A stretch of 64,000 nucleotides of DNA from Escherichia phage VEc74. How positions within the stretch are numbered: position 1 is the first letter of the stretch; the number at the start of each line of letters is the position of its first letter. The translations under genes were made by a program, and so were the position numbers. The DNA is taken from the sequence record MT932213.1; one strand, given 5' to 3'. The notes below the pieces were generated by a model that worked only from the letters and a program-made list of their open reading frames with translations, had not been told where the DNA came from and did no database searches. This document shows positions 1-64,000 of the stretch, piece by piece.

Positions 1-118
1 CGCCATTTCGTCCAGTAATAAGAGTTTTTTGAACCTTATCTAATTGAATGTCAATAGGATTTCCACCTACTGACATTATATTTTGATACCTAACTCGGTT
101 TAGTTTAAAATTCTTCAC
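1..118 (-). CDS. 46: Recombination nuclease ATPase subunit gp46 (Rad50/SbcC-like), N-terminal fragment running off window
   Basis: Minus-strand translation ...KNFKLNRVRYQNIMSVGGNPIDIQLDKVQKTLITGRNG (start of P-loop); likely GTG start at 118 overlapping stop of upstream ORF (GTGA); position downstream of gene 47 as in T4. Confidence 0.6.
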   Translation of the reverse strand, partial: MKNFKLNRVRYQNIMSVGGNPIDIQLDKVQKTLITGRNG

Positions 119-378
119 AAAAGATTCCTTTTAATGTATCTTTTAGACCATTCTATCATATCATCATAATCTAAAAAGTATTCATCAAATTCAGCCATGC
201 AAACAACACCTTGTGCTGCTTTTGATGTGATATAAATTATTCCAACATATCTAGAATCTTCTTCGGTGTAATCAATATTTGCTATGAATTCATCGTTAAT
301 GTCAAATGTCGAAAACTTCACAGTATGCATCCTTAATACAAGATACAGCCATATCTTGTAATGATTTAGGTGTGTCAT
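115..378 (-). CDS. Hypothetical small protein (46.1-like position); true start uncertain
   Basis: ORF track; stop overlaps putative gp46 start; N-terminus overlaps next ORF so start is probably internal. Confidence 0.4.
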   Translation of the reverse strand: MTHLNHYKIWLYLVLRMHTVKFSTFDINDEFIANIDYTEEDSRYVGIIYITSKAAQGVVCMAEFDEYFLDYDDMIEWSKRYIKRNLL

Positions 379-565
379 TATCTAAAATGTTGAAGTTAAA
401 AGATACAGCCCAGTCAGTGCAGACCGTAACCTTTTTAATACAATTATCTTCAACCTCTAGTGGTTCAAACCAGTATTCAATAATTTCTTTATGCCCAATA
501 TCATCTTTTACTTCGCATTCAAAATGCTGACTCATCATAACATTTTTAAATTCATCAAAAGTCAT
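302..565 (-). CDS. Hypothetical protein (46.2-like position)
   Basis: 87-aa ORF immediately downstream of gene 47 with stop/start overlap. Confidence 0.5.
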   Translation of the reverse strand: MTFDEFKNVMMSQHFECEVKDDIGHKEIIEYWFEPLEVEDNCIKKVTVCTDWAVSFNFNILDNDTPKSLQDMAVSCIKDAYCEVFDI

Positions 566-1581
566 TGTGTTGCCTCTACATATAACTGATTTGCATATTG
601 AATAAGTGCTTCGCGATCAGAATCAGTGATGTCTGGAATTGCATTAATGTATTCTTCCATCAACGTCTGAAGAGATTGAACTTCAACCTCTTCGCTATCA
701 TCTGACTCGACAGAGTTATCAATCTTTGACACAACTCGTAATGAATGCACAACTTTTTCTAGTTCAGATTCGAACTTCGTCAGATTTTTGTCTACCTCAG
801 TTACTATAACACGTACTGATAGATTTGTAAAATCTTTATAGTCAATTTTTCCCTTAAATGGATATTGAATTCGACGATGCCAGGTAGTGTTGTTTGGAAT
901 AAATTCCATTCGTTCTGTTTCTGTATCAAACATCCAGAACCCACGAGGGTCATTCTCGTCACCTGCTGTTAGTGTCCATGGTGTCCCAATATATCTGACG
1001 TTAGCAGCCTCAGAGATAGTATGGAAGTGACCAGACCACACCTCTTTATAAGTCTTAAGGAAATCAGGTTCAAGACCGTGAGATTTCATTCCTTTATAAA
1101 AATAAAATCCATTCAGCTCCCAATGACCAACACAAAAAGAAGCAGATGAAGTTTTGATGTGTTCAAGAATTTCACCAGTATTTTCTTCACACATCCAAGG
1201 AATTAAATCAATCAAGCATCCGTCAAAATCTACTGTAGTAGGCTTATCATATACTTTAACATTAGGATATTTAGCTAAAAGCTCAGTAGAAGCATTTGGA
1301 GTTAAAGTATTTTTAAAGTGCATATCATGGTTTCCTACAACAGTATGTAGGGTAATACCAGCATCATCAAGCATTTGAACTATTTCACGGGCAAACTCCA
1401 TAGTTTTATGTGTGATTGCTTTTCGCACATCAAAAATATCGCCGTATTGAATCCATGTAGTAATTCCGTTTTTCTTAGAATATTCTATCGCTTGCTTAAT
1501 TCCATCTAATTGGATTGATTGAATCCACTCATCATCAGCTTTAACGCCTAAATGCCAATCACCTAAATTTAAAATTTTCAT
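562..1581 (-). CDS. 47: Recombination endonuclease subunit gp47 (Mre11/SbcD-like phosphoesterase)
   Basis: 339 aa; calcineurin-like phosphoesterase motifs LGDWHLG, GDIFD, GNHD, GHFH; matches T4 gp47 as I recall it. Confidence 0.9.
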   Translation of the reverse strand: MKILNLGDWHLGVKADDEWIQSIQLDGIKQAIEYSKKNGITTWIQYGDIFDVRKAITHKTMEFAREIVQMLDDAGITLHTVVGNHDMHFKNTLTPNASTELLAKYPNVKVYDKPTTVDFDGCLIDLIPWMCEENTGEILEHIKTSSASFCVGHWELNGFYFYKGMKSHGLEPDFLKTYKEVWSGHFHTISEAANVRYIGTPWTLTAGDENDPRGFWMFDTETERMEFIPNNTTWHRRIQYPFKGKIDYKDFTNLSVRVIVTEVDKNLTKFESELEKVVHSLRVVSKIDNSVESDDSEEVEVQSLQTLMEEYINAIPDITDSDREALIQYANQLYVEATQ

Positions 1582-1718
1582 ATATCAAGAACCGTCATTG
1601 AAATGCAAAATAAAATTATTGAAATAAATCCATCTGGAGTGCTAAAGAACCCAATCCAACATGCTCTAGTGAATAGATAAAATGCGAGAAAAAGTATCAC
1701 ATATCCAAGAAATATCAT
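1578..1718 (-). CDS. Small hydrophobic protein (46 aa), translationally coupled to gene 47
   Basis: ATG at 1718, MIFLGYVILFLAFYLF...; stop TGA overlaps ATG of gene 47 (ATGA); not in ORF track (<60 aa). Confidence 0.3.
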   Translation of the reverse strand: MIFLGYVILFLAFYLFTRACWIGFFSTPDGFISIILFCISMTVLDI

Positions 1719-1741
1719 TATATCAAACTCCGTATAAAGCT

Positions 1742-1759
1742 AAAGGGCCGAAGCCCTTT
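1742..1759 (-). terminator. GC-rich tetraloop hairpin overlapping a-gt stop (weak terminator / RNA-stability element)
   Basis: aaagggc-cgaa-gcccttt palindrome; weak T-tract on minus strand. Confidence 0.3.
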
Positions 1760-2960
1760 ATTTTGTAATAATGTCAAACTGCTCTTTAAAGCAGAAGCTT
1801 GAATCTTGATGCTGATACAAAAATTCATAAGCTTTTTCGCGTTCACGGTCATAAAGAGCTCGGTCAGATGACAGTTCTTTAATACGTTCAAATGTTGATT
1901 CCATGTCATTTTCATCAAACCAAACGATACCGCTATCGTGCGAAATTAATGGAGTATTATCAACACGGAATTTTAAATTTTCGCCAGTAGATTTCCAAAA
2001 TACTGGAATTGTTCCACATGCACCAAGCTCGAGATGAGTATATTCTAAAGAACGCTGTAGATATTTTTTATCTAATTTACTCAGCTGATAACCAAATCCG
2101 GATTTACTCATGCGTTCAAGCATTTCGCTATTTACATAACGGTCGAGAATTTGCGTCGGCAAATTAGGAGCAATTTTAATTTGGTCTACTTGATGAAGAC
2201 GATAATACTCGTATGGAATTCCTTTTTCTTTAATAGGAATGAACGCTGGAGAACGTTCCAGACCTTCCATAATAGTACTTAGTCCTGCAGGTTTAAGATG
2301 TTTTTCGTGAAAATCAAACATCTGATAAAAGCCTTTCCATGTAGTAGTACGACCAATCCAACGATTGATATTCATGTTAATTTCAGAAACATCTTTCCAG
2401 TAGGTTGATCGAACCTTCGCAATATCCATGGGAGGCTGAAAGTTATATACGGTCGGTGCTTCTTCAATATCATCAAATAGAGAAACAGTTTCCGGATACC
2501 ATTCTTTCATCAGAACTTTATTAAAATCACCATTATCAGAATGGCTAAAAATAACATCAGCCCGACGAACAGTTTCTTCTAATCCCAAATTTCGACGCAA
2601 AGAAAGAGAAGAATGGTCATGCTGATAAACTACAACACGAACCGAAGGTTTAATGTTATCAATAATTTTTTTATAGTTATTAATGGTGTCTTCTTCAACT
2701 GAAGTAGCAGGAACTGAATTGATAACTAGAATATCACAATCATTTACCAGCTTAAGCGTTTTATCGTATTCTTTTGCCAATAAAACCGGAATTGAAAATG
2801 ATTTATAATCATGCGCGCAATTACGAGTAAATGATTTATCTTTAGCATAAACCAAAGTTACTTCATGACCATTTTTAATAAACCAATCACGCTGCTCAAG
2901 AGAAAATTTAGTTACACCGCAACCTTCAAGACCTCGAGCCATAAAAATGCATACTTTCAT
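1758..2960 (-). CDS. a-gt: DNA alpha-glucosyltransferase (hydroxymethylcytosine glucosylation)
   Basis: 400 aa; near-identical over its length to T4 alpha-glucosyltransferase as I recall it (MxxCIFMARGLEGCGVTKFSLEQRDWFIKNGHEVTLVYAKDKSF...). Confidence 0.9.
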   Translation of the reverse strand: MKVCIFMARGLEGCGVTKFSLEQRDWFIKNGHEVTLVYAKDKSFTRNCAHDYKSFSIPVLLAKEYDKTLKLVNDCDILVINSVPATSVEEDTINNYKKIIDNIKPSVRVVVYQHDHSSLSLRRNLGLEETVRRADVIFSHSDNGDFNKVLMKEWYPETVSLFDDIEEAPTVYNFQPPMDIAKVRSTYWKDVSEINMNINRWIGRTTTWKGFYQMFDFHEKHLKPAGLSTIMEGLERSPAFIPIKEKGIPYEYYRLHQVDQIKIAPNLPTQILDRYVNSEMLERMSKSGFGYQLSKLDKKYLQRSLEYTHLELGACGTIPVFWKSTGENLKFRVDNTPLISHDSGIVWFDENDMESTFERIKELSSDRALYDREREKAYEFLYQHQDSSFCFKEQFDIITK

Positions 2961-3010
2961 TTAATATCCTCATTGTTTTGGTTTATTTTACCAAAAATTT
3001 ATAAAGCAAT

Positions 3011-3030
3011 ATAGGAGCCGAGGCTCCTAT
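3011..3030 (-). terminator. Stem-loop upstream of a-gt (putative terminator/attenuator)
   Basis: ataggagccgaggctcctat perfect hairpin followed on minus strand by T-rich ATTGCTTTATAAATTTTT. Confidence 0.35.
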
Positions 3031-3203
3031 CCGCATAATACGCCATACAGAGGCTCATTAGAGCTTCTAAATTTTATGCGCTTATATGTTATAGTTCCTT
3101 CTGCTTTAGCTTTATCGTGAGCCTCTTTAAAGCGTCTCATCATTTCTACTTTAGAGGAACGAATTTTATTATAATCTATTTCAGAAGTCTGGGTGTTCAT
3201 CTT

Positions 3204-3407
3204 TCACAGTTGCCACCATTTTTTGACTTGATAAGAATCAACCCACACTTTCATATTAGGGTCTGCTCTTACAATAGGAGGATTAACTTCTTTAATTGAA
3301 CTATCATGGTATTCTTTTTCAGAAATTTTCACACAAAGATGACCGTTCAAAGATTCAGTAAATCCTGCATTAATTTTAAGACGCTTGAATTTTACGTGTG
3401 TAAGCAT
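3204..3407 (-). CDS. Hypothetical small protein
   Basis: ORF track (68 aa); overlaps upstream gene end; weak support. Confidence 0.25.
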   Translation of the reverse strand: MLTHVKFKRLKINAGFTESLNGHLCVKISEKEYHDSSIKEVNPPIVRADPNMKVWVDSYQVKKWWQL

Positions 3408-3693
3408 CAATCATATCCTCAATCTGCGATCTAGTAGTCTTCCAAAGAATACTAATGAGTTCATCATTATATGGCTGTTTTAGAATATCCCGACTTTTCT
3501 TGATAGCATATTCGTATTGAGCAAAATTATTGTTTTCAGCTGCAATTTGAGCGTGTTTATAAAGACGGTTCAGTTCGCGTTTGTTTTTAGACAATAACTT
3601 ATTTGCTTTTCTTTCTGCTTCAAGACGGTTCTTTTCTTCAATAGAAGAAATAAGCTTTTCCACTTCATCATTAATTTCGGGTTTATCAGTCAT
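3376..3693 (-). CDS. Hypothetical coiled-coil protein
   Basis: 105-aa ORF, charged/helical composition. Confidence 0.5.
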   Translation of the reverse strand: MTDKPEINDEVEKLISSIEEKNRLEAERKANKLLSKNKRELNRLYKHAQIAAENNNFAQYEYAIKKSRDILKQPYNDELISILWKTTRSQIEDMIDAYTRKIQAS

Positions 3694-3694
3694 A

Positions 3695-3913
3695 TTATTT
3701 CTCTAATATAAAATAAAAATCATCATCTGTTAAATGATACCGATAGTTTAATTCTACACCATTAGATTTAAAAGCGGTATCATACGGATTTTCTGGATCA
3801 ATATCAATGTCAAGAGCTAAAACTTCCCTGAGATACATTTTAAGTAAATAGGGAATAGCTTCAACTTCAGGTATTTCTTCCAAGAATCCGGAGAGGTTAA
3901 TCGTTAGCCTCAT
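3695..3913 (-). CDS. Hypothetical protein
   Basis: 72-aa ORF tightly packed downstream of gene 55. Confidence 0.45.
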
Positions 3914-4454
3914 ATAAAAAATCCAAACTAGGAGAATCGTCTACAACACTTTTCTTTTCAGCCCCTGGTGTTCTATAGGTTGATTCTTCGTAATGCGTCA
4001 TTTTATCGTAGATGTCTTGAATAAAAGTTTCATCTACTAACGCAACCATATCGTCGTCACGACTGTCATAGACATTGTGAACGAAGTAACTATATTTCTT
4101 TGCAACTTCCTTACGTTCTTTTTTAATACGTTGGACGAATGCATTAAAACAAGCTTGAGTTATATATGCATGTGGGTTTTTATATTTCGTTTCATCAAAA
4201 TTATGAAGTCCCTTAATAGAAGCTTCTATACCATCTGCAATCATTTCTTGTTTCCAAGACTGGGTGTATCCTGAAAAGTTGAAACGTTTAGATAAGCCTT
4301 CTGCAATAAGCATAATGGCTAATCCGATAGTATCATTCTGACGAACTACTTTATTTGGGTCTTTATTATTTGCTAATTCTGTTTTCCAATCAATAATAGC
4401 TTGTAAAAGCTCTTTATTGTTTACGTAATTATATTTAGGCTTAGTTTCTGGCAT
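3897..4454 (-). CDS. 55: Late-transcription sigma factor gp55
   Basis: [23 protein letters not shown]... matches T4 gp55; ORF-track start at 4460 is GTG, the ATG at 4454 with upstream GAGGTG SD gives 185 aa. Confidence 0.9.
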
Positions 4455-4534
4455 TTTCACCTCTTAGCTCAATTCATAGATCTATTATATCATAATATTT
4501 GAAGATCTATCTTAAAGCATAGAGGATGAATCAG

Positions 4535-4804
4535 CTATCTAAGTAAACAGTATGCTTGGAATACTTTCTCCATCATCTTTTTAAATTCATGAATATCTAT
4601 ATAATGACTAGTTAAATCAGCATGATATAAAAAGTCTAAAAACTTTTCATGTGTGCTAACATATTCGCTTTCATTTAATTCAGAAACATGGCTTTCCCAA
4701 TATCCAACACCAGTCTTATTTGGGAAAAATGAAATTTTCATGTATTGGTCAACATAGAAAATGCCATAATTTTCAATAGTAATAGAAATATTAATAAATT
4801 TCAT
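4535..4804 (-). CDS. Hypothetical protein (55.x region)
   Basis: ORF track, co-oriented, start/stop coupling. Confidence 0.5.
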   Translation of the reverse strand: MKFINISITIENYGIFYVDQYMKISFFPNKTGVGYWESHVSELNESEYVSTHEKFLDFLYHADLTSHYIDIHEFKKMMEKVFQAYCLLR

Positions 4805-5016
4805 ACATTCATCAACTTAGCCGCTTCAAGAGCTGCATCTAGTGAATCAAATTGATCGACATATTCAATCAATTCGCCGTAATTAGCATATAACCACCAT
4901 TGGCTAAATTCATACTCAAGGATAAATCCATTTCCTTCAATTTGAGTTAAACCAATGCCATTTGTATTTACTTCATATCCGGCAAGACGCAAATCATTGA
5001 TAAGAGATTCATTCAT
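4801..5016 (-). CDS. Hypothetical protein (55.x region)
   Basis: ORF track. Confidence 0.5.
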   Translation of the reverse strand: MNESLINDLRLAGYEVNTNGIGLTQIEGNGFILEYEFSQWWLYANYGELIEYVDQFDSLDAALEAAKLMNV

Positions 5017-5018
5017 AA

Positions 5019-5345
5019 TTATACCTTAGTAATTTTCAGATCAGCAAATTTTTTCTTGCGTTGATTTTTCATACGACGAATAGTTTTATCAGAAATTTCA
5101 TGCTTTTGATAAGCTTTAGATTCTACACCAAAAGCTTTAACATCAAATTCTGACAAGATATATTGAACCAACAATTCACGAATAGTATTTCGTCCAATTT
5201 TCTGATCATTCTGTTTCATCATCTGATGAAGCTCTTTTTCCCATTTATCCAAAATTTGAGGAGTTACAATATCGCCTTTTTCTAGCAGAGAAACTACTTT
5301 ATCATATGCATAAGAATTGATGGCGTTTTTAATTTGAATAGTCAT
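5019..5345 (-). CDS. Hypothetical protein (55.x region)
   Basis: ORF track; ATG at 5345. Confidence 0.55.
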   Translation of the reverse strand: MTIQIKNAINSYAYDKVVSLLEKGDIVTPQILDKWEKELHQMMKQNDQKIGRNTIRELLVQYILSEFDVKAFGVESKAYQKHEISDKTIRRMKNQRKKKFADLKITKV

Positions 5346-5380
5346 ACATTATCCTCAATTGCGTTAAAATTTTATTATCC

Positions 5381-5398
5381 AAAAAGGGCCGAAGCCCT
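5381..5398 (-). terminator. Rho-independent terminator-like hairpin
   Basis: agggccgaagccct hairpin followed by UUUUU on minus strand, immediately after stop of 5398..5598. Confidence 0.5.
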
Positions 5399-5598
5399 TA
5401 GCTAAACTGTTTGGCGCCCTTCCAGCCTTCGTACATCATTGCGGCTGATATTAATATTGCTCCTGCGCATTTTGAATATTTGTGATTCCAAAACCAGTTC
5501 AGAAAAACTTCGTCATCAATACCTTGTGCTATCATATTTTCAAAGAACTGACGACGAGCTTCAGCAATTCGCTGCGATAATTTAGATTCAGGATTCAT
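5398..5598 (-). CDS. Hypothetical protein
   Basis: ORF track. Confidence 0.45.
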   Translation of the reverse strand: MNPESKLSQRIAEARRQFFENMIAQGIDDEVFLNWFWNHKYSKCAGAILISAAMMYEGWKGAKQFS

Positions 5599-5730
5599 TT
5601 AAATTTCCCAATTACCGTTTTCATCAATAAATTTAATCCAGTCATTTACTGACCATTTGGTCGTATCGCCTTTTGGAGAAACATTTAAAGTGTATAGCCC
5701 TTGCTTAAAAAGCATGCGTTTGATATTCAT
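5599..5730 (-). CDS. Hypothetical small protein (start placed at internal ATG with GAGGA SD)
   Basis: ORF track 5599..5814 trimmed to ATG at 5730 to avoid overlap with upstream gene. Confidence 0.35.
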   Translation of the reverse strand: MNIKRMLFKQGLYTLNVSPKGDTTKWSVNDWIKFIDENGNWEI

Positions 5731-5737
5731 ATTTTCC

Positions 5738-6031
5738 TCAGCTGTAACGATAACACTCGTTTGATTTACGTTTAGCAACTCGTTGAGAAGTATTATAATC
5801 AAAATCATCGTCAATGTAAACTGATTTTTTCAACTTTCTCACTTCGCCGCGTAATTGACGATTTAACTCATCTTTAACTTCTGAATCAATGCCTTTCATT
5901 CTACGCCATTTATCTGAGCGAAAAATGTTTTCAACCATATCTTTATGACTTACACCATCAGGAGCTTTACGCTTTCCGAAATAGTCATAATCACGCACTT
6001 TTAAGTCTTTACGACGATACGTTTTACCCAT
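5738..6031 (-). CDS. Hypothetical basic protein
   Basis: ORF track 5738..6076, start moved to ATG 6031 (MGKTYRRKDLKVRDYDYFGKRK...). Confidence 0.45.
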   Translation of the reverse strand: MGKTYRRKDLKVRDYDYFGKRKAPDGVSHKDMVENIFRSDKWRRMKGIDSEVKDELNRQLRGEVRKLKKSVYIDDDFDYNTSQRVAKRKSNECYRYS

Positions 6032-6200
6032 GGAGTTTAATTTCCTTAGCAACTGAACTAAATACAGCACGATCACAAATCATACGTTTGTTCCATTTAA
6101 TCACAGTATAATGAACATCTAGATCATCGACTGCTGTAACAATAACGATATGTCCGTTAACACGATAATACTGGTCAATTTTAATCTCTTTATCAACCAT
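6024..6200 (-). CDS. Hypothetical small protein (58 aa)
   Basis: MVDKEIKIDQYYRVNGHIV...; GAGGA SD; directly downstream of an early promoter; absent from ORF track. Confidence 0.4.
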   Translation of the reverse strand: MVDKEIKIDQYYRVNGHIVIVTAVDDLDVHYTVIKWNKRMICDRAVFSSVAKEIKLHG

Positions 6201-6227
6201 ATCAATTCCTCAAAGGTAATTCATATG

Positions 6228-6262
6228 TTAATAATACCACGGTTTGAACTTGTTGTAAACAA
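6228..6262 (-). promoter_or_regulatory. T4-type early promoter (-35 GTTTAC, -10 TATTAT)
   Basis: minus-strand GTTTAC (plus 6255..6260), ~18-nt spacer, TATTAT, then SD and ATG of 6024..6200. Confidence 0.45.
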
Positions 6263-6358
6263 CTTTGTGAAAAATATTTTAGGGAATGATAAGAAAGGAA
6301 CGATAGCTTAGAATGGTAATATACAGAATGTGAGAAAGAAAGGCCCAGAGGGCCAGTC

Positions 6359-6682
6359 TTAATCTTCTATGATATCTCTATCATATCCAAGTGAAATGAG
6401 AGTTTCTTTGAAGTGTTTAATGTTCTTTTGTCTAGAATCATTAATGAAAATGACTGGATAACGAATGTTAAGAGATGTGAATCCAGCGCGTTTAGCAAGA
6501 GATACAATCAGCGGACGATCATACTCAATCTTACCATTATTTGTAAGAACTTTATAGAAAGTAAAAGGAGCATTGAGCTCCTTTAGAAGTTTTGTAACTG
6601 ATTGACATCCAGGACAACGACCTACTTCATCTGGAATTCCATAGACTTCAATCTTATTCTTTAAGTTCGAGTTTTGTTCCAC
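6359..6682 (-). CDS. nrdH: Glutaredoxin/NrdH-like redoxin (CPGC active site)
   Basis: EVYGIPDEVGRCPGCQSV... thioredoxin-fold CxxC; ORF-track N-terminus overlaps upstream gene, so start placed at GTG 6682 (AAGGAA SD). Confidence 0.55.
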   Translation of the reverse strand: MEQNSNLKNKIEVYGIPDEVGRCPGCQSVTKLLKELNAPFTFYKVLTNNGKIEYDRPLIVSLAKRAGFTSLNIRYPVIFINDSRQKNIKHFKETLISLGYDRDIIED

Positions 6683-6965
6683 GAGAAATAATTCCTTGGT
6701 AAGCCCAATAAGGAGGATTAACAGAATCCTCACCAGAGTTTTCTTCAGGAAAATAAACCTGGATAACGAAGCCGGATTCATCAAAGGTGAAATAAGTAGT
6801 AGGCAGTTCACCTAACAAATCGGCACGAGCGTTGATTTCTTCGAGGTCTTGTTCACGTCCAGCCCAGAAGCTTGGGTTCAGACTACATTCATAGAAATAA
6901 TAGTCATTACCGAACATATCAAAACCATTCCAACTCTCTACTACATACCGCTCAAAACTAATCAT
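6654..6965 (-). CDS. Hypothetical protein
   Basis: ORF track, 103 aa. Confidence 0.5.
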   Translation of the reverse strand: MISFERYVVESWNGFDMFGNDYYFYECSLNPSFWAGREQDLEEINARADLLGELPTTYFTFDESGFVIQVYFPEENSGEDSVNPPYWAYQGIISRGTKLELKE

Positions 6966-6967
6966 AA

Positions 6968-7183
6968 TTAAGCCTTTTTATCAAGAACCGCATTCAGCTT
7001 GTTAGTAATTTTATCCAGACGCTCATTGAACTCACTAGAAGATAAGCCCTTTTCTGGAGAAATTAAACTAATCACGAAAAATATAGCAATAAAAGGAATA
7101 AGGAAAATAGCTCCAACTGCCATAAACAGAAAGAATGTTACAGTTGTAAGAAAATCAGCTAAACCTTTACGAAATTTATACAT
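6968..7183 (-). CDS. Small membrane protein (single TM helix)
   Basis: TVTFFLFMAVGAIFLIPFIAIFFVISLI hydrophobic segment. Confidence 0.45.
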   Translation of the reverse strand: MYKFRKGLADFLTTVTFFLFMAVGAIFLIPFIAIFFVISLISPEKGLSSSEFNERLDKITNKLNAVLDKKA

Positions 7184-7298
7184 ATTTTACCCTTAATTGA
7201 TTAACCAAGCATTGATAAGCACTAAACTATACTGCGAATAAAATTCTGGACCAAAATGAAAAATCATATCATTTATAGTATCCATAATATAATTCAAT

Positions 7299-7769
7299 TT
7301 AATCATGTTTCCACACCCCATCGGTATTTGACCAAAGTCGCTGATTATCTGATCCTCGCCACAGCTTTTTAGTCGGAAGATTTTTCTCATACTTCCCATC
7401 AATAATAACATCAACATATTTAAGCATTTCTAGTTGTTTAATATCTTCAAATTTATATCCTGTCCACAACCAAATGCTTTTATTGGGATAAAGATTTTTT
7501 ACTGTTTGAACGATGCAATGAATAACATCTCGGTTATCAGGATAGAGAGGGTCTCCTCCAGTTATAGTTAATCCTTCTATATAATCATTATTCAAACATT
7601 CAATTAATTGTTCTAGTGTTTCACCAGTGAATGGAATACCATTTCTAGCATTCCATGTTGATTTATTATAACACCCTTCACATTTATGCAAACAACCTGT
7701 AACGAAAAGAACGACCCTGCAACCAGGGCCATTCACAAAATCGCAAGGATAAAATCTATCATAATTCAT
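7299..7769 (-). CDS. nrdG: Anaerobic ribonucleotide reductase activating protein (radical SAM)
   Basis: 156 aa; CxxxCxxC cluster motif CLHKCEGCY; adjacent to nrdD. Confidence 0.85.
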   Translation of the reverse strand: MNYDRFYPCDFVNGPGCRVVLFVTGCLHKCEGCYNKSTWNARNGIPFTGETLEQLIECLNNDYIEGLTITGGDPLYPDNRDVIHCIVQTVKNLYPNKSIWLWTGYKFEDIKQLEMLKYVDVIIDGKYEKNLPTKKLWRGSDNQRLWSNTDGVWKHD

Positions 7770-9583
7770 TGGTGTTTAACCCTATGCATGATTTCTTTAT
7801 TTTTGCCGAGATTAAATCCACGTTCGTTCGGATTTCCCAAATAACCACATGTTCTTCTTATGGTATTCATCTTTTTAGGATCAGTTTCTCCACAAATAGA
7901 ACAAACAAATCCGTTTTCAGTAGGAGTCATTTCATGGGTACTTCCACATGTAAAACATTTATCCACTGGCATATTAACACCAAAATAATCTAAATGTTGT
8001 GCAGCATAATCCCATACGGCCTCAAGACCTTTCAAGTTATTTTTCATATCAGGAAGTTCAACATAAGAAATGTGACCACCTGTCGCAATGAAATGATATG
8101 GCGCTTCACGAGAAATCTTTTCAAACGGAGTAATATTTTCTTCTACTGAAACATGGAAACTGTTAGTGTACCAGCCTTTATCGGTAACATCTTTTACACT
8201 TCCATATTTTTCTGTATCAAGTTTACAGAAGCGATAACAAAGGTTTTCAGCAGGAGTCGAATATAAACTAAAAGCAAATCCGGTTCTTTCAGTCCACTGT
8301 TTAAGATGAGCATTCATTTTAGTTAAAATTTCTCGTCCAATATCACGACCGGCAAGAATATTCAATTCGTGAATACCAATGTATCCTAAAGACACTGAAC
8401 TTCTGCCGTTTTTAAATAACTCAATTATATCGTCATCAGGTTTAAGACGAACCCCGAATGCACCTTCTTGATAAAGAATAGGAGCAACAGTAGCTTTAAC
8501 TCCTTTTAAGGAACTAATTCTACACATCAAAGCTTCAAAACATAAATCCATTCGCTCATTGAACAATTCGATAAATTTCTGTTCATTGAACTGTGTTCCA
8601 ATATAAGAATCTAATGCGATACGAGGAAGATTCAGTGTTACAACACCAAGATTATTACGTCCATCAAGAATTTCATTACCGGTTGAATCTTTCCACACAC
8701 CCAAGAAACTGCGGCAACCCATTGGAGAAACAGGAATAGATGAGCCGGTGATAGCTTTATTGTTCTTAGCTGAAATAATATCAGGATACATTCTTTTGCT
8801 TGCGCACTCTAGAGCAAGCTGCTTAATATCATAGTTCGGATCGTCTTTATAAAGATTAACACCTTCTTCAACAAACATAACAAGCTTAGGGAAAATAGGA
8901 GTTATCCCATCACGACCAAGACCTTTAATACGATTTTTCAGAATTGCTTTCTGAATCATTCGTTCAGTCCAGTCAGTTCCCGTACCAAATGTAATTGTTA
9001 CAAAAGGCGTTTGTCCGTTTGAACTAAAGAGAGTGTTTACTTCATATTCATAAGCTTGAAATGCATCGTATACGTCTTTTTCTGTTTTAGATTGAGCATA
9101 ATTCAACGCATCAGCGATTTGCCATTTTTCTGCATCCTCAATATGTTTTGCATAGGTGCGTTTAACATAAGGAGAAAGTACTTTATCTACATTCGCAAAA
9201 GTCGTTCCGCCGTATTGGTGAGAAGCAACCTGTGCAGTAATTTGTGCCATAATTGCAGTAGCAACACCGATTGATTTAGGAGTTTCAATCTGTGCATTAC
9301 CAAGCTTAAATCCATTCTCAAGCATTCCTTTTAAATCTACTAAACAACAATTAGTAAATGGAAGAGCAGGGGAATAATCAATATCGTGGAAATGGATAAT
9401 TCCGCTTTCATGCGCTTTCATAATAAAAGACGGGACCATATTTTTGGCAATGTGTTTAGACACAATACCAGCCATAAGGTCCCGTTGAGTTGGAAAAACA
9501 CGAGAATCTTTATTAGCATTCTCGTTTAAAAGGTCTTTATTAGTTTTATGAATCAATCCTTCAATTTCTTTTTCAATTGTCAT
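7766..9583 (-). CDS. nrdD: Anaerobic (class III) ribonucleotide reductase, uninterrupted
   Basis: 605 aa; C-terminal glycyl-radical motif RRTCGYLG and Zn-ribbon CFTCGS...CSICG; single continuous ORF (no intron). Confidence 0.9.
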   Translation of the reverse strand: MTIEKEIEGLIHKTNKDLLNENANKDSRVFPTQRDLMAGIVSKHIAKNMVPSFIMKAHESGIIHFHDIDYSPALPFTNCCLVDLKGMLENGFKLGNAQIETPKSIGVATAIMAQITAQVASHQYGGTTFANVDKVLSPYVKRTYAKHIEDAEKWQIADALNYAQSKTEKDVYDAFQAYEYEVNTLFSSNGQTPFVTITFGTGTDWTERMIQKAILKNRIKGLGRDGITPIFPKLVMFVEEGVNLYKDDPNYDIKQLALECASKRMYPDIISAKNNKAITGSSIPVSPMGCRSFLGVWKDSTGNEILDGRNNLGVVTLNLPRIALDSYIGTQFNEQKFIELFNERMDLCFEALMCRISSLKGVKATVAPILYQEGAFGVRLKPDDDIIELFKNGRSSVSLGYIGIHELNILAGRDIGREILTKMNAHLKQWTERTGFAFSLYSTPAENLCYRFCKLDTEKYGSVKDVTDKGWYTNSFHVSVEENITPFEKISREAPYHFIATGGHISYVELPDMKNNLKGLEAVWDYAAQHLDYFGVNMPVDKCFTCGSTHEMTPTENGFVCSICGETDPKKMNTIRRTCGYLGNPNERGFNLGKNKEIMHRVKHQ

Positions 9584-10053
9584 TTTAAACTCTTTCTAAG
9601 CTGCTTCTTAAATGAAGCTATTAACTGTGTTTTGGTGTCAGATTCATTATATTCAAATCCTCTTTGAAGCATCTCGGCCATCATTTCCTCTTTTCCTAAA
9701 CGAGAAAATTCCTTTGATTTATCTCCAACAAAGTTAGGGTGAATATTATTTTGGGTGTAATCGGATTTTAAATAAGTAAGTAAATTTTCTAACCATTCAA
9801 GATAATCAACACCTTGTCCCTTTAAGCCAGAACGATTAAATTTATGCTTCATTTGACCTTCTGCGGCATTGCAGAGATTACAAAGCAATCCACGCACCTT
9901 TCCTGCTTTTGGTCCATTTAATTCATGGTCATGGTCAAGATGATTAGCTTGAACATCAGGATTTAGTTCTCGTTGGCAAATTAAGCATTTACCGTTTTGT
10001 GCATCATAAAATTTCTGTTTTTCTTCTTTATATAATTTGCCAGTCAATAACAT
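9580..10053 (-). CDS. 49: Endonuclease VII (Holliday junction resolvase)
   Basis: 157 aa; CLICQ...HLDHDHE...CNLCN zinc/His-Cys box; matches T4 endo VII. Confidence 0.9.
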   Translation of the reverse strand: MLLTGKLYKEEKQKFYDAQNGKCLICQRELNPDVQANHLDHDHELNGPKAGKVRGLLCNLCNAAEGQMKHKFNRSGLKGQGVDYLEWLENLLTYLKSDYTQNNIHPNFVGDKSKEFSRLGKEEMMAEMLQRGFEYNESDTKTQLIASFKKQLRKSLK

Positions 10054-10094
10054 AATAAACCCTTACCTTAAATAGATAAGGGTATTTATTATTT

Positions 10095-10580
10095 TTAAGT
10101 ATTGTAAAACATTTGATGCAATCGCTTATATTGCCGAATCATTTGGTCAGAAAAAGAAATTTGAGTTTCAAGCCATTCAATGTACTCTGCGGCAGCTTGC
10201 ATTAAATTTCCTTCATAACCATCGTTATTTTCTTGTGCAGCTAATTTAGCTAATGCGTATGAAATATGTTCACCTTGAAAATCGGCTTTAGGCTTCTGAA
10301 CAACTTGATTAGTTCGCTCTACAACTTCTTCAATTTCGCCATTTTCGACTGATTCAGTATTCCACAAACACCAATACGTAATTGGTTTATCGTAGATGTT
10401 AATAATCTTTCCATCAGAAAGTTCAATTTCAATAATTCCAGTATCAGGCTCTATATCATCTTCACATTCTTTTGCAAGTTCACGAACTTTAAAGACAGTA
10501 CCTGCGCTAAGTTCCGGCCAGTAATTACATAGCCCTGTATCAGCACGATTAATTCTAAACCACTTATCTACTGTAATCAT
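10095..10580 (-). CDS. pin: Protease inhibitor Pin-like protein
   Basis: Position after gene 49 as in T4; ORF-track start (10598) is a TTG, the ATG at 10580 gives 161 aa. Confidence 0.55.
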   Translation of the reverse strand: MITVDKWFRINRADTGLCNYWPELSAGTVFKVRELAKECEDDIEPDTGIIEIELSDGKIINIYDKPITYWCLWNTESVENGEIEEVVERTNQVVQKPKADFQGEHISYALAKLAAQENNDGYEGNLMQAAAEYIEWLETQISFSDQMIRQYKRLHQMFYNT

Positions 10581-10703
10581 GTCCCATCTCCATATCAATT
10601 AAGTCATTTATCGTTGGTTCATTATATACTGTTTCTTCATCAGTGTAAACCGGTTCTTCCGGCTCTGGCTCTACAGTTTCCCATCTAGCCGCCCACCAAG
10701 GTT

Positions 10704-10889
10704 TTATAGCGTAATCCATTCTCGTACTGTCTGAGTTACTACACGTTCTCGAAGCTCAACCAGTTCAACGGTAGGAACTGCATAATACCAGTCAGAATGA
10801 TAAGAACCTGAGCGAGATTCATTTACAGCCACATGTACATTATGTTTTGGACTAAAAATAAACACACTGACGATATTGGCATTTACCAT
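10704..10889 (-). CDS. Hypothetical small protein
   Basis: ORF track. Confidence 0.3.
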   Translation of the reverse strand: MVNANIVSVFIFSPKHNVHVAVNESRSGSYHSDWYYAVPTVELVELRERVVTQTVREWITL

Positions 10890-11036
10890 CTTGCACCCAG
10901 TCTTCTATTTCGATAGGTTTAAGATAATCGGAAAAATCGAAATCATAGTTTTCTGAAAATGCATCGTGGTCTTCGATGATTTCGCTCAGAACTGCATCAA
11001 CATCTAATTTATTTTCAATAGTCATTTTTTCACCAA

Positions 11037-11246
11037 TTAATTTCGCAATTTATTAAGTTCTTCATAATCAATCCAGGATTCTAATCCTGATGGCAAATCA
11101 GATTCAATTTCCCAAAGAAGTTCTTCAATTTTATGAAGACGATCTAATTCTTCAGCTGGAATAGTAACCATTGATGGAGTTCTTGATACACTAATATCGT
11201 AAATCATATTTACCCCAGTTTGACCATACAATCGCCGTATTTCCAC
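11037..11246 (-). CDS. Hypothetical small protein
   Basis: ORF track. Confidence 0.4.
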   Translation of the reverse strand: MEIRRLYGQTGVNMIYDISVSRTPSMVTIPAEELDRLHKIEELLWEIESDLPSGLESWIDYEELNKLRN

Positions 11247-11425
11247 TTAGAAATAGACTTTTCGCCGTTAGAATAATAAACTTCGAGTTTAGCACGATTA
11301 TTTTTAATTTGAATAACCTTGGCTGTCATCAAAGTTCCATACCCATAGTAAACTGCAACTTCATCACCTACATATACCGCGCTTCCGCGATAATCATGGA
11401 TATAATCAGTTCCTTCGAGCATCAT
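11210..11425 (-). CDS. Hypothetical small protein
   Basis: ORF track. Confidence 0.4.
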   Translation of the reverse strand: MMLEGTDYIHDYRGSAVYVGDEVAVYYGYGTLMTAKVIQIKNNRAKLEVYYSNGEKSISKWKYGDCMVKLG

Positions 11426-11685
11426 TTAAAGTATTCCCGCAATTGGTCAAATCCACCAATATGACTTCCATCAGGAGCAAATACCTGGGGCATTGTCAAG
11501 CCGATTTGAGTATCACGACCTAGTTTAGTCAGAAGCTCAGCGATTTTCTCATCATCAAAAACACCTTTTTCCGGCATAATGTTGATAAATTCAAACGGCT
11601 GTTTCTTCACGGTCAAAAGACGTTTTGCATTATCGCAATACACACATTTATGAATGTTGCTATCATAACCATATACTTTAAACAT
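11422..11685 (-). CDS. nrdC: Glutaredoxin/thioredoxin (RNR electron donor)
   Basis: 87 aa; CVYC active site; matches T4 NrdC. Confidence 0.9.
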   Translation of the reverse strand: MFKVYGYDSNIHKCVYCDNAKRLLTVKKQPFEFINIMPEKGVFDDEKIAELLTKLGRDTQIGLTMPQVFAPDGSHIGGFDQLREYFK

Positions 11686-11686
11686 A

Positions 11687-11929
11687 TTATTCCTTAATTC
11701 CTAGTACTTGTTTAAAAGTCTCGTCGTAATCAAGACTTTGGCCCGTTTGTTCTTTATGTTTGTATATAATATCACTTACTTCTGATAGCATATTTTTATA
11801 TGAACGAGTTAAAGCAGATTTAAGCACGCTGTATCTATCAGGAAATTTACCATGTTCATTATAATAAGCTATTGCTAATTCACGGACTGCCTTTTCAGCA
11901 GTCTCCATATATTCTTTACGCTTGGTCAT
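11687..11929 (-). CDS. Hypothetical protein (start at internal ATG 11929)
   Basis: ORF track 11687..12070 trimmed; [23 protein letters not shown]... Confidence 0.45.
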
Positions 11930-12230
11930 TTTCTTCTCGGTCAAATCGGTGTTTACAATGGCGACATTTATAACGAAGATTATTAGTCTGCCAATGGACC
12001 AATTGCACCTGTTCAGTTCCACATTCAGGGCAATTAGGAACGTTTTTAGAAGCGCGTTCGCGGCGTTCAACCATGACCATTACAGAATCCCAATTAATAG
12101 GGCTGCTATAATCATCACAACCATGAATCTTTCCACGCATTTCCAAATCGTCTTCTTCACCAGCCATAATAATTTTAATTAGACTAGAATTACTTGAAGC
12201 TGCAATGTCTTCTAATAGACGCTTTTTCAT
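11916..12230 (-). CDS. Zinc-ribbon protein
   Basis: Two CxxC pairs (CPECGTEQ ... CRHCKH). Confidence 0.5.
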
Positions 12231-13153
12231 TTCAATACCTCAATAGCATTACGTAAACCATTTGCTTTTGCATTAAGAGCTTTTAACAATTTGGTGTGTT
12301 CTGCAATTTGGGCTTCAACTTCAATCAAACGAGCATTGAGATATTCGCGTTCTTCTTTCATAGTATCATTCCCATGATTGGATTTTGGCGTAGGTTTAAA
12401 TTCACTAGGGTCCTTTAATTTAATAACAAATTTAGTTTCAAACAGTGAAAGACCATAATTCGTATTATCATCAAAGGATTTGACTACATCCATATCAGAT
12501 AATAACACGCGCAAATTATAAGCCAAAGAACTAATAGTTTCGTTATGTTTATTAGCTTCGCGTGGTTTCATATATGGAAGATTTTTATATATCTCGTGCG
12601 GAGCACAAATGATAATTGACAATTCAAATTGTCCATTTTGGGATGATGGAGTGAATTTAGCCGTAACCCAGTCTTTTACATTCACATTAATAGTACGGTT
12701 ATCACCATGACAAAACAGTCTACGAGAATGCTTAAAAAGCATATTCACGTTATTATTGAATTCGTGTGAAAATTCACTAGCAAATTTTTCTTTACTATCT
12801 TTAGAAAACCATTCTTCTAAATAAGTTCTTTTCACGTCGTTAATAATATTAAATGTAACAACACTAGCATTTGATACATTAGTCTCAATGTAGTTTGGAT
12901 ACATAAATTTTTTAACATTATTAACAGCTATCACAGAAGATAGTAATCGGGAACGTTTGAACCACTCGAGCAAAGAACCAAGAGAATGTGAATACGCATT
13001 TTGTGTATCTTTACAAATATGGTTTTCCCATCCAATATAGTCTAAAAAATCACGAAGAATATTATTGATTACTGCTCTGTGTCCGATCTGATAATTACGG
13101 TGTTTAGTAATAAGACTGTCAAAATAATCAATATAATGTTTACGAGTTTTCAT
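12227..13153 (-). CDS. Hypothetical protein, paralog family member 1 (C-terminal coiled coil)
   Basis: 308 aa; shares N-terminal MKTR..., central ...DMDVV... segment and C-terminal amphipathic helix with the three following genes. Confidence 0.6.
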   Translation of the reverse strand: MKTRKHYIDYFDSLITKHRNYQIGHRAVINNILRDFLDYIGWENHICKDTQNAYSHSLGSLLEWFKRSRLLSSVIAVNNVKKFMYPNYIETNVSNASVVTFNIINDVKRTYLEEWFSKDSKEKFASEFSHEFNNNVNMLFKHSRRLFCHGDNRTINVNVKDWVTAKFTPSSQNGQFELSIIICAPHEIYKNLPYMKPREANKHNETISSLAYNLRVLLSDMDVVKSFDDNTNYGLSLFETKFVIKLKDPSEFKPTPKSNHGNDTMKEEREYLNARLIEVEAQIAEHTKLLKALNAKANGLRNAIEVLK

Positions 13154-13207
13154 GTTCTTCTCACTTGGTTAATGGTTTATACTCCGAGCCATCCTTGGCT
13201 TTAAATT

Positions 13208-14209
13208 TTACTTAATTAACTGTAAAGCTTGTTCAAGACGATCCAGGCGATTAACAGATTCTTCCCAAATCCTTTTAGCCTGCTCATATTCTTTCTGCGC
13301 TTTGTTAGAAATTTCTAGAACTTCTTTATAAGCTTTTTCTAGTGCAATAACTTCTGGACGAATTTCTACCGGTTCAGGTGAATCATCAAGATTATCCATT
13401 AGTTCCTCAAGGGTAGTTTCTTCTTTAGGAGTATTCACAATTTCATCACATTTTTGTTGGTAAATTTCTTTATCAGTAGGTGAATAAGCACATTTCACTT
13501 CACGAAGACTAATTACAATTTTATATCCTTCCCAGCCGCACATATTCTTAAAAGGATATGTATGAATATTTTCTACTGTTTCCATACAAAGTAATGCGGT
13601 CTCTAATTGACGAGTTATAGTGCTAGCAATTGAGAAAAATTTATTAATATTCTTTTGGTTAGCTTCTGGTGTAAAAAATCCATAATTCACAAAAATAGAT
13701 ACTTTATTTTTATCAAGTTCATATTCTTTTATGATAATCATATCAGAAGCCAAAGGATGAATTTGACGATAATCGCCATAACATAATTTAGAAGCTGATT
13801 TTAGAATTTGCTTCTTAAAAAGTCTGAAATTACTAATCCAACGACGAGTAAAAATATTCTCAGGGTCTTCTTTGACATTAAGATGATAAGAATTAACATC
13901 ACCGAACCAATTATATCCTACTACATCTTTGGTTCGTTTAATTTCTTTCCCAAAATTACCAAGAATATCCCGATTAACCAAATATGAAAGAAGACGAGAC
14001 TCTTTAAAGGTTTTCTTGATAACATCTTTATCTACACGGCTAGAAATTTTACGAATTTCATGAATAAATTTAGTAGAAGAAACAATACTTGCATCAACAC
14101 TATTGAGCCACTGATTGATAATAGAAATAACGCTATTTTGGCCAAACATCGGTATAGCTTTACCATCAATAACGCTATTGAATGATTTGATATATTCGTT
14201 ACGAGTCAT
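13208..14209 (-). CDS. Hypothetical protein, paralog family member 2 (C-terminal coiled coil)
   Basis: ORF track 13208..14260 trimmed to ATG 14209 (GAGGAG SD, own early promoter); C-terminal EYEQAKRIWEESVNRLDRLEQALQLIK. Confidence 0.6.
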   Translation of the reverse strand: MTRNEYIKSFNSVIDGKAIPMFGQNSVISIINQWLNSVDASIVSSTKFIHEIRKISSRVDKDVIKKTFKESRLLSYLVNRDILGNFGKEIKRTKDVVGYNWFGDVNSYHLNVKEDPENIFTRRWISNFRLFKKQILKSASKLCYGDYRQIHPLASDMIIIKEYELDKNKVSIFVNYGFFTPEANQKNINKFFSIASTITRQLETALLCMETVENIHTYPFKNMCGWEGYKIVISLREVKCAYSPTDKEIYQQKCDEIVNTPKEETTLEELMDNLDDSPEPVEIRPEVIALEKAYKEVLEISNKAQKEYEQAKRIWEESVNRLDRLEQALQLIK

Positions 14210-14235
14210 AATAATCTCCTCAGTAGAAAGTAAGA

Positions 14236-14268
14236 ACATTATACCACATCCTTGTGGCAAAGTAAACT
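14236..14268 (-). promoter_or_regulatory. T4-type early promoter
   Basis: minus-strand GTTTAC (plus 14262..14267) ... TATAAT ... GAGGAG SD ... ATG 14209. Confidence 0.45.
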
Positions 14269-15286
14269 AGTTCAGTGCATTTAGTGCATTGTTCAGTTTA
14301 GAACGTTGCTTTGTCAGATTTTGAACCCTTGACTGAGCTTGTTCTAACGCCTTTTCAGCTTCTAACACTTCATTGGTCGCTTTAACGAGTTCATCATCTA
14401 CTGCCTTAAGGGACTTCTCAATCGCATCCGCGTGCCATTTTTCAACAGGTTTAAGACTCGGATTTTCAATAGGAAGAAAATTCACTTTATTGAATTTCCA
14501 TGCATCTTTATTACCTGAACTATACATCCAAAATTTAGGATCATTTGACGAGTAATTAGATAAATTTAAGTTATCTTGCACTTCCTGCTTTTTCTCTTGC
14601 GGGACTTCGTCCTTTCTCAAAAAATCGTATTTAAATGAAACGATCATATCAAGTTCATATGATGTTGTATCTAACTTAAATCGTTCAAAACGAGGTAAAA
14701 TCTTAGATTGAACAGCAGCAACAACATCCATATACTTAAATGCTTCTGTCAACTGTGATTTAAGGCATTCACAAATTGAAAGAGAATTTTTTGTATTAGG
14801 TTTAAAGCTAATTCGTGCAGTTCTATTATTTTCTTTTAACGGTCTTACTTCCATCTGAAGAGTATAACCATCAAATTTCAGATTCTTTAAGTTAATATCA
14901 GAGCCTTTTAATCGACTAGCAGTAGACAAAATTTGCTTTAATTGTCTACGGAACAGAGCAATAAATCTCCATTCAATACGATAATGATTTGGATTGAAAA
15001 ATCCAGATGATAAATCGACCTTACTTTGACCAACGCCTTGAACAAATAGAGGATTTTTATAATCAATAGTTTTACAGAAATCGGTGAGCTGCTCACGAGC
15101 AGTCATTTGTGTAATATACCCCGCTTTATTAAAATGACGTAACCATTCACTGCTATTCATATATTTAAAGTGAATATCACGATTAACTTTATCAGGGTCT
15201 AAATTATTTTGGCACAAAAATGTCATAACATCACGAGTATAGCTGGCATTACGAACCATATCTTCAATTTGAGAACGAGTTTTCAT
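14267..15286 (-). CDS. Hypothetical protein, paralog family member 3 (C-terminal coiled coil)
   Basis: 339 aa; MKTR... N-terminus; C-terminal EVLEAEKALEQAQSRVQNLTKQRSKLNNALNALN. Confidence 0.6.
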   Translation of the reverse strand: MKTRSQIEDMVRNASYTRDVMTFLCQNNLDPDKVNRDIHFKYMNSSEWLRHFNKAGYITQMTAREQLTDFCKTIDYKNPLFVQGVGQSKVDLSSGFFNPNHYRIEWRFIALFRRQLKQILSTASRLKGSDINLKNLKFDGYTLQMEVRPLKENNRTARISFKPNTKNSLSICECLKSQLTEAFKYMDVVAAVQSKILPRFERFKLDTTSYELDMIVSFKYDFLRKDEVPQEKKQEVQDNLNLSNYSSNDPKFWMYSSGNKDAWKFNKVNFLPIENPSLKPVEKWHADAIEKSLKAVDDELVKATNEVLEAEKALEQAQSRVQNLTKQRSKLNNALNALN

Positions 15287-15294
15287 GGTGTTCC

Positions 15295-16209
15295 TTAAGA
15301 TTTAAGTAAATCAACAATTTTAATTAACTTTTCACGCTCAGATTTAGCTTTACTACTCAATCCGGATAGTCTGAAAATTTCATCGTCATATTGTTGAATA
15401 GAAATATTCAGCTCTTCAATTTGCTTATTAAAATAATCAATTTGTTCAGAATGTTTTTCGTTACTACGAACTGGTACAGGTTTTGTAGGCAATTTAGTTA
15501 AACTGGATTCATCCGGGCGATAAATTAAAATGCAATTTGAACCAATAGGGCATTTTGCACCAGATGAATATTCTAATGTTCCGGCTTCTTTTAAAACTTC
15601 AAAAGCTAAACAGAGATGATGCCCCATATTGACATAATCTGTAGAGTGAGCGCTGACGTAATAATCATCTCCACGAGTACTAAATTTAAAGCATTTAAGG
15701 TCTTCTGTATTATTAGTTTTAAAAATCATTTGTTTATCTAGACCTTTAGCCAATCGAGCGCCTAATGCTAATAATCGTCGTTGATTTTCCCACAAATCCG
15801 CAATCATTTGGTCGAATGATAATTTCGGCATTAGTCGACCATAAAGGTCGTATCCTTTATTATAATTGCGAAGGATTTCACTCGCATTAATACGAGACAA
15901 TGCTCCAATTTTATTAAGGGCTTTCATAATGCGATTAGATAAACTCATTCCAGACCCGTTTGTTCGCTGTAAATGTTTTTCTAATCCAAATCCAATATCA
16001 ACTTTAAATTTATCTAAAATTTCAGCATGAACATCTCTGTCAATAACATTCAAATCCAAAGTTGGGTTAAATCTATGAAAAAATTTATCTGGCTCTCCAC
16101 GACGAAATACAGTCCATTCATTCATCATTTTTTTATTAACTAAAGATTTAATTACTGCATTGACATTATTAATTACTACTGACATATTTTCCTCACTCAA
16201 TTTTACCAA
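15295..16209 (-). CDS. Hypothetical protein, paralog family member 4 (C-terminal coiled coil)
   Basis: 304 aa; C-terminal QIEELNISIQQYDDEIFRLSGLSSKAKSEREKLIKIVDLLKS. Confidence 0.55.
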   Translation of the reverse strand: MVKLSEENMSVVINNVNAVIKSLVNKKMMNEWTVFRRGEPDKFFHRFNPTLDLNVIDRDVHAEILDKFKVDIGFGLEKHLQRTNGSGMSLSNRIMKALNKIGALSRINASEILRNYNKGYDLYGRLMPKLSFDQMIADLWENQRRLLALGARLAKGLDKQMIFKTNNTEDLKCFKFSTRGDDYYVSAHSTDYVNMGHHLCLAFEVLKEAGTLEYSSGAKCPIGSNCILIYRPDESSLTKLPTKPVPVRSNEKHSEQIDYFNKQIEELNISIQQYDDEIFRLSGLSSKAKSEREKLIKIVDLLKS

Positions 16210-16594
16210 TTACGCGGAATAAGATTGAACAGACTATATAAGTACCACATATAGATTGAACTAATGCCATTCCAAAGAACCAAACAATATTATCAAACCA
16301 TGTCTGTTTTACGTCGAAAGGACGTAAACTTACAGTAATATTATCACCTTTTTCTATTGATGAATACATCTCTGGGGAAATATATTCGCTAAATCTATAA
16401 CCGTCTTTGAGTTCATATACAGCAATAAACGATAAACTAGACCCCTTTCCTTGAGTTCCTGTAAGGGTATTAACTACAGTAACATCATAATCTTTATAAT
16501 GCATATAATCATTAATAGCATAATAACCATATGCAACTACTACACATAAACAGCATATCAATAAATTCAATCTTTTAATTATCAACTGTTTCAT
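16193..16594 (-). CDS. Membrane protein (N- and C-terminal hydrophobic segments)
   Basis: LLICCLCVVVAYGYYAI and IVWFFGMALVQSICGTYIVCSILF segments. Confidence 0.5.
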   Translation of the reverse strand: MKQLIIKRLNLLICCLCVVVAYGYYAINDYMHYKDYDVTVVNTLTGTQGKGSSLSFIAVYELKDGYRFSEYISPEMYSSIEKGDNITVSLRPFDVKQTWFDNIVWFFGMALVQSICGTYIVCSILFRVIGKIE

Positions 16595-16649
16595 AATAAT
16601 CTCAATTAAAAGGGCTTAGAACCATTATACCATCCTTAGTATAAAGCGG

Positions 16650-17177
16650 TTATGCGAGTACCGTCTTTAACCGTTCTTCAAACTTCCGAAGAGTATTCTG
16701 GCGTTCAGCTCTTTGCTTTTTGTAAGTTTCGATACGCTCTGAAATGAGAGTGTATCGTTCATTTACTGATTCTTTCATAAAATCAGGAATTTCACGAGAA
16801 GCTTTAATCTCGTCAAATTTATCAATAACAGCTTGCTCTTCAGCAATTAAGTTATCATACATCAAAATATCTTTCTTGATGAACTCAATATCTTCTTGAG
16901 TTACACGAGATAATTTAGATGCTTTATCCTTTTTGTACTGTTCGTTAGTATCACGAGACCAGTGTAATGTACGATTTTTATTCGTATTTTTGTAAATTTC
17001 TACAATACCAATCTCATCAATAATAACGATCCAATTCCAACGTGATTTGTAAATTTGTCCTCCATCAACAGTGATTTCACCTCCGATTGAGATGTCATTA
17101 AAGAACTTGCTTTGTGCTTCAGATTTAAATTTACCATCGTTGTAATTTACCAGGTTGAAAATATCTTTAGCGTTCAT
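16650..17177 (-). CDS. Hypothetical protein
   Basis: 175-aa ORF directly downstream of an early promoter. Confidence 0.55.
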   Translation of the reverse strand: MNAKDIFNLVNYNDGKFKSEAQSKFFNDISIGGEITVDGGQIYKSRWNWIVIIDEIGIVEIYKNTNKNRTLHWSRDTNEQYKKDKASKLSRVTQEDIEFIKKDILMYDNLIAEEQAVIDKFDEIKASREIPDFMKESVNERYTLISERIETYKKQRAERQNTLRKFEERLKTVLA

Positions 17178-17201
17178 TTTGTGTTCCTCCGTAGTTGATA
17201 G

Positions 17202-17237
17202 TTGTATAGTACCACAGAGGAACAGTCTTGTAAACCA
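17202..17237 (-). promoter_or_regulatory. T4-type early promoter
   Basis: minus-strand GTTTAC (plus 17230..17235) and TGGTACTATAC extended -10. Confidence 0.45.
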
Positions 17238-17552
17238 CTAAAAGAAACTTCTTTCACAATTTTTTCCACTGAACCACGCGCTCACTGCTTTCTTAGTCTC
17301 AGGAGCAGTGTTATCCATAAACCATTCAAAGGCAGCCTTTTTATGATTCTGGAGGGCTTCTCGGGCTTTAATCTGTTCACGGTCTATTAACACTAACATA
17401 TGAGCCTTTCTTGTCACCATGGGCTTCTTATGATTTTTTGAATATTCCCAATCATTTGTCCATCGCATCGTTGTTGCGAATTGAAGTACAGCTTCTTTAA
17501 TCTTAGTTTCGTAAATTTCACGAGCCTTTGAGTATAACATCACTACCTCCAT
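17238..17552 (-). CDS. Hypothetical protein
   Basis: ORF track, 104 aa. Confidence 0.5.
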   Translation of the reverse strand: MEVVMLYSKAREIYETKIKEAVLQFATTMRWTNDWEYSKNHKKPMVTRKAHMLVLIDREQIKAREALQNHKKAAFEWFMDNTAPETKKAVSAWFSGKNCERSFF

Positions 17553-17641
17553 TTACCAGTTTAATTCTAGTCATCTTTTTAATGGCAGTCCATATAATCT
17601 ATTTCTGAACTGCCTTTTTGTCTTAGAAGGCCTCTTATGAA

Positions 17642-18622
17642 TTATTTCAGAAGAGTAACCTCAGCAATTTCTTCCCAACCGTTTTTGTCGGTCATAATAA
17701 AGTCAGCAAGATAAAGAGCAGTACGCAGTGAAACATTGCGTAAACGGTTAACATTGACTTTCATCCATGATAATGCTTTATAAGTTTCTTCATCAGAAAG
17801 ACCGCGCTTTTGCATCATGTCGGTTGAAAGAATAACATCTTCAACCCTGACCATAATTTCTTCATTAGTGTGAACACCCAAATCCAAATAAACTGAGCGG
17901 GACACTAATGCTTGTAAATGTGGAGCAAGTTTAGTACCACGGTCTAATTCGCGGTCAATATCAACGTTTGTGATAAAAACAATCGTTCCTTTAAATTCAA
18001 ACTCACGGTCAATGCCTTTTTCTTCTAAGTAAGAAGATGCAGTGCTCCAGCAGACTTTACGGGTCTCTCCAGTGTCCAGAGCAGCTTTCAGAAGATTAAG
18101 AATGTCCATATCAGAGAAAACATCCACATCATCAATCAAAAGGACAGAATTCTCTTCACGATTATTCCAAAGCTGCTCATAAAGACCGATACCCGAGATT
18201 TTACCATTGATGCTTTTATATTCAATGTATCCAATATCATTTGCTTTATTCAAAGCTTTATCTAAAGAATACGTTTTACCAATACCTGCTGCTCCCGAGA
18301 TAATTAATGAACGAATGTTTCCGTTAATAATACCATTCGTCATCATTCCCATAACATTAAATCTTTTATTAATGCGGGTTTTCATATCTTCATATGATTC
18401 TTTAACTTCTTCAACTTTTACACCATCATATGAAATGTCTGATTTGTAAACCCAAACACCGCGACGTTTACCATCAATTTCAACAAAAACTTTACCATCT
18501 CCTTGTGCATCTACCGGAGCATTATCTGGGAACCATTCGCCTAAGAGCTCAAAAGTTCCAGAGATTTCTTTACCGAAGTAGATACCCTTATTGATAGTTA
18601 CAGTTTTCATTTTATTCTCCAA
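17642..18622 (-). CDS. AAA+/P-loop ATPase
   Basis: Walker A ISGAAGIGKTYS and Walker B VLLIDDVD; 326 aa. Confidence 0.7.
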   Translation of the reverse strand: MENKMKTVTINKGIYFGKEISGTFELLGEWFPDNAPVDAQGDGKVFVEIDGKRRGVWVYKSDISYDGVKVEEVKESYEDMKTRINKRFNVMGMMTNGIINGNIRSLIISGAAGIGKTYSLDKALNKANDIGYIEYKSINGKISGIGLYEQLWNNREENSVLLIDDVDVFSDMDILNLLKAALDTGETRKVCWSTASSYLEEKGIDREFEFKGTIVFITNVDIDRELDRGTKLAPHLQALVSRSVYLDLGVHTNEEIMVRVEDVILSTDMMQKRGLSDEETYKALSWMKVNVNRLRNVSLRTALYLADFIMTDKNGWEEIAEVTLLK

Positions 18623-18640
18623 ATCTGTATCAGTTGATAG

Positions 18641-18676
18641 TTGTATAGTACCATAAAGCTTTATGCTTGTAAACAG
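18641..18676 (-). promoter_or_regulatory. T4-type early promoter
   Basis: minus-strand GTTTAC (plus 18669..18674), TGGTACTATAC, SD GGAGAA, ATG 18622. Confidence 0.45.
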
Positions 18677-18695
18677 TTTTGTGAAAAATTTTTGA

Positions 18696-18722
18696 AATAA
18701 AAAAAGGAGCCCGAAGGCTCCC
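18696..18722 (-). terminator. Rho-independent terminator
   Basis: ggagcc-ttcg-ggctcc hairpin followed by U7 on minus strand, directly after stop of 18725..19738. Confidence 0.55.
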
Positions 18723-18724
18723 TA

Positions 18725-19738
18725 TCATTTATAATAACTTCGGTGGTTTTCAAGATAAACCTTCTCAAGGAAGTCATCCCAAAAACCCATGTCTACTTTT
18801 TGCTGCATACCGTTCTTAGAAGCTTCAGTAGATGCTGCTTCTACTTGATCGACCACATCTTCCAAAAACTCTTGAACCGTTTTAAATGGATGTTTACCCA
18901 ACTTCACGTCGAGAATAAATGGAGCGTCTTGAAGTGGATAAACCAAGTCACCAGTTTTGTAAATTTCCAATAGTTGAAGTCCACCACGACAAGCATGGCT
19001 CAGAGCTTTCCAGTCAATACCTTCGTTGGCTTCGGCCTTACGGGCACGTTCACCATATTCAGCATCTAATTTGTTCAGTGACTGCTTAAGCTCAATAAGA
19101 GAAAGCGTTGTCTGATATTTACGACCCAACACAGTGTAGAACGTTTGTGGGCCTGTTTTCTCATGATTATGGAACACCCATTCACAGAATTCGTTTTCTG
19201 GAAGACGATGCTTAATATCTTCAACTTTAGTACGACGCTGCTTAATGGAACCGTCTTCTTGGTAATCAACCCATTGCTCAGGGATTTGATTAACTACTTT
19301 CAATACATCACGTAATGCAGCCAAACGAGAACCCTTGACCCCGTATTTAGAAGCTTGCTTACGGACATATCCTAAATAGGATTTCATGTTAGTCGTATAA
19401 AAACGAGAACGGTTGTCTTGAATAAACTTCCACACATCAGGCAAATCAGATTTAACCATTAGTTCAGGTGGAGTGTGAAGCATATCTAATGCTACGGTTT
19501 CACCATCTGCTGCTAATTTAAAGAAATATTTAAGACTGTATAGTTCATGGTCAATATCATCTTTAGTGTTTTTAGATGATGTGTTGTTAGTGTTTTTACT
19601 CATGTGCTCTTTGACATTTCCGATAAGAATATCACGAGCAGGAGGAACAAAAATTTCTTTAAAATCTACATCAGATTCTGGGGTAGAAGTTCCATAAAGA
19701 TGACTACCAAAATAGCTTTTCATTACTGTTTTCATCAT
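18725..19738 (-). CDS. Pol-beta-superfamily nucleotidyltransferase
   Basis: GSHLYGTSTPESDVDF (G-S...D-x-D) nucleotidyltransferase signature plus downstream acidic residue (ETVALDMLH); 337 aa. Confidence 0.65.
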   Translation of the reverse strand: MMKTVMKSYFGSHLYGTSTPESDVDFKEIFVPPARDILIGNVKEHMSKNTNNTSSKNTKDDIDHELYSLKYFFKLAADGETVALDMLHTPPELMVKSDLPDVWKFIQDNRSRFYTTNMKSYLGYVRKQASKYGVKGSRLAALRDVLKVVNQIPEQWVDYQEDGSIKQRRTKVEDIKHRLPENEFCEWVFHNHEKTGPQTFYTVLGRKYQTTLSLIELKQSLNKLDAEYGERARKAEANEGIDWKALSHACRGGLQLLEIYKTGDLVYPLQDAPFILDVKLGKHPFKTVQEFLEDVVDQVEAASTEASKNGMQQKVDMGFWDDFLEKVYLENHRSYYK

Positions 19739-20196
19739 TCAGCCTTATATTCAATAACAGGACATACTTTAGCTTTACGAGCTTTTAAAAATTCGACGAT
19801 AATCGATTTCTTGGGTTGAATAGGAGGTAAACCTTTATACGCCCTATCAATATTTTCTACGTGTAAAGCATAATCCTTTTTCCATTTATAGTCTTTATAT
19901 TTTTCATGCAAATGTGCAGGAATAACAAATGAACCGATAATAAGTAAAACAACCAAAAGCGCAAGTATAAATGCCGATGGAAGAAGAGTCCATAAACTAC
20001 CGAAAATAAGCCAACGTTGTAGGCTTTCTGCACAAATAATTGTTAGCCCTACGAGTATAGCACACCCAAAAATAGAAACGAAAAATGTAGGAATGGCAAT
20101 AGACCAAAAATATGCGCATAGTGTCTTAGGTCGTTGCCATTCATCGTTAAACAATTTGAATAATTTATAGTGCCAAGAGTTTTCATTAATAATCAT
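19735..20196 (-). CDS. Integral membrane protein (multi-TM)
   Basis: Several long hydrophobic stretches (FWSIAIPTFFVSIFGCAILVGLTIICA; FILALLVVLLIIGSFVI). Confidence 0.5.
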   Translation of the reverse strand: MIINENSWHYKLFKLFNDEWQRPKTLCAYFWSIAIPTFFVSIFGCAILVGLTIICAESLQRWLIFGSLWTLLPSAFILALLVVLLIIGSFVIPAHLHEKYKDYKWKKDYALHVENIDRAYKGLPPIQPKKSIIVEFLKARKAKVCPVIEYKAE

Positions 20197-20198
20197 AA

Positions 20199-20720
20199 TT
20201 ATCCTTTCATTGAAGGCGTAACGGTTGTTAAATACTTAATCATAGCTTCAGCTTCTGATTTTGATAATGAAATTTCTCCATTGTTTTGACGAATAGAAAT
20301 AAAATCCGGATGACGGTCACCACCAGCTTTTAAAACACACATATAAGTATCAGTTTCATCTTCAATATCTGAAATGATTGAAGCAGTTCCACACGAATGT
20401 GGTTTTTGATAAATCAATACAGCTTTTCTTCCACCGTTTGACTGTTCATAAACTTTTAACACATCAAACAAATCACTTCTTTTATCAATAGCTAAGATGT
20501 TGTTTTCATCTTCAATATTAAATCCTTCGGATACTTCATAAAGTGTCACCCATAAATCACCTATATCGATAGTAGCATTTTCCTTTCCATGACTTTCAAG
20601 AGCATGACAAATTTTCTTAATTTCGTCATAACTCATTTTAATAATATCATCTCCTTGACTAAGGAAGATGTCATTTTTAAATTCAACACGAATTAAACCG
20701 CTTCCACTTGAAATAAACAT
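20199..20720 (-). CDS. Hypothetical protein, tandem paralog A
   Basis: C-terminus ISLSKSEAEAMIKYLTTVTPSM resembles that of 20727..21284. Confidence 0.55.
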   Translation of the reverse strand: MFISSGSGLIRVEFKNDIFLSQGDDIIKMSYDEIKKICHALESHGKENATIDIGDLWVTLYEVSEGFNIEDENNILAIDKRSDLFDVLKVYEQSNGGRKAVLIYQKPHSCGTASIISDIEDETDTYMCVLKAGGDRHPDFISIRQNNGEISLSKSEAEAMIKYLTTVTPSMKG

Positions 20721-20726
20721 ATTTCC

Positions 20727-21284
20727 TCACTTTGAAATCATAGTTGGAATAACAGAATCAAGATAAGTTTTTAGTGCAATAGCTTCGTCTTTGTTTAATG
20801 TAATGATATGTGATCGAAAATCGTCAATTTGACGAATAGATACTATATTTCCCTCTTCATAGCATTTTGACACATTTAAAATAGTTTCATCATTATGATT
20901 ACAGGAGTTAGTAATAATAGCATTACATTTTTTAAACCATTTTAAATTATGTTTTATTTTAGTAGAATCATAAAAATATTTAATGTTAGTTATAAAATTA
21001 TCCCAATTATTAATTGATAAGCACATTGACTCGCTTTTAATATTAAATCCTGGGCATGAAGAATAAAAATGAATTTTATGCTCATCATTAATGCTTACAA
21101 TTTTATCAGTGTAAGCATATTCAATTTGGGTTAAACGAACAATTTCGCTAAGCGTAAAATATAACATGTCATCTTCTTGCGTCAAACGATACATGTTATT
21201 TACTTTTTCTATAGCCAATTCACCAAAAAGTGGACTAACTTCTAATACTAATCGTTTCATATTGATTCTCTTCGACTCGCTCAC
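20727..21284 (-). CDS. Hypothetical protein, tandem paralog B (GTG start in ORF track)
   Basis: C-terminus ITLNKDEAIALKTYLDSVIPTM; AGGAG SD 9 nt upstream of GTG. Confidence 0.55.
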   Translation of the reverse strand: MSESKRINMKRLVLEVSPLFGELAIEKVNNMYRLTQEDDMLYFTLSEIVRLTQIEYAYTDKIVSINDEHKIHFYSSCPGFNIKSESMCLSINNWDNFITNIKYFYDSTKIKHNLKWFKKCNAIITNSCNHNDETILNVSKCYEEGNIVSIRQIDDFRSHIITLNKDEAIALKTYLDSVIPTMISK

Positions 21285-21414
21285 AATTACATACTCCTTT
21301 GAATAATATCAATAATGTTGTTCACCAAATTATAAGTAAACATTGGGTAATTATATTGAATCATCACATACACAACAAACAAAACTTTCATTCTCTTCTC
21401 CTTGGCAGTTGACA

Positions 21415-21451
21415 AGATTACTATACCATAACCTTGCCAACTTGTAAACCA
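21415..21451 (-). promoter_or_regulatory. T4-type early promoter
   Basis: minus-strand GTTTAC (plus 21444..21449) and TATAGT -10. Confidence 0.4.
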
Positions 21452-21625
21452 TTAAATGACGTTTTCAATAAAATTCTGAAGCTTTGTGTGAGCATCAACC
21501 ATGATTTTCATTTCTTCTTTGGCGAAAGCTGTACCTCTTTCCCGAGAAGAATATTCATAGTCAGAAACTGCATTAGCATATTCTTCAATTAGCTTCATTA
21601 AAAACATCTGCTTTTCAGTTTTCAT
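21452..21625 (-). CDS. Hypothetical small protein (57 aa)
   Basis: MKTEKQMFLMKLIEEYANAVSDYEY...; not in ORF track (<60 aa). Confidence 0.35.
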   Translation of the reverse strand: MKTEKQMFLMKLIEEYANAVSDYEYSSRERGTAFAKEEMKIMVDAHTKLQNFIENVI

Positions 21626-21809
21626 TATTCCACCTAATCATTTCAAGATATTGAACTAACTTAGCTTTAGATTTGTCCAAATCCTTTTTAGTTGCTTCTA
21701 TACCGTCGTATGAATATCCTTCACAATGCTCAACTGCCAATTGATATGAATCTATTTCAATATCACGTGCTAATTTAATGATTTTTTCAAACTGTTCACG
21801 TGTTAGCAT
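21615..21809 (-). CDS. Hypothetical small protein
   Basis: ORF track. Confidence 0.45.
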   Translation of the reverse strand: MLTREQFEKIIKLARDIEIDSYQLAVEHCEGYSYDGIEATKKDLDKSKAKLVQYLEMIRWNNEN

Positions 21810-21811
21810 AC

Positions 21812-22051
21812 TTAAACTCTCGTATTATGATCGATAATTTCATCAAGAAACATATCTAACGCTTCTAAAGCATTATCCACTTTAGTTTCAAAGTCTTTAA
21901 TGCCTTTATTCGAAATACCCGATGAATACCAAGCAAAGTCAATCAGCTCTTCATCTGCTTTACGAATTAAAGCTACCAATTCCTTAATTTTATCCGCTTG
22001 TTCGATACTAATCATTATTCCACCACATATGAAAGAGAGAATATTGCACAC
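21812..22051 (-). CDS. Hypothetical small protein
   Basis: ORF track. Confidence 0.45.
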
Positions 22052-22203
22052 GCCATGTGAGTTGCAACTTCATCACACATATTATAACGTTTCTTGAGAA
22101 GTTCTACAAGTTCTTCACTAGTAACTTCATCCATGTCGACGAAAAAATCACCATTAATGATGACGTAGATATTTCCTTCTTGATTAAGTGCTTCAATTTT
22201 CAT
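22015..22203 (-). CDS. Hypothetical small protein (start at ATG 22203 with GAGGAG SD)
   Basis: ORF track trimmed; [21 protein letters not shown]... Confidence 0.45.
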
Positions 22204-22225
22204 GATGTTCTCCTCTTTATCCGAT

Positions 22226-22263
22226 GGTTGTATAGTACCACAGCTCAAACGGAAAGTAAACCG
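22226..22263 (-). promoter_or_regulatory. T4-type early promoter
   Basis: minus-strand GTTTAC (plus 22256..22261), TGGTACTATAC. Confidence 0.45.
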
Positions 22264-22271
22264 GTAAAATG

Positions 22272-22294
22272 AAAAAAGTCTCCCGAAGGAGACT
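22272..22294 (-). terminator. Rho-independent terminator
   Basis: agtctcc-ttcg-ggagact hairpin plus U-tract on minus strand after stop of 22299..22685. Confidence 0.5.
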
Positions 22295-22298
22295 AATG

Positions 22299-22685
22299 TT
22301 ATTCGAGGGAAAGAAGATACTTACTTTGGTAAAACATTCCAGTAATATCATCTATCGTGCTTTGAATGGCTGGAGGCATTTCTTTATAAATGCTGTTAGA
22401 TTGATCTAGTATGTGATCAATCATTTTAATTGTGTCGGTAGGAAGTTTACTGGCATCTGGAATTGAAGGTGTGTATTTTCTACCAGAATACCCCAAATAT
22501 TGCTCACCAAATTTATCAATCAAATCTGGCAACTCGGAGAAAATAAAATCGTATGCTTTGTGTCTAGCATAACTTTTAGTTTCAAAATGTGCAGAATGAA
22601 AATAAGCTTGTGCAGCCATTAATAAACCTAAGTATTCATCTGCCTTTGAAGGTTTTCCACTTTGTGAAAAGTCGCTGAATTTCAT
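22299..22685 (-). CDS. Hypothetical protein
   Basis: ORF track, 128 aa. Confidence 0.5.
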
Positions 22686-22975
22686 TCAGTCTCCAATTTA
22701 ATGTTCATAATTCTAGCGTATGATTGTGCCATCTCCGCGCCTCGCTCTATACATTCAAAATCAGAAGAGCACGGGTCATTTTTATAGGTCGTTCTCATAA
22801 AACTATAGAATTGTTCAGACGATTCTACGCTTTTATTTTCAAAAAGCATATAAACGTGCCTAATACCAGATTCCATAAATTTATCAAAATGAGGATCGAC
22901 ATTCGCTTCAATCGATGGAGATAAAACAAATGACAATCCTAGCATGGCAAATAGTGCCGTTGCTTTTAAGGCCAT
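22682..22975 (-). CDS. rI: Lysis-inhibition regulator rI (secreted/periplasmic)
   Basis: 97 aa with N-terminal signal-anchor MALKATALFAMLGLSFVLSPSIEA; position upstream of tk as in T4. Confidence 0.7.
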   Translation of the reverse strand: MALKATALFAMLGLSFVLSPSIEANVDPHFDKFMESGIRHVYMLFENKSVESSEQFYSFMRTTYKNDPCSSDFECIERGAEMAQSYARIMNIKLETE

Positions 22976-22987
22976 AAAGGCCTCCTA

Positions 22988-23200
22988 TCATTTTTGTCCT
23001 GTATTTACTTTATGCCGATGCACGGCCTTAACTTTATCAAGGTATTTTTCAAAATTTCGCAATCTAGTATAGTCTGCCGGAGATTGGTTGAGTGATACTT
23101 CTCGACGCAAAGCTGAAATGATATTTCCAACTTCCCTACGAATTTCATCTAATTGAAGCACAGTAAGATTGCGAAGTTGCTTTTCAGTTAATTGTAGCAT
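22988..23200 (-). CDS. Hypothetical protein (rI.1 position)
   Basis: ORF track. Confidence 0.5.
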
Positions 23201-23242
23201 ATATACCCCTTTAGTTAGATAAACCTATTTATAACTTTTGCA

Positions 23243-23824
23243 CTAACCGAGCTTTTTAGTTAATTCATTCCAATGTTTTCTACACAAAGAAACATAAATT
23301 TCATCGCCAATACAGATTTGATTACCTTCTTTAACTGGTGTTCCATCTTCCATTAATCGAGCTGTCATAATCGCTTTTTTACCACAATGACAAACTGCTT
23401 TTAGTTCAATAAGTTTATCTGCAATCGCTAAAAGTTCTTTAGAACCTTCAAATAATTTTCCAGCGAAATCAGTCCTTAGCCCATAAGCCATAACAGGAAC
23501 ATTATATGTATCAACAATTCGACTTAATTGATGCACTTGTTCAGTTTTTAAAAACTGAGCTTCATCTACAAATACGCAATGAATATCTTTTTGTGCTTCA
23601 GCCCATTTATAGAACTCGAAAATATCCATATCATCTGTAATAATATTCGCTTCCTGCTTAATTCCAATGCGAGAAACGACTTCACAGACAGAATCGCGAG
23701 TATCAATAGCAGGCTTAAGAACTAATACACTCATTCCACGCTCTTTATAATTATGCGCAGCAGTCAAAAGAGAAGCAGATTTTCCAGCATTCATTGCTGC
23801 ATAAGTAAAAATTAAACTCGCCAT
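23243..23824 (-). CDS. tk: Thymidine kinase
   Basis: 193 aa; P-loop YAAMNAGKS and C-terminal Cys cluster (CHCGKK...C...C). Confidence 0.9.
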   Translation of the reverse strand: MASLIFTYAAMNAGKSASLLTAAHNYKERGMSVLVLKPAIDTRDSVCEVVSRIGIKQEANIITDDMDIFEFYKWAEAQKDIHCVFVDEAQFLKTEQVHQLSRIVDTYNVPVMAYGLRTDFAGKLFEGSKELLAIADKLIELKAVCHCGKKAIMTARLMEDGTPVKEGNQICIGDEIYVSLCRKHWNELTKKLG

Positions 23825-23825
23825 C

Positions 23826-24014
23826 TTAGTCCTTAGTTAAATTTTCTAAATATGTTTCTAAATCATTTTCAGCTTTATCGATAGATTTTACTAATTCGTA
23901 ATATGTTTCGGCATCTCCATAATCAGAAGATAATTCAAAAGACAAATCCTTTTCTAAACTAATAATTTCACCAACTAAAAATAATATTTCGTTCTTTTGT
24001 TCGCGAGTAATCAT
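23826..24014 (-). CDS. Hypothetical acidic small protein (tk.1 position)
   Basis: ORF track. Confidence 0.45.
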   Translation of the reverse strand: MITREQKNEILFLVGEIISLEKDLSFELSSDYGDAETYYELVKSIDKAENDLETYLENLTKD

Positions 24015-24202
24015 AAGGAATTTATATAATCAATGAGTTCTTGTTCTTTATTATCGAATTCTTTAGAAAGTTCTTCATACTCGTTTGCACTAAAAGGACC
24101 ACATTCATTACAAACTTTTTCCAATTCACTATTTTTATCCATAACTTCGTGGATAAGAGAAAAGAGTTTGTCTTTTTGTTCTTTGCTTAAACTCATAACC
24201 AT
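24011..24202 (-). CDS. Hypothetical acidic small protein (tk.2 position)
   Basis: ORF track; resembles preceding ORF in composition. Confidence 0.45.
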   Translation of the reverse strand: MVMSLSKEQKDKLFSLIHEVMDKNSELEKVCNECGPFSANEYEELSKEFDNKEQELIDYINSL

Positions 24203-24420
24203 GTCACCTTTAAGCAGTATTCTTCTACATGCTGTTTACGACCTTTCTTATCAATAAAGGTATATTCAACGAATGTTCCAATGTAGTCTTTATCTACATC
24301 ATGTGGACTATTAATTGGACATTTAGTGCGACAAATGCGTTCCCATTGACGAATAATTACTGCCTTATTCTTTGGGTCATATGGATGTGGATAATGTATA
24401 TTCATAATAATGGTTCCCAA
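24193..24420 (-). CDS. Hypothetical small protein (tk.3 position)
   Basis: ORF track. Confidence 0.45.
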   Translation of the reverse strand: MGTIIMNIHYPHPYDPKNKAVIIRQWERICRTKCPINSPHDVDKDYIGTFVEYTFIDKKGRKQHVEEYCLKVTWL

Positions 24421-24869
24421 TCAACAATCACAATTTCTAATTTAGAGGAATACGTATCTAAAATCCCCTCAATAATATCCCAGTTCCCTTTACCTATGCC
24501 TGCACCAATCCTAGGCATATAGATTGTAGGTTTAATCAGTTTATTTTCACCGAACTCATTTAATTCTAACATACAATTCATTAAAGCGGAATATTCAAAA
24601 TGAGGTCCTGGTTGAAATTGAGTATAAAGATTAAAGCAGTAAGCTTTATGAGTCCTAAAGTATTTTTCATAAACTGAGTAAGAACCAAGTTTAGTTACAT
24701 CACCCCATTCAGTCTGTAATTTATCAGCTTCCAAAATTTTAGGGAAAGCTTTGGTTAATTGACCCGCTACGCCTGAACCCATAGTATGAAAACAATTGCA
24801 TCCATGCGCAATATTTTTACCTTCAGCGAAAAGGGCGACAATATCGCCCTTGATATATTTTACAATCAT
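24402..24869 (-). CDS. Macro-domain protein (putative ADP-ribose binding/hydrolase)
   Basis: 155 aa; Gly-rich loops AHGCNCFHTMGSGVAGQL and PRIGAGIGKG typical of macro domains. Confidence 0.55.
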   Translation of the reverse strand: MIVKYIKGDIVALFAEGKNIAHGCNCFHTMGSGVAGQLTKAFPKILEADKLQTEWGDVTKLGSYSVYEKYFRTHKAYCFNLYTQFQPGPHFEYSALMNCMLELNEFGENKLIKPTIYMPRIGAGIGKGNWDIIEGILDTYSSKLEIVIVDWEPLL

Positions 24870-25213
24870 CTAGTACTCAATCCTCGATTATAAGAATCTA
24901 CCAAACGGTCAACCATTGAATGACAAGCGGCTTTATCTTTCTCCTCCGCAACTGAACATTCTAAAGTATTCCACTTTTTAGCATATCGTTTTAATAATGT
25001 ATCGTTTTTGTATCTGCTTGATTTATCTCTTTCTCCGTCTTTATATGCATATATTAATTTCTGTGCAAATTCAGCTTGGCATGCTTTATTTTTCCCACAA
25101 TAATCTGCCGCAGTGCGGTTTACATATTCTCTAATTTCAGTATATGATGTATCTGCTGACGCAGAAGCAGAAAATGAAATTAATCCTATACATAAAACCA
25201 AAATTTTAGTCAT
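24866..25213 (-). CDS. Secreted Cys-containing protein at the T4 vs position
   Basis: 115 aa; signal peptide MTKILVLCIGLISFSASASA; assignment to vs is by position only. Confidence 0.45.
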   Translation of the reverse strand: MTKILVLCIGLISFSASASADTSYTEIREYVNRTAADYCGKNKACQAEFAQKLIYAYKDGERDKSSRYKNDTLLKRYAKKWNTLECSVAEEKDKAACHSMVDRLVDSYNRGLSTR

Positions 25214-25751
25214 TTACTATTTCCAAAAGTTTATTATTTTTAAGGTAATTAGCCTTTTCTAGGACTTCAGAAGCATATTTAGAACCAGCTTTAACATTCC
25301 ATCCCGAATTATAAGAGGATATTGCTTTTCTTATATCGCCCTTATGTATATTTAACCAATAAGAAAGTTCAATGTACGCCCAGGAAGCTGAATTGGATCG
25401 TTTATTCAACATTCTTTTTATTTCAGCATCGGTCATATTATAACCAAGTTCCTTAACTCTCGCTCGCATAGTAGGCAAATAATTTTGGAACATTCCATAA
25501 GCGTGATGCTTTGGTTTAGATTTTAAATTAACTCCGCCAGAGCTTTCTTGCCATAAAATAGCAGCCATTATATGACCTAATCCGCTCTTGTGGATATTTT
25601 TATGTGTTTTATATTTTCCATCCTTAGAAAATTGTTCCCCGAATTGATACGCGTAACGCATGTTATCGAGTTGGACATTACTGAAAGTATGCTCGGAGCT
25701 ATGTGCCATCATTGAAATGGCCAATAGACCAGCGAGTAGTGCTTTTCTCAT
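25206..25751 (-). CDS. Secreted lytic-transglycosylase-like (SLT) protein
   Basis: Signal peptide MRKALLAGLLAISMMAHS; SLT-like catalytic region ILWQESSGG ... YGMFQN. Confidence 0.6.
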   Translation of the reverse strand: MRKALLAGLLAISMMAHSSEHTFSNVQLDNMRYAYQFGEQFSKDGKYKTHKNIHKSGLGHIMAAILWQESSGGVNLKSKPKHHAYGMFQNYLPTMRARVKELGYNMTDAEIKRMLNKRSNSASWAYIELSYWLNIHKGDIRKAISSYNSGWNVKAGSKYASEVLEKANYLKNNKLLEIVND

Positions 25752-25758
25752 GCTTACC

Positions 25759-26220
25759 TCATTGAGTTTTAATTACTGCTTTAGAAGCCTTTCCTGGTAA
25801 ACGACGACTGTTAATAATTGCCATCCTGCATTGAAGCGACGGGTCTTTGAACTTCGCATTAGGTTTACAAACTGTAAATCCAAGCCAAAGATTTCCATCT
25901 GTGATTTCTAAACGTCCAGGACGATATTCAACCCCATCAATAAAATCCTCGTCAATGTCAGGACGCGGAGGCATACTCAGGAATTCATTAACTTCTAAAA
26001 CATGGTCTTTTATTTTATGGAATAATTCAAAAACGTATGTCTCATCAATCTCCCGTTGAATTGCGCGATCAAGAAGATGCTGAGAATATTTTAGATGAAA
26101 CGATGAGACTCCTGCTGCTTTTGACGCCTCACGAATCTCATTGTTAATTTGACGAAACTCCGACTCAAAGTGACGACGAAGCTTATTTCGACGGATAAAA
26201 ACTTCTGTATTGATAGTCAT
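25759..26220 (-). CDS. regB: Site-specific RNA endonuclease RegB
   Basis: 153 aa matching T4 RegB as I recall it; preceded by early promoter. Confidence 0.8.
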   Translation of the reverse strand: MTINTEVFIRRNKLRRHFESEFRQINNEIREASKAAGVSSFHLKYSQHLLDRAIQREIDETYVFELFHKIKDHVLEVNEFLSMPPRPDIDEDFIDGVEYRPGRLEITDGNLWLGFTVCKPNAKFKDPSLQCRMAIINSRRLPGKASKAVIKTQ

Positions 26221-26244
26221 GTTATTCTCCTCTTAACTGATAGA

Positions 26245-26279
26245 AAAATTATACCACAGTCAAGAGGAAAAGTAAACAG
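26245..26279 (-). promoter_or_regulatory. T4-type early promoter (regB)
   Basis: minus-strand GTTTAC (plus 26272..26277), TGGTATAAT, GAGGAG SD. Confidence 0.5.
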
Positions 26280-26600
26280 TTATTCTTTAAATCTAATCAA
26301 TTTATTCATAGACTTTGAAACTTCGGCACGAACCTCATGTAGATTTTTGAGCTGTTCAAGACGCTGCGTATAGTAAGCAATTTCATCTTCTTCGAGACAG
26401 TCCTGTGAATCTTCTTTAAGATAACGTGCATAGTCCTGGAAAGCTTTACGGACTACTTCCTGGAAGTCATCAAGACTTTGAATTTTCTTAGGAGCAACAG
26501 ATACACGACGAGGGGCAGTATAATACTCATAACCAAACCCTGCGCTTAATTGAGCCATTAGTATTTTTCCTCTGGTTGGAACACTGCACGACAAGCCCAC
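26280..26600 (-). CDS. Hypothetical protein (vs.3 position)
   Basis: ORF track. Confidence 0.5.
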
Positions 26601-26860
26601 ATACTGGCTTCTTTGAGTTTCGTTTTAGCAATAGTTAACTGATCGAGGCTTTCGGCGTAATTCTTCGCGAGTTCATCATCTTCACAGCTATCAAATGCTT
26701 CCCAAAATTCATCGTATAAAGCATCAAAGATAAGTCCTAAACGAACTTCAGCGTCTTTAATAGCATTTACTTTACCGATTTTTTCGTCGGTATGTGGCTT
26801 ATAACCTTTAATATCTTCAATCATATTTGACTTCCTCACCAGTACATAAATCGTATTCAA
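26558..26860 (-). CDS. Hypothetical protein at the vs.4 position (possible Acb2-family cyclic-nucleotide sponge; assignment by synteny only)
   Basis: Fourth ORF after regB in a block collinear with T4 regB-vs.3-vs.4...; start uncertain. Confidence 0.4.
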
Positions 26861-27038
26861 CTAAACGAATAGGTTCATGAATGCCATATCCCTGAACAGA
26901 AATTTCTGTAGTAGGATAAATTCCATTAATATCACCCATGTTCCATGCTTCGTTAAATTGCTGTTCGCCTGAATTACTAAACCATTCGGCGAAAGCATTT
27001 AGCACATCTTCAGAACCTTCAATAATTATCTTTGCCAT
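26817..27038 (-). CDS. Hypothetical small acidic protein (vs.5 position)
   Basis: ORF track. Confidence 0.45.
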   Translation of the reverse strand: MAKIIIEGSEDVLNAFAEWFSNSGEQQFNEAWNMGDINGIYPTTEISVQGYGIHEPIRLVEYDLCTGEEVKYD

Positions 27039-27400
27039 TACAAACTCTCGGTAAAGGTACGAGCGATAACATCGCGCTGCTGTTCCGGAGTCAGAGAGTT
27101 AAAGCGAACTGCATAACCGGATACACGAATGGTCAGCTGCGGATATTTTTCCGGATGCTTAACTGCATCTTCCAGAGTTTCACGACGCAGAACGTTAACG
27201 TTCAGGTGTTGACCACCTTCAATTTTAACTGTAGGCTGTGGCTCAATTTCAATTTCACGGGCATGCAAACCATAGAAAATTTCTGGGTCTACAAAAGAGT
27301 CCTCTTTAAAGGTTTTAGAAACGATAATTCGTGCTTGAATACCATCTTCAAAATAAATAGTACCTTTATGTGTGCCTTCAAGAATTTGATATGCTTTCAT
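27038..27400 (-). CDS. Autonomous glycyl-radical cofactor (GrcA/YfiD-like)
   Basis: 120 aa ending with glycyl-radical signature [26 protein letters not shown]. Confidence 0.8.
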
Positions 27401-27407
27401 ATAAACC

Positions 27408-27737
27408 TCAATTAGAAAATAAATTTATCCAAGATTGTTCTTTAATTAAAAATGGCTCAGAATCATATGCCATTAAACTCTGTGTGATTAGTCCTTTAAA
27501 AGGCCCATCAATAAATTCCATGGTAAAATATGGAATTTTATTCATTAGCCGTGCATTAGGAGCAGTGCACAAAACTCTGCATCCTTTGAATACACCTTTT
27601 TGTAATTTGTATTGTTTGGGATAAAATTCGCTTAAAATGTTGTTATTTGCCAAAATTTCAAAATGATTCACCAATTTATTTTTAATAGTTTTTGGCGAAA
27701 AATAAAGATATTCGAAAAGCTGAGTGTCTGTCATCAT
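27408..27737 (-). CDS. Hypothetical protein (vs.7 position)
   Basis: ORF track trimmed to internal ATG. Confidence 0.4.
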
Positions 27738-28321
27738 TGCATTCCAATTACGAAAAACTGTGGACGAGTAATACCACCAATACAACATTTAATATTACAG
27801 CAGCAGTGTACAGTGTCAATATGGACACTATAAATCTTATCCATATCAGGAGATTTGACAGGCTCATCAATTATATATAAAATTCGCGAAAGCGATAAAC
27901 CTCTGAACTTGCTTCCTTTATTACCAATAAAACTGCGCACAGAATCAGTAAATAAACGAAAACGTATATCATCATTAGAATAACGCGAAAATTCCTTTTT
28001 AATGTTATTTGCAGAAATTTTAGCGTAAGCTGAAGTATTAGAAAGAACAATAACTGTTCCGCCATCATACAACCAATTAGCAGCAAAGTTAGTCACAGCA
28101 ATTGATTTACCGGATTGACGTCCACCATCTAGTCGAAGTGTACAATACTGTTTAAGTAAGTCTTCAAATGGCGGGATATATTCGTTTTTACAAATTTCTT
28201 CTACTCTAGCATCAGAATGGTGTGTAAAAGCATTCATCAGGGATAGATAAGGACCAGTTAAAAATGTTCTCATTTTATTCTCTCTAAATTTGGGCCATTC
28301 CATGGCGCATGAATTGTCCAT
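27734..28321 (-). CDS. P-loop NTPase-like protein (vs.8 position)
   Basis: Walker A-like GGRQSGKS; ATG at 28321 lies inside repeat copy 1. Confidence 0.5.
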   Translation of the reverse strand: MDNSCAMEWPKFRENKMRTFLTGPYLSLMNAFTHHSDARVEEICKNEYIPPFEDLLKQYCTLRLDGGRQSGKSIAVTNFAANWLYDGGTVIVLSNTSAYAKISANNIKKEFSRYSNDDIRFRLFTDSVRSFIGNKGSKFRGLSLSRILYIIDEPVKSPDMDKIYSVHIDTVHCCCNIKCCIGGITRPQFFVIGMQ

Positions 28322-28341
28322 TTCTGTATTTACCCATTACC
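28292..28341 (-). repeat. Direct repeat copy 1 (carries the start codon of 27734..28321)
   Basis: 31-nt core gaattgtccatttctgtatttacccattacc repeated 29/31 at 28947..28977. Confidence 0.6.
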
Positions 28342-28414
28342 GCACTTGGGCTCGACCTTATTACAGGTTGGCGGGAATCCCTCACAGAATCATGAGGTCC
28401 AGGTTGTTCCCATG

Positions 28415-28888
28415 TTATTTGAACGATTTAACGTACTGAATAGAACCTTTACTATTCACAAAGGCAATTTTACCATTTTTGTTATACATAGTAGCAGTAC
28501 GTTGATAGCCATAAGTTTGCTTACCAGATTGATAACCAACTAATGCAAAATTATCTTCACCCATTTTATTCTGTTTAGCGCGAATGCGTTCATGACCATG
28601 TGCCATAAGAACCTTAGCATCACCAGTTGCAATGGATCGACGAGTTTTTTCATCTTCAACTGTATTAACAAAGTCGTCAAATGAATCAAATTTAGCATGA
28701 GATTTATTATACAGTTTTCCATCTACTGCATAATTATATCCTTGTACATCCATCTCAACTTCTGTACCATCATCTAATACAGCAGTAATTTTCTGTCCTT
28801 TTTTAAATTTCAAAAGATCAGTAAAAGATTCAGCAATAATTTGAGAATTAATAGCTGCCTCAGTAATAAATTCTTGATATGTTTTCAT
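28415..28888 (-). CDS. Internal-protein-like capsid-targeted protein (CTS leader MKTYQEFITEA)
   Basis: N-terminus matches the T4 internal-protein capsid-targeting sequence with L/I-x-E cleavage context. Confidence 0.65.
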   Translation of the reverse strand: MKTYQEFITEAAINSQIIAESFTDLLKFKKGQKITAVLDDGTEVEMDVQGYNYAVDGKLYNKSHAKFDSFDDFVNTVEDEKTRRSIATGDAKVLMAHGHERIRAKQNKMGEDNFALVGYQSGKQTYGYQRTATMYNKNGKIAFVNSKGSIQYVKSFK

Positions 28889-28929
28889 GTATATCCTTTA
28901 AATGTAAATAGTTTTATTCTTTAAGTTTT

Positions 28930-28977
28930 GGACAATTCATGCGTGTGAATTGTCCGTTTCTATATTTACCCATTACC
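28930..28977 (-). repeat. Direct repeat copy 2 with perfect palindrome ggacaattca/tgaattgtcc; start codon position reads ACG
   Basis: 28947..28977 is 29/31 identical to copy 1; 28930..28955 forms a 10-bp-stem hairpin. Confidence 0.6.
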
Positions 28978-28996
28978 AGGTTCGAACTCGGCTTTA

Positions 28997-29561
28997 TTAA
29001 GAATTACCGCGGGCTGCATTAGCAACGGCGTAAGCGTACTGAACATTAGCGTCTTTAAACGTACCTTTAGAGGTATCTAGTTCTGCCTTAAAGCCACCTT
29101 TAGTCATAACCTCGGCGAATTCTTTACGGAAAGCCATTGCATCAAGACTTCTCCATGATGATTTGTGCTTGGCGAATTCAAGACCAGCGTAGTTGACAGC
29201 CTTAGCTAATTTATTATCAATAACCCATTTACCAGCTTTAGGCACAAACACCGGGCCTTTCTGTTTAGAGAACAGTTTTAAATTCCAGCGACGAAGGTCA
29301 CCGTCGGCTTTAACAAAAGCTGCGTCTAAGTTACTAGCAACAACATCCTGAATATGGCCAAATTTAAGCCCATCAACTTCAATATTTAGATCGGTACGCC
29401 AGCGAAGTCCTTCCCAAGCGAAAGCTTTAAAGTCGGAAGCCTTTGTAGCTAAGTACCGTTCAATAGGAGCCGTTTCCCGATCGATAGGTCCACTCATCTT
29501 TATTAATGCCTTTGGCCTTTTCCACAGAAGCTTCAGCGATAAATTCTTTATACGTTTTCAT
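28997..29561 (-). pseudogene. Internal-protein-like gene with frameshift between CTS leader and body (or sequencing indel)
   Basis: ATG at 29561 encodes MKTYKEFIAEASVEKAKGINKDEW... which stops after 33 codons; the 166-aa body (28997..29497) is in the -1 frame and that frame is open across the junction. Confidence 0.45.
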
Positions 29562-29577
29562 GTGTTTCCTTTAATTT

Positions 29578-29895
29578 TTATTCTTTAGGGAAGTTTTTAG
29601 AATATGCATCATAAAGCTTATTTCCAATACGGCGGAAAACTCTAGCCGCAAAACGATTTTCTGGGTTTTTAATCATGATTTGCATCATATAAGTACCCGC
29701 GTCAGAAAGAGCTTCTTCATAGTACCCATTAATTTCTTTAAGAGTCCTACGTTTACCACCAGGACCATCAACAGTGATTTTCCATTTACCTGTAGAAGTG
29801 CGACTTGGCGGCTCAACTTGTTCAATCCAGATATAACCACCTTCTACACGTTGTCCTGCAGCAGATTCTGCAATAAATTCTTGATAGGTTTTCAT
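29578..29895 (-). CDS. Internal-protein-like capsid-targeted protein (CTS leader MKTYQEFIAES)
   Basis: 105 aa, basic; CTS leader; own early promoter. Confidence 0.65.
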   Translation of the reverse strand: MKTYQEFIAESAAGQRVEGGYIWIEQVEPPSRTSTGKWKITVDGPGGKRRTLKEINGYYEEALSDAGTYMMQIMIKNPENRFAARVFRRIGNKLYDAYSKNFPKE

Positions 29896-29944
29896 GTGTT
29901 TCCTTTAAATATTTTAATTAGTAATTTGTCTCTTCAAGTAACTG

Positions 29945-29982
29945 TGAATATACTATCACAATTCCAAGAGAAAGTAAACAAC
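29945..29982 (-). promoter_or_regulatory. T4-type early promoter
   Basis: minus-strand GTTTAC (plus 29974..29979) upstream of 29578..29895. Confidence 0.45.
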
Positions 29983-29983
29983 T

Positions 29984-30952
<969 letters not shown>

Positions 30953-30971
<19 letters not shown>

Positions 30972-31315
30972 TCACTCACAAACTCTTTCATTGACTCATT
31001 TTCAATATAAGACATGTAGCTATTATATTCCTTTAATTGTATTTTGTAATCCTTTTTTCTTTGCCAATTTATTTTAAAATTATCATAATGAAAATATAAA
31101 ATGATACCAAAGAATGAAAACAATGAAATAATTTTAGTATAACAAAGCTCACTCCAAACTTCTGTTATATTTACTGTGCCGTCGATGTTTAAAATAAGAC
31201 AGTCAATTAACAATCCAAAAAGACTACCCGCAAGAGCTGCAGCCAACGCCACAGCAAAAATTAAAAATGACTCAGGAAACGAATATTTGACTTTATTTAG
31301 TTTTGGCTTTTGCAT
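30953..31315 (-). CDS. Membrane protein
   Basis: Hydrophobic segments (FLIFAVALAAALAGSLFGLLIDCLIL). Confidence 0.45.
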
Positions 31316-31710
31316 CGTGATTCCTTAACAAATTTCATAATTTCATCAAATTCATACGCAGCAAGTTTAAGCTGATGTTCCTTTTTAATCTTTTTACACT
31401 GTGCTTTCCAATCACGTACGCGTTTACGATAATGTCTTCCTTGATACCAGTATCCTACCCAATTTACGGGTACTAATAAAAGTGGAACTATTAATGGAAG
31501 AATTAGCATTAACACAAGTATTTCGCCAGAATCAATATCAGTCATAACATCTAAAACACCTCCAATAATCAATAGAATTACAAATGATATAAGTATAACA
31601 GGACCTATTAATACATCAGTAGAAATTATCTGACGCTTTAATTCATACTTCAACGGTTTACTTGGAAGGTATAGTGATGGTTTTGACATATTCTCTACAT
31701 TCCTTAACAA
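31297..31710 (-). CDS. Membrane protein
   Basis: Two TM-like segments; basic C-terminus. Confidence 0.45.
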   Translation of the reverse strand: MLRNVENMSKPSLYLPSKPLKYELKRQIISTDVLIGPVILISFVILLIIGGVLDVMTDIDSGEILVLMLILPLIVPLLLVPVNWVGYWYQGRHYRKRVRDWKAQCKKIKKEHQLKLAAYEFDEIMKFVKESRCKSQN

Positions 31711-32266
31711 ATTTTTCTAGTAATAAATCACTTTCAAAATTAGGATTTTCCACTAATTTATCAAAAAGATCATCAACAATATTCAAGATATTTCTTTTAC
31801 TAAGAATACGTTTATTTTCATGCTTCGTTTCAGAATCAACTATAAGAGTAAAGAAATATTTCTTTCCCTGAAATTTTACCGTAGTATCAATATAGAATAA
31901 ATTTGACTTTTGTAAGTTACGTTTAAACCATGCGTCACTTAAACTATAAACACCGAGATAATCAAAATCGTCGTTTAAATAACAAACTGTCCATTCAGGA
32001 GAAATGAAATCAGTAAATTCAACATCAAAATCGCATGTCAATGAATAAATTGATTCAATACTGTTAATAAGTATTCCAGGACGTATTAAAGACTTTTTAC
32101 CTCTGGAAAATCTTCCAGAAAGACTTTCATCAGTTTCATATGAAGAACCCCAATAATAATTACGTCCTTCTGCCATGCGTTTAAGAGCATTTAGCAATTG
32201 GTCTGGAACATCAACCTGTCTTTGGAACTCTTCAAACATTGAATTGAAATCACTTTGCATTTTCAT
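31658..32266 (-). CDS. Hypothetical protein
   Basis: ORF track, 202 aa. Confidence 0.5.
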   Translation of the reverse strand: MKMQSDFNSMFEEFQRQVDVPDQLLNALKRMAEGRNYYWGSSYETDESLSGRFSRGKKSLIRPGILINSIESIYSLTCDFDVEFTDFISPEWTVCYLNDDFDYLGVYSLSDAWFKRNLQKSNLFYIDTTVKFQGKKYFFTLIVDSETKHENKRILSKRNILNIVDDLFDKLVENPNFESDLLLEKFVKECREYVKTITIPSK

Positions 32267-32286
32267 TCCTATTTACTCCAAGTAAT

Positions 32287-32302
32287 AGGGGCCGAAGCCC
32301 CT
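32287..32302 (-). terminator. GC-rich tetraloop hairpin (weak terminator/RNA-stability element)
   Basis: aggggccgaagcccct directly after stop of 32308..32901. Confidence 0.35.
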
Positions 32303-32307
32303 TATCA

Positions 32308-32901
32308 TTATTTCAGAGAATTAATATATTCCTGAACATCGGCAGAGGTAGTTTCAACCCCAGAAATATTACCATTAAAGGTTTCAACTCGAGCAAGAGT
32401 ATCTTCAATATCAACCTTAGTTAGCGCTGCGATTTCAACTACATCATCGGCAGTACTAATTCCAAGGGCATTTGCCGCACGAGTTTCACGGATATATTCC
32501 AATTTAACTGCAAGTTCTTGGCGAGCATCATCTAACTCAACTACTTTCTTGGCGATTTCAATTCGCATTTCAGCATAACCATCAGCTTTAGTAGTCAACT
32601 GTTCAGCTGTTCGACGATATAACAAGCCAAGTTTAGCATGCATTGTTACATCTTGACCTTCGGAAAGAAGCTTGCGAATTTCACGCTCTTTTGATTCGGC
32701 TTGCTTATTCTTTTCGACAATAAGTTCACGAATACGCTTTTCTTCATTAATAGATTTAACGGAAGCAGTTTTTAGATCTTTAATCTTATCAAGTAGTTTT
32801 GCTGCTGCAGCAGTATACTGTTCTTCAACAGATAGATTTTTAGCCATAGCAGAACCAAGTTTAGTGCGAATAAACTCAACAATTTTCTTCAGTGTGTTCA
32901 T
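32308..32901 (-). CDS. Hypothetical coiled-coil protein
   Basis: 197 aa, long helical/charged repeats. Confidence 0.5.
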
Positions 32902-32944
32902 AGTATTTCCTTAGGTTGATTAAGATTTAAAATCCGTGAGAGTA

Positions 32945-33121
32945 TTATACTCCGGATAGTTTGTAAACTATTTCAACATCGCCTTTTGCTGCTTTATAAC
33001 CTTCAGCCCAAGATACAACCGAGTTTTTATCTGAAGATTCAAATTCTGGCATTGGGCTTTCGCCAATGTTCACGCAGTATGTTTCTTCATTTTCGTCGAA
33101 CCAAATAATTAAAGTAGTCAT
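32945..33121 (-). CDS. Hypothetical small protein (58 aa)
   Basis: MTTLIIWFDENEETYCVNIGESPMPEF...; GGAGAA SD; absent from ORF track. Confidence 0.4.
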   Translation of the reverse strand: MTTLIIWFDENEETYCVNIGESPMPEFESSDKNSVVSWAEGYKAAKGDVEIVYKLSGV

Positions 33122-33189
33122 TTATTTCTCCGTTTCTGTATTTGTTTTGATAAGTCTATAATAACACCGTCCTTGGTGTTTGTACACAA

Positions 33190-33453
33190 TTATTTCATAT
33201 TATTGAAATATTCTTCTGCGATTTCGTCGTTATCATGGTAAACTTTAGAAGACAGTTTAACATAACCTTCTGCCGTGAACATATTAATCACAACCTTTAC
33301 AGTATACCACTGACCATCTTCATTACCCATTACTGCATAGGTTTCAAACATCGGATGGTCAGGACCGATAACTTTAATATCATTCACTGTACGACCAAAA
33401 TCTTCTGAAACGCATTTCATAAAGAAGTTGAACAGTTCACCGTAATTATCCAT
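33190..33453 (-). CDS. Hypothetical protein (start at ATG 33453)
   Basis: ORF track 33190..33516 trimmed; GGAGAATAAAATG context; own early promoter. Confidence 0.5.
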   Translation of the reverse strand: MDNYGELFNFFMKCVSEDFGRTVNDIKVIGPDHPMFETYAVMGNEDGQWYTVKVVINMFTAEGYVKLSSKVYHDNDEIAEEYFNNMK

Positions 33454-33494
33454 TTTATTCTCCAAGTTGTTTTCTGTATCAGTAGTTGATAGTT

Positions 33495-33528
33495 GTATAG
33501 TACCATGGAAGGACAAGGATGTAAACTG
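33495..33528 (-). promoter_or_regulatory. T4-type early promoter
   Basis: minus-strand GTTTAC (plus 33521..33526), TGGTACTATAC. Confidence 0.45.
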
Positions 33529-33654
33529 TTTTGTGAAAAAATTTTTAAAAGTTTTAGGGAATTCTAGGGGCAGGGAGGGGCAATTAAAAGATAGGATAAT
33601 ATATTATAAAGGATAGAAACTAAATGATGCCTAGAGATGTCTGGAAAGGCCTAG

Positions 33655-33688
33655 ATACCAAAAAGCCCCAACCTTTCGGTCGGGGCTA
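33655..33688 (-). terminator. Rho-independent terminator at the end of the tRNA/small-RNA transcription unit
   Basis: minus-strand GCCCCGACCGAAAGGUUGGGGC hairpin followed by UUUUUGG. Confidence 0.6.
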
Positions 33689-33699
33689 AGCCTTGCGGC

Positions 33700-34003
33700 A
33701 ACCTTGTCGGGGTTCCACCTGCTAAGGCAAGTGTTTGTACGAAACGCCGGGATTCGAACCCGGTTATTAAGTAGTTGACGCTACTCAATATTTTTAAAAG
33801 GCCATATCTCGACCATATCCGAACGTTCCGTCAAAAACGCTACTCGGCTTACGGCAAAGATATTTCCTCGAATCGATAATTCGGTGCGCCGTTTCTGCTG
33901 TGATATAAGGGGACATTAACAAAACATAAAGATTTATTAATGCCAGTCCTTAAACAGGGAACATCAGTCCGACGACTTGCCGGTAGCGACCCGGCTTCTT
34001 GTC
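33700..34003 (-). ncRNA. Small stable RNA region with tRNA-like elements (T4 rnaC/rnaD-like position); boundaries not resolved
   Basis: No ORF; contains a T-arm-like CCGGGTTCGAATCCCGG and an anticodon-arm-like hairpin without an acceptor stem; lies between tRNA-Arg and the terminator. Confidence 0.3.
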
Positions 34004-34079
34004 TGGTCGAGGCAGTAGGGATCGAACCTACGACCCAGGACTTAGAAGGTCCTTGCTCTTCCTTCTGAGCTATGCCTCG
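34004..34079 (-). tRNA. tRNA-Arg (anticodon UCU)
   Basis: Hand-folded cloverleaf: acceptor CGAGGCA/TGCCTCG, anticodon loop CUUCUAA, T-loop GGTTCGATCC, encoded CCA. Confidence 0.85.
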
Positions 34080-34083
34080 TATT

Positions 34084-34158
34084 TGGCGGACGTGATAGGA
34101 TTCGAACCTATAACCAATCGCTTAACAGGCGATCGCTCTGCCATTGAGCTACACATCC
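34084..34158 (-). tRNA. tRNA-Asn (anticodon GUU)
   Basis: Acceptor GGATGTG/CACGTCC, anticodon stem ATCGC/GCGAT with loop CUGUUAA, T-loop GGTTCGAATCC, CCA. Confidence 0.85.
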
Positions 34159-34162
34159 AAAT

Positions 34163-34249
34163 TGGTGGGGAGTGGTGGAGTCGAACCACCCGAGTCGCAA
34201 TGACAATGGATTTACAGTCCACACCGCTACCTCTACGGGATAACTCCCC
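34163..34249 (-). tRNA. tRNA-Tyr (anticodon GUA), long variable arm
   Basis: Acceptor GGGGAGT/ACTCCCC, anticodon loop CUGUAAA, long variable arm, T-loop GGTTCGACTCC, CCA. Confidence 0.8.
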
Positions 34250-34259
34250 CAAATTAATT

Positions 34260-34334
34260 TGGTGGCCCTGGGTGGAATTGAACCACCATCTGGCGATTAT
34301 GAGTCGCTTGCTTGAACCTTCCAGCTACAGGGCC
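34260..34334 (-). tRNA. tRNA-Ile (anticodon CAU, T4 tRNA-Ile type; tRNA-Met not excluded)
   Basis: Acceptor GGCCCTG/CAGGGCC, anticodon loop CUCAUAA, T-loop GGTTCAATTCC, CCA. Confidence 0.8.
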
Positions 34335-34335
34335 T

Positions 34336-34411
34336 TGGTGCTGATTGACGGAATCGAACCGCCGACCTTCTCATTACAAGTGAGTTGCTCTACCTACTAA
34401 GCTAAATCAGC
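34336..34411 (-). tRNA. tRNA-Thr (anticodon UGU)
   Basis: Acceptor GCTGATT/AATCAGC, anticodon loop CUUGUAA, T-loop GGTTCGATTCC, CCA. Confidence 0.85.
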
Positions 34412-34416
34412 AAAAC

Positions 34417-34506
34417 TGGCGGAGGCGATAGGATTTGAACCTATGAGTCGCCGGAGCGACTGCCGGTTTTCAAGACCGGTGCATTAAACCACTCTGCCAC
34501 GCCTCC
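34417..34506 (-). tRNA. tRNA-Ser (anticodon UGA), long variable arm
   Basis: Acceptor GGAGGCG/CGCCTCC, anticodon stem CCGGT/ACCGG with loop CUUGAAA, long variable arm, CCA. Confidence 0.85.
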
Positions 34507-34508
34507 AG

Positions 34509-34582
34509 TCTCCGCGGCAGGATTTGAACCTGCGACATTCTGCTCCCAAAGCAGACGCTCTACCAAACTGAGCTACACGGAG
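34509..34582 (-). tRNA. tRNA-Pro (anticodon UGG), CCA not encoded
   Basis: Acceptor CTCCGTG/CGCGGAG, anticodon loop UUUGGGA, T-loop GGTTCAAATCC; discriminator followed by CU then tRNA-Ser (2-nt spacer). Confidence 0.85.
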
Positions 34583-34592
34583 TAAATTAAAT

Positions 34593-34666
<74 letters not shown>

Positions 34667-34671
34667 AAATT

Positions 34672-34758
34672 TGGTGCGAGAAGTGGGACTCGAACCCACA
34701 AGGAAATCATTCCGCAGCATTTTAAGTGCTGTGCCTTTACCAATTTGGCCATTCTCGC
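34672..34758 (-). tRNA. tRNA-Leu (anticodon UAA), long variable arm
   Basis: Acceptor GCGAGAA/TTCTCGC, anticodon stem CAGCA/TGCTG with loop CUUAAAA, long variable arm, T-loop GGTTCGAGTCC, CCA. Confidence 0.85.
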
Positions 34759-34764
34759 GCTATA

Positions 34765-35397
34765 TTATTTATTACGTGAAAAAGACTGTTCTATCAATTC
34801 TGGACACTTTCGTTCTATCCATTTTCTAGCTTTTTGTGGGCTTATACCTATTATTTTAGCAGCTTTACTAACCCATCCAAATTTAGAATAATCGATTTTA
34901 ACTAATTCTTCGTAAATTTCATCAGTTAAAATCTTTTCATTAATATTTACCAGTAAATGATATAATTTATTATCATTAGCAATTTTAATGAATCTTTTAT
35001 AGTTTCCGCCTTTACTTAAGCCTAATGAAGTAATTGCAGATGATATAGTAGCCGAATTTAATAGTGCGTTTAAAATTTCTTCATCACTAACATTATAACG
35101 CTTTTTATTATTTTTAATATTTTTACCAGCAAAAGTATCAGTTTGCGAATGGCAGTTTGGACATAATAATCTTAAATTTGATTTAAGATGATTTTTGTTA
35201 TTTCCATCAATATGGTCTAATTGCAGAACAATATGCTTATTTTGCCATTTTGAAATTTTACAAATTGCACACTCATATGGAAAAATATTTTCTTTTATTA
35301 TTTTGTCTTTCAGCTTTCCTGTACTAAAATTTGGATGTTTTCCTTCAAAAATTTCAGCTAATTTAGTATCCATAATATGATTCCCAATTATTAACAA
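34765..35397 (-). CDS. HNH homing-endonuclease-like protein (free-standing)
   Basis: HNH signature CAIC...LQLDHIDGNNKNH...NLRLLCPNCH plus C-terminal HTH-like region; stop 6 nt upstream of tRNA-Leu. Confidence 0.7.
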   Translation of the reverse strand: MLIIGNHIMDTKLAEIFEGKHPNFSTGKLKDKIIKENIFPYECAICKISKWQNKHIVLQLDHIDGNNKNHLKSNLRLLCPNCHSQTDTFAGKNIKNNKKRYNVSDEEILNALLNSATISSAITSLGLSKGGNYKRFIKIANDNKLYHLLVNINEKILTDEIYEELVKIDYSKFGWVSKAAKIIGISPQKARKWIERKCPELIEQSFSRNK

Positions 35398-35472
35398 AGG
35401 CTCTCAAATAAGAACCCTTGATGATAGAGGGTATTAATCAGTGCGGTATGAGTTAATAATAACAAATAATTC

Positions 35473-35997
35473 TTAAAGCAAATTAAACATTTTAACGGTC
35501 GGCAAAACAATTTCTTCTTCTATATAAGAGTATTTAACACTCTCAACTACACGCAAAAAATCATAATCATAATACTCAGAAGCATTACCTAAAATATTAG
35601 TAAGTCCTTCAAGCACTTTATTACCATTCACAAAGAATAAGTCAAATACACGTTCTTCGTCTTCTTCGGATTTATTACCAAGGTCAACTTCTATGTCAAA
35701 GACCTTTTTAATGAATTCTGGATAAAGTTGTTCTGAGAACAGTCCTTCAACCAAGTATTCATAAATAAAAAGCGATTGCTCGCTGAACAAGCCATTACCA
35801 CAATAACGTTCAGCTTTAGTACTAGAATGTCTGCTTTTAAACTTCTTTAAAAGATATTGGAACTGTAAGATTTCATGCTCTTCTACGCCAAACAGTGTTT
35901 TAGTTTTATAATTGTCACCATCATTTTCCCAGGTAGTGACATCAATTACGTAACCCTGCGGAATTGTAGTACCTAAACAAATATTCATTTTCACCAC
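35473..35997 (-). CDS. Hypothetical protein
   Basis: ORF track, 174 aa. Confidence 0.5.
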   Translation of the reverse strand: MVKMNICLGTTIPQGYVIDVTTWENDGDNYKTKTLFGVEEHEILQFQYLLKKFKSRHSSTKAERYCGNGLFSEQSLFIYEYLVEGLFSEQLYPEFIKKVFDIEVDLGNKSEEDEERVFDLFFVNGNKVLEGLTNILGNASEYYDYDFLRVVESVKYSYIEEEIVLPTVKMFNLL

Positions 35998-36281
35998 GCT
36001 GCATTAATATAAGTATATTTAATACATTCAAGACTTAAAGGATTCTTGAAAATATCATATTCAAGAGGACCTTTTTCTGTTTCAATAAAGAAATCAAAAT
36101 TTACTGTATTAAATTTACGGTCTTCCTTCACTAATTTAACCTGAGAAGATGAACGGTCAATGTAAACCTTTTCAACTTCAAAACATGTTAAAATGCCATA
36201 ATCATCAATCAAGGCTTTAGCTGCTTCTTGATCATATTTATATCCATTTTCAACGGATGATACTTTCGCATAAAGAATCAT
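35991..36281 (-). CDS. Hypothetical protein
   Basis: ORF track. Confidence 0.45.
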   Translation of the reverse strand: MILYAKVSSVENGYKYDQEAAKALIDDYGILTCFEVEKVYIDRSSSQVKLVKEDRKFNTVNFDFFIETEKGPLEYDIFKNPLSLECIKYTYINAAW

Positions 36282-36283
36282 TA

Positions 36284-36667
36284 TCAGCCTTCATCAACAA
36301 TAGTATGAGTATGGGCATTTACGATTTGCCACCAATCAAAGCGATTAGAACCATACATCGGTTTGTTTTCATTTTCTTTGATAATATCACGGAGTTCATC
36401 TTCGGTAGCGGCTTTCGCGATTAAATCAGCATATCCACCACGAGGATAATAATTATCACCTGCAAAAAGTAAAAAATTTGGTGTAATATTATTGAACTCT
36501 TCAAGAGTAATAACTGTTCCTGATGGTAGTTGAACAATCTCTACATAGTTATATCCTAATTTTTGAGCAGCATCTACTGCTTCAAGCAGAGTATCATGAG
36601 CCCGTCCTATTTGGCAATTTGGCTTTTTAGATGGATTAGCCTGATAATCCGCGTACACTTTATACAT
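36284..36667 (-). CDS. Hypothetical protein (start at ATG 36667 with AGGTGA SD)
   Basis: ORF track 36284..36706 trimmed. Confidence 0.45.
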   Translation of the reverse strand: MYKVYADYQANPSKKPNCQIGRAHDTLLEAVDAAQKLGYNYVEIVQLPSGTVITLEEFNNITPNFLLFAGDNYYPRGGYADLIAKAATEDELRDIIKENENKPMYGSNRFDWWQIVNAHTHTIVDEG

Positions 36668-36668
36668 T

Positions 36669-36854
36669 CTATTCACCTTTAGAAATTTTATCCATAACGA
36701 TAGCAATTAAACCAATTAAAAATGCTACTACAAGTGAAAACACATTTTCTGCTGTAGTTAATAATCCGCATATAAATCCAACAAACATTGAAAAACTAAA
36801 AGCGGAAGCAGAAATTGCAATAGCAGCATTTCGAATTAATTCACAACGTTTCAT
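36669..36854 (-). CDS. Small membrane protein (61 aa, two hydrophobic helices)
   Basis: AAIAISASAFSFSMFVGFICGLL and FSLVVAFLIGLIAIV; own early promoter and GAGGAG SD. Confidence 0.5.
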   Translation of the reverse strand: MKRCELIRNAAIAISASAFSFSMFVGFICGLLTTAENVFSLVVAFLIGLIAIVMDKISKGE

Positions 36855-36879
36855 TTTATTCTCCTCAGTAGTTGATAGG

Positions 36880-36915
36880 GTAATAGTATCACAACTAAAA
36901 CCCTATGTAAACAAT
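36880..36915 (-). promoter_or_regulatory. T4-type early promoter (cassette 1)
   Basis: minus-strand GTTTAC (plus 36907..36912), TGATACTAT; leader ...CAACTACTGAGGAGAATAAAATG. Confidence 0.5.
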
Positions 36916-37140
36916 TTATTCAACACCAGCGGCTTTCAAAAGTTTTTTAAGATTGGCAACACCTTGAGCAGAAAATGTGACCTTGCCACCTTTTTCACTG
37001 ATAGAACCAACCAATTTAGCAAGTTTATCATTAGGAATTTTTTTAAAATCAGACAATGTTCCATCAAAGGTTTTTGAAACAAAAGGCAGTTCGTCTTCGC
37101 GTCTTTTAGCTTCTACAATAAATTCTTTAGATGTTTTCAT
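36916..37140 (-). CDS. Internal-protein-like capsid-targeted protein (CTS MKTSKEFIVEA)
   Basis: 74 aa, Lys-rich; CTS leader; own promoter. Confidence 0.6.
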   Translation of the reverse strand: MKTSKEFIVEAKRREDELPFVSKTFDGTLSDFKKIPNDKLAKLVGSISEKGGKVTFSAQGVANLKKLLKAAGVE

Positions 37141-37164
37141 TTTATTCTCCTCAGTAGTTGATAG

Positions 37165-37200
37165 GGTAATAATATCACTACCCCATCTAAAAGTAAACGG
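37165..37200 (-). promoter_or_regulatory. T4-type early promoter (cassette 2)
   Basis: minus-strand GTTTAC (plus 37193..37198), TGATATTAT. Confidence 0.5.
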
Positions 37201-37208
37201 TTTATAAA

Positions 37209-37517
37209 CTATTTTATTCCGCGTGATGCAATTGTGTTCTGCCGTTTAACGCCAGTTTGTTTAAAGTCATGATTGTCGATTTGATCGGTACGAGCAACTC
37301 CGAATGATGATTTGATCTTAGCTTTAGATCCTTTAGTTATAGAAATAAACATCTCGGAAGCCCCTTTCTTAAAGTCCGAGGCGATTACTTCAACGCCGTT
37401 CTTAGCAAGTGACTTCAGAATTGCCTCCGCATACTCATCATCAAGACTCGCCTGAGTATTAATAACGAATGTCTTTGGCGCAGCCGCTTCATTGATAAAT
37501 TCTTTAAATGTTTTCAT
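37209..37517 (-). CDS. Internal-protein-like capsid-targeted protein (CTS MKTFKEFINEA)
   Basis: 102 aa; CTS leader; own promoter. Confidence 0.6.
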   Translation of the reverse strand: MKTFKEFINEAAAPKTFVINTQASLDDEYAEAILKSLAKNGVEVIASDFKKGASEMFISITKGSKAKIKSSFGVARTDQIDNHDFKQTGVKRQNTIASRGIK

Positions 37518-37539
37518 TTTATTTTCCTAATTAATTTTG

Positions 37540-37580
37540 ATGAGATAATAGTATCACTACCCTATTTAAAAGTAAACTCA
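37540..37580 (-). promoter_or_regulatory. T4-type early promoter (cassette 3)
   Basis: minus-strand GTTTAC (plus 37572..37577), TGATACTAT. Confidence 0.5.
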
Positions 37581-37850
37581 TTTTAAATAAATTGCGTATT
37601 TTTTATAACCCGCTGACTCATGACGAAGACCCTTATCATTAGCAAAACGCTCAATGTTGTTAATTTGATTCTGATCAAGTTCAGAGATGTCAAACACGAA
37701 AAAGTTACGTTTGTTACCAACTGTTATATAGTCAGTTAAATCAATATCATATAGGTAATTGATGTCAGCAATCAAAGTCTTGACAGCTTTGCTAATTTTT
37801 ACTTTTTCGTTAAAAGCAGCTTCAGCAATAAATTCTTGATACGTTTTCAT
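37578..37850 (-). CDS. Internal-protein-like capsid-targeted protein (CTS MKTYQEFIAEA)
   Basis: ORF track 37578..37910 trimmed to ATG 37850 where the canonical CTS begins, with GAGGAG SD. Confidence 0.6.
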   Translation of the reverse strand: MKTYQEFIAEAAFNEKVKISKAVKTLIADINYLYDIDLTDYITVGNKRNFFVFDISELDQNQINNIERFANDKGLRHESAGYKKYAIYLK

Positions 37851-37874
37851 TTTATTCTCCTCAGTAGTTGATAG

Positions 37875-37912
37875 GATAATAGTATCACTACTAAAACCCC
37901 GTGTAAACAACT
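37875..37912 (-). promoter_or_regulatory. T4-type early promoter (cassette 4)
   Basis: minus-strand GTTTAC (plus 37903..37908), TGATACTAT. Confidence 0.5.
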
Positions 37913-37920
37913 TTGTGAAA

Positions 37921-38178
37921 TTATTTTAAATCTTCTAATCGTTTCTTCATCTTAGAACCGTTCTTAGCGATTTCGCCTGCATCAGAGCATAATGCTAAAA
38001 GCGCTTTAACTTTAGTTTGGTCTCCTTTAAAAGATGAAGGATCAACAGCAGCAGCAAGTTCTTTAATACGAGAGAAAAGACGCTCAGCTTCAGCTAAAGC
38101 CATTCCAAGCTTTACTTCCATACCGTGGGAAGATTCAGTAATAGTAGTTTTTGTAGCAAACTCTTTGAAAGTTTTCAT
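37921..38178 (-). CDS. Internal-protein-like capsid-targeted protein (variant CTS MKTFKEFATK...ITES)
   Basis: 85 aa; N-terminus related to CTS; own promoter. Confidence 0.55.
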   Translation of the reverse strand: MKTFKEFATKTTITESSHGMEVKLGMALAEAERLFSRIKELAAAVDPSSFKGDQTKVKALLALCSDAGEIAKNGSKMKKRLEDLK

Positions 38179-38204
38179 TTTATTTTCCTAATTAATTTTG
38201 ATGA

Positions 38205-38240
38205 GGTAATAGTATCACTACCTCATCAGCATGTAAACAA
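38205..38240 (-). promoter_or_regulatory. T4-type early promoter (cassette 5)
   Basis: minus-strand GTTTAC (plus 38233..38238), TGATACTAT. Confidence 0.5.
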
Positions 38241-38250
38241 CTTTGTGAAA

Positions 38251-38935
<685 letters not shown>

Positions 38936-38936
<1 letters not shown>

Positions 38937-39661
38937 TATAGTACCTTTAGTGTATTTTTAATTTTAGAAAAAAGTTCTTCAAGAGAACCATCGTTTGTAA
39001 TTACTAAATCGCCATCACGAATTGGCAATCCAGCTTCTGTAATATGTGTATCATTGGATTTTTGACCAGGACGAACTACATGAATTACTGTAGCACCCAT
39101 CGCCCTAGCCGCATCCATTTCATGATCTTGACGGGTATCAGGAACGATATAATAATCATAACCTGAGTTAAATTTATCAAGATAATCTAAAGCAAATAAT
39201 TTTACCCAGTACATGCGGTCGAAGTTATTAACAATCAAATCCGTACCTAGGGCTTGCATCAGACGACGGACTGACCATTGATCTTCAATATTATTTATAA
39301 CGTCAATAATCTTGTTAAATGCTACGGAATTAACTGATTCTTGTCCTTCGTCATCAAAAACAAACACACCTTTAATTGGGCTTTTACCATTAAGATAGCA
39401 AAATGCTTGTTCCATAATGGTGATTACTTCTAATTTAGTCAGATTTAAATTAGTCTCACGATCATAGTCAATTCCTTCAAACTCTTTACGAGTTAAGCAA
39501 GGATAGTCAGTGTTTGCTGCAAATACTCCCCATGCATAAGCCAATGCATCCTTAATAGGACCAGCAAGTTGGTATTTAATTGCAGAATAATTGCTCATGA
39601 TAAAATCAGCAGTAGTATCTTTTCCACTACGCTTTACACCGCTTAAAAAGATTAGTTTCAT
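38936..39661 (-). CDS. 1: Deoxynucleoside monophosphate kinase
   Basis: ATG 39661 (GAGGAG SD) gives 241 aa; P-loop LSGVKRSGKDT. Confidence 0.85.
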
Positions 39662-39710
39662 GTGTTTCTCCTCAAATTTAATTAAGATTATAACACACAA
39701 AACTGAAGCA

Positions 39711-40241
39711 TTAAACTTCTGCTATAATTTTTCCATCTTTTTCTACTTGAAAATAGGTGTAAGGAATCGTTGCTGTACATACTAAAGCCGGGTCTGAATC
39801 TTCTGTGTAGCTAAATTCTACTTCAGACAGGTCAGAAACCCAAGGCTTATAAAAATTTATTGACATCACGATTTCAGTTTTGCTATTATCTAAAATGTAA
39901 AGCGTAATGTATTCAGGACCTGTTTTTTGGGCAGTATTTTCACCTGTAAGATAGTTGCTAGTTCCTAGCATCCATTCATACATTCCTATCCATGACTTAA
40001 GTTCTTCATCAACTATAAATCTCACGATGAGTGGATCGTACTCAAATGTAGCACCTGGACGTTGTGCTCGACCAAGTCCAAACGGCCCAGTCACGGTATC
40101 AGTAACAGGTATTCTAATTCCTGGAATAGGAACTGACTGAGCATTTAAAGTAAAAGCAGATGTAGTATTACTATGTGGTATTGATACTACAAAGTTAGTT
40201 GTATTTGCTTGGTTAAAAATTTGTTGCAGAGCTTGCGACAT
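39711..40241 (-). CDS. 3: Tail completion / sheath stabiliser gp3
   Basis: ATG 40241 with GAGGA SD gives 176 aa; position between genes 1 and 2. Confidence 0.7.
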   Translation of the reverse strand: MSQALQQIFNQANTTNFVVSIPHSNTTSAFTLNAQSVPIPGIRIPVTDTVTGPFGLGRAQRPGATFEYDPLIVRFIVDEELKSWIGMYEWMLGTSNYLTGENTAQKTGPEYITLYILDNSKTEIVMSINFYKPWVSDLSEVEFSYTEDSDPALVCTATIPYTYFQVEKDGKIIAEV

Positions 40242-40347
40242 ATATTCCTCATAATGCTTTATAAATGTTGGTGGTATAATGGGTCTAAGTCCCTTCCATT
40301 CAATTCCATTTAGAACAAACAACAGAAAAGAATGGAAGATAATAGAA

Positions 40348-41172
40348 TTAGATATTTGACCAGACTTTGTTTGCAGAGAAACGTTTTCCTTTTGAAACGA
40401 ACTGCTGAAGTGGCATTAACACAACGTTCGCCCAGTCTTTCGGGGCGATTTCAACTAGGCTACCCATGATATTACCAGGTATATATGCCTTAATCATTTG
40501 GTCTGCACCCCTAAATCCTTTCACTTGACTCCAATCAATTTTTAATTTTGTTTTATTAGTAATAGTAGGTGTATTCGAATATTGCTTTAAAAGCTCTTCT
40601 AGAAATTGCTGACGAGCTTTAGGTGGAATATAGTGCAAGTTCAATCCATACATTAAATTATGTTTACCTAAACCAAGGTAAATTATCAAAGGAAATTTAT
40701 CCCAGTAAGGAAGAGTTTCCTTGTGTTTAGCATCATAAGCAAAAGCATATATTCGTCCCGGCTGCGGGCGAACAACTTTATGCCCTTTTACTTGCTTAAT
40801 AGTTTCAGCAAACCACTTTCTGGTTTTATTATTAATTGCTGCGCCTTCATTACGAATTTTATCGCGCAATGTTTGTCTGAATGAATTTATCATAAGCAGT
40901 TGTCTTTCTTGCTTATTGAGTTTATTCATTGGTTTTGATTCAAGCTTTTGAATCTTTTCAGCTGTTTTAATTCCTGAAGCATATTTTGACATTGCCGAAG
41001 TAAACGTAGAATATTTAATTCCTCTTTCTTCAGCAAATTGCTTTCCTGTCATTCCTTTTGCTTTGGCCTTTTTGTATTCAAGACCTATCTGAATCCATTT
41101 CTTTTCGTTTAATGATTGCTTAACCTTTGGAACTTGGGGAGTGCTTTCATTAATTATTTGAAAAATAGCCAT
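40348..41172 (-). CDS. 2: DNA end-protector protein gp2
   Basis: 274 aa basic protein; synteny 3-2-4. Confidence 0.7.
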
Positions 41173-41624
41173 TATGCCCCCTTAAAGCCAAGAGCTCGTA
41201 ATCCATCTTCTGTTAGAATTCTAAATTTTATTCCACGCTTTTCAGCTAAAGATTGCGCTGCTTTCCATTTGTCAGTATTAACTGAATATGTATAAATTTC
41301 ATTCATAAATCTTTTCTTCGCTGCGGTTGTTAGATGTGCTGGTTTAACTGGTGGTTGTGTTTCTTTTTTAGGCTTTATTTCAATAAAAAATTCTTGTCCA
41401 GAAGAATCTTTCATCCAAATATCCATGAAGTATCTACGTTTTTTCCCTTCTGCATTACAAAAATAAGGAATTACTGCTGTTTCACTACCCCATGCAATAA
41501 TTTCTGGATTTTTATCTAACCATTCAAAAAAGAATTTTTCCCAATTTGATCTATACGTAATTTTTTTAGGGTCACCTCTATATTTTGATATATTTTTAGG
41601 AACCCATTTTCCAGAATATGCCAT
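41172..41624 (-). CDS. 4: Head completion protein gp4
   Basis: 150 aa; synteny; divergent from gene 53 with late promoter. Confidence 0.7.
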
Positions 41625-41635
41625 TGGATTCTCCT

Positions 41636-41643
41636 TATAAATA
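41636..41643 (+). promoter_or_regulatory. T4 late promoter TATAAATA (gene 53)
   Basis: Exact TATAAATA about 28 nt upstream of the gp53 ATG. Confidence 0.55.
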
Positions 41644-41650
41644 GATAATA

Positions 41651-41658
41651 TATTTATA
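41651..41658 (-). promoter_or_regulatory. T4 late promoter TATAAATA (gene 4, divergent)
   Basis: Exact TATAAATA on minus strand about 27 nt upstream of the gp4 ATG. Confidence 0.55.
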
Positions 41659-41671
41659 AACAGGAGGGCCC

Positions 41672-42262
41672 ATGCTCTTTACATTTTTTGATCCGATTGA
41701 ATATGCGGCCAAAACGGTGAATAAAAACGCGCCGACTATTCCTATGACAGATATTTTTAGAAACTATAAAGACTATTTTAAACGCGCTCTTGCGGGATAC
41801 CGCTTACGTACTTATTATATCAAAGGTTCACCACGCCCGGAAGAATTAGCAAATACTATATATGGAAATCCACAGTTGTATTGGGTTTTATTGATGTGTA
41901 ATGATAATTATGATCCGTATTATGGATGGATTACTTCACAAGAAGCTGCTTATCAAGCATCTATACAAAAATACAAAAATGTAGGTGGAGACCAAATAGT
42001 ATATCATGTGAATGAGAACGGTGAAAAATTTTATAATTTAATATCATACGATGATAATCCATATGTTTGGTATGATAAAGGCGATAAAGCTAGAAAATAT
42101 CCTCAATATGAAGGAGCACTTGCTGCGGTCGATACGTATGAAGCGGCTGTTCTTGAAAATGAAAAACTTCGTCAAATAAAAATAATAGCAAAATCAGACA
42201 TCAATTCATTTATGAACGACCTTATACGTATAATGGAGAAATCTTATGGAAATGATAAGTAA
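41672..42262 (+). CDS. 53: Baseplate wedge protein gp53
   Basis: 196 aa; synteny with 5-12. Confidence 0.8.
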   Translation: MLFTFFDPIEYAAKTVNKNAPTIPMTDIFRNYKDYFKRALAGYRLRTYYIKGSPRPEELANTIYGNPQLYWVLLMCNDNYDPYYGWITSQEAAYQASIQKYKNVGGDQIVYHVNENGEKFYNLISYDDNPYVWYDKGDKARKYPQYEGALAAVDTYEAAVLENEKLRQIKIIAKSDINSFMNDLIRIMEKSYGNDK

Positions 42263-43973
42263 TAACCTTAATTGGTTTGTCGGTGTTGTTGAAGATAGAA
42301 TGGACCCATTAAAATTAGGTCGTGTTCGTGTTCGTGTGGTTGGTCTGCATCCACCTCAAAGAGCACAAGGTGATGTAATGGGTATTCCAACTGAAAAATT
42401 ACCATGGATGTCAGTTATTCAACCTATAACTTCTGCAGCAATGTCAGGAATTGGAGGTTCTGTTACTGGACCGGTAGAAGGAACTAGAGTTTATGGTCAT
42501 TTTTTAGACAAATGGAAAACTAACGGAATTGTCCTTGGCACGTATGGTGGAATAGTTCGCGAAAAACCGAATAGACTTGAAGGATTTTCTGACCCAACTG
42601 GGCAATATCCTAGACGTTTAGGAAATGATACGAACGTGTTAAACCAAGGCGGAGAAGTAGGATATGATTCCTCTTCTAACGTTATTCAAGATAGTAACTT
42701 AGACACCGCAATAAATCCCGATGATAGACCATTATCAGAGATTCCAACCGATGATAATCCAAATATGTCAATGGCTGAAATGCTTCGCCGTGATGAAGGA
42801 TTAAGATTAAAAGTTTATTGGGATACCGAAGGATATCCGACAATTGGTATTGGTCATCTTATCATGAAACAGCCAGTTCGTGATATGGCTCAAATTAATA
42901 AAGTTTTATCAAAACAAGTTGGTCGTGAAATTACAGGAAATCCAGGTTCTATTACAATGGAAGAAGCGACAGCTTTATTTGAGCGTGATTTGGCTGATAT
43001 GCAACGTGACATTAAATCACATTCTAAAGTAGGACCAGTCTGGCAAGCTGTCAACCGTTCTCGTCAAATGGCATTAGAAAATATGGCATTTCAAATGGGT
43101 GTTGGCGGTGTAGCTAAATTTAACACTATGTTAACTGCTATGTTAGCAGGAGATTGGGAAAAAGCATATAAAGCCGGTCGTGATTCATTGTGGTATCAAC
43201 AAACAAAAGGCCGTGCATCCCGTGTTACTATGATTATTCTTACGGGGAATTTGGAATCATATGGTGTTGAAGTGAAAACCCCAGCTAGGTCTCTATCAGC
43301 AATGGCTGCTACTGTAGCTAAATCTTCTGACCCTGCTGACCCTCCTATTCCAAATGACTCGAGAATTTTATTCAAAGAACCAGTTTCTTCATATAAAGGT
43401 GAATATCCGTATGTTCATACAATGGAAACTGAAAGTGGTCATATTCAGGAATTTGATGATACCCCTGGGCAAGAACGATACAGATTAGTTCATCCAACTG
43501 GAACTTATGAAGAAGTATCACCGTCAGGAAGAAGAACAAGAAAAACTGTTGATAATTTGTATGATATAACCAACGCTGATGGTAATTTTTTGGTAGCCGG
43601 TGATAAAAAGACTAACGTCGGTGGATCAGAAATTTATTACAACATGGATAATCGTCTTCACCAAATAGATGGAAGCAACACAATATTTGTCCGTGGCGAT
43701 GAAACTAAGACGGTTGAAGGTAATGGAACTATCCTAGTTAAAGGTAATGTTACTATTGTAGTTGAAGGTAATGCTGACATTACAGTTAAAGGGGATGCTA
43801 CCACTTTAGTTGAAGGAAATCAGACTAATACAGTAAATGGAAATCTTTCTTGGAAAGTTGCTGGGACAGTTGATTGGAACGTTGGTGGTGATTGGACAGA
43901 AAAAATGGCATCTATGAGTTCTATTTCATCTGGTCAATACACAATTGATGGATCGAGGATTGACATTGGCTAA
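42246..43973 (+). CDS. 5: Baseplate hub / tail lysozyme gp5
   Basis: 575 aa; N-terminus MEMISNNLNWFVGVVED...; lysozyme domain EGLRLKVYWDTEGYPTIGIGH; C-terminal VxGxxxxx beta-helix repeats. Confidence 0.95.
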   Translation: MEMISNNLNWFVGVVEDRMDPLKLGRVRVRVVGLHPPQRAQGDVMGIPTEKLPWMSVIQPITSAAMSGIGGSVTGPVEGTRVYGHFLDKWKTNGIVLGTYGGIVREKPNRLEGFSDPTGQYPRRLGNDTNVLNQGGEVGYDSSSNVIQDSNLDTAINPDDRPLSEIPTDDNPNMSMAEMLRRDEGLRLKVYWDTEGYPTIGIGHLIMKQPVRDMAQINKVLSKQVGREITGNPGSITMEEATALFERDLADMQRDIKSHSKVGPVWQAVNRSRQMALENMAFQMGVGGVAKFNTMLTAMLAGDWEKAYKAGRDSLWYQQTKGRASRVTMIILTGNLESYGVEVKTPARSLSAMAATVAKSSDPADPPIPNDSRILFKEPVSSYKGEYPYVHTMETESGHIQEFDDTPGQERYRLVHPTGTYEEVSPSGRRTRKTVDNLYDITNADGNFLVAGDKKTNVGGSEIYYNMDNRLHQIDGSNTIFVRGDETKTVEGNGTILVKGNVTIVVEGNADITVKGDATTLVEGNQTNTVNGNLSWKVAGTVDWNVGGDWTEKMASMSSISSGQYTIDGSRIDIG

Positions 43974-44502
43974 TATACTTCCAATGAGCGCTGATTTAGG
44001 AGAATCCATGGAAGGTTCTTCTATCGACGTCACCTTTACCGCTCAATTAGAAACAGGTGAAACGTTAGTATCTATAAATATAACTAGTTACGAAGAAACT
44101 CCTGGGGTTTTAGTAGAAGAAAATCGCTTATATGGAACATATGAATCTGTATTTGGTTTCGGAAATGACGCGTTGAAATATCGTTTAGGCGATGAATTTA
44201 AAACTGCTGCTTCATGGGAAGAACTTCCTACTGATTCTGATACTCAGTTGTATTTGTGGAAAGCTCCTCAAAATCTCCAGAAGACATTCACTTACGAAGT
44301 AACATTAATATATGACTACCAAGAACAAAGTGAATCCGGTGGTTCTGGCAGTAATTCTAGGTCATCTTCTGATACTACTGAACCAACGAATCCTCCAGCT
44401 CCAATAAGAAAAACTCTAGTTAAAAATTACACAAAAACTATAGTTGGAAATTGGAGTCGTTGGGCTAATAAATTAAGAAGCTATGTGTATGAGAGGCCAT
44501 AA
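43945..44502 (+). CDS. Hypothetical protein (5.1 position)
   Basis: ORF track, 185 aa. Confidence 0.6.
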
Positions 44503-44796
44503 ATGTCAGGATTAAGTTATGATAAGTGTGTTACTGCTGGCCATGAAGCGTGGCCTCCAACAGTTGTGAATGCTACACAAAGTAAAGTATTCACTGGAGG
44601 AATTGCTGTTCTAGTAGCAGGCGATCCAATTACAGAACATACAGAAATTAAAAAGCCATATGAAACACATGGCGGAGTGACACAACCCAGAACTTCTAAG
44701 GTATATGTCACTGGAAAGAAAGCTGTTCAAATGGCTGATCCAATATCATGTGGTGATACTGTGGCTCAGGCATCATCTAAAGTATTCATTAAATAG
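44503..44796 (+). CDS. 5.4: gp5.4-like spike-tip protein (PAAR-type)
   Basis: 97 aa between gp5 and gp6 as in T4. Confidence 0.7.
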
Positions 44797-44804
44797 GATT
44801 TAAA

Positions 44805-46787
44805 ATGGCAAATACCCCTGTAAATTATCAATTAACAAGAACAGCAAATGCTATTCCCGAGATATTCGTCGGGGGTACGTTTGCTGAAATAAAACAAAAC
44901 CTCATTGAATGGCTTAATGGCCAAAATGAATTTTTGGATTATGATTTTGAAGGCTCAAGATTAAACGTTCTGTGTGACCTTTTAGCTTATAATACATTAT
45001 ACATTCAGCAGTTTGGTAATGCTGCTGTGTATGAAAGCTTTATGCGTACTGCTAACTTACGAAGTTCAGTTGTTCAAGCTGCACAAGATAACGGATATTT
45101 ACCTACTTCAAAATCCGCTGCGCAGACCGAAATTATGTTAACATGCACCGACGCATTGAATAGGAATTACATTACTATTCCTCGCGGAACTCGCTTTTTA
45201 GCATATGCAAAAGATACTTCTGTTAATCCATATAACTTCGTTTCTACCGAAGACGTTATTGCTATTCGTGATAAAAATAACCAATATTTTCCGCGTTTAA
45301 AATTGGCCCAGGGACGTATAGTAAGAACTGAAATCATTTATGATAAATTAACACCTATTATCATTTATGATAAAAATATTGATAGAAACCAGGTTAAATT
45401 ATACGTTGATGGAGCGGAATGGATTAACTGGACGAGAAAGTCAATGGTTCATGCTGGTTCAACATCAACGATTTACTATATGCGTGAAACTATTGATGGA
45501 AACACTGAATTCTATTTTGGCGAAGGTGAAATTTCTGTTAATGCTTCTGAAGGAGCTTTGACCGCTAATTATATCGGAGGTCTTAAACCTACCCAGAACT
45601 CTACGATTGTTATTGAGTACATCAGTACTAACGGTGCAGATGCGAATGGCGCAGTCGGATTTTCATATGCAGATACATTAACAAATATAACTGTCATCAA
45701 TATTAATGAAAATCCAAACGATGACCCAGATTTTGTTGGTGCTGATGGTGGTGGTGATCCAGAAGATATTGAACGTATTCGCGAATTGGGTACTATTAAG
45801 CGTGAAACTCAGCAGCGATGTGTAACTGCGACAGATTATGATACATTTGTCTCAGAAAGATTTGGTTCTATTATTCAAGCCGTTCAGACTTTCACTGATT
45901 CTACTAAACCTGGTTATGCATTTATTGCTGCTAAACCTAAATCAGGATTGTATTTAACTACTGTGCAGCGTGAAGATATTAAAAATTATCTCAAAGATTA
46001 TAATTTAGCACCTATTACACCATCAATTATTTCTCCTAATTATCTTTTCATTAAGACTAATTTAAAAGTCACATATGCTTTAAATAAGCTACAAGAATCT
46101 GAACAGTGGCTTGAAGGTCAAATAATTGATAAAATTGACCGCTATTATACTGAAGATGTAGAAATTTTTAACTCATCTTTCGCTAAGTCTAAGATGTTAA
46201 CTTATGTAGATGATGCAGATCATTCTATCATTGGTTCATCAGCGACTATTCAAATGGTTCGTGAAGTACAAAACTTCTATAAAACGCCTGAAGCTGGTAT
46301 TAAATACAATAATCAAATAAAAGACCGTTCTATGGAATCTAATACGTTTTCATTTAATTCTGGACGAAAAGTTGTAAATCCTGATACTGGTTTAGAAGAA
46401 GATGTATTATACGATGTTCGTATAGTATCAACAGACCGAGATTCTAAAGGAATTGGTAAAGTTATTATCGGTCCATTTGCTTCTGGCGATGTTACAGAAA
46501 ATGAAAATATTCAGCCATACACAGGAAATGATTTTAACAAATTAGCAAACTCCACAGGACGTGACAAATACTATGTTATCGGTGAAATAAACTATCCAGC
46601 TGACACAATTTACTGGAATATCGCTAAAATTAATTTAACATCTGAAAAATTTGAAGTTCAGACTATTGAATTATATTCTGACCCAACCGATGATGTTATC
46701 TTTACTCGCGATGGTTCACTGATTGTATTTGAAAATGACTTACGTCCACAATACTTAACTATCGATTTGGAGCCTATATCACAATGA
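44805..46787 (+). CDS. 6: Baseplate wedge protein gp6
   Basis: 660 aa; synteny. Confidence 0.85.
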   Translation: MANTPVNYQLTRTANAIPEIFVGGTFAEIKQNLIEWLNGQNEFLDYDFEGSRLNVLCDLLAYNTLYIQQFGNAAVYESFMRTANLRSSVVQAAQDNGYLPTSKSAAQTEIMLTCTDALNRNYITIPRGTRFLAYAKDTSVNPYNFVSTEDVIAIRDKNNQYFPRLKLAQGRIVRTEIIYDKLTPIIIYDKNIDRNQVKLYVDGAEWINWTRKSMVHAGSTSTIYYMRETIDGNTEFYFGEGEISVNASEGALTANYIGGLKPTQNSTIVIEYISTNGADANGAVGFSYADTLTNITVININENPNDDPDFVGADGGGDPEDIERIRELGTIKRETQQRCVTATDYDTFVSERFGSIIQAVQTFTDSTKPGYAFIAAKPKSGLYLTTVQREDIKNYLKDYNLAPITPSIISPNYLFIKTNLKVTYALNKLQESEQWLEGQIIDKIDRYYTEDVEIFNSSFAKSKMLTYVDDADHSIIGSSATIQMVREVQNFYKTPEAGIKYNNQIKDRSMESNTFSFNSGRKVVNPDTGLEEDVLYDVRIVSTDRDSKGIGKVIIGPFASGDVTENENIQPYTGNDFNKLANSTGRDKYYVIGEINYPADTIYWNIAKINLTSEKFEVQTIELYSDPTDDVIFTRDGSLIVFENDLRPQYLTIDLEPISQ

Positions 46788-49700
46788 CAGTAAAAGCACC
46801 TTCAGTCACTAGTCTCAGAATTTCCAAGTTATCCGCAAATCAGGTGCAAGTACGCTGGGATGACGTTGGTGCTAATTTCTACTATTTTGTAGAAATCGCT
46901 GAGACAAAAACAGACTCGGGGGAAAATCTCCCGAGTGATCAATATCGTTGGATTAATTTAGGGTATACAGCAAATAATAGTTTCTTTTTTGATGATGCTG
47001 ATCCACTGACATCATATGTTATTAGAGTAGCTACGGCGGCTCAAGATTTTGAGCAGTCTGACTGGATTTATACCGAAGAGTTTGAAACTTTTGCTACGAA
47101 TGCTTACACATTTCAAAATATGATTGAAATGCAATTAGCTAATAAATTCATTCAGGAAAAGTTCACTCTTAATAATTCTGATTATGTTAATTTTAATAAT
47201 GACACCATAATGGCTGCATTGATGAATGAATCGTTTCAATTCAGCCCATCATATGTTGATGTTTCATCAATCAGTAATTTTATTATTGGTGAAAATGAGT
47301 ATCATGAAATACAAGGTTCTATTCAGCAAGTATGTAAGGATATTAACCGAGTTTATTTGATGGAATCAGAAGGGATTCTATATCTTTTTGAGCGCTATCA
47401 ACCCGTAGTTAAAGTATCCAATGATAAAGGACAAACTTGGAAAGCTGTAAAGCTCTTCAATGACCGCGTAGGATATCCTTTATCTAAGACTGTATATTAC
47501 CAATCTGCGAACACTACATACGTTCTAGGATACGACAAGGTCTTCTATGGCCGTAAATCGACTGACGTTAGATGGTCAGCAGATGATGTCAGATTCAGTT
47601 CACAGGATATAACATTTGCTAAATTAGGAGACCAACTTCATTTAGGATTCGATGTTGAAATCTTCGCTACTTATGCTACTTTACCAGCGAATGTATACCG
47701 CATTGCAGAAGCTATTACTTGTACCGATGATTACATTTACGTTGTCGCCAGAGACAAAGTTAGATACATAAAAACGAGTAATGCACCTATAGATTCTGAT
47801 CCATTATCTCCGACATATTCGGAAAGACTTTTTGAACCTGATACTATGACTATAACCGGAAATCCTAAAGCAGTATGCTATAAAATGGATTCTATTGGTG
47901 ATAAAGTTTTTGCTCTTATTATTGGTGAAGTTGAAACATTAAATGCCAATCCGAGAACTTCAAAAATAATTGATTCTGCTGATAAAGGAATATATGTTTT
48001 AAATCATGACGAAAAAACATGGAAAAGAGTTTTTGGCAACACTGAAGAAGAAAGAAGACGTATTCAACCCGGATATGCGAATATGTCAACTGATGGTAAA
48101 TTAGTTTCTCTATCATCGAGTAATTTTAAATTTTTAAGCGATAATGTTGTTAATGACCCTGAAACTGCAGCAAAATATCAGTTAATTGGCGCTGTTAAAT
48201 ATGAATTTCCTCGTGAATGGTTAGCTGATAAGCATTATCATATGATGGCATTTATAGCTGATGAAAAATCTGATTGGGAGACTTTTACTCCTCAACCAAT
48301 GAAATACTACGCAGAACCGTTCTTTAACTGGTCTAAAAAATCTAACACGCGTTGTTGGATAAACAACTCCGATAGGGCTGTAGTAGTTTATGCTGATTTA
48401 AAATACACCAAAGTTATAGAAAATATTCCGGAAACATCACCAGATAGATTAGTTCATGAATACTGGGATGATGGTGATTGCACTATAGTAATGCCAAATG
48501 TTAAATTCACTGGATTTAAAAAATATGCGTCTGGGATGCTTTTCTATAAAGCCTCCGGTGAAATAATTTCTTACTATGATTTTAACTATCGTGTGAGAGA
48601 TACAGTAGAAATTATTTGGAAGCCGACTGGAGTATTTTTAAAAGCATTTTTACAAAACCAAGAGCATGAGACTCCTTGGTCACCAGAAGAAGAGCATGGA
48701 TTAGCTGATCCTGATTTAAGACCATTGATTGGCACAATGATGCCTGATTCTTATTTGCTACAGGATTCGAATTTTGAGGCATTTTGCGAAGCGTATATTC
48801 AGTATCTTTCTGATGGATATGGAACTCAGTATAACAATTTACGAAATTTAATTCGTAATCAGTATCCACGAGAAGAGCATGCATGGGAATATTTGTGGTC
48901 AGAGATATATAAAAGAAACATTTATTTAAATGCTGACAAACGTGATGCTGTTGCGAGATTCTTTGAATCACGTAGCTATGATTTTTATTCTACTAAAGGA
49001 ATTGAAGCATCATACAAGTTTCTTTTTAAAGTTCTTTATAATGAAGAAGTTGAAATTGAAATTGAATCTGGGGCTGGTACTGAATATGACATAATCGTTC
49101 AATCTGATTCTTTAACTGAAGATTTAGTAGGACAAACGATTTATACAGCCACAGGAAGATGTAATGTTACTTATATAGAAAGAAGTTATTCTAATGGTAA
49201 ATTGCAATGGACCGTAACTATTCATAATCTTTTGGGAAGATTAATTGCTGGTCAAGAAGTTAAAGCAGAAAGACTCCCTAGTTTTGAAGGCGAAATTATT
49301 CGTGGAGTTAAAGGAAAGGATTTGCTTCAAAACAATATAGACTATATTAATAGAAGCAGATCATACTATGTAATGAAAATTAAATCCAATTTACCTTCTT
49401 CCCGCTGGAAATCTGACGTTATTCGTTTTGTTCATCCAGTAGGATTTGGATTTATAGCAATTACCCTTTTAACTATGTTTATTAATGTTGGTTTAACTCT
49501 TAAACATACAGAGACTATAATTAATAAATACAAAAACTATAAATGGGATTCTGGATTACCTACTGAATATGCTGATAGAGTAGCTAAATTAACTCCAACC
49601 GGTGAAATTGAGCATGATTCAGTAACAGGCGAAGCAATTTATGAGCCTGGCCCAATGGCTGGTGTAAAATATCCTCTTCCTGATGACTATAATGCTGAAA

Positions 49701-49882
49701 ATAATAATTCAATGTTTCAAGGTCAATTGCCGTCTGAACGACGTAAATTAATGAGTCCTCTATTTGATGCTTCTGGAACAACATTTGCGCAATTTAGAGA
49801 TTTAGTTAATAAACGTCTAAAAGATAATATAGGAAATCCAAGAGACCCTGAAAATCCAACACAGGTTAAAATAGATGAATGA
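46784..49882 (+). CDS. 7: Baseplate wedge protein gp7
   Basis: 1032 aa; synteny. Confidence 0.85.
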   Translation: MTVKAPSVTSLRISKLSANQVQVRWDDVGANFYYFVEIAETKTDSGENLPSDQYRWINLGYTANNSFFFDDADPLTSYVIRVATAAQDFEQSDWIYTEEFETFATNAYTFQNMIEMQLANKFIQEKFTLNNSDYVNFNNDTIMAALMNESFQFSPSYVDVSSISNFIIGENEYHEIQGSIQQVCKDINRVYLMESEGILYLFERYQPVVKVSNDKGQTWKAVKLFNDRVGYPLSKTVYYQSANTTYVLGYDKVFYGRKSTDVRWSADDVRFSSQDITFAKLGDQLHLGFDVEIFATYATLPANVYRIAEAITCTDDYIYVVARDKVRYIKTSNAPIDSDPLSPTYSERLFEPDTMTITGNPKAVCYKMDSIGDKVFALIIGEVETLNANPRTSKIIDSADKGIYVLNHDEKTWKRVFGNTEEERRRIQPGYANMSTDGKLVSLSSSNFKFLSDNVVNDPETAAKYQLIGAVKYEFPREWLADKHYHMMAFIADEKSDWETFTPQPMKYYAEPFFNWSKKSNTRCWINNSDRAVVVYADLKYTKVIENIPETSPDRLVHEYWDDGDCTIVMPNVKFTGFKKYASGMLFYKASGEIISYYDFNYRVRDTVEIIWKPTGVFLKAFLQNQEHETPWSPEEEHGLADPDLRPLIGTMMPDSYLLQDSNFEAFCEAYIQYLSDGYGTQYNNLRNLIRNQYPREEHAWEYLWSEIYKRNIYLNADKRDAVARFFESRSYDFYSTKGIEASYKFLFKVLYNEEVEIEIESGAGTEYDIIVQSDSLTEDLVGQTIYTATGRCNVTYIERSYSNGKLQWTVTIHNLLGRLIAGQEVKAERLPSFEGEIIRGVKGKDLLQNNIDYINRSRSYYVMKIKSNLPSSRWKSDVIRFVHPVGFGFIAITLLTMFINVGLTLKHTETIINKYKNYKWDSGLPTEYADRVAKLTPTGEIEHDSVTGEAIYEPGPMAGVKYPLPDDYNAENNNSMFQGQLPSERRKLMSPLFDASGTTFAQFRDLVNKRLKDNIGNPRDPENPTQVKIDE

Positions 49883-50879
49883 TTCAAGTGTTATCTATCG
49901 TGCGATAGTTACTTCAAAATTTAGAACAGAAAAAATGTTGAATTTTTATAATTCAATTGGAAGTGGTCCGGATAAAAACACTATCTTTATCACATTTGGA
50001 AGATCAGAACCGTGGTCATCAAATGAAAATGAGGTGGGCTTTGCCCCACCTTATCCAACCGATTCTGTATTAGGAGTAACTGACATGTGGACGCATATGA
50101 TGGGAACAGTAAAAGTTCTTCCATCAATGCTTGATGCAGTTATTCCTCGTCGAGATTGGGGAGATACTAGATATCCGGATCCGTATACATTTAGAATTAA
50201 CGATATTGTAGTGTGTAACTCAGCTCCTTACAACGCTACTGAATCAGGCGCAGGCTGGTTAGTATATCGTTGTTTAGATGTTCCTGATACCGGAATGTGC
50301 TCAATAGCATCTTTAACTGATAAGGATGAATGCCTTAAATTAGGCGGAAAATGGACACCTTCTGTTAGGTCAATGACTCCTCCTGAAGGTCGAGGAGATG
50401 CTGAAGGAACAATTGAACCTGGGGACGGGTATGTATGGGAATATCTTTTTGAGATTCCGCCTGATGTATCTATAAATAGATGCACGAATGAATATATCGT
50501 GGTTCCTTGGCCTGAGGAATTAAAAGAAGACCCGACTAGATGGGGATATGAAGATAATCTCACTTGGCAACAAGATGATTTTGGATTAATTTACCGTGTT
50601 AAGGCAAATACTATCCGTTTTAAAGCATATTTAGATTCAGTTTATTTTCCTGAAGCTGCATTGCCAGGAAATAAAGGATTTAGACAAATATCAATAATCA
50701 CGAATCCTCTTGAAGCTAAAGCTCATCCAAATGACCCAAACGTTAAAGCTGAAAAGGATTATTATGACCCAGAAGATTTAATGAGGCATTCGGGCGAAAT
50801 GATTTATATGGAAAATAGGCCACCTATTATTATGGCAATGGATCAAACAGAAGAAATCAATATTCTGTTTACATTTTAA
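49875..50879 (+). CDS. 8: Baseplate wedge protein gp8
   Basis: 334 aa; synteny. Confidence 0.85.
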   Translation: MNDSSVIYRAIVTSKFRTEKMLNFYNSIGSGPDKNTIFITFGRSEPWSSNENEVGFAPPYPTDSVLGVTDMWTHMMGTVKVLPSMLDAVIPRRDWGDTRYPDPYTFRINDIVVCNSAPYNATESGAGWLVYRCLDVPDTGMCSIASLTDKDECLKLGGKWTPSVRSMTPPEGRGDAEGTIEPGDGYVWEYLFEIPPDVSINRCTNEYIVVPWPEELKEDPTRWGYEDNLTWQQDDFGLIYRVKANTIRFKAYLDSVYFPEAALPGNKGFRQISIITNPLEAKAHPNDPNVKAEKDYYDPEDLMRHSGEMIYMENRPPIIMAMDQTEEINILFTF

Positions 50880-50884
50880 ATTAA

Positions 50885-50909
50885 GGGAGCCCATGGGCTC
50901 CCTTTTTTT
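50885..50909 (+). terminator. Rho-independent terminator after gene 8
   Basis: gggagccc-atg-ggctccc hairpin followed by T7. Confidence 0.7.
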
Positions 50910-50912
50910 CTT

Positions 50913-50920
50913 TATAAATA
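50913..50920 (+). promoter_or_regulatory. T4 late promoter TATAAATA (gene 9)
   Basis: Exact TATAAATA about 25 nt upstream of the gp9 ATG. Confidence 0.55.
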
Positions 50921-50944
50921 TTATAAACTCATAAGGAAACCGCT

Positions 50945-51811
50945 ATGTTCATTCAAGAACCAAAGAAATTGATTGATACCGGCGAAATTGGTAACGCTTC
51001 TACTGGTGATATCTTATTCGACGGTGGTAATAAAATTAATAGTGATTTTAACGCAATTTATAATGCGTTTGGCGATCAGCGTAAAATGGCAGTAGCAAAT
51101 GGCACCGGAGCTGATGGTCAAATTATCCATGCTACTGGATATTATCAAAAACACTCTATTGCTGAGTATGCAACTCCAGTAAAAGTTGGCACTAGACATG
51201 ATATTGATACCTCTACTGTAGGTGTTAAAGTTATTATTGAAAGAGGAGAACTTGGCGATTGTGTTGAATTCATTAACTCTAATGGATCAATATCAGTTAC
51301 TAATCCTTTAACGATTCAGGCTATTGATTCAATTAAAGGTGTTTCAGGTAATTTAGTAGTAACTACTCCATATAGTAAAGTTACTTTACGCTGTATTTCA
51401 TCTGATAATTCTACGTCGGTTTGGAATTATTCTATTGAAAGCATGTTTGGTCAAAGGGAATCACCAGCTGAAGGTACATGGAATATTTCTACATCCGGAT
51501 CAGTTGATATTCCACTATTTCATCGCACTGAATACAATATGGCTAAATTGTTAGTTACATGCCAGTCAGCAGATGGAAGAAAAATTAAAACAGCAGAAAT
51601 AAATATTCTTGTAGATATTATTAATTCAGAGGTCATTTCTTCTGAATATGCTGTCATGCGAGTTGGGAATGAAACCGAAGAAGACGAAATCGCTAATATT
51701 GCATTTAGTATTAAAGAAAATTATGTAACGGCGACTATAAGTTCTTCAACTGTCGGTATGAGAGCAGCAGTTAAAGTTATCGCTACGCAGAAAATCGGGG
51801 TGGCTCAATAA
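50945..51811 (+). CDS. 9: Baseplate protein gp9 (long-tail-fiber socket)
   Basis: 288 aa; synteny. Confidence 0.85.
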   Translation: MFIQEPKKLIDTGEIGNASTGDILFDGGNKINSDFNAIYNAFGDQRKMAVANGTGADGQIIHATGYYQKHSIAEYATPVKVGTRHDIDTSTVGVKVIIERGELGDCVEFINSNGSISVTNPLTIQAIDSIKGVSGNLVVTTPYSKVTLRCISSDNSTSVWNYSIESMFGQRESPAEGTWNISTSGSVDIPLFHRTEYNMAKLLVTCQSADGRKIKTAEINILVDIINSEVISSEYAVMRVGNETEEDEIANIAFSIKENYVTATISSSTVGMRAAVKVIATQKIGVAQ

Positions 51812-53616
51812 TGAAACAAAATATTAATATCGGTAATGTTGTAGATGATGGTACCGGTGACTACCTGCGTAAAGGTGGTATAAAAATAAATGAAAACTTT
51901 GATGAGCTTTATTACGAGCTTGGTGACGGTGATGTTCCATATTCAGCTGGTGCCTGGAAAACTTATAATGCTTCATCAGGACAAACACTAACAGCAGAAT
52001 GGGGAAAATCATATGCCATTAACACTTCATCTGGAAGAGTAACTCTACAACTTCCTAAAGGAACCGTTAATGATTATAATAAAGTAATTAAAGCTAGGGA
52101 TGTATTTGCAACATGGAATGTTAATCCAGTTACTCTAGTAGCCGCTTCTGGCGATACTATTAAAGGATCATCGTCATCAGTTGAAATTAATGTTCAATTT
52201 AGCGATTTAGAGTTAGTTTATTGTGCTCCAGGACGTTGGGAATATGTCAAAAACAAGCAAATTGACAAAATTATTAGTTCAGATATTAGTAATGTAGCAC
52301 GTAAAGAATTTTTAGTCGAAGTTCAAGGACAAACAGACTTTTTAGATGTTTTCCGTGGAACTAGCTATAATGTTAATAACATCCGAGTAAAACACCGCGG
52401 TAATGAATTATATTATGGCGATGTATTTAGTGAAAACAGTGACTTTGGCTCTCCTGGGGAAAATGAAGGAGAATTGATTCCTCTTGATGGATTTAATATT
52501 AGGTTAAGACAGCCTTGTAATATTGGTGACACTGTTCAAATTGAAACATTTATGGATGGTGTATCACAATGGAGAAGTTCATATACAAGACGCCAAATAA
52601 AAGTATTAGATTCAAAATTAACGTCAAAAACTTCTTTAGAAGGAAGTATTTACGTTACTGATTTATCAACAATGAAATCAATTCCATTCTCTGCATTTGG
52701 ATTAATTCCTGGAGAACCTATTAATCCTAATTCTCTTGAAGTTCGTTTTAATGGAATTTTACAACAACAAGCTGGAACAGCCGGATATCCTCTGTTTTTG
52801 TGTGAAGGTGCTAATTCAGATACGCAAGCAGGATGTATATCTCTTGGTGGTGAATGGAAAGAATCGAATACAGATTATTCTATAGAATATGAAGATGGAA
52901 AACCTGTCAGTCTTTTATTTGATAGAAAATTTGAATCTGGCGATATAATCGTTATAACATGGTTCAATAATGATTTAGGAACTCTTTTAGAAAAAGATGA
53001 CATTATTGAATTAACTGATGACCGTTATGTTAGTAAAGGATCATCTACTGAAGTTACTGGTGATGTAGCCTTAACAGATTTTGATAAAATCGGTTGGCCA
53101 AATGTTGAAAAAGTTGATTCTTATACTAGAACGTATAATTCAATATCATCTATTTTCGATAGCATTTATCCTGTTGGTTCAATTTATGAAAATGCTATAA
53201 ATCCAAATAATCCAGTGACTTATATGGGATTTGGTTCATGGAAATTATTTGGTAAAGGGCAGGTTTTAGTAGGATGGAATGATGATGTTACAGATCCAAA
53301 CTTTGCATTAAACAATAATGATTTAGATTCTAGCGGAAATCCTTCACATACCGCCGGTGGAACAGTTGGTACAACATCAGTAACGCTTGAAAACGCAAAT
53401 CTTCCTGCGACTAAAACTGATGAAAGAGTTTTAATTGAAGACGAAAATGGATCAGTTATTATTGGAGGATGTCAATATGACCCAGACGAAACTGGTCCTA
53501 TATATACAAAATATCGTGAAGACTACGCAACAACAAACTCTTCACATACTCCTCCTGCTAATATTAGTAATATTCAACCGTCTATTACTGTATACCGTTG
53601 GATAAGGATTGCATAA
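51811..53616 (+). CDS. 10: Baseplate wedge protein gp10
   Basis: 601 aa; synteny. Confidence 0.85.
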
Positions 53617-54275
53617 TGAGTTTACTTAATAATAAAGCGGGAGTTATTTCCCGCTTAGCAGATTTTCTTGGTTTTAGAACTAAGAAAAATGATATTTCGG
53701 TTATGAATAATCAGCCGGTAGGCGCTGTAACAATTTCACAAATAGCAAAAGGTTTTTATGACCCAAATGTAGAATCTGCTATCAATGATGTTAGAAATAT
53801 GGCAGAGCAACAGGTTGGAGCTGTATTAATTAATATAAGCGGCGTATCTCCTACTGGAGTGCAACAAACAGACTATTGGTCATTTGAAGGAACTGTTACT
53901 GATACTTCAGCCAAACCAGGTGACCCAGTTATTGTTAACATGTTTGGTATTCCAGTTAAAGCTACTAACGGAATGACTTCAATTGAATTTACCAGTGCCG
54001 TTAGAATAGCTCTACAGGAAATGGTTGCAAAATTTATTGCAATTGATTCATTTGAAGACCATCCTACAATAGGAAATAAAATACAAGTTAAGTATTTAGA
54101 TAACCAAGAACATATCTTAGAGCAATACTCTGATAAAGGAATTACTTTCAAACAAGAAATAATTTCTCCTTCTAAACCTGGATATGGAACTTGGCAATTA
54201 TTAGGTGCGCAAACTGTCACGTTAGATAGTCACACACAACCTACAGTATTTTATTATTTTGAGAGAATAGCATGA
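53616..54275 (+). CDS. 11: Baseplate wedge / short-tail-fiber attachment protein gp11
   Basis: Start placed at ATG 53616 (TAATG overlap with gp10 stop), 219 aa. Confidence 0.8.
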
Positions 54276-55828
54276 GTAATAATACATATCAGCACGTATC
54301 AAATGAATCAAAATATGTTAAATTCGATCCAGTAGGATCGAATTTTCCTGACACTGTTACGACGGTGCAATCTGCATTATCAAAAATAAGTAATATCGGC
54401 GTAAATGGTATTCCTGATGCAACTATGGAAGTTAAAGGAATAGCAATGATTGCATCAGAGCAAGAGGTTTTAGATGGAACAAATAATTCTAAAATCGTTA
54501 CACCAGCTACATTAGCAACAAGATTATTGTATCCAAATGCTACTGAAACTAAATATGGTTTAACGCGCTATTCAACAAATGAAGAAACATTAGAAGGCTC
54601 AGATAATAATTCATCAATAACACCACAAAAACTGAAATATCACACTGATGATGTGTTCCAAAATAGATATTCGTCTGAGTCATCAAACGGGGTTATTAAA
54701 ATATCATCTACGCCTGCAGCTTTAGCTGGTGTTGATGATACTACGGCGATGACTCCGTTGAAAACCCAAAAACTTGCAATAAAATTAATTTCACAAATAG
54801 CTCCTTCAGAAGACACTGCAACAGAATCCGTGAGAGGAGTAGTTCAATTATCTACTGTTGCACAAACTCGTCAAGGAACTCTCCGTGAAGGATATGCAAT
54901 TTCCCCGTATACCTTTATGAATTCTGTTGCAACACAAGAATATAAGGGTATTATACGTCTAGGAACACAAGCAGAAATTAATAATAATTTGGGGGATGTT
55001 GCAGTAACAGGTGAAACACTAAATGGTCGAGGAGCTACCGGTTCTATGCGTGGGGTAGTAAAATTAACGACGCAAGCTGGTATTGCTCCTGAAGGTGATA
55101 GCTCTGGGGCATTAGCCTGGAACGCAGATGTAATTAATACTCGTGGTGGACAAACTATTAATGGTTCTTTAAATTTAGATCATCTCACAGCAAATGGAAT
55201 TTGGTCGCGCGGCGGAATGTGGAAAAATGGCGATCAACCTGTTGCCACTGAAAGATATGCGTCCGAACGGGTTCCGGTTGGAACTATTATGATGTTTGCG
55301 GGTGATTCAGCACCTCCAGGTTGGATTATGTGTCATGGTGGAACTGTGTCAGGAGATCAATATCCTGATTATAGAAACACGGTTGGAACAAGATTTGGTG
55401 GGGATTGGAATAATCCAGGGATTCCTGATATGCGAGGTCTTTTTGTTAGAGGAGCGGGCACCGGCGGTCATATTTTAAATCAACGAGGACAAGATGGTTA
55501 TGGGAAGGATAGACTTGGTGTAGGATGTGATGGAATGCATGTTGGTGGTGTTCAAGCACAACAAATATCATACCATAAACATGCTGGTGCCTGGGGGGAA
55601 AATGGAAATAACAGAGGTTATGCACCGTTTGGCGCATCTAATGGCAATGGATATTTGGGCAATGGTAGAAGCGCCGACTGGGACAACCATTTGTTCTTTA
55701 CTAATGACGGATTTGAAATGGGTGGTCCTCGTGACTCGTTCGGCACGTTAAATCGCGAAGGATTAATTGGTTATGAAACTAGACCATGGAATATATCATT
55801 AAACTATATTATTAAAATTCATTACTAA
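54272..55828 (+). CDS. 12: Short tail fibre protein gp12
   Basis: 518 aa; synteny. Confidence 0.85.
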
Positions 55829-55837
55829 GGATTACAA

Positions 55838-57295
55838 ATGATTGAATTAAAAGATTTACCTTTTGTTGATAGCGTTCCTGGCGAAGGTCAGGAACGTATT
55901 TCATGGATTAAAAATGGTGAAGAAATACTAGGAGCTAGTACTAAGTATGGAAACGATGGATCAATGAATAGACCAACTGTTTCCGTGTTTAAAAATGTCG
56001 AAGTTCTTGATGAAAATGTGGGAATTCTTAAAACTGCCGTTGAAACATCACAGGAAGATATTAAAACAATTCAAGGCATTTTAGATGTATCAGGAGATAT
56101 AGAAGCACTATCGCAGATCAGCGTTAATAAAAATGATATATCAAATTTAAAGACGCTTACAAATGAACACACTGATATATTAAATGGTACAAATAACACA
56201 GTTGACCGCATTCTTTCTGATATAGGTCCATTTAATGAGCAAGCAAATTCAGTTTATAGAACGATTAGAAATGATTTGCTGTGGATTAAAAGGGAATTAG
56301 GACAATATGCTGGACAAGATATTAATGGTCTTCCTGTTGTAGGAAATAGCAGCACGGGAATGAAGCATCGTATCATTAATAATACGGATGCTATAACTTC
56401 GCAAGGAATACGTCTAAGTGATTTGGAAGAAAAATTTATTGAATCTGATGTAGGTTCGCTTACAATCGAAGTAGGAAATCTTAGACAGGAATTAGGACAA
56501 AGACCATCTTCATTTAGTGAAAGCATATATTCGCGTGTGCATAATTTAGATCAAGCACAAATTGATCTAAATTCTGAAATTAAATTTATAAAAACTTCTA
56601 TTGGATATCCAGGAAATACTTCAATAATCACAGATGTCAATGTCAATAGTCAAGAAATTTCAGCTTTAAATGATGAACTAAATAAAAGCGGAGGTGTTAA
56701 ACAACGATTAACTATTATTGAAACATCGATTGGTTCAGATGATATTCCTTCTAGTATTAAAGGTCGAATTAAAGATAATACTACTTCTATTGAATCTTTA
56801 AATGGAATTGTAGGTGAAAACACCTCGTCTGGTTTAAGAGCTAATGTTTCATGGTTAAACCAAATTGTTGGAACTGATTCTAGCGGTGGACAACCTTCTC
56901 CTCCTGGGTCTCTTTTAAATAGAATTTCAACAGTTGAAACTTCCGTTAATAGATTGAACAATGATGTTCAAAACTTACAAGTTGAAATTGGTAATAACAA
57001 TTCCGGAATTAAAGGACAAGTTGTAGCATTAAATCAATTAGTAAATGGAACAAATCCAAATGGCTCAACTGTCGAAGAACGCGGATTGACTAATTCAATA
57101 AAAGCTAATGAGACTAACATTGCTTCAATTAATCAAGAGATTCGTAGCATTAAAAGCGATGTATCTTCATTACAAAGGGATGTCCAGACTTTACAGGAAG
57201 CCGGTTATATTCCTGAAGCACCAAGAGATGGGCAAGCTTACGTTCGTAAAGACGGCGAATGGGTATTGCTTTCTACCTTTTTATCACCAGCATAA
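55838..57295 (+). CDS. wac: Fibritin (whisker, neck)
   Basis: 485 aa coiled coil ending in foldon [27 protein letters not shown]. Confidence 0.95.
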
Positions 57296-57298
57296 CAT

Positions 57299-57314
57299 GG
57301 GGCCGCAAGGCCCC
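57299..57314 (+). terminator. GC-rich hairpin after wac (weak terminator)
   Basis: ggggccgcaaggcccc; poor T-tract. Confidence 0.35.
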
Positions 57315-57326
57315 AAAGGATTTTAA

Positions 57327-59028
<1,702 letters not shown>

Positions 59029-59069
59029 TAAATATTATAAACTAATTAAAGCCCAGATTAGGAGAAATC

Positions 59070-62210
<3,141 letters not shown>

Positions 62211-62238
62211 TATTAAAGCATATTAAAGAGGATTAAAA

Positions 62239-64000
62239 ATGACTTTATTATCTCCGGGCATTGAGCTCAAAGAAACTACGGTTCAAAGCACCGTGGTTAA
62301 TAACTCTACTGGTACAGCAGCTTTGGCCGGTAAATTCCAGTGGGGTCCTGCTTTTCAGATTAAACAGGTTACAAATGAAGTAGATTTAGTTAATACTTTT
62401 GGTCAACCAACCGCTGAAACTGCTGACTATTTTATGTCTGCGATGAATTTCTTGCAGTACGGAAATGACTTACGAGTAGTTCGTGCTGTTGATAGAGATA
62501 CCGCTAAAAACTCATCTCCGATTGCTGGTAATATTGAATACACAATTTCTACCCCAGGTAGTAACTATGCAGTTGGAGATAAAATCACGGTCAAATATGT
62601 TTCAGATGATATTGAAACTGAAGGTAAAATTACTGAAGTAGACGCAGATGGAAAAATTAAGAAAATTAATATTCCTACTGCAAAAATTATCGCTAAAGCG
62701 AAAGAAGTCGGTGAATATCCGGAATTAGGTTCTAACTGGACTGCGGAAATTTCTTCGTCTTCCTCTGGTTTAGCTGCAGTAATAACTCTTGGAAAAATTA
62801 TTACTGATTCTGGTATTTTATTAGCTGAAATTGAAAATGCTGAAGCTGCTATGACAGCGGTTGACTTTCAAGCAAATCTCAAAAAATACGGAATTCCAGG
62901 AGTAGTAGCTCTTTATCCAGGCGAATTAGGCGATAAAATTGAAATTGAAATCGTATCTAAAGCTGACTATGCAAAAGGAGCTTCTGCATTACTCCCAATT
63001 TATCCAGGTGGTGGTACTCGTGCATCTACTGCTAAAGCAGTGTTTGGATATGGACCACAAACTGATTCACAGTATGCTATTATAGTTCGTCGTAATGATG
63101 CTATTGTTCAAAGCGTTGTTCTTTCAACTAAGCGTGGTGAAAAAGATATTTACGATAGTAACATCTATATCGATGACTTTTTCGCAAAAGGTGGTTCAGA
63201 ATATATTTTTGCAACTGCACAAAACTGGCCAGAAGGCTTCTCTGGAATTTTAACTCTGTCTGGTGGATTATCATCAAATGCTGAAGTAACAGCAGGAGAT
63301 TTGATGGAAGCTTGGGACTTCTTTGCTGACCGTGAATCTGTTGACGTTCAACTGTTTATTGCGGGTTCTTGTGCCGGTGAATCTTTAGAAACAGCATCTA
63401 CTGTCCAAAAACACGTCGTTTCAATTGGGGATGCTCGCCAAGATTGCTTAGTATTGTGCTCTCCTCCGCGTGAAACTGTAGTTGGAATTCCTGTAACTCG
63501 TGCAGTAGATAATTTAGTTAACTGGAGAACTGCGGCAGGTTCATACACTGATAATAACTTTAATATCAGTTCAACCTACGCAGCAATTGATGGTAACTAT
63601 AAGTATCAGTATGACAAATATAATGATGTGAATCGTTGGGTTCCATTAGCAGCTGATATTGCTGGTTTATGCGCAAGAACTGATAACGTATCTCAGACTT
63701 GGATGTCTCCAGCTGGTTATAATCGTGGTCAGATTCTTAATGTTATTAAACTTGCTATTGAAACTCGCCAGGCTCAGCGCGACCGTTTATACCAAGAAGC
63801 TATCAACCCGGTAACCGGTACAGGCGGTGATGGTTACGTATTGTATGGTGATAAAACAGCTACTTCTGTTCCTTCTCCATTTGATCGTATTAACGTTCGT
63901 CGTCTGTTTAATATGTTAAAAACGAATATCGGACGTAGTTCAAAATATCGTTTGTTCGAATTAAACAACGCGTTTACTCGTTCATCATTCCGCACAGAAA
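62239..64000 (+). CDS. 18: Tail sheath protein gp18 (N-terminal part; continues beyond window)
   Basis: ATG 62239, MTLLSPGIELKETTVQSTVVNNSTG...; frame open to the window end, so not in ORF track. Confidence 0.9.
   Translation, partial: MTLLSPGIELKETTVQSTVVNNSTGTAALAGKFQWGPAFQIKQVTNEVDLVNTFGQPTAETADYFMSAMNFLQYGNDLRVVRAVDRDTAKNSSPIAGNIEYTISTPGSNYAVGDKITVKYVSDDIETEGKITEVDADGKIKKINIPTAKIIAKAKEVGEYPELGSNWTAEISSSSSGLAAVITLGKIITDSGILLAEIENAEAAMTAVDFQANLKKYGIPGVVALYPGELGDKIEIEIVSKADYAKGASALLPIYPGGGTRASTAKAVFGYGPQTDSQYAIIVRRNDAIVQSVVLSTKRGEKDIYDSNIYIDDFFAKGGSEYIFATAQNWPEGFSGILTLSGGLSSNAEVTAGDLMEAWDFFADRESVDVQLFIAGSCAGESLETASTVQKHVVSIGDARQDCLVLCSPPRETVVGIPVTRAVDNLVNWRTAAGSYTDNNFNISSTYAAIDGNYKYQYDKYNDVNRWVPLAADIAGLCARTDNVSQTWMSPAGYNRGQILNVIKLAIETRQAQRDRLYQEAINPVTGTGGDGYVLYGDKTATSVPSPFDRINVRRLFNMLKTNIGRSSKYRLFELNNAFTRSSFRTE

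Follow-up and report, generated by a model that had tools for sequence, protein, structure and literature searches.

The question raised by this locus is what is encoded at positions 33700–34003 of the window (the whole 64,000-nt stretch of DNA analysed), whose source phage is T4-like and belongs to Tequatrovirus. On the minus strand the region is preceded by tRNA-Arg with a UCU anticodon (34004..34079; ARAGORN, and 65.8 bits with the Rfam tRNA model), the last of a nine-tRNA array, and its downstream border is an intrinsic terminator (33664..33687, minus strand), i.e. a 10-bp hairpin with 7 GC followed by a T run, which was identified by a terminator scan and is an annotated terminator in NBG2. 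Both neighbours, as well as the lack of any credible ORF between them, had been pointed out in an earlier reading made from the letters only (the sequence-only reading), and all three observations held, the ORFs at 33700–34003 being at most 45 amino acids long in any frame.

The answer is that the region holds two genes already known from T4, rnaD and rnaC, which encode small stable RNAs. By megablast, 755 phage records matched the region, and annotated rnaC and rnaD features (species I and II RNA) lie under the match in the records of RB3, RB5–RB10 and T4. The species 1 RNA gene rnaC is 140 nt long (33736..33875, minus strand) and shares 139 of 140 bases with T4 rnaC; the annotated rnaC of AJ884578 corresponds exactly to 33875..33736, while the annotated length varies between records (139 or 140 nt). 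The species 2 RNA gene rnaD spans 121 nt (33882..34002, minus strand) and scores 150.6 bits in a search with R3, a covariance model of rnaD; the annotated rnaD of both KM606994 and AJ884578 corresponds to the stretch 34002..33882. Its identity with T4 rnaD is 102/122, with conserved ends and a variable middle. The proposal of the sequence-only reading that counterparts of the T4 small stable RNAs lie here was thereby borne out. Of the checks it had recommended, alignment to the T4 RNAs confirmed the homology, and the Infernal/Rfam search of 33700–34003 returned no match at gathering thresholds and chance-level matches only at E-values up to 10; Rfam has no family for rnaC or rnaD. Northern blots of T4-infected cells show RNAC as a discrete stable RNA of about 140 nt, and the same study counts both RNAC and RNAD among the late RNAs (PMC9697503), their roles being given as unknown in PMC3014915, PMC9697503 and PMC12685909.

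Protein-coding content is the reading that many database entries imply, as numerous GenBank phage records place “hypothetical protein” features here and minus-strand ORFs of 42 and 45 amino acids overlap the region. These ORFs, however, begin with TTG and span the RNA boundaries, genera differ by 1-base indels, substitutions track RNA pairing and not codon positions, and curated records call the stretches non-coding RNAs, so that small proteins are extremely improbable. Overall, the best explanation, held with considerable confidence, is that of two known stable-RNA genes forming the tail of a tRNA operon, with rnaC as a tRNA-derived cloverleaf; identity and fold come from the present analysis, and processing and function are what we infer.

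The order on the minus strand is tRNA-Arg, rnaD, rnaC, a 48-nt conserved trailer and the terminator, and all nine tRNAs called by ARAGORN share the strand with rnaD and rnaC. The two RNA genes are separated by the 6-nt spacer AAUUAU (33876..33881, minus strand, by direct sequence reading). The trailer (33688..33735, minus strand) connects rnaC to the terminator, and is both conserved in an alignment of 15 phages and structured (fold z = −3.9); among the aligned phages, its small hairpin GCC-GCAA-GGC is swapped for ACC-CUA-GGU. As a side observation, coordinates 33700–34003 also cover the first 36 nt of this separate trailer (33735..33688). In T4, a single precursor of ca. 1.75 kb comprises eight tRNAs with the species I and II RNAs and ends after species I (PMC2330249). 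The T4 late-promoter box TATAAATA was absent from 33700–36200. The motif TTGACG was considered as a promoter −35 box and rejected, as a usable −10 box at the right spacing is missing and the promoter scan gave no site there.

From the sequence comparisons, rnaC folds as a conserved tRNA look-alike, its cloverleaf being assigned by folding and covariation. Contrary to the sequence-only reading, in which an acceptor stem was stated to be missing, the 5′ strand CGAUUCG (33869..33875) pairs with the 3′ strand CGUUUCG (33746..33740), and these seven pairs between the 5′ and 3′ ends of the RNA adjoin a canonical 5-bp T arm. Among 27 homologues, the third acceptor pair covaries across genera (A-U in 10, G-C in 16, and a single G·U in PM2), and the middle positions 4–5 form a tandem U·U in 26 of the 27, with U-A in PM2. 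The T arm CCGGG-UUCGAAU-CCCGG (33747..33763, minus strand) is a unique exact match in the window, in agreement with the T-arm-like element CCGGGTTCGAATCCCGG noticed previously, which occurs once (33763..33747) and never in shuffled sequences, even when two mismatches are allowed; its middle pair covaries as well (G-C in 11, U-A in 12 and A-U in 2 of the 27 homologues). Directly 3′ of the T arm follow the acceptor 3′ strand and a 4-nt tail, UACA (together 33736..33746, minus strand).

Between the acceptor strand and the T arm lie two further arms. At the D-arm position, a long arm of 70 nt (33799..33868, minus strand) comprises helices P2a, P2, P2b, P3a and P3, is capped by the hexaloop UUGACG (33834..33829) and shows compensatory changes at 19 of 23 pairs in the 27 homologues. 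At the anticodon-arm position, hairpin P4 (33765..33790, minus strand) has a 10-bp stem, 9 pairs of which are compensatory in the same set, and the hexaloop CGUCAA (33780..33775). An anticodon-arm-like hairpin had also been noted from the letters, and two elements answer to this description: P4 itself (33790..33765) and the 5′ hairpin of rnaD with a 5-bp stem and a 7-nt loop (33995..33979).

The fold of rnaC was recovered by several routes. With the window sequence, the single-sequence minimum free energy fold is the cloverleaf (z = −4.7), and RNAalifold, given 19 sequences aligned with MAFFT, returned the cloverleaf together with the long-arm helices, with compensatory changes at 26 of 41 pairs. 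When the proposed structure was placed on the MAFFT alignment, 91.3% of the alignment cells were paired versus 36–46% in slid controls, 23/45 pairs were compensatory, and 0/500 shuffles scored as well. Over the 27 homologues from about ten genera, 92.1% of the cells were paired and 32/51 pairs showed compensatory changes. The rnaC covariance model scored the window at 166.7 bits, and genuine tRNAs align to it end to end at about 20 bits. In a mutual-information scan phylogeny dominated, and the only clean signal was the change of internal-loop G75 and T-loop U55 to C and G in four sequences. The term “tRNA-derived” of the sequence-only reading is accordingly supported for rnaC, whose cloverleaf, acceptor and T arms included, is backed by covariation.

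An alternative internal acceptor helix, in which ACGGAACG (33831..33824) would pair with the 3′ strand, had been prompted by a weak Rfam tRNA-Sec match and was rejected: 10 of 19 sequences do not form its key pair, compensatory changes are missing throughout, and four genera lack the segment. The ACGGAACG bases are part of hairpin P3. The repeated motif GAGTAGCGT does occur twice, as first noted from the letters (33845..33837 and 33786..33778, minus strand; about 0.19 copies expected, with 1 of 100 shuffles reaching two). One copy forms the 5′ strand of P3 and the other that of P4, and T4-type rnaC would allow copy 1 an alternative pairing with the 3′ strand of P4. A functional repeat or switch was nevertheless rejected, as copy 1 is absent in Gelderland-, Marfa- and PEi20-type RNAs.

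The two hexaloops of rnaC, CGUCAA in P4 and UUGACG in the long arm, are complementary. Their pairing is retained in 99.4% of the alignment cells, with one compensatory change from A-U to G-C in Marfavirus, and PM2 rnaC retains 4 of the 6 pairs. The loops could pair with each other, a suggestion based on perfect complementarity and on the single compensatory event in the Marfavirus clade. IMG/VR pattern scans and a metagenome scan for divergent homologues for the loop-loop test yielded few new variants. It was also observed that an intramolecular kiss between the arm of ca. 24 bp and the 10-bp arm requires a sharp bend.

The companion gene rnaD is built differently, with a hairpin at the 5′ end and then a long rod, and the acceptor plus T-arm module is absent from it. 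Hairpin P1, GCCGG-GUCGCUA-CCGGC (33979..33995, minus strand), was identified by RNAalifold and is compensatory at 5/5 pairs in 17 homologues. The rod is closed by the 3′ strand CGGCGCAC (33884..33891, minus strand), which in the RNAalifold structure pairs with GUCGUCG (33976..33970); 96.6% of the cells of this helix pair, and at its inner end the PM2 and Moon homologues have C-G in place of G-C. The internal loop in the rod core, AUGUUCCCUG / AUCACAGC, is invariant and the tip is fast-evolving: an alignment of T4-like phages places a hypervariable apical hairpin at 33906..33954 (minus strand), of which three unrelated sequence versions exist among these phages, with compensatory changes inside one version. 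Over the whole RNA, 88.7% of the cells were paired versus 27–46% in controls, and 17 of 37 pairs were compensatory. The 49 nt at the 5′ end and the 25 nt at the 3′ end show almost no variation across 14 phages, and distant homologues were found in Marfa-, Mosuguk- and Moonvirus. Pairing between the rnaD loop CGCUAC and GUAGCG of rnaC was dismissed as chance, being devoid of covariation in PM2, Winklervirus and PetCM-type sequences. In BW-1, a convergent rnaD SNP arose in all lines adapting to E. coli ECOR34 (PMC12685909), and its position falls in the variable hairpin 33906..33954. We regard rnaD as a probable companion RNA whose role is host-specific, as the convergent BW-1 SNP hints.

Conservation of this kind bears on the notion that the region consists of decaying tRNA genes, pseudogenes or relics with no selected function. 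Such a notion would accommodate the tRNA-like arms of an rnaC that escapes both ARAGORN and the Rfam tRNA model, and the hypervariable middle of rnaD. It is contradicted by the compensatory pairing that double substitutions preserve in both RNAs (32/51 pairs in rnaC, 17/37 in rnaD) and by the retention of rnaC in about ten genera at only ca. 70% identity, with loop and junction positions invariant or nearly so. With structural selection this strong on both RNAs across genera, the “degenerate tRNAs” of the sequence-only reading do not stand as decaying relics, and this explanation is very improbable.

Outside the T4-type phages, the surroundings and details of rnaC vary. In Karam-, Winkler-, Gelderland- and Moonvirus, rnaC is located between two tRNAs within the array and preceded by ...CCA and 4–5 nt. 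The tail is UACA in the window, in T4 and in most genera, and UCCA in Marfavirus and PM2. Winklervirus and CIP9-type Kanagawavirus have a non-canonical T loop, UGCAU(N)C, which implies that recognition of a TΨC loop cannot be essential everywhere. Dhakavirus phages in turn carry rnaD and the trailer and are devoid of rnaC.

These arrangements are informative on whether rnaC and rnaD act solely in cis as modules of the precursor, either protecting its 3′ end from exonucleases or setting the sequence in which RNase E and RNase P cut, with the stable species as by-products. Phages lacking the tRNA region are viable, T4 deletions of it growing on laboratory hosts, and this viability would be compatible with a cis-only role; any function of rnaC and rnaD would then be conditional. 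In T4-type phages, moreover, the two are the 3′-most genes of the tRNA operon, beside the conserved structured trailer and the terminator, and the RNAs share a precursor with the tRNAs (PMC2330249). Against this, rnaC in the middle of the array in four other genera cannot serve as a 3′ cap, an arrangement which also removes the possibility, raised in the sequence-only reading, that the region is explained as an extended 3′ trailer only. The modules are separable, since Dhakavirus has rnaD and the trailer without rnaC, and the conservation exceeds the needs of a stabilising hairpin, as the loops, the tandem U·U, the 3′ tail and the rnaD core are invariant or nearly so. A cis-only role is on balance unlikely.

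For the tRNA-operon tail, the following processing is proposed. Minus-strand transcription of the tRNA operon would run on through rnaD and rnaC, its last genes, as far as the terminator at 33687..33664. RNase P would then cut at the 5′ end of rnaC, with the AAUUAU spacer as leader and U at −1, and the same cut would release rnaD with a short 3′ trailer, to be trimmed by exonucleases back to the rod helix. We infer the RNase P step from the architecture and from the T4 literature of the 1980s. A 12-bp stack of acceptor and T arm is the unit measured by tRNA-processing enzymes, and in the rnaC cloverleaf acceptor and T arm stack to form such a unit. The loops of the RNA may kiss within one molecule or between two.

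As to function, rnaC may tentatively be seen as a non-decodable, probably non-chargeable tRNA mimic that occupies or titrates a tRNA-binding factor, a possibility to which we give less than even weight. Most plausible as a target would be a defence protein or tRNA-directed nuclease of the host, or else a factor of tRNA processing or translation. The tRNA-derived decoys suggested in the sequence-only reading are thus far a hypothesis. Somewhat more doubtful is the extended proposal that the mimic, in Tevenvirinae and Marfavirus, traps or inhibits a host tRNA-directed factor and that rnaD is a second host-range determinant. As such a trap, rnaC would display the acceptor/T-arm half of the elbow and conceal the anticodon-equivalent loop by the loop-loop contact, and the tandem U·U and the UACA tail would disable its acceptor end; one example of a target would be a nuclease that belongs to an anti-phage defence system and acts on the anticodon or variable loop, and the rapidly diversifying tip of rnaD would belong to the same arms race.

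Base-pairing regulation is the other trans-acting role to be weighed, with exposed conserved segments binding to phage or host mRNAs; in rnaC these could be the linker UUUAAAAA and both hexaloops, in rnaD the core AUGUUCCCUG. In favour are the small size, stability, abundance and late accumulation of the RNAs and their invariant single-stranded segments. We know of no target mRNA of either RNA, and a search of 5,426 E. coli genomes for a host origin or target gave no significant match to the 314-nt region in either orientation, a search blind to seeds shorter than about 20 nt, which would escape it. The mutual complementarity of the two rnaC hexaloops also favours their pairing with each other over pairing with a target. 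In the literature, the term “small regulatory RNAs” is used in PMC9697503, whereas no trans-acting T4 small RNA had been characterised according to a 2010 review (PMC3014915). Regulation by base pairing is quite unlikely.

RNAC and RNAD belong to the earliest RNAs to be sequenced, and their role has been a puzzle for 50 years. The genes themselves were already known, and what the cross-genus comparison adds is the predicted tRNA-like fold of rnaC. With a covariation-backed structure, a distribution across genera and precise boundaries, the question of rnaC and rnaD function becomes testable, and a curated RNA family for the two would put an end to the erroneous “hypothetical protein” labels that hundreds of phage genomes carry for them. 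The tRNA clusters of phages have come to be viewed as counter-defence islands, after work on Septu, tRNA-Tyr and SegB (PMC13096335).

Among known systems, the T4 species 1 and 2 RNAs are orthologous to those of the window, with the same order, strand, trailer and terminator downstream of tRNA-Arg. The central hairpin of rnaD differs from that of T4 at many positions, and its 3′ end is CACCG where T4 has CACCA. The array itself is of RB3/T2 type (Asn, Tyr, Met; no segB) and, unlike that of T4, is without tRNA-Gln.

With a canonical tRNA (RF00005), rnaC shares the four-way cloverleaf, the 7-pair acceptor, the 5-bp T arm with its UUCGAAU loop, the 4-nt 3′ tail and the location within tRNA arrays. 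It deviates in having an irregular 70-nt helix where a tRNA has its D arm, in a P4 of 10 bp with a probably sequestered 6-nt loop in place of a 5-bp stem and a 7-nt loop, in the tandem U·U of the acceptor, and in an encoded tail of UACA, not NCCA. Neither ARAGORN nor Rfam RF00005 (gathering score 29 bits) called a tRNA at 33700–34003, and the sole tRNA-type match in the permissive Rfam search was a 17-bit tRNA-Sec-like one with E = 1.5.

As in the tRNA-like domain of tmRNA, the ends of rnaC build an acceptor/T-arm module around a large non-tRNA insert; unlike tmRNA, rnaC has no tag reading frame or pseudoknot series, and the window sequence has no CCA end. At the position of the tmRNA G3·U70 pair, rnaC 3:70 is A-U or G-C in 26 of 27 homologues, and G·U in PM2 only. 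ARAGORN found no tmRNA in the window, and the only tmRNA match in Rfam was one of 10 bits on the T loop. YrlA Y-RNA-like RNAs, which are present in phages too, resemble rnaC as non-coding mimics of the tRNA elbow, but their ends form the Ro-binding stem and the tRNA-like part is internal, whereas the ends of rnaC form the acceptor stem. Finally, the rnaC loops, with six complementary bases and one compensatory change, recall those of ColE1 RNA I/II and of retroviral dimerisation sites, with the difference that in rnaC both loops belong to one molecule.

The region 33700-34003 lies on the minus strand directly downstream of tRNA-Arg, the last of nine tRNA genes (Leu, Gly, Pro, Ser, Thr, Met, Tyr, Asn, Arg; 34758 to 34004, minus strand; ARAGORN and Rfam). 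It is followed by an intrinsic terminator on the same strand (33687..33664; 10-bp stem, 7 of its pairs G-C, then a T run), which bears out the strong terminator of the sequence-only reading, as does the longest overlapping ORF of at most 45 amino acids its statement that no credible ORF is present. A megablast query with 33600-34100 against 50,697 phage records matched 755 records, nearly all Tequatrovirus, with NBG2, RB14 and RB3 as top matches (~98-99% identity). The matched stretch is labelled rnaD (species II RNA) and rnaC (species I RNA, "small, stable RNA") in RB3, RB5-RB10 and T4, the RB3 annotation being that of KM606994 and the curated tRNA-region entry AJ884578. Transfer of annotation by homology places rnaD (121 nt) at 34002..33882 and rnaC (140 nt) at 33875..33736, or at 33876..33738 (139 nt) in an alternative annotation, both on the minus strand, in the orientation of the tRNA operon and terminator. 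With 139/140 identical positions to T4 in rnaC and 102/122 in rnaD, where the differences are mostly in the middle of the RNA, the region holds the counterparts of the two T4 small stable RNAs, as had been suggested; both are known features that sister phage records already annotate. The ncRNA label is found in few records only (RB series, T4, ATK48, RB68), and hundreds of GenBank T4-like genomes have "hypothetical protein" or nothing annotated over rnaC/rnaD. That small proteins are encoded here is scarcely conceivable in view of the single-base indels and the RNA-type substitution pattern. Rfam 15 has no rnaC or rnaD family and gave nothing in the region at gathering score; at E-values up to 10, the sole relevant match was a 17-bit tRNA-Sec-like one.

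According to the part of PMC2330249 that cites Broida and Abelson, T4 transcription runs through the entire tRNA cluster and stops after the species I gene, and a ~1.75-kb precursor contains eight tRNAs with the species I and II RNAs. The biological roles of RNAC and RNAD were given as unknown in a 2010 review (PMC3014915), and a 2022 omics study, which describes Northern blot validation with an RNAC probe, lists both as late RNAs "of yet unknown functions" (PMC9697503).

The surroundings of the operon vary among the phages. Just past the rnaC terminator, an extra 474-nt ORF and a second terminator copy are present in NBG2 (locus L003, 1096-1655), RB14 and many other close relatives, and absent from the window and RB3. 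At the upstream end, tRNA-Gln directly precedes tRNA-Leu in RB3, T4 and NBG2; the window is without it there and instead has a 210-aa ORF (35397..34765, minus strand) that stops 6 nt short of tRNA-Leu (stretch 34759-35397). This ORF has an HNH-like motif (Pfam HNH 17.3 bits, under the 21.4-bit cut-off) and probably represents a homing endonuclease gene that inserted into the tRNA cluster.

The single-sequence fold of the window rnaC is a cloverleaf (MFE -50.1 kcal/mol, z = -4.7), and RNAalifold gave this fold too from 19 homologues in a plain MAFFT alignment, with compensatory changes in 26/41 pairs. Scored against that alignment, the rnaC structure had 91.3% of its cells paired versus 36-46% with slid partners, and 23/45 pairs were compensatory, a count equalled by none of 500 shuffles; with 27 model-aligned homologues the values were 92.1% and 32/51 pairs. 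All elements are on the minus strand. The acceptor stem is formed from both ends of the RNA, CGAUUCG (33875..33869) with CGUUUCG (33746..33740), which contradicts the earlier claim that no acceptor stem exists. Its third pair is A-U in 10, G-C in 16 and G·U in one of the 27 sequences (A-U in the T4-type, G-C nearly everywhere else), and U·U occupies positions 4 and 5 in 26/27, with U-A, U-A in PM2. An irregular 70-nt long arm (33868..33799) with the tip hexaloop UUGACG follows with no gap, and eight A/U-rich nucleotides link it to hairpin P4 (33790..33765), which has a 10-bp stem and the hexaloop CGUCAA. A single unpaired A separates P4 from the T arm, CCGGG-UUCGAAU-CCCGG (33763..33747), and the tail UACA extends past the acceptor 3′ strand. 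The T-arm-like 17-mer and the repeat described earlier both stood: the former is single-copy in the window, and was found in no shuffle even at two mismatches, and the two copies of GAGTAGCGT (33845..33837 and 33786..33778; expected 0.19) are the 5′ strands of the hairpins P3 and P4, a repeat not kept beyond T4-type phages. An alternative helix from the tRNA-Sec match, with internal ACGGAACG, was rejected: its key pair is open in 10/19 sequences, with no compensatory changes. Genuine tRNAs were aligned end-to-end by the rnaC covariance model at ~20 bits, which fits a tRNA-derived architecture. Decaying tRNA relics, the degenerate tRNAs of the sequence-only reading, are contradicted by the covariation and accordingly very improbable.

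By blastn and covariance model, rnaC was found beyond T4-like coliphages in Gaprivervirus (VR7), Karamvirus (AS6, Pet-CM3-4, VPA32, CW742), Winklervirus (Virsaitis27, Kc304), Kanagawavirus (CIP9, PEi20, Kosakonia 305), Gelderlandvirus (CF-SP2), Moonvirus (Moon), Mosugukvirus (PM2), Citrobacter phage Ursula and Klebsiella Marfavirus. In Karam-, Winkler-, Gelderland- and Moonvirus it stands within the tRNA array, typically in the tRNA-Trp / tRNA-Gly interval, 4-5 nt past the CCA of the preceding tRNA, and an extended 3′ trailer only is therefore excluded. The same mid-array position, together with conserved loop sequences, makes a role only in cis, in precursor stability or processing, unlikely. 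Dhakavirus JS98, JS10 and MX01 have rnaD without rnaC and keep the conserved trailer and terminator. Distant rnaD homologues were detected by covariance model in Marfavirus (35 bits), PM2 (28.8 bits) and Moon (27.9 bits), with a weak match in one Karamvirus contig (14.6 bits); 5,426 E. coli genomes gave no significant relative of the 314-nt region. This is evidence that both RNAs are families across many Tevenvirinae genera and Marfavirus, without an Rfam entry, which goes beyond the annotations found.

Between rnaC and the terminator, a 48-nt trailer (33688-33735, minus strand) is near-invariant in 15 phages, including Dhakavirus without rnaC, and has three small hairpins, one with a compensatory swap (GCC-GCAA-GGC to ACC-CUA-GGU); a processing site and a 3′ stabiliser are possibilities. 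Directly upstream of rnaC, Virsaitis27 (L006, 626-705) and Klebsiella phage PWKp18 (L134, 535-598) have unannotated structured elements of ~60-80 nt, ending in CUCCCACCA or CCCACCCCAAGG, with acceptor-like end pairing and no ARAGORN call, which may be further tRNA-like RNAs.

In rnaD, the first 49 and last 25 nt are near-invariant in 14 T4-, Dhaka-, Mosig- and Gaprivervirus phages, and the central ~50 nt occur in three unrelated versions. The 5′ hairpin P1, GCCGG-GUCGCUA-CCGGC (33995..33979, minus strand), is compensatory in 5/5 pairs with distant homologues included. A long rod is closed by GUCGUCG (33976..33970) with CGGCG-C-AC (33891..33884, minus strand), the inner-end G-C pair of which is swapped to C-G in PM2 and Moon, and the apical hairpin is variable in sequence with its stem maintained by compensatory changes. 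Over the entire rnaD structure, 88.7% of cells were paired versus 27-46% in slid controls. The segments AUGUUCCCUG and AUCACAGC, opposed as internal loops in the predicted fold, show no variation. When T4-like phage BW-1 adapted to E. coli ECOR34, one convergent SNP arose in all lines, in rnaD (2025; PMC12685909); it maps to the variable hairpin, and the new base is a natural allele of related phages. Action as base-pairing small RNAs is considered improbable.

The 5′ end of T4 species 1 RNA is formed by RNase P, and its long helix is cleavable by RNase III. In the window, RNase P would cleave the operon transcript at every tRNA 5′ end and, because rnaC has a tRNA-type 12-bp acceptor/T-arm stack and a U at -1, presumably also between U33876 and C33875. 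This cut would free rnaD, whose trailer would be trimmed by 3′ exonucleases, and the rnaC 3′ end would be trimmed down to the 4-nt tail. The base past ...GCGCAC(C) on the rnaD 3′ side is A, G, C or U depending on the phage, which fits a 3′ end left where trimming stops at the rod helix. A CDS of ~350 nt lies between tRNA-Arg and rnaD in the T4-like phages BW-1 (L142, 152-502), Elenatom (L143, 152-502) and KMB38 (L140, 162-506), so the rnaD 5′ end cannot in every case arise through tRNA-Arg 3′ processing; conservation starts at AAGAA, just 5′ of P1.

As to function, we tentatively regard rnaC as a possible tRNA mimic, undecodable given the short and probably paired loop at its anticodon-equivalent position, and probably a poor substrate for charging or the ribosome because of the U·U tandem and the A replacing C74; it could therefore occupy a tRNA-binding factor. 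A host defence or tRNA-processing factor is the most attractive hypothetical target, given the link of phage tRNA islands to escape from tRNA-cleaving defences (PMC13096335) and the host-adaptive rnaD SNP.

The rnaC hexaloops UUGACG and CGUCAA are fully complementary (chance ~1 in 4,000), and both are altered jointly in the Marfavirus clade (UUGGCG and CGCCAA), in one compensatory event; PM2 keeps 4/6 pairs. The complementarity and this event make a loop-loop interaction, within one molecule or between two, rather probable. The covariation-supported cloverleaf goes beyond the annotations found, as does this candidate interaction. The two RNAs are not a new element type; an old question is now better framed. 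Most genera have a UACA tail; in Marfavirus and PM2 it reads UCCA, so the rnaC ancestor may have ended in a genuine CCA. The T arm adjoins the acceptor 3′ strand in exactly the arrangement of tRNA. The internal-loop G at 33803, just 5′ of CCU, accompanies U as second T-loop base (33757) in 23 sequences, and C accompanies G in four (Winklervirus and CIP9-type Kanagawavirus); this co-change, perhaps of just one or two events, hints at a contact like G18-Ψ55 of the tRNA elbow.

Follow-up and report, generated by a model that had tools for sequence, protein, structure and literature searches.

The DNA analyzed here (the window) is a 64-kb stretch of the genome of Escherichia phage VEc74 (MT932213.1), a Tequatrovirus (T4-like) phage. 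The 2.4 kb around the HNH endonuclease gene described below is 97 to 98% identical to phages teqhad and phiD1, and the region matched 988 phage records. The gene lies on the minus strand at the head of the tRNA cluster (Table 1). In the ORF listing of the window it appears as an ORF of 210 aa at 34765..35397 with a TTG start, and its translation contains YECAICK...LDHIDGNNKNH...NLRLLCPNCH. The stop codon (34765-34767) is separated by a 6-nt gap (TATAGC) from tRNA-Leu, which starts at 34758. A sequence-only reading of this DNA had described such a 210-aa ORF with a complete HNH motif, ending 6 nt from the first tRNA gene, and both the motif and the distance agree with the listing.

Table 1. Features of the HNH locus and the tRNA transcription unit (window coordinates)
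Feature	Position	Strand	Remarks
Transcription-unit end	33664..34002	-	rnaD 33883-34002, rnaC 33738-33876, strong intrinsic terminator 33664-33687
Nine tRNA genes	34004-34758	-	ARAGORN; order Leu, Gly, Pro, Ser, Thr, Met/Ile(CAT), Tyr, Asn, Arg; T2-type cluster without Gln
tRNA-Gln 3' remnant (AG, nt 72-73) and spacer C before tRNA-Leu	34759..34761	-	From alignment
HNH cassette, 616 nt	34762..35377	-	TATT + CDS + TAT; only in HNH-positive phages; no promoter of its own
HNH endonuclease CDS	34765..35373	-	202 aa plus stop; likely start ATG 35371-35373; mechanical ORF extends to TTG 35397
C-terminal helix-turn-helix, residues 161-192 (DYSKFGWVSKAAKIIGISPQKARKWIERKCPE)	34798..34893	-	Presumed DNA-recognition module
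Nuclease core, residues 35-75	35149..35271	-	C35xxC38, H54, N66, C71xxC74-H75; HNH beta-beta-alpha-metal motif, four-cysteine zinc site
tRNA-Gln 5' remnant (TGGGAATCA, nt 1-9)	35378..35386	-	Supplies weak GGA Shine-Dalgarno
Leader hairpin, AAGGGTTCT-TATTT-GAGAGCCTT	35397..35419	-	Conserved in HNH-positive and HNH-less phages; annotated as terminator in ASO78A
Candidate T4-type middle promoter	35456..35482	-	MotA box TTTGCTTTA 35474-35482, 12-nt spacer, -10 TATTAT 35456-35461

The 210-aa length itself probably does not hold, unlike the HNH motif, the position of the ORF end, and the C-terminal helix-turn-helix (HTH) tail of that reading. TTG 35397 is a mechanical maximum, and the extension up to it is intergenic sequence that is also present in HNH-less phages. 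ATG 35373 is the annotated start in teqhad, CM8, and phiD1 (609-nt CDS), and it is where the alignment of homologues begins, at residue 1. Since the TTG reads through shared intergenic DNA and both the annotation of relatives and the homologues start at the ATG, the true start is probably ATG 35373 (202 aa) rather than TTG 35397 (210 aa). The ORF is not a chance reading frame, because its product matches PHROG 14736 ("HNH endonuclease") from end to end (E = 5e-124), has 5510 database homologues, many of them with PF01844, and comes from codons with an excess of synonymous variation (15 versus 2 codons, see below).

A candidate middle promoter precedes the gene; its MotA box overlaps the stop codon of the upstream ORF, and phage Lutter has an annotated promoter at the equivalent position. 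The middle promoter of the T4 tRNA cluster is likewise located just upstream of the cluster (PMC2330249). With this promoter upstream and with rnaD, rnaC, and the terminator downstream, the HNH gene would therefore be the first cistron of a tRNA and stable-RNA precursor. Maturation of tRNA-Leu by RNase P would sever the HNH message 6 nt beyond its stop codon, and a transcript-processing arrangement of this kind has been discussed as a brake on expression of the T4 homing endonuclease SegB (PMC2330249). The only Shine-Dalgarno-like element of the HNH gene is a weak GGA within the remaining stub of tRNA-Gln, 8 nt before the ATG. A leader pairing that covers it was predicted, yet its energy was no better than that of shuffled sequence (z = -0.59), and occlusion of the ribosome-binding site by the leader fold was given no weight on that account.

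The HNH cassette and its junctions at tRNA-Gln

In T4, T2, T6, RB3, RB68, and ASO78A, the cluster begins with tRNA-Gln, followed after 1 nt by tRNA-Leu, and the intact tRNA-Gln-tRNA-Leu site was present in 448 records of the phage collection. This is where the HNH gene lies in the window, as the sequence-only reading had anticipated in stating that tRNA-Gln would be expected there and is missing. ARAGORN found no tRNA-Gln in the 64-kb window, blastn with T4 tRNA-Gln returned no match to it, and scans with Rfam and ARAGORN found no hidden or degenerate copy in it.

Alignment of the window with ASO78A, teqhad, and CM8 gave an identical leader and nine identical tRNA-Gln bases, then the cassette, after which come the two terminal 3' bases of tRNA-Gln, the spacer C, and tRNA-Leu. 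From this alignment, tRNA-Gln nt 10-71 have been replaced by the cassette, and the insertion boundary that had been proposed as a check, by aligning the flanks with T-even tRNA regions, is visible (cassette 34762-35377, its left edge being tentative). This replacement is exact to the base, and all carriers share it. A query across both junctions found 63 records and aligned in a single piece in all 63. An empty-site query matched HNH-positive records at query positions 1-47 and 110-141 only, and it detected no intact tRNA-Gln elsewhere in those records. The distance from an anchor in the leader to tRNA-Leu was 704 nt in 10 of 10 carriers, compared with 147-150 nt in the eight loci without HNH where tRNA-Leu was found. 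The earlier proposal that insertion of the gene accounts for the missing tRNA-Gln is thus supported by a base-precise replacement, with the same junction and no tRNA-Gln in 63 of 63 carriers.

Position 8 of the 5' remnant, corresponding to tRNA U8, is changed from T to C in the window and in 6 of 10 carriers, and it is T in every HNH-less phage. U8 is a universally conserved tRNA position, and such drift would be expected of a stub no longer under constraint.

Domain architecture and relatives of the HNH protein

Residues C35, C38, W43, H54, G57, N66, L67, C71, P72, N73, C74, H75, and T78 were invariant in an alignment of 32 homologues. Judged from this alignment, the invariant positions include the catalytic residues of an HNH (His-Me finger) nuclease, namely H54 (LDHID), N66, and H75 (CPNCH), and the four cysteines of the CxxC...CxxC structural zinc site of a beta-beta-alpha-metal fold. 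The PF01844 score of 17.3 bits fell under the curated Pfam HNH threshold of 21.4. In the AlphaFold model (pLDDT 89.2, pTM 0.51), a core beta-hairpin plus helix is followed by helical modules at residues 97-134 and 151-199. Pfam HTH matches at residues 164-192 were weak and all sub-threshold; helices were predicted in this region at 167-175 and 179-189 (pLDDT 89), and a GWV...PQK motif within the homologue alignment was invariant. Together these bear out the C-terminal HTH-like tail of the sequence-only reading. The motif GWVSKAAKIIGISPQKARKWI is also conserved among homologues and aligns with the C terminus of F-TflIV of phage T5 as well. From the invariant core, the modules of the model, the Pfam HTH hits, and the conserved GWVSKAAKIIGISPQKARKWI, the predicted architecture is therefore an N-terminal HNH nuclease with C-terminal HTH DNA-binding modules. 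Such a nuclease domain joined to helical modules, among them a predicted DNA-binding HTH, is the layout of free-standing homing endonucleases.

Foldseek with the model gave no significant full-length match, a sequence search of the PDB with the HNH protein returned nothing meaningful, and no paralogue was found in the 64-kb window. An HNH protein of the packaging type (HK97-like) was considered and rejected, the gene being neither near the terminase nor present in most relatives.

Free-standing homing endonucleases are a hallmark of T-even phages, and we compared the HNH protein with characterized systems. F-TflIV (hegA) is an HNH site-specific endonuclease of phage T5 (Demerecviridae), and its activity was reportedly published by Akulenko in 2004. 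It is the closest characterized homologue (BLASTP, 35% identity over 170 residues, E = 2e-22). The match covers the HNH core and the C-terminal HTH, with tblastn covering 84% of the query. Both proteins are free-standing and have a CxxC...DH...N...CPNCH core and a C-terminal SK(F/Y)(G/S)W...K..G(I/L)S helix-turn-helix, and the F-TflIV gene is also inside a phage tRNA cluster, 23 nt after tRNA-Ile2. F-TflIV differs in having ~55 extra N-terminal residues and a central linker that could not be aligned, and its gene lies between genes rather than replacing a tRNA. Some GenBank records label the Tequatrovirus gene "F-TflIV," and others "HNH endonuclease" or "HNH homing endonuclease."

The sequence-only reading had stated that the T4 tRNA region contains a homing endonuclease from another family. 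This is SegB, a GIY-YIG homing endonuclease that causes the region to be inherited preferentially; it recognizes and cuts the DNA of tRNA genes, and its inheritance in T4 x T2L crosses approaches 100% (PMC2330249). SegB has an unrelated GIY-YIG catalytic domain, and a BLASTP search of the HNH protein against it found nothing; a search against the 160-aa ORF of Lutter likewise found no homology. The segB gene occupies another position in the cluster, and the two genes nonetheless share an operon: both are free-standing among tRNA genes and abut the next tRNA, and segB uses the middle promoter of the cluster, as the HNH gene is predicted to do. SegB-like variants also take the place of one tRNA (Pro), with 6 nt between their end and the next tRNA. 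The last ~24 residues of the SegB-like protein, which form its HTH, resemble the HTH of the HNH protein (50% identity, E = 2e-4).

MobA-MobE of T4 are free-standing, promoter-less HNH proteins that nick their targets and are over-inherited in crosses, and they share with the HNH gene the T-even setting and the absence of an own promoter. A tblastn search with the HNH protein (E <= 1e-5) found 238 records, most of them from the 63 carriers or from non-T4 phages. Because these are far fewer than the 988 records that match the region by DNA, the HNH protein does not appear to be a detectable relative of the T4 mob genes, judging indirectly, from record counts. Further differences are that the Mob C termini are described as zinc-finger type, whereas that of the HNH protein is an HTH, and that mob genes sit between protein-coding genes, whereas the HNH cassette sits in a tRNA gene. 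Enzymes of the I-HmuI type (HNH_3, NUMOD) follow the same logic as the HNH protein, with an N-terminal HNH, C-terminal helical or HTH modules, and homing initiated by a nickase. Related HNH enzymes often nick rather than cut.

Homologues were also found in other T4-like phages. An uncultured T4-like contig, L014, encodes a 68%-identical homologue that has a strong Shine-Dalgarno sequence and lies 14 nt downstream of an intact tRNA-Gln; its flanks have no DNA in common with the junctions of the window. Rfam and ARAGORN scans found no tRNA downstream of the L014 gene; the sequence after its stop codon is a candidate resemblance to the 5' end of tRNA-Leu. Loci L015 and L016 carry 58%-identical homologues at the head of the tRNA cluster, with no tRNA-Gln in the fetched locus. 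Both have "TAATTGGAA" before the ATG, reminiscent of "TAATTGGGAAT" in the window, and from this similarity the 9-nt remnant could partly belong to the cassette. From L014, L015, L016, and the Tequatrovirus carriers, the HNH family is therefore tied to the tRNA clusters of several T4-like lineages, and, as far as the L014 and Tequatrovirus sequences indicate, to the tRNA-Gln position in these two. Destruction of tRNA-Gln is not universal in the family, because the L014 homologue adjoins an intact copy. Retention of tRNA-Gln beside the HNH gene had been named in advance as a finding that would speak against the link between insertion and tRNA loss; it occurred in 0 of 63 Tequatrovirus carriers, but it did occur beside the more distant L014 homologue.

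Distribution and diversity of the gene among phages

The survey covered the GenBank phage collection, since a scan of IMG/VR with the HNH protein found no relatives and a scan with the upstream 174-aa ORF found 10 loci only. The HNH gene was present in only ~12% of records, always at a single fixed site, and protein identity among the 63 carrier records was at least 98.5%. It is a stand-alone ORF that is present or absent at one locus among near-identical phages, as homing genes are, and no intron or intein context was found around it. Many ICTV species are represented among the carriers, including teqhad, deeone, cm8, lutter, gee4507, and snuabm, and several layouts of the tRNA cluster occur in them: T2-type, with tRNA-His, with T4-type segB, with a SegB-like gene replacing tRNA-Pro, and with an extra ORF replacing tRNA-Thr. 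Upstream layouts with and without the 174-aa ORF both occur, and each of the two cassette haplotypes was found with both.

Divergence and codon variation were determined for ten fetched carriers (45 pairs). The reading frame was full-length in 10 of 10. Fifteen HNH codons varied synonymously only and two varied with an amino acid change, which indicates purifying selection. Mean pairwise divergence was 0.75% for the HNH gene, compared with 4.6% for trna.2, 2.7% for trna.4, and 2.3% for 57B, so that HNH diversity is 3-6 times below that of the flanking genes, and in 41 of 45 pairs no flank gene had a divergence as low as that of the HNH gene. Between teqhad and O157kw, the HNH gene is identical and trna.2 differs by 6.7%. 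Its low divergence relative to the flanks shows that the cassette arrived more recently than the genes around it and passed between diverged genomes; this recency and the diverse backgrounds are a signature of lateral spread. The suggestion of the sequence-only reading that the gene may be a mobile element gains support from its presence and absence, the varied architectures and ICTV species of its carriers, and the lower divergence in 41 of 45 pairs. By these sequence comparisons, diversity and backgrounds fit a functional, laterally spreading gene. No carrier-specific flank haplotype or co-conversion tract was detected in the flanks, which consist of tRNA genes and a short conserved leader, and co-conversion tracts, if any, may be short or erased.

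Proposed homing at tRNA-Gln and alternative explanations

The HNH gene is intact, under purifying selection, younger than its flanks, and established in many Tequatrovirus backgrounds. The explanation we favor, with a probability of about 0.65, is that the gene encodes a free-standing homing endonuclease of the HNH (His-Me finger) type, that the target of this enzyme overlaps tRNA-Gln, and that the cassette replaced the interior of this nonessential tRNA gene. Cleavage and homing by the HNH protein would be expected from its sequence and could proceed as follows. As the leading cistron of the tRNA precursor, the gene would be transcribed from the middle promoter in a MotA-dependent manner, and its translation would depend on the weak Shine-Dalgarno sequence in the 5' remnant of tRNA-Gln. 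The 3' end of its mRNA would arise where RNase P cleaves to form the 5' end of tRNA-Leu, 6 nt past the stop codon. In a mixed infection, the protein would bind DNA through its C-terminal HTH modules and introduce a nick or a break into the HNH-less allele, within tRNA-Gln or next to it. The cassette would then be copied from the carrier by T4 recombination-dependent repair, which would turn tRNA-Gln-positive genomes into HNH-positive, tRNA-Gln-negative ones. The carrier would itself be immune through loss of the target segment, tRNA-Gln nt 10-71. Within ~170 nt on each side, filled and empty alleles differ consistently in nothing but the missing tRNA-Gln interior; if target loss spares the carrier genome, the recognition site must therefore overlap tRNA-Gln nt 10-71.

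Precedents for homing are SegB in the same cluster and the HNH Mob proteins of T4, with their nicking and over-inheritance. Counting against homing, free T-even recombination could also spread a neutral cassette, and no flank haplotype is fixed in carriers; the sub-threshold PF01844 score, the Foldseek search without a full-length match, and the L014 homologue beside an intact tRNA-Gln weigh on the same side.

The same distribution could have arisen if the cassette entered once, ordinary T-even homologous recombination shuffled its backgrounds, and the protein was kept for a role that benefits the phage and not for homing. Possible roles of this kind are degrading or excluding competitor or host DNA and promoting amplification of the tRNA locus, as reported for SegB. 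The lack of a carrier-specific flank haplotype and the occurrence of both cassette haplotypes with both upstream layouts are in keeping with such a history, purifying selection fits any useful function, and SegB, in the same cluster, has a documented adaptive side effect, namely amplification of tRNA-Tyr against Septu. According to the literature, bioinformatics alone cannot tell homing nucleases from domesticated ones. We nevertheless regard a history without homing as unlikely: one fixed site, occupied in ~12% of records with a tRNA displaced, is the classic pattern of a selfish element; for an HNH gene to be identical beside a gene diverged by 6.7%, transfer must have been very recent and very local, and a nuclease-induced break is the best explanation for that; and both the joining of a nuclease to an HTH and the homology to F-TflIV are features of site-specific homing enzymes.

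Loss of tRNA-Gln and arrival of the HNH gene could also have been separate events, the insertion as such not having removed the tRNA. By one route, the HNH gene first lay downstream of an intact tRNA-Gln and nt 10-73 were deleted later; by the other, an earlier deletion of tRNA-Gln was filled subsequently. L014, where 14 nt separate an intact tRNA-Gln from the 68%-identical HNH gene downstream of it, resembles the first starting point, and in phage Sf25 an 80-nt microhomology deletion that is independent of HNH has struck tRNA-Gln, fusing Gln to Leu. This two-step history is nevertheless improbable. None of the 63 Tequatrovirus carriers keeps tRNA-Gln beside the HNH gene, and the junctions are identical throughout; no Gln-less, HNH-less allele with the cassette junctions was seen, the Sf25 breakpoints being different; and the flanks of L014 share no DNA with the window junctions.

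Defunct homing endonuclease genes are numerous in T4 according to the literature, I-TevIII being an example, and the weak Shine-Dalgarno sequence and missing own promoter would suit a decaying, inactive relic that persists only because its deletion is neutral, but a frame that is full-length in 10 of 10 carriers, protein identity of at least 98.5% in 63 records, 15 synonymous-only against 2 replacement codons, and intact catalytic residues and zinc ligands make this very improbable.

More tentatively, and with the odds against it at present, the homing enzyme would recognize the tRNA-Gln gene itself and home by replacing it, as one case of a wider and undescribed T-even pattern in which endonuclease cassettes overwrite the tRNA genes that they target. 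Members of the pattern would be the HNH protein for tRNA-Gln, the SegB-like protein for tRNA-Pro, and the PHROG-16521 ORFs for tRNA-Thr, each cassette leaving a short 5' tRNA stub and ending a few nucleotides before the next tRNA. An exchangeable HTH module at the C terminus appears to be common to these cassettes, even though their nuclease families differ. For tRNA-Gln itself there are two alleles with fully compensatory changes in the anticodon stem, and these might be variants that resist cleavage or evade defense.

Full-text literature searches found no description of this HNH gene or of the replacement of tRNA-Gln. The gene is already annotated in GenBank and free-standing homing endonucleases are not a new category; the base-precise overwriting of a tRNA is a testable twist. 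It is an unusually clean case, with the whole event readable at base resolution, hundreds of natural empty and filled alleles, and an explicit cost to the phage, the loss of its only tRNA-Gln(UUG). The HNH enzyme would bring to the tRNA cluster another nuclease family, unrelated to that of SegB, which is the only characterized example there. The locus has recently become more important because phage tRNAs counter tRNA-cleaving bacterial defenses and SegB has been shown to amplify phage tRNAs. If the HNH enzyme cuts tRNA-Gln DNA, it would provide a simple system for studying the trade-off between a selfish nuclease and an anti-defense tRNA, and also how HNH and GIY-YIG enzymes share DNA-binding modules. 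Should the wider pattern be true, selfish nucleases would continually reshape the phage tRNA repertoire, which is now known as an anti-defense arsenal.

Replacement of other tRNA genes in the cluster

In some relatives, the tRNA-Pro gene is replaced by a gene encoding a 202-aa SegB-like GIY-YIG protein, which was found in phages both with and without HNH. A degenerate 5' piece of tRNA-Pro remains beside this gene, and 6 nt separate the end of the gene from tRNA-Ser. The geometry of the replacement is that of the HNH/tRNA-Gln replacement. The tRNA-Thr position is also taken by other ORFs, of 160 aa in Lutter and 133 aa in T2, both assigned to PHROG 16521 (function unknown). PHROG 16521 further matches the SegB-like protein (E 1e-12) and, with a weak hit, the HNH protein (E 2e-4), in each case in the C-terminal part. 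These similarities suggest that the ORFs are nuclease-less remnants or represent a DNA-binding module common to these proteins.

Features of the window and related loci (L numbers; positions within each locus)
Feature	Source	Position	Strand	Remarks
174-aa ORF	window	35473-35997	-	PHROG 2290; between trna.2 homologue and tRNA promoter
tRNA-Pro	window	34508-34582		counterpart of SegB-like site
SegB-like gene	O157kw, L019	3447-4055
SegB-like gene	CM8, L003	1934-2542
SegB-like gene	RB68, L023	3225-3833
tRNA-Thr	window	34336-34411		counterpart of PHROG 16521 site
ORF at tRNA-Thr position	Lutter, L018	3624-4106
ORF at tRNA-Thr position	T2, L022	3479-3880
Annotated ORF	pSe_SNUABM_01, L030	3624-4106		same coordinates as Lutter; PHROG scan covered Lutter and T2 ORFs
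rnaD	window	33883-34002	-	99% identical to RB3
rnaC	window	33738-33876	-	99% identical to T4
Strong intrinsic terminator	window	33664-33687	-	after the stable RNAs
Deletion junction	Sf25, L021	about 2939-2960		compare window 34740-35386
400-nt stretch	L014	4604-5009		3' of 68% HNH homologue
tRNA-Gln, TAGCA-CTTTGAC-TGCTA	T4, T2, T6; L020, L022, L026, L002	3459-3531 (T4, L020)
tRNA-Gln, CTGGA-TTTTGAT-TCCAG	RB3, RB68, Pinarejo; L023, L024, L025, L004

Variation around the cluster

Not all relatives carry the 174-aa ORF, whose function is unknown: teqhad, CM8, phiD1, Killian, ASO78A, T2, and Sf25 have it, and T4, T6, RB3, RB68, Lutter, and phage L14 lack it, with the junction lying ~20 nt ahead of its stop codon, at the start of the MotA-box promoter. 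Downstream of tRNA-Arg, the window carries homologues of the T4 stable RNAs (33664-34002 including the terminator, minus strand); neither rnaD nor rnaC is represented by an Rfam family. In tRNA-Leu, nt 14 in the D-arm (window 34745) is C, giving GAATGGCC versus GAATGGTC with T in most relatives. The C variant is unlinked to HNH, since it is common to the window, HNH-positive L14, and HNH-less Pinarejo.

The tRNA-Gln site

Shigella phage Sf25 lacks both HNH and tRNA-Gln. An 80-nt deletion with GG microhomology fuses nt 1-17 of its tRNA-Gln to the tRNA-Leu D-arm, and the acceptor stem of the resulting chimeric tRNA is unable to pair. This deletion could be a break-repair scar at the tRNA-Gln site or an assembly artefact. 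In the uncultured T4-like contig L014, no ORF or tRNA was called in the stretch following the HNH homologue. This stretch starts with GCGAGACCAAGCTGGTAA, which appears similar to the tRNA-Leu 5' end; it might represent a tRNA that has degenerated or a structured RNA of unknown type.

HNH-less Tequatroviruses carry two tRNA-Gln alleles, whose differences are confined to the anticodon stem and loop; the stem changes are fully compensatory. Identity bands of the empty-site query suggest a split of roughly 190 versus 320 records. The tRNA-Gln of L014 has a third type of anticodon stem. Possible reasons for the alleles are escape from defences that cleave tRNAs or from a nuclease that targets this site.

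Follow-up and report, generated by a model that had tools for sequence, protein, structure and literature searches.

Internal proteins (IPs) of the T-even phages have been reviewed as diverse defence proteins with only a capsid-targeting sequence (CTS) in common, and about 1000 IP molecules are embedded in the DNA of a T4 head (PMC3012670). T4 Ip1, Ip2 and Ip3 each inhibit one distinct variant of the GmrSD type IV restriction enzymes, with no cross-protection (Silas 2025, PMC12373910); Ip2 and Ip3 are the inhibitors of GmrSD-ECOR21 and GmrSD-ECOR17. The rules for the CTS assign targeting to residues 4 and 7 and processing to residues 8 and 10, and foreign proteins have been packaged in T4 with ten CTS residues alone (PMC9026906).

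The IP genes occupy two polymorphic loci, one between gene 57B and trna.4 (the same position in T4, RB32 and RB15) and the other at e/denV. For phage RB15 the first locus is represented by GenBank entry Z35082, entitled ‘Bacteriophage RB15 DNA for Ip5, Ip9, Ip7, Ip8’ (Repoila, Tetart, Bouet & Krisch 1994, EMBO J 13:4181). According to the papers that cite it, the 1994 work reads the locus as one of packaged and injected proteins with a host-range or anti-defence role. Repeated promoter cassettes with weak stem-loops at the IP loci, and their role as recombination linkers, have already been published (Arbiol 2010, PMC2839356), and the module-shuffling mechanism is also described by Comeau (2014, PMC4122927). 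As a sequence feature the array of Escherichia phage VEc74 therefore brings nothing new: locus, names, CTS, cassettes and the anti-defence hypothesis were published from 1994 on and extended in 2007, 2010 and 2025.

Gene content of the VEc74 array and its relation to RB15

The window analysed here is the whole 64,000-nt stretch of VEc74 DNA (MT932213.1). The ORF list has five short minus-strand genes running from gene 57B to trna.4, each with its own copy of a promoter and leader (Table 1), which bears out the description in the earlier note of four CTS genes and a fifth short gene, each behind an early promoter/leader copy. The T4 annotation agrees with the same note in placing a single gene, ipI (its product, IPI*, inhibits GmrS/GmrD of E. 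coli CT596), between 57B and trna.4; the slot is shared, with one gene in T4 versus four ip genes in VEc74.

Table 1. Features of the 57B/trna.4 array, its flanks and the second IP locus in the VEc74 window (a slash in a protein sequence marks the predicted cleavage site)
Feature	Position	Strand	Remarks
gene 57B	38251..38709	-	upstream flank of array; ORF matches RB32 and T4 57B annotation
cassette c1 (ip5)	38179..38238	-	early promoter, -10 TACTAT; type-B leader AAAATTAATTAGGAAAATAAA
ip5	37921..38178	-	85 aa; MKTFKEFATKTTITE/S; 100% identical to RB15 Ip5; phrog_3499 ‘internal head protein’, E = 1e-49; predicted mature protein 70 aa, pI 9.2
cassette c2 (ip9)	37851..37908	-	early promoter; type-A leader CAACTACTGAGGAGAATAAA
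ip9	37578..37850	-	90 aa; CTS MKTYQEFIAE/A; 97% identical to RB15 Ip9 (P0023); phrog_7673, E = 4e-55; predicted mature protein 80 aa, pI 8.2
cassette c3 (ip7)	37518..37577	-	early promoter; type-B leader; inverted repeat broken
ip7	37209..37517	-	102 aa; CTS MKTFKEFINE/A; 100% identical to RB15 Ip7; phrog_2667, E = 2e-41; predicted mature protein 92 aa, pI 9.7
cassette c4 (ip8)	37141..37198	-	early promoter, -10 TATTAT; type-A leader
ip8	36916..37140	-	74 aa; CTS MKTSKEFIVE/A; phrog_8765 ‘internal virion protein’, E = 8e-23; predicted mature protein 64 aa, pI 9.8
cassette c5 (trna.4)	36855..36912	-	early promoter; type-A leader; inverted repeat ATAGGGT and ACCCTAT; equals T4 trna.4 promoter
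trna.4	36669..36854	-	61 aa; two hydrophobic segments; 60/61 residues (98%) as in T4 Trna.4; phrog_1692, unknown function
trna.3 homologue	36284..36667	-	downstream flank; ORF matches RB32 and T4 annotation
second IP locus	28415..29895	-	downstream of lysozyme gene e; CTS scan; phrog_3966, phrog_3155, DUF7412
105-aa CTS protein (second locus)	29578-29895	-	CTS scan
ipIII homologue, frameshifted (second locus)	28997-29561	-	17-bp deletion relative to T4 ipIII
157-aa CTS protein (second locus)	28415-28888	-	CTS scan

On its sequence, the locus is almost certainly the hyperplastic ipI-type internal-protein locus of Tequatrovirus (T-even phages) in the RB15 configuration, 57B-ip5-ip9-ip7-ip8-trna.4, and hence an already known array, with the named genes ip5, ip9, ip7 and ip8 arranged as in the RB15 sequence published in 1994. 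This identity taken together with packaging and injection of the Ip proteins is highly probable. The whole array is colinear with Z35082 (99% coverage and 96.5% identity by megablast; 98% mean column identity in a MAFFT alignment), and the four Ip proteins are about 93% to 100% identical to their RB15 namesakes. They fall into four different PHROGs, each annotated as internal head or virion protein (E = 1e-23 to 1e-55). Ip5, Ip9 and Ip7 are annotated at the same position in the RB32 and T2 records, while ip8, absent from RB32, has homologues in 107 phage records. All four genes together were found in no complete genome of a 50,697-record phage set. For ip9 we took as the start the ATG at 37850 behind the leader, as annotated in both RB15 and RB32; the ORF itself is open to a TTG at 37910.

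The mature bodies of the four Ip proteins are mutually unrelated, as had been claimed from the letters alone: no pairwise similarity was significant (best E = 0.064), and the four PHROGs are distinct. The earlier note had also named a contrary outcome, in which all four bodies would turn out to be homologues of IPI, IPII or IPIII; we found no mature-body homology of Ip5, Ip7, Ip8 or Ip9 to IPI*, IPII or IPIII, likeness being confined to the propeptide (for Ip5 and T4 IPI, to residues 1-22). The fifth gene, described before as encoding a 61-aa two-helix membrane protein, does have this size and two hydrophobic segments in the hydropathy profile. It can be named further: judged by its sequence it is trna.4, a conserved T4 gene outside the variable set, whose product lacks a CTS and does not count among the internal proteins.

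Searches for more distant relatives gave no functional or mechanistic clue from sequence or fold for Ip7 and Ip9. No Pfam or NCBIfam family scored above threshold for any of the five array proteins, and a PDB sequence search with the four Ip proteins gave nothing below E = 0.02, all matches being implausible. An AlphaFold2 model of Ip9 (pLDDT 77) has a small alpha/beta fold with no significant neighbour in the PDB by Foldseek. The model of Ip7 (pLDDT 67) has a beta-alpha-beta-beta-alpha core and a basic C-terminal tail, predicted with low confidence but conserved; Foldseek against the PDB returned only generic ferredoxin/ACT/RRM-like matches (TM <= 0.5). With nothing at E <= 0.001, no functional inference was drawn from the fold matches of either protein. 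A literature search on the names Ip5, Ip7, Ip8 and Ip9 returned only unrelated papers.

Promoter/leader cassettes and the exchange of modules

The pattern GTTTAC-N15-TGATAYTATTA has exactly five matches in the array (at 38238, 37908, 37577, 37198 and 36912) and one occurrence, with one mismatch, elsewhere in the 64 kb; chance alone would give about 0.13, and none of 100 shuffled sequences reached 6. The aligned cassettes have 82% mean column identity and carry the features of T4 early promoters, namely a GTTTAC -35 element, a 17-nt spacer, a TG-extended -10 element and an A/T-rich upstream region. Their leaders come in two subtypes, ...CAACTACTGAGGAGAATAAAATG in front of ip9, ip8 and trna.4 (type A) and ...CAAAATTAATTAGGAAAATAAAATG in front of ip5 and ip7 (type B). 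Thus the ‘near-identical’ copies of promoter and leader noticed earlier are indeed five cassettes, with the reservation that the leaders are of two kinds. The late-promoter consensus (TATAAATA) has no match inside the array, so that the protein needed when proheads assemble would have to be stable early product or come from upstream read-through.

In c1 a 9-bp inverted repeat, GATGAGGTA and TACCTCATC, brackets the -10 element (DNA hairpin of -8.1 kcal/mol, z = -3.6). From c1 to c5 the hairpin z-scores were -3.6, -1.2, +0.8, -1.7 and -2.0: one of the five clearly exceeds the shuffled sequences, two are marginal and two do not exceed them. We considered the -10 inverted repeat as a conserved covarying structure and rejected it; within the spacer, the left arm of c2 and c5 is placed differently from that of c1, c3 and c4, and folding fails in two of the five copies. 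Two subtypes of cassette, with chimeras between them, account better for the pattern, and c3 looks like one of these chimeras, type A in its left half and type B in its right. A terminator scan found no intrinsic terminator between the array genes, the stems being AT-rich and no T-run following them; hence the stem-loops do not look like classical terminators, and a terminator function for them seems doubtful. An Rfam scan of positions 36000-39000 gave only a sub-threshold chance match.

Repeated units of a promoter, a stem-loop and a Shine-Dalgarno sequence, flanking small non-essential genes, are also described as PeSL cassettes in RB49/phi1 and further T4-like phages (Arbiol 2010, PMC2839356; Comeau 2014, PMC4122927). 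The stem-loop typical of the RB49/phi1 type is stable, mostly G/C-rich, and serves as a terminator. Like the IP cassettes, they are recombination linkers for insertion and deletion of modules, and the stem-loop overlaps or brackets the -10 element. The IP cassettes differ: their promoters are T4-type early ones, and their stems are weaker, richer in A/T and free of polyG/polyC. The two kinds of cassette are analogues, not homologues, according to the authors (Arbiol 2010, PMC2839356).

Each gene of the array is self-contained, with a T4 early promoter, a short conserved leader with a Shine-Dalgarno sequence and an ATG; in the ip genes, four in number, there follows a conserved stretch coding for the propeptide, and then an unrelated body. 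As comparison shows, the repeats of ~60 bp formed by promoter and leader double as linkers for homologous recombination, by which ip modules are inserted, deleted and swapped between co-infecting phages and between both IP loci, giving rise to phage-specific combinations. Sequence comparison found what we read as fresh footprints of such shuffling in the VEc74 locus. Cassettes c4 and c5 form the borders of the indel that sets RB32 apart from VEc74 at ip8; it amounts to an exact removal of the ip8 module, and the promoter between ip7 and trna.4 in RB32 is a chimera with a c4-like 5′ half and a c5-like 3′ half. The promoter and leader of ip5 (c1) are nearly identical to those of T4 ipI, and the two genes have the same long type of propeptide; divergence begins directly after the cleavage site, the mature bodies are unrelated, and the replacement is bounded by c1 and the propeptide. 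Ip5 paralogues that are ~47% identical and adjoin the endolysin gene occur in 228 records.

The comparison with RB15 adds to these footprints. The two loci are alike in their 57B/trna.4 flanks, in the four genes and their order and in the structure of the cassettes; the differences are clustered at ip8 and trna.4, in their leaders and opening codons. RB15 has CAAAACAAAACACCCAAATGGAAACTAAAATG and MKTYQKF where VEc74 has a type-A leader and MKTSKEF, and the differences between the two Ip8 proteins (about 93% identity, counted by eye in the translated alignment) cluster in codons 4-6. These differences are consistent with gene conversion between cassettes.

Capsid targeting and possible targets of the Ip proteins

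In an alignment of the six IPs of the VEc74 window with T4 IPI, IPII and IPIII, residues M1, K2, T3, E6 and F7 are invariant. That four of the array proteins open with the T4 CTS, as the earlier note put it, stands in that all four have MKT..EF, and needs two amendments: Ip8 has a serine at position 4 in place of an aromatic residue, and the propeptide of Ip5 is of the longer IPI type, not of the 10-residue IPII/IPIII type. Position 4 is F in Ip5 and Ip7 and Y in Ip9, and the serine of Ip8 deviates from MKT(Y/F)(Q/K)EF at a position reported to matter for targeting (PMC9026906), which would count against packaging of this protein. The gp21-type site (L/I)-x-E is present as IVE in Ip8, INE in Ip7 and IAE in Ip9 at residues 8-10, and as I-T-E at residues 13-15 of Ip5, in parallel to ITE at residues 17-19 of T4 IPI. 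Ip9 has exactly the same CTS as T4 IPII and IPIII.

From T4 work the course of events may be pictured as follows. Host sigma-70 RNA polymerase would transcribe the modules straight after infection, and the MKT(Y/F/S)(Q/K)EF propeptide would direct the products to the prohead's scaffolding core. The prohead protease gp21 would then cut off the propeptide after I-x-E (in Ip5 after I-T-E, at residue 15), leaving small and basic mature proteins (6.9-9.9 kDa, pI 8.2-9.8 as predicted) that would remain in the head with the DNA and enter the next host with it. By analogy with T4, the injected proteins would most probably inhibit, specifically and in a stoichiometric and immediate manner, host nucleases or other defences directed against glucosyl-hmC DNA. 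From the sequences and this analogy we consider it very likely that Ip5, Ip7, Ip8 and Ip9 are packaged in the head and injected. An anti-defence role for the four is, by the same analogy, rather probable, and a GmrSD-type enzyme as their target is a tentative assignment. The picture of an arsenal of injected effectors with different specificities, drawn before from the letters alone, matches the published reading (Repoila 1994, as cited by later papers; Silas 2025, PMC12373910), the function of these four proteins following by inference.

A test of ip4-10 against a panel of GmrSD enzymes gave no reproducible inhibition (Silas 2025, PMC12373910); apparent interactions of ip7 with CLS_011 and of ip8 with CLS_018/019 failed to reproduce (PMC12373910 Supplementary Fig. 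9). This favours a reading in which the four are injected effectors against targets other than GmrSD-type type IV restriction, such as other modification-dependent nucleases, abortive-infection systems or host components of the nucleoid or of transcription. The absence of similarity to Ip1, Ip2 and Ip3 points the same way, as does the occurrence of the Ip9 domain in Kagunavirus and in roughly 150-kb myoviruses, for which hmC DNA is not known. We nevertheless regard this reading as rather unlikely, since all three characterised IPs target GmrSD enzymes; moreover, the GmrSD family is very diverse and was sampled in 15 groups (PMC12373910), so that GmrSD variants outside the panel are the simplest expectation. 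T2, whose record is annotated with ip5 and ip7, would on our reading be restricted by GmrSD-ECOR17 and GmrSD-ECOR21 (Silas 2025, PMC12373910); in that case neither enzyme would be the target of Ip5 or Ip7.

A further conjecture, which we rate as possible but improbable, is that Ip5, Ip7, Ip8 and Ip9, once injected, inhibit defences beyond the GmrSD enzymes tested and that IP bodies are recruited from a wider pool of small phage proteins by grafting of a CTS. The Ip9 body has relatives without a CTS in Kagunavirus, a siphovirus, and among other small proteins, and the domain is also internal to an 861-aa protein of the roughly 150-kb myoviruses, from which it would follow that the activity of Ip9 does not depend on T-even hmC DNA or on injection. 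Were this so, mapping the target of the relatives without a CTS would reveal a new and broadly used anti-host activity.

It is unlikely that the four, once packaged, act mainly as generic basic DNA-associated head proteins with no specific host target, serving in charge neutralisation, DNA packing, help in ejection or protection of the entering end, and diversified by neutral, cassette-driven turnover. Their small size and basic character, the abundance of IPs within the DNA of the T4 head and the negative panel tests of ip4-10 would all fit such a role. Against it, each of the three T4 IPs has an enzyme target of its own, specific and without overlap (PMC12373910), and unrelated bodies, together with the differing predicted folds of Ip7 and Ip9, are unlike what a shared structural role would give. 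Each family is also well conserved across hundreds of phages (an alignment of the Ip7 family has 44 invariant positions, the C-terminal tail included), which argues for selection on each Ip body.

That MKT..EF is kept mainly as part of a recombination and translation-initiation cassette, at least some of the products being early cytoplasmic accessory proteins of the producing cell, would agree with the extension of inter-cassette DNA homology from the promoter to the first codons, with the ATGAAA that opens all five genes (trna.4, not an IP gene, included), with the Ip9 bodies lacking a CTS and with promoters that are early and not late, and is nonetheless very improbable: ten CTS residues are enough for packaging in T4 (PMC9026906), the cassette alone does not impose a CTS, since trna.4 has the one without the other, and the processing positions I8 and E10 are fixed while position 9 (V, N or A) and the DNA vary, which argues for selection on the propeptide at the protein level.

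Returning to packaged and injected anti-defence proteins as the preferred reading, knowledge of the targets of Ip5, Ip7, Ip8 and Ip9 would help in host-range prediction, and phage-therapy candidates of the genus differ mainly in such accessory modules. T4 Ip2 and Ip3, which are likewise basic and are packaged and injected, have bodies unrelated to those of the four array proteins and the 10-residue CTS found in Ip9. The counterpart of their locus in VEc74 is the second IP locus, with its frameshifted ipIII homologue. With four IPs at 57B/trna.4 and a further two, intact, at the second locus, VEc74 makes a convenient, if unsurprising, natural test case.

Array layout and its known relatives

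The array at 36669-38240 is a known locus, gene names and gene order included. Its genes all lie on the minus strand, and the organization described in the earlier note proved accurate apart from small corrections. The window belongs to Tequatrovirus; the 21 kb adjoining the array have 97.9% identity with phage PP01. The array is colinear with the RB15 record Z35082.1, 'Bacteriophage RB15 DNA for Ip5, Ip9, Ip7, Ip8', whose note has the record running from the end of 57B to the start of tRNA.4, i.e. the same flanks. The two sequences align with 99% coverage and 96.5% identity (megablast; 98% mean column identity with MAFFT). At the protein level, identity to RB15 is 100% for Ip5 and Ip7, 97% for Ip9 and ∼93% for Ip8, with the Ip8 differences bunched in codons 4-6.

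Features of the array, its flanks and other window loci (c1-c5, promoter and leader cassettes; slash, predicted cleavage site; last column, phage records with a tblastn match)
Feature	Coordinates	Strand	Product	Remark	Records
57B	38251-38709	minus		upstream flank	
cassette c1	38179-38238	minus			
ip5	37921-38178	minus	85 aa	N-terminus MKTFKEFATKTTITE/S	496
cassette c2	37851-37908	minus			
ip9	37578-37850	minus	90 aa	N-terminus MKTYQEFIAE/A	192
cassette c3	37518-37577	minus			
ip7	37209-37517	minus	102 aa	N-terminus MKTFKEFINE/A	283
cassette c4	37141-37198	minus			
ip8	36916-37140	minus	74 aa	N-terminus MKTSKEFIVE/A	107
cassette c5	36855-36912	minus			
trna.4	36669-36854	minus	61 aa	two hydrophobic segments	
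trna.3	36284-36667	minus		downstream flank	
HNH-type endonuclease-like ORF	34765-35397		210 aa	abuts tRNA-Leu	
tRNA cluster	34004-35397	minus		nine tRNAs	
CTS protein	29578-29895	minus	105 aa	intact; phrog_3966	
ipIII homologue	28997-29561	minus		disrupted	
CTS protein	28415-28888	minus	157 aa	intact; Pfam DUF7412, phrog_3155	
near-match to cassette motif	6229-6260	minus		GTTTAC-N15-TGGTATTATTA	

Among other T-even phages, RB32 has Ip5, Ip9, Ip7 and tRNA.4 annotated at the same site, with notes citing a flanking 43-bp direct repeat, and the T2 record carries annotated ip7 and ip5, whereas T4 has one gene, ipI, in the slot where the window has four. The component genes are common and the four-gene combination is uncommon: among phage records searched by megablast, only the RB15 fragment has all four together. 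The fifth gene, noted earlier as encoding a 61-aa two-helix membrane protein, has a 61-aa product with two hydrophobic segments; it is trna.4 (60 of 61 residues identical to T4 Trna.4), a conserved adjacent gene that has the cassette in common with the ip genes and stands outside the variable set. The four internal proteins (IPs) match one PHROG each, all different and all annotated as internal head or virion protein, in agreement with the claim that their bodies are unrelated; no Pfam or NCBIfam family was found for Ip5, Ip7, Ip8 or Ip9.

Promoter cassettes and footprints of module shuffling

Judged from the sequence, the array is made up of five early transcription units, each autonomous. 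All five cassettes (mean column identity when aligned, 82%) contain an exact match to GTTTAC-N15-TGATAYTATTA; elsewhere in the 64 kb this motif has one further site, with one mismatch, where shuffles expect 0.13 matches. That near-match presumably serves a different gene as a common T4-type early promoter. A generic sigma-70 scan recovered four of the five promoters, each with TG ahead of the −10. The claim of an early cassette for each gene thus stands; the leaders form two subtypes, type A (CAACTACTGAGGAGAATAAAATG) upstream of ip9, ip8 and trna.4 and type B (CAAAATTAATTAGGAAAATAAAATG) upstream of ip5 and ip7. The former three contain GAGGAG, with the GGAG motif inside; the latter two have AGGAAAA instead. 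The T4 RegB endoribonuclease cuts GGAG within early Shine-Dalgarno regions, and mRNA lifetimes could differ between the two groups.

The −10 is bracketed by an inverted repeat. Folded as single-stranded DNA, the c1 copy is strong (−8.1 kcal/mol, z = −3.6) and the copies in c5 (z = −2.0) and c4 (z = −1.7) are moderate, whereas c2 and c3 have a weak fold or none; a terminator scan found no T-run after the stem-loops. The literature on IP loci describes 'PeSL-like' promoter-plus-stem-loop repeats, proposes that these drive and confine IP shuffling, and counts more than 30 IP variants (PMC2839356; PMC4122927); there, Arbiol et al. treat the repeats as PeSL analogues with T4 early promoters and weaker AT-rich stem-loops (PMC2839356). 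Since the weak, variable stem-loops seen here match this description, we do not count them as an independent finding. No late promoter consensus occurs inside the array, so that protein present at head assembly would come from a persisting early-made stock or from read-through.

Several junctions bear marks of shuffling. In RB32, the promoter between ip7 and trna.4 has its 5′ half equal to window c4 and its 3′ half to c5, indicating precise removal of the ip8 module. T4 ipI and ip5 have promoter, leader and propeptide in common and diverge directly past the cleavage site. The differences between the window and RB15 lie mostly in the ip8 and trna.4 leaders, which in the window have become identical to the ip9 leader, suggesting gene conversion. 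Cassette c3 seems to be chimeric, with its promoter half from type A and its leader half from type B, a combination that disrupts its inverted repeat. In 228 phage records, paralogues of Ip5 (∼47% identity) adjoin the endolysin gene at the second IP locus. In Escherichia phage OLB35 (MH992122.1, ∼75912-76199; homologue P0014), the annotated 77-aa 'ip7 protein' joins Ip7 residues ∼29-72 to Ip9 residues ∼59-90, an apparent intragenic recombinant of two unrelated ip genes.

Processing, function and origin of the internal proteins

Four of the five products carry the capsid-targeting sequence (CTS), as noted earlier: M1, K2, T3, E6 and F7 are present in all four and invariant in an alignment of nine IPs. 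The I-x-E motif occupies residues 8-10 in Ip7, Ip8 and Ip9; the Ip5 propeptide is longer, of IPI type, and closes with I-T-E at residue 15. The predicted mature proteins are of 6.9-9.9 kDa with pI 8.2-9.8. Packaging needs just ten CTS residues, with positions 4 and 7 serving targeting and 8 and 10 processing (PMC9026906). By analogy with T4, the CTS would send the four IPs into the prohead core, where the prohead protease gp21 would cut the propeptides; the cleaved proteins would be kept with the DNA in the head, then injected, and would act at once on some host defence. This anti-defence interpretation, proposed in the earlier note, is the accepted one for such proteins. IPI* blocks GmrS/GmrD (PMC3012670); Ip2 and Ip3 each inhibit one further GmrSD variant, with no cross-protection, and ip4-10 gave no reproducible interaction with a GmrSD panel in the same 2025 study, the apparent ip7/CLS_011 and ip8/CLS_018/019 hits not being repeatable (PMC12373910).

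Structure prediction and remote-homology search, the check proposed earlier, was carried through to models of Ip7 and Ip9 and gave no functional clue. PDB sequence searches with the four IPs returned no credible match. The Ip7 model has a beta-alpha-beta-beta-alpha core and a conserved basic tail of low confidence (pLDDT 67), with generic ferredoxin/ACT-like neighbours only; the Ip9 model is a small alpha/beta domain (pLDDT 77) for which the fold search found no PDB neighbour. Both families are shallow (14 clusters for Ip7 and 17 for Ip9 at 90% identity, in a database of 5.8 billion sequences), and all source names given are T4-like phages. Distant relatives of the Ip9 body, some with a CTS-like leader and others with no CTS, were recovered when 1.8 billion representatives were searched with a profile. 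The latter include a 73-aa ORF of a Kagunavirus (siphovirus BCH953P1, OZ035805.1; L005:2507-2728). Other small CTS-less proteins also match the mature body (∼residues 18-90), and in an 861-aa protein (phrog_3867; function unknown) from ∼150-kb myoviruses of Salmonella, Escherichia, Klebsiella and Dickeya the Ip9-body domain spans residues 663-733; the protein homologues concerned are P0033, P0034, P0038 and P0040-P0043. The coexistence of CTS-bearing and CTS-less relatives points to IP bodies as recruited domains that had a CTS grafted onto them.

The second locus and the tRNA cluster

T-even phages are described as having two polymorphic IP loci and many ip genes recognised via the signal sequence (PMC12373910); for such statements on the IP loci, Repoila et al. 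(1994) is the work consistently cited. Downstream of the lysozyme gene e, the window has an ipIII homologue that lacks 17 bp present in T4 ipIII, the deletion lying between two short repeats, AAACGGCT and AAACAGCT. Its frame stops after the CTS and 22 residues, leaving a 166-aa ORF without a CTS; the gene is either a pseudogene or the result of a sequencing error. It is flanked by the intact 157-aa and 105-aa CTS proteins, which bring the window total to six intact IPs and one disrupted; the promoters of these two genes do not match the strict ipI-side cassette motif. The tRNA cluster includes tRNA-Asn and tRNA-Tyr, absent in T4. ARAGORN found no tRNA-Gln in the cluster, and the HNH-type endonuclease-like ORF lies at the position of T4's tRNA-Gln.
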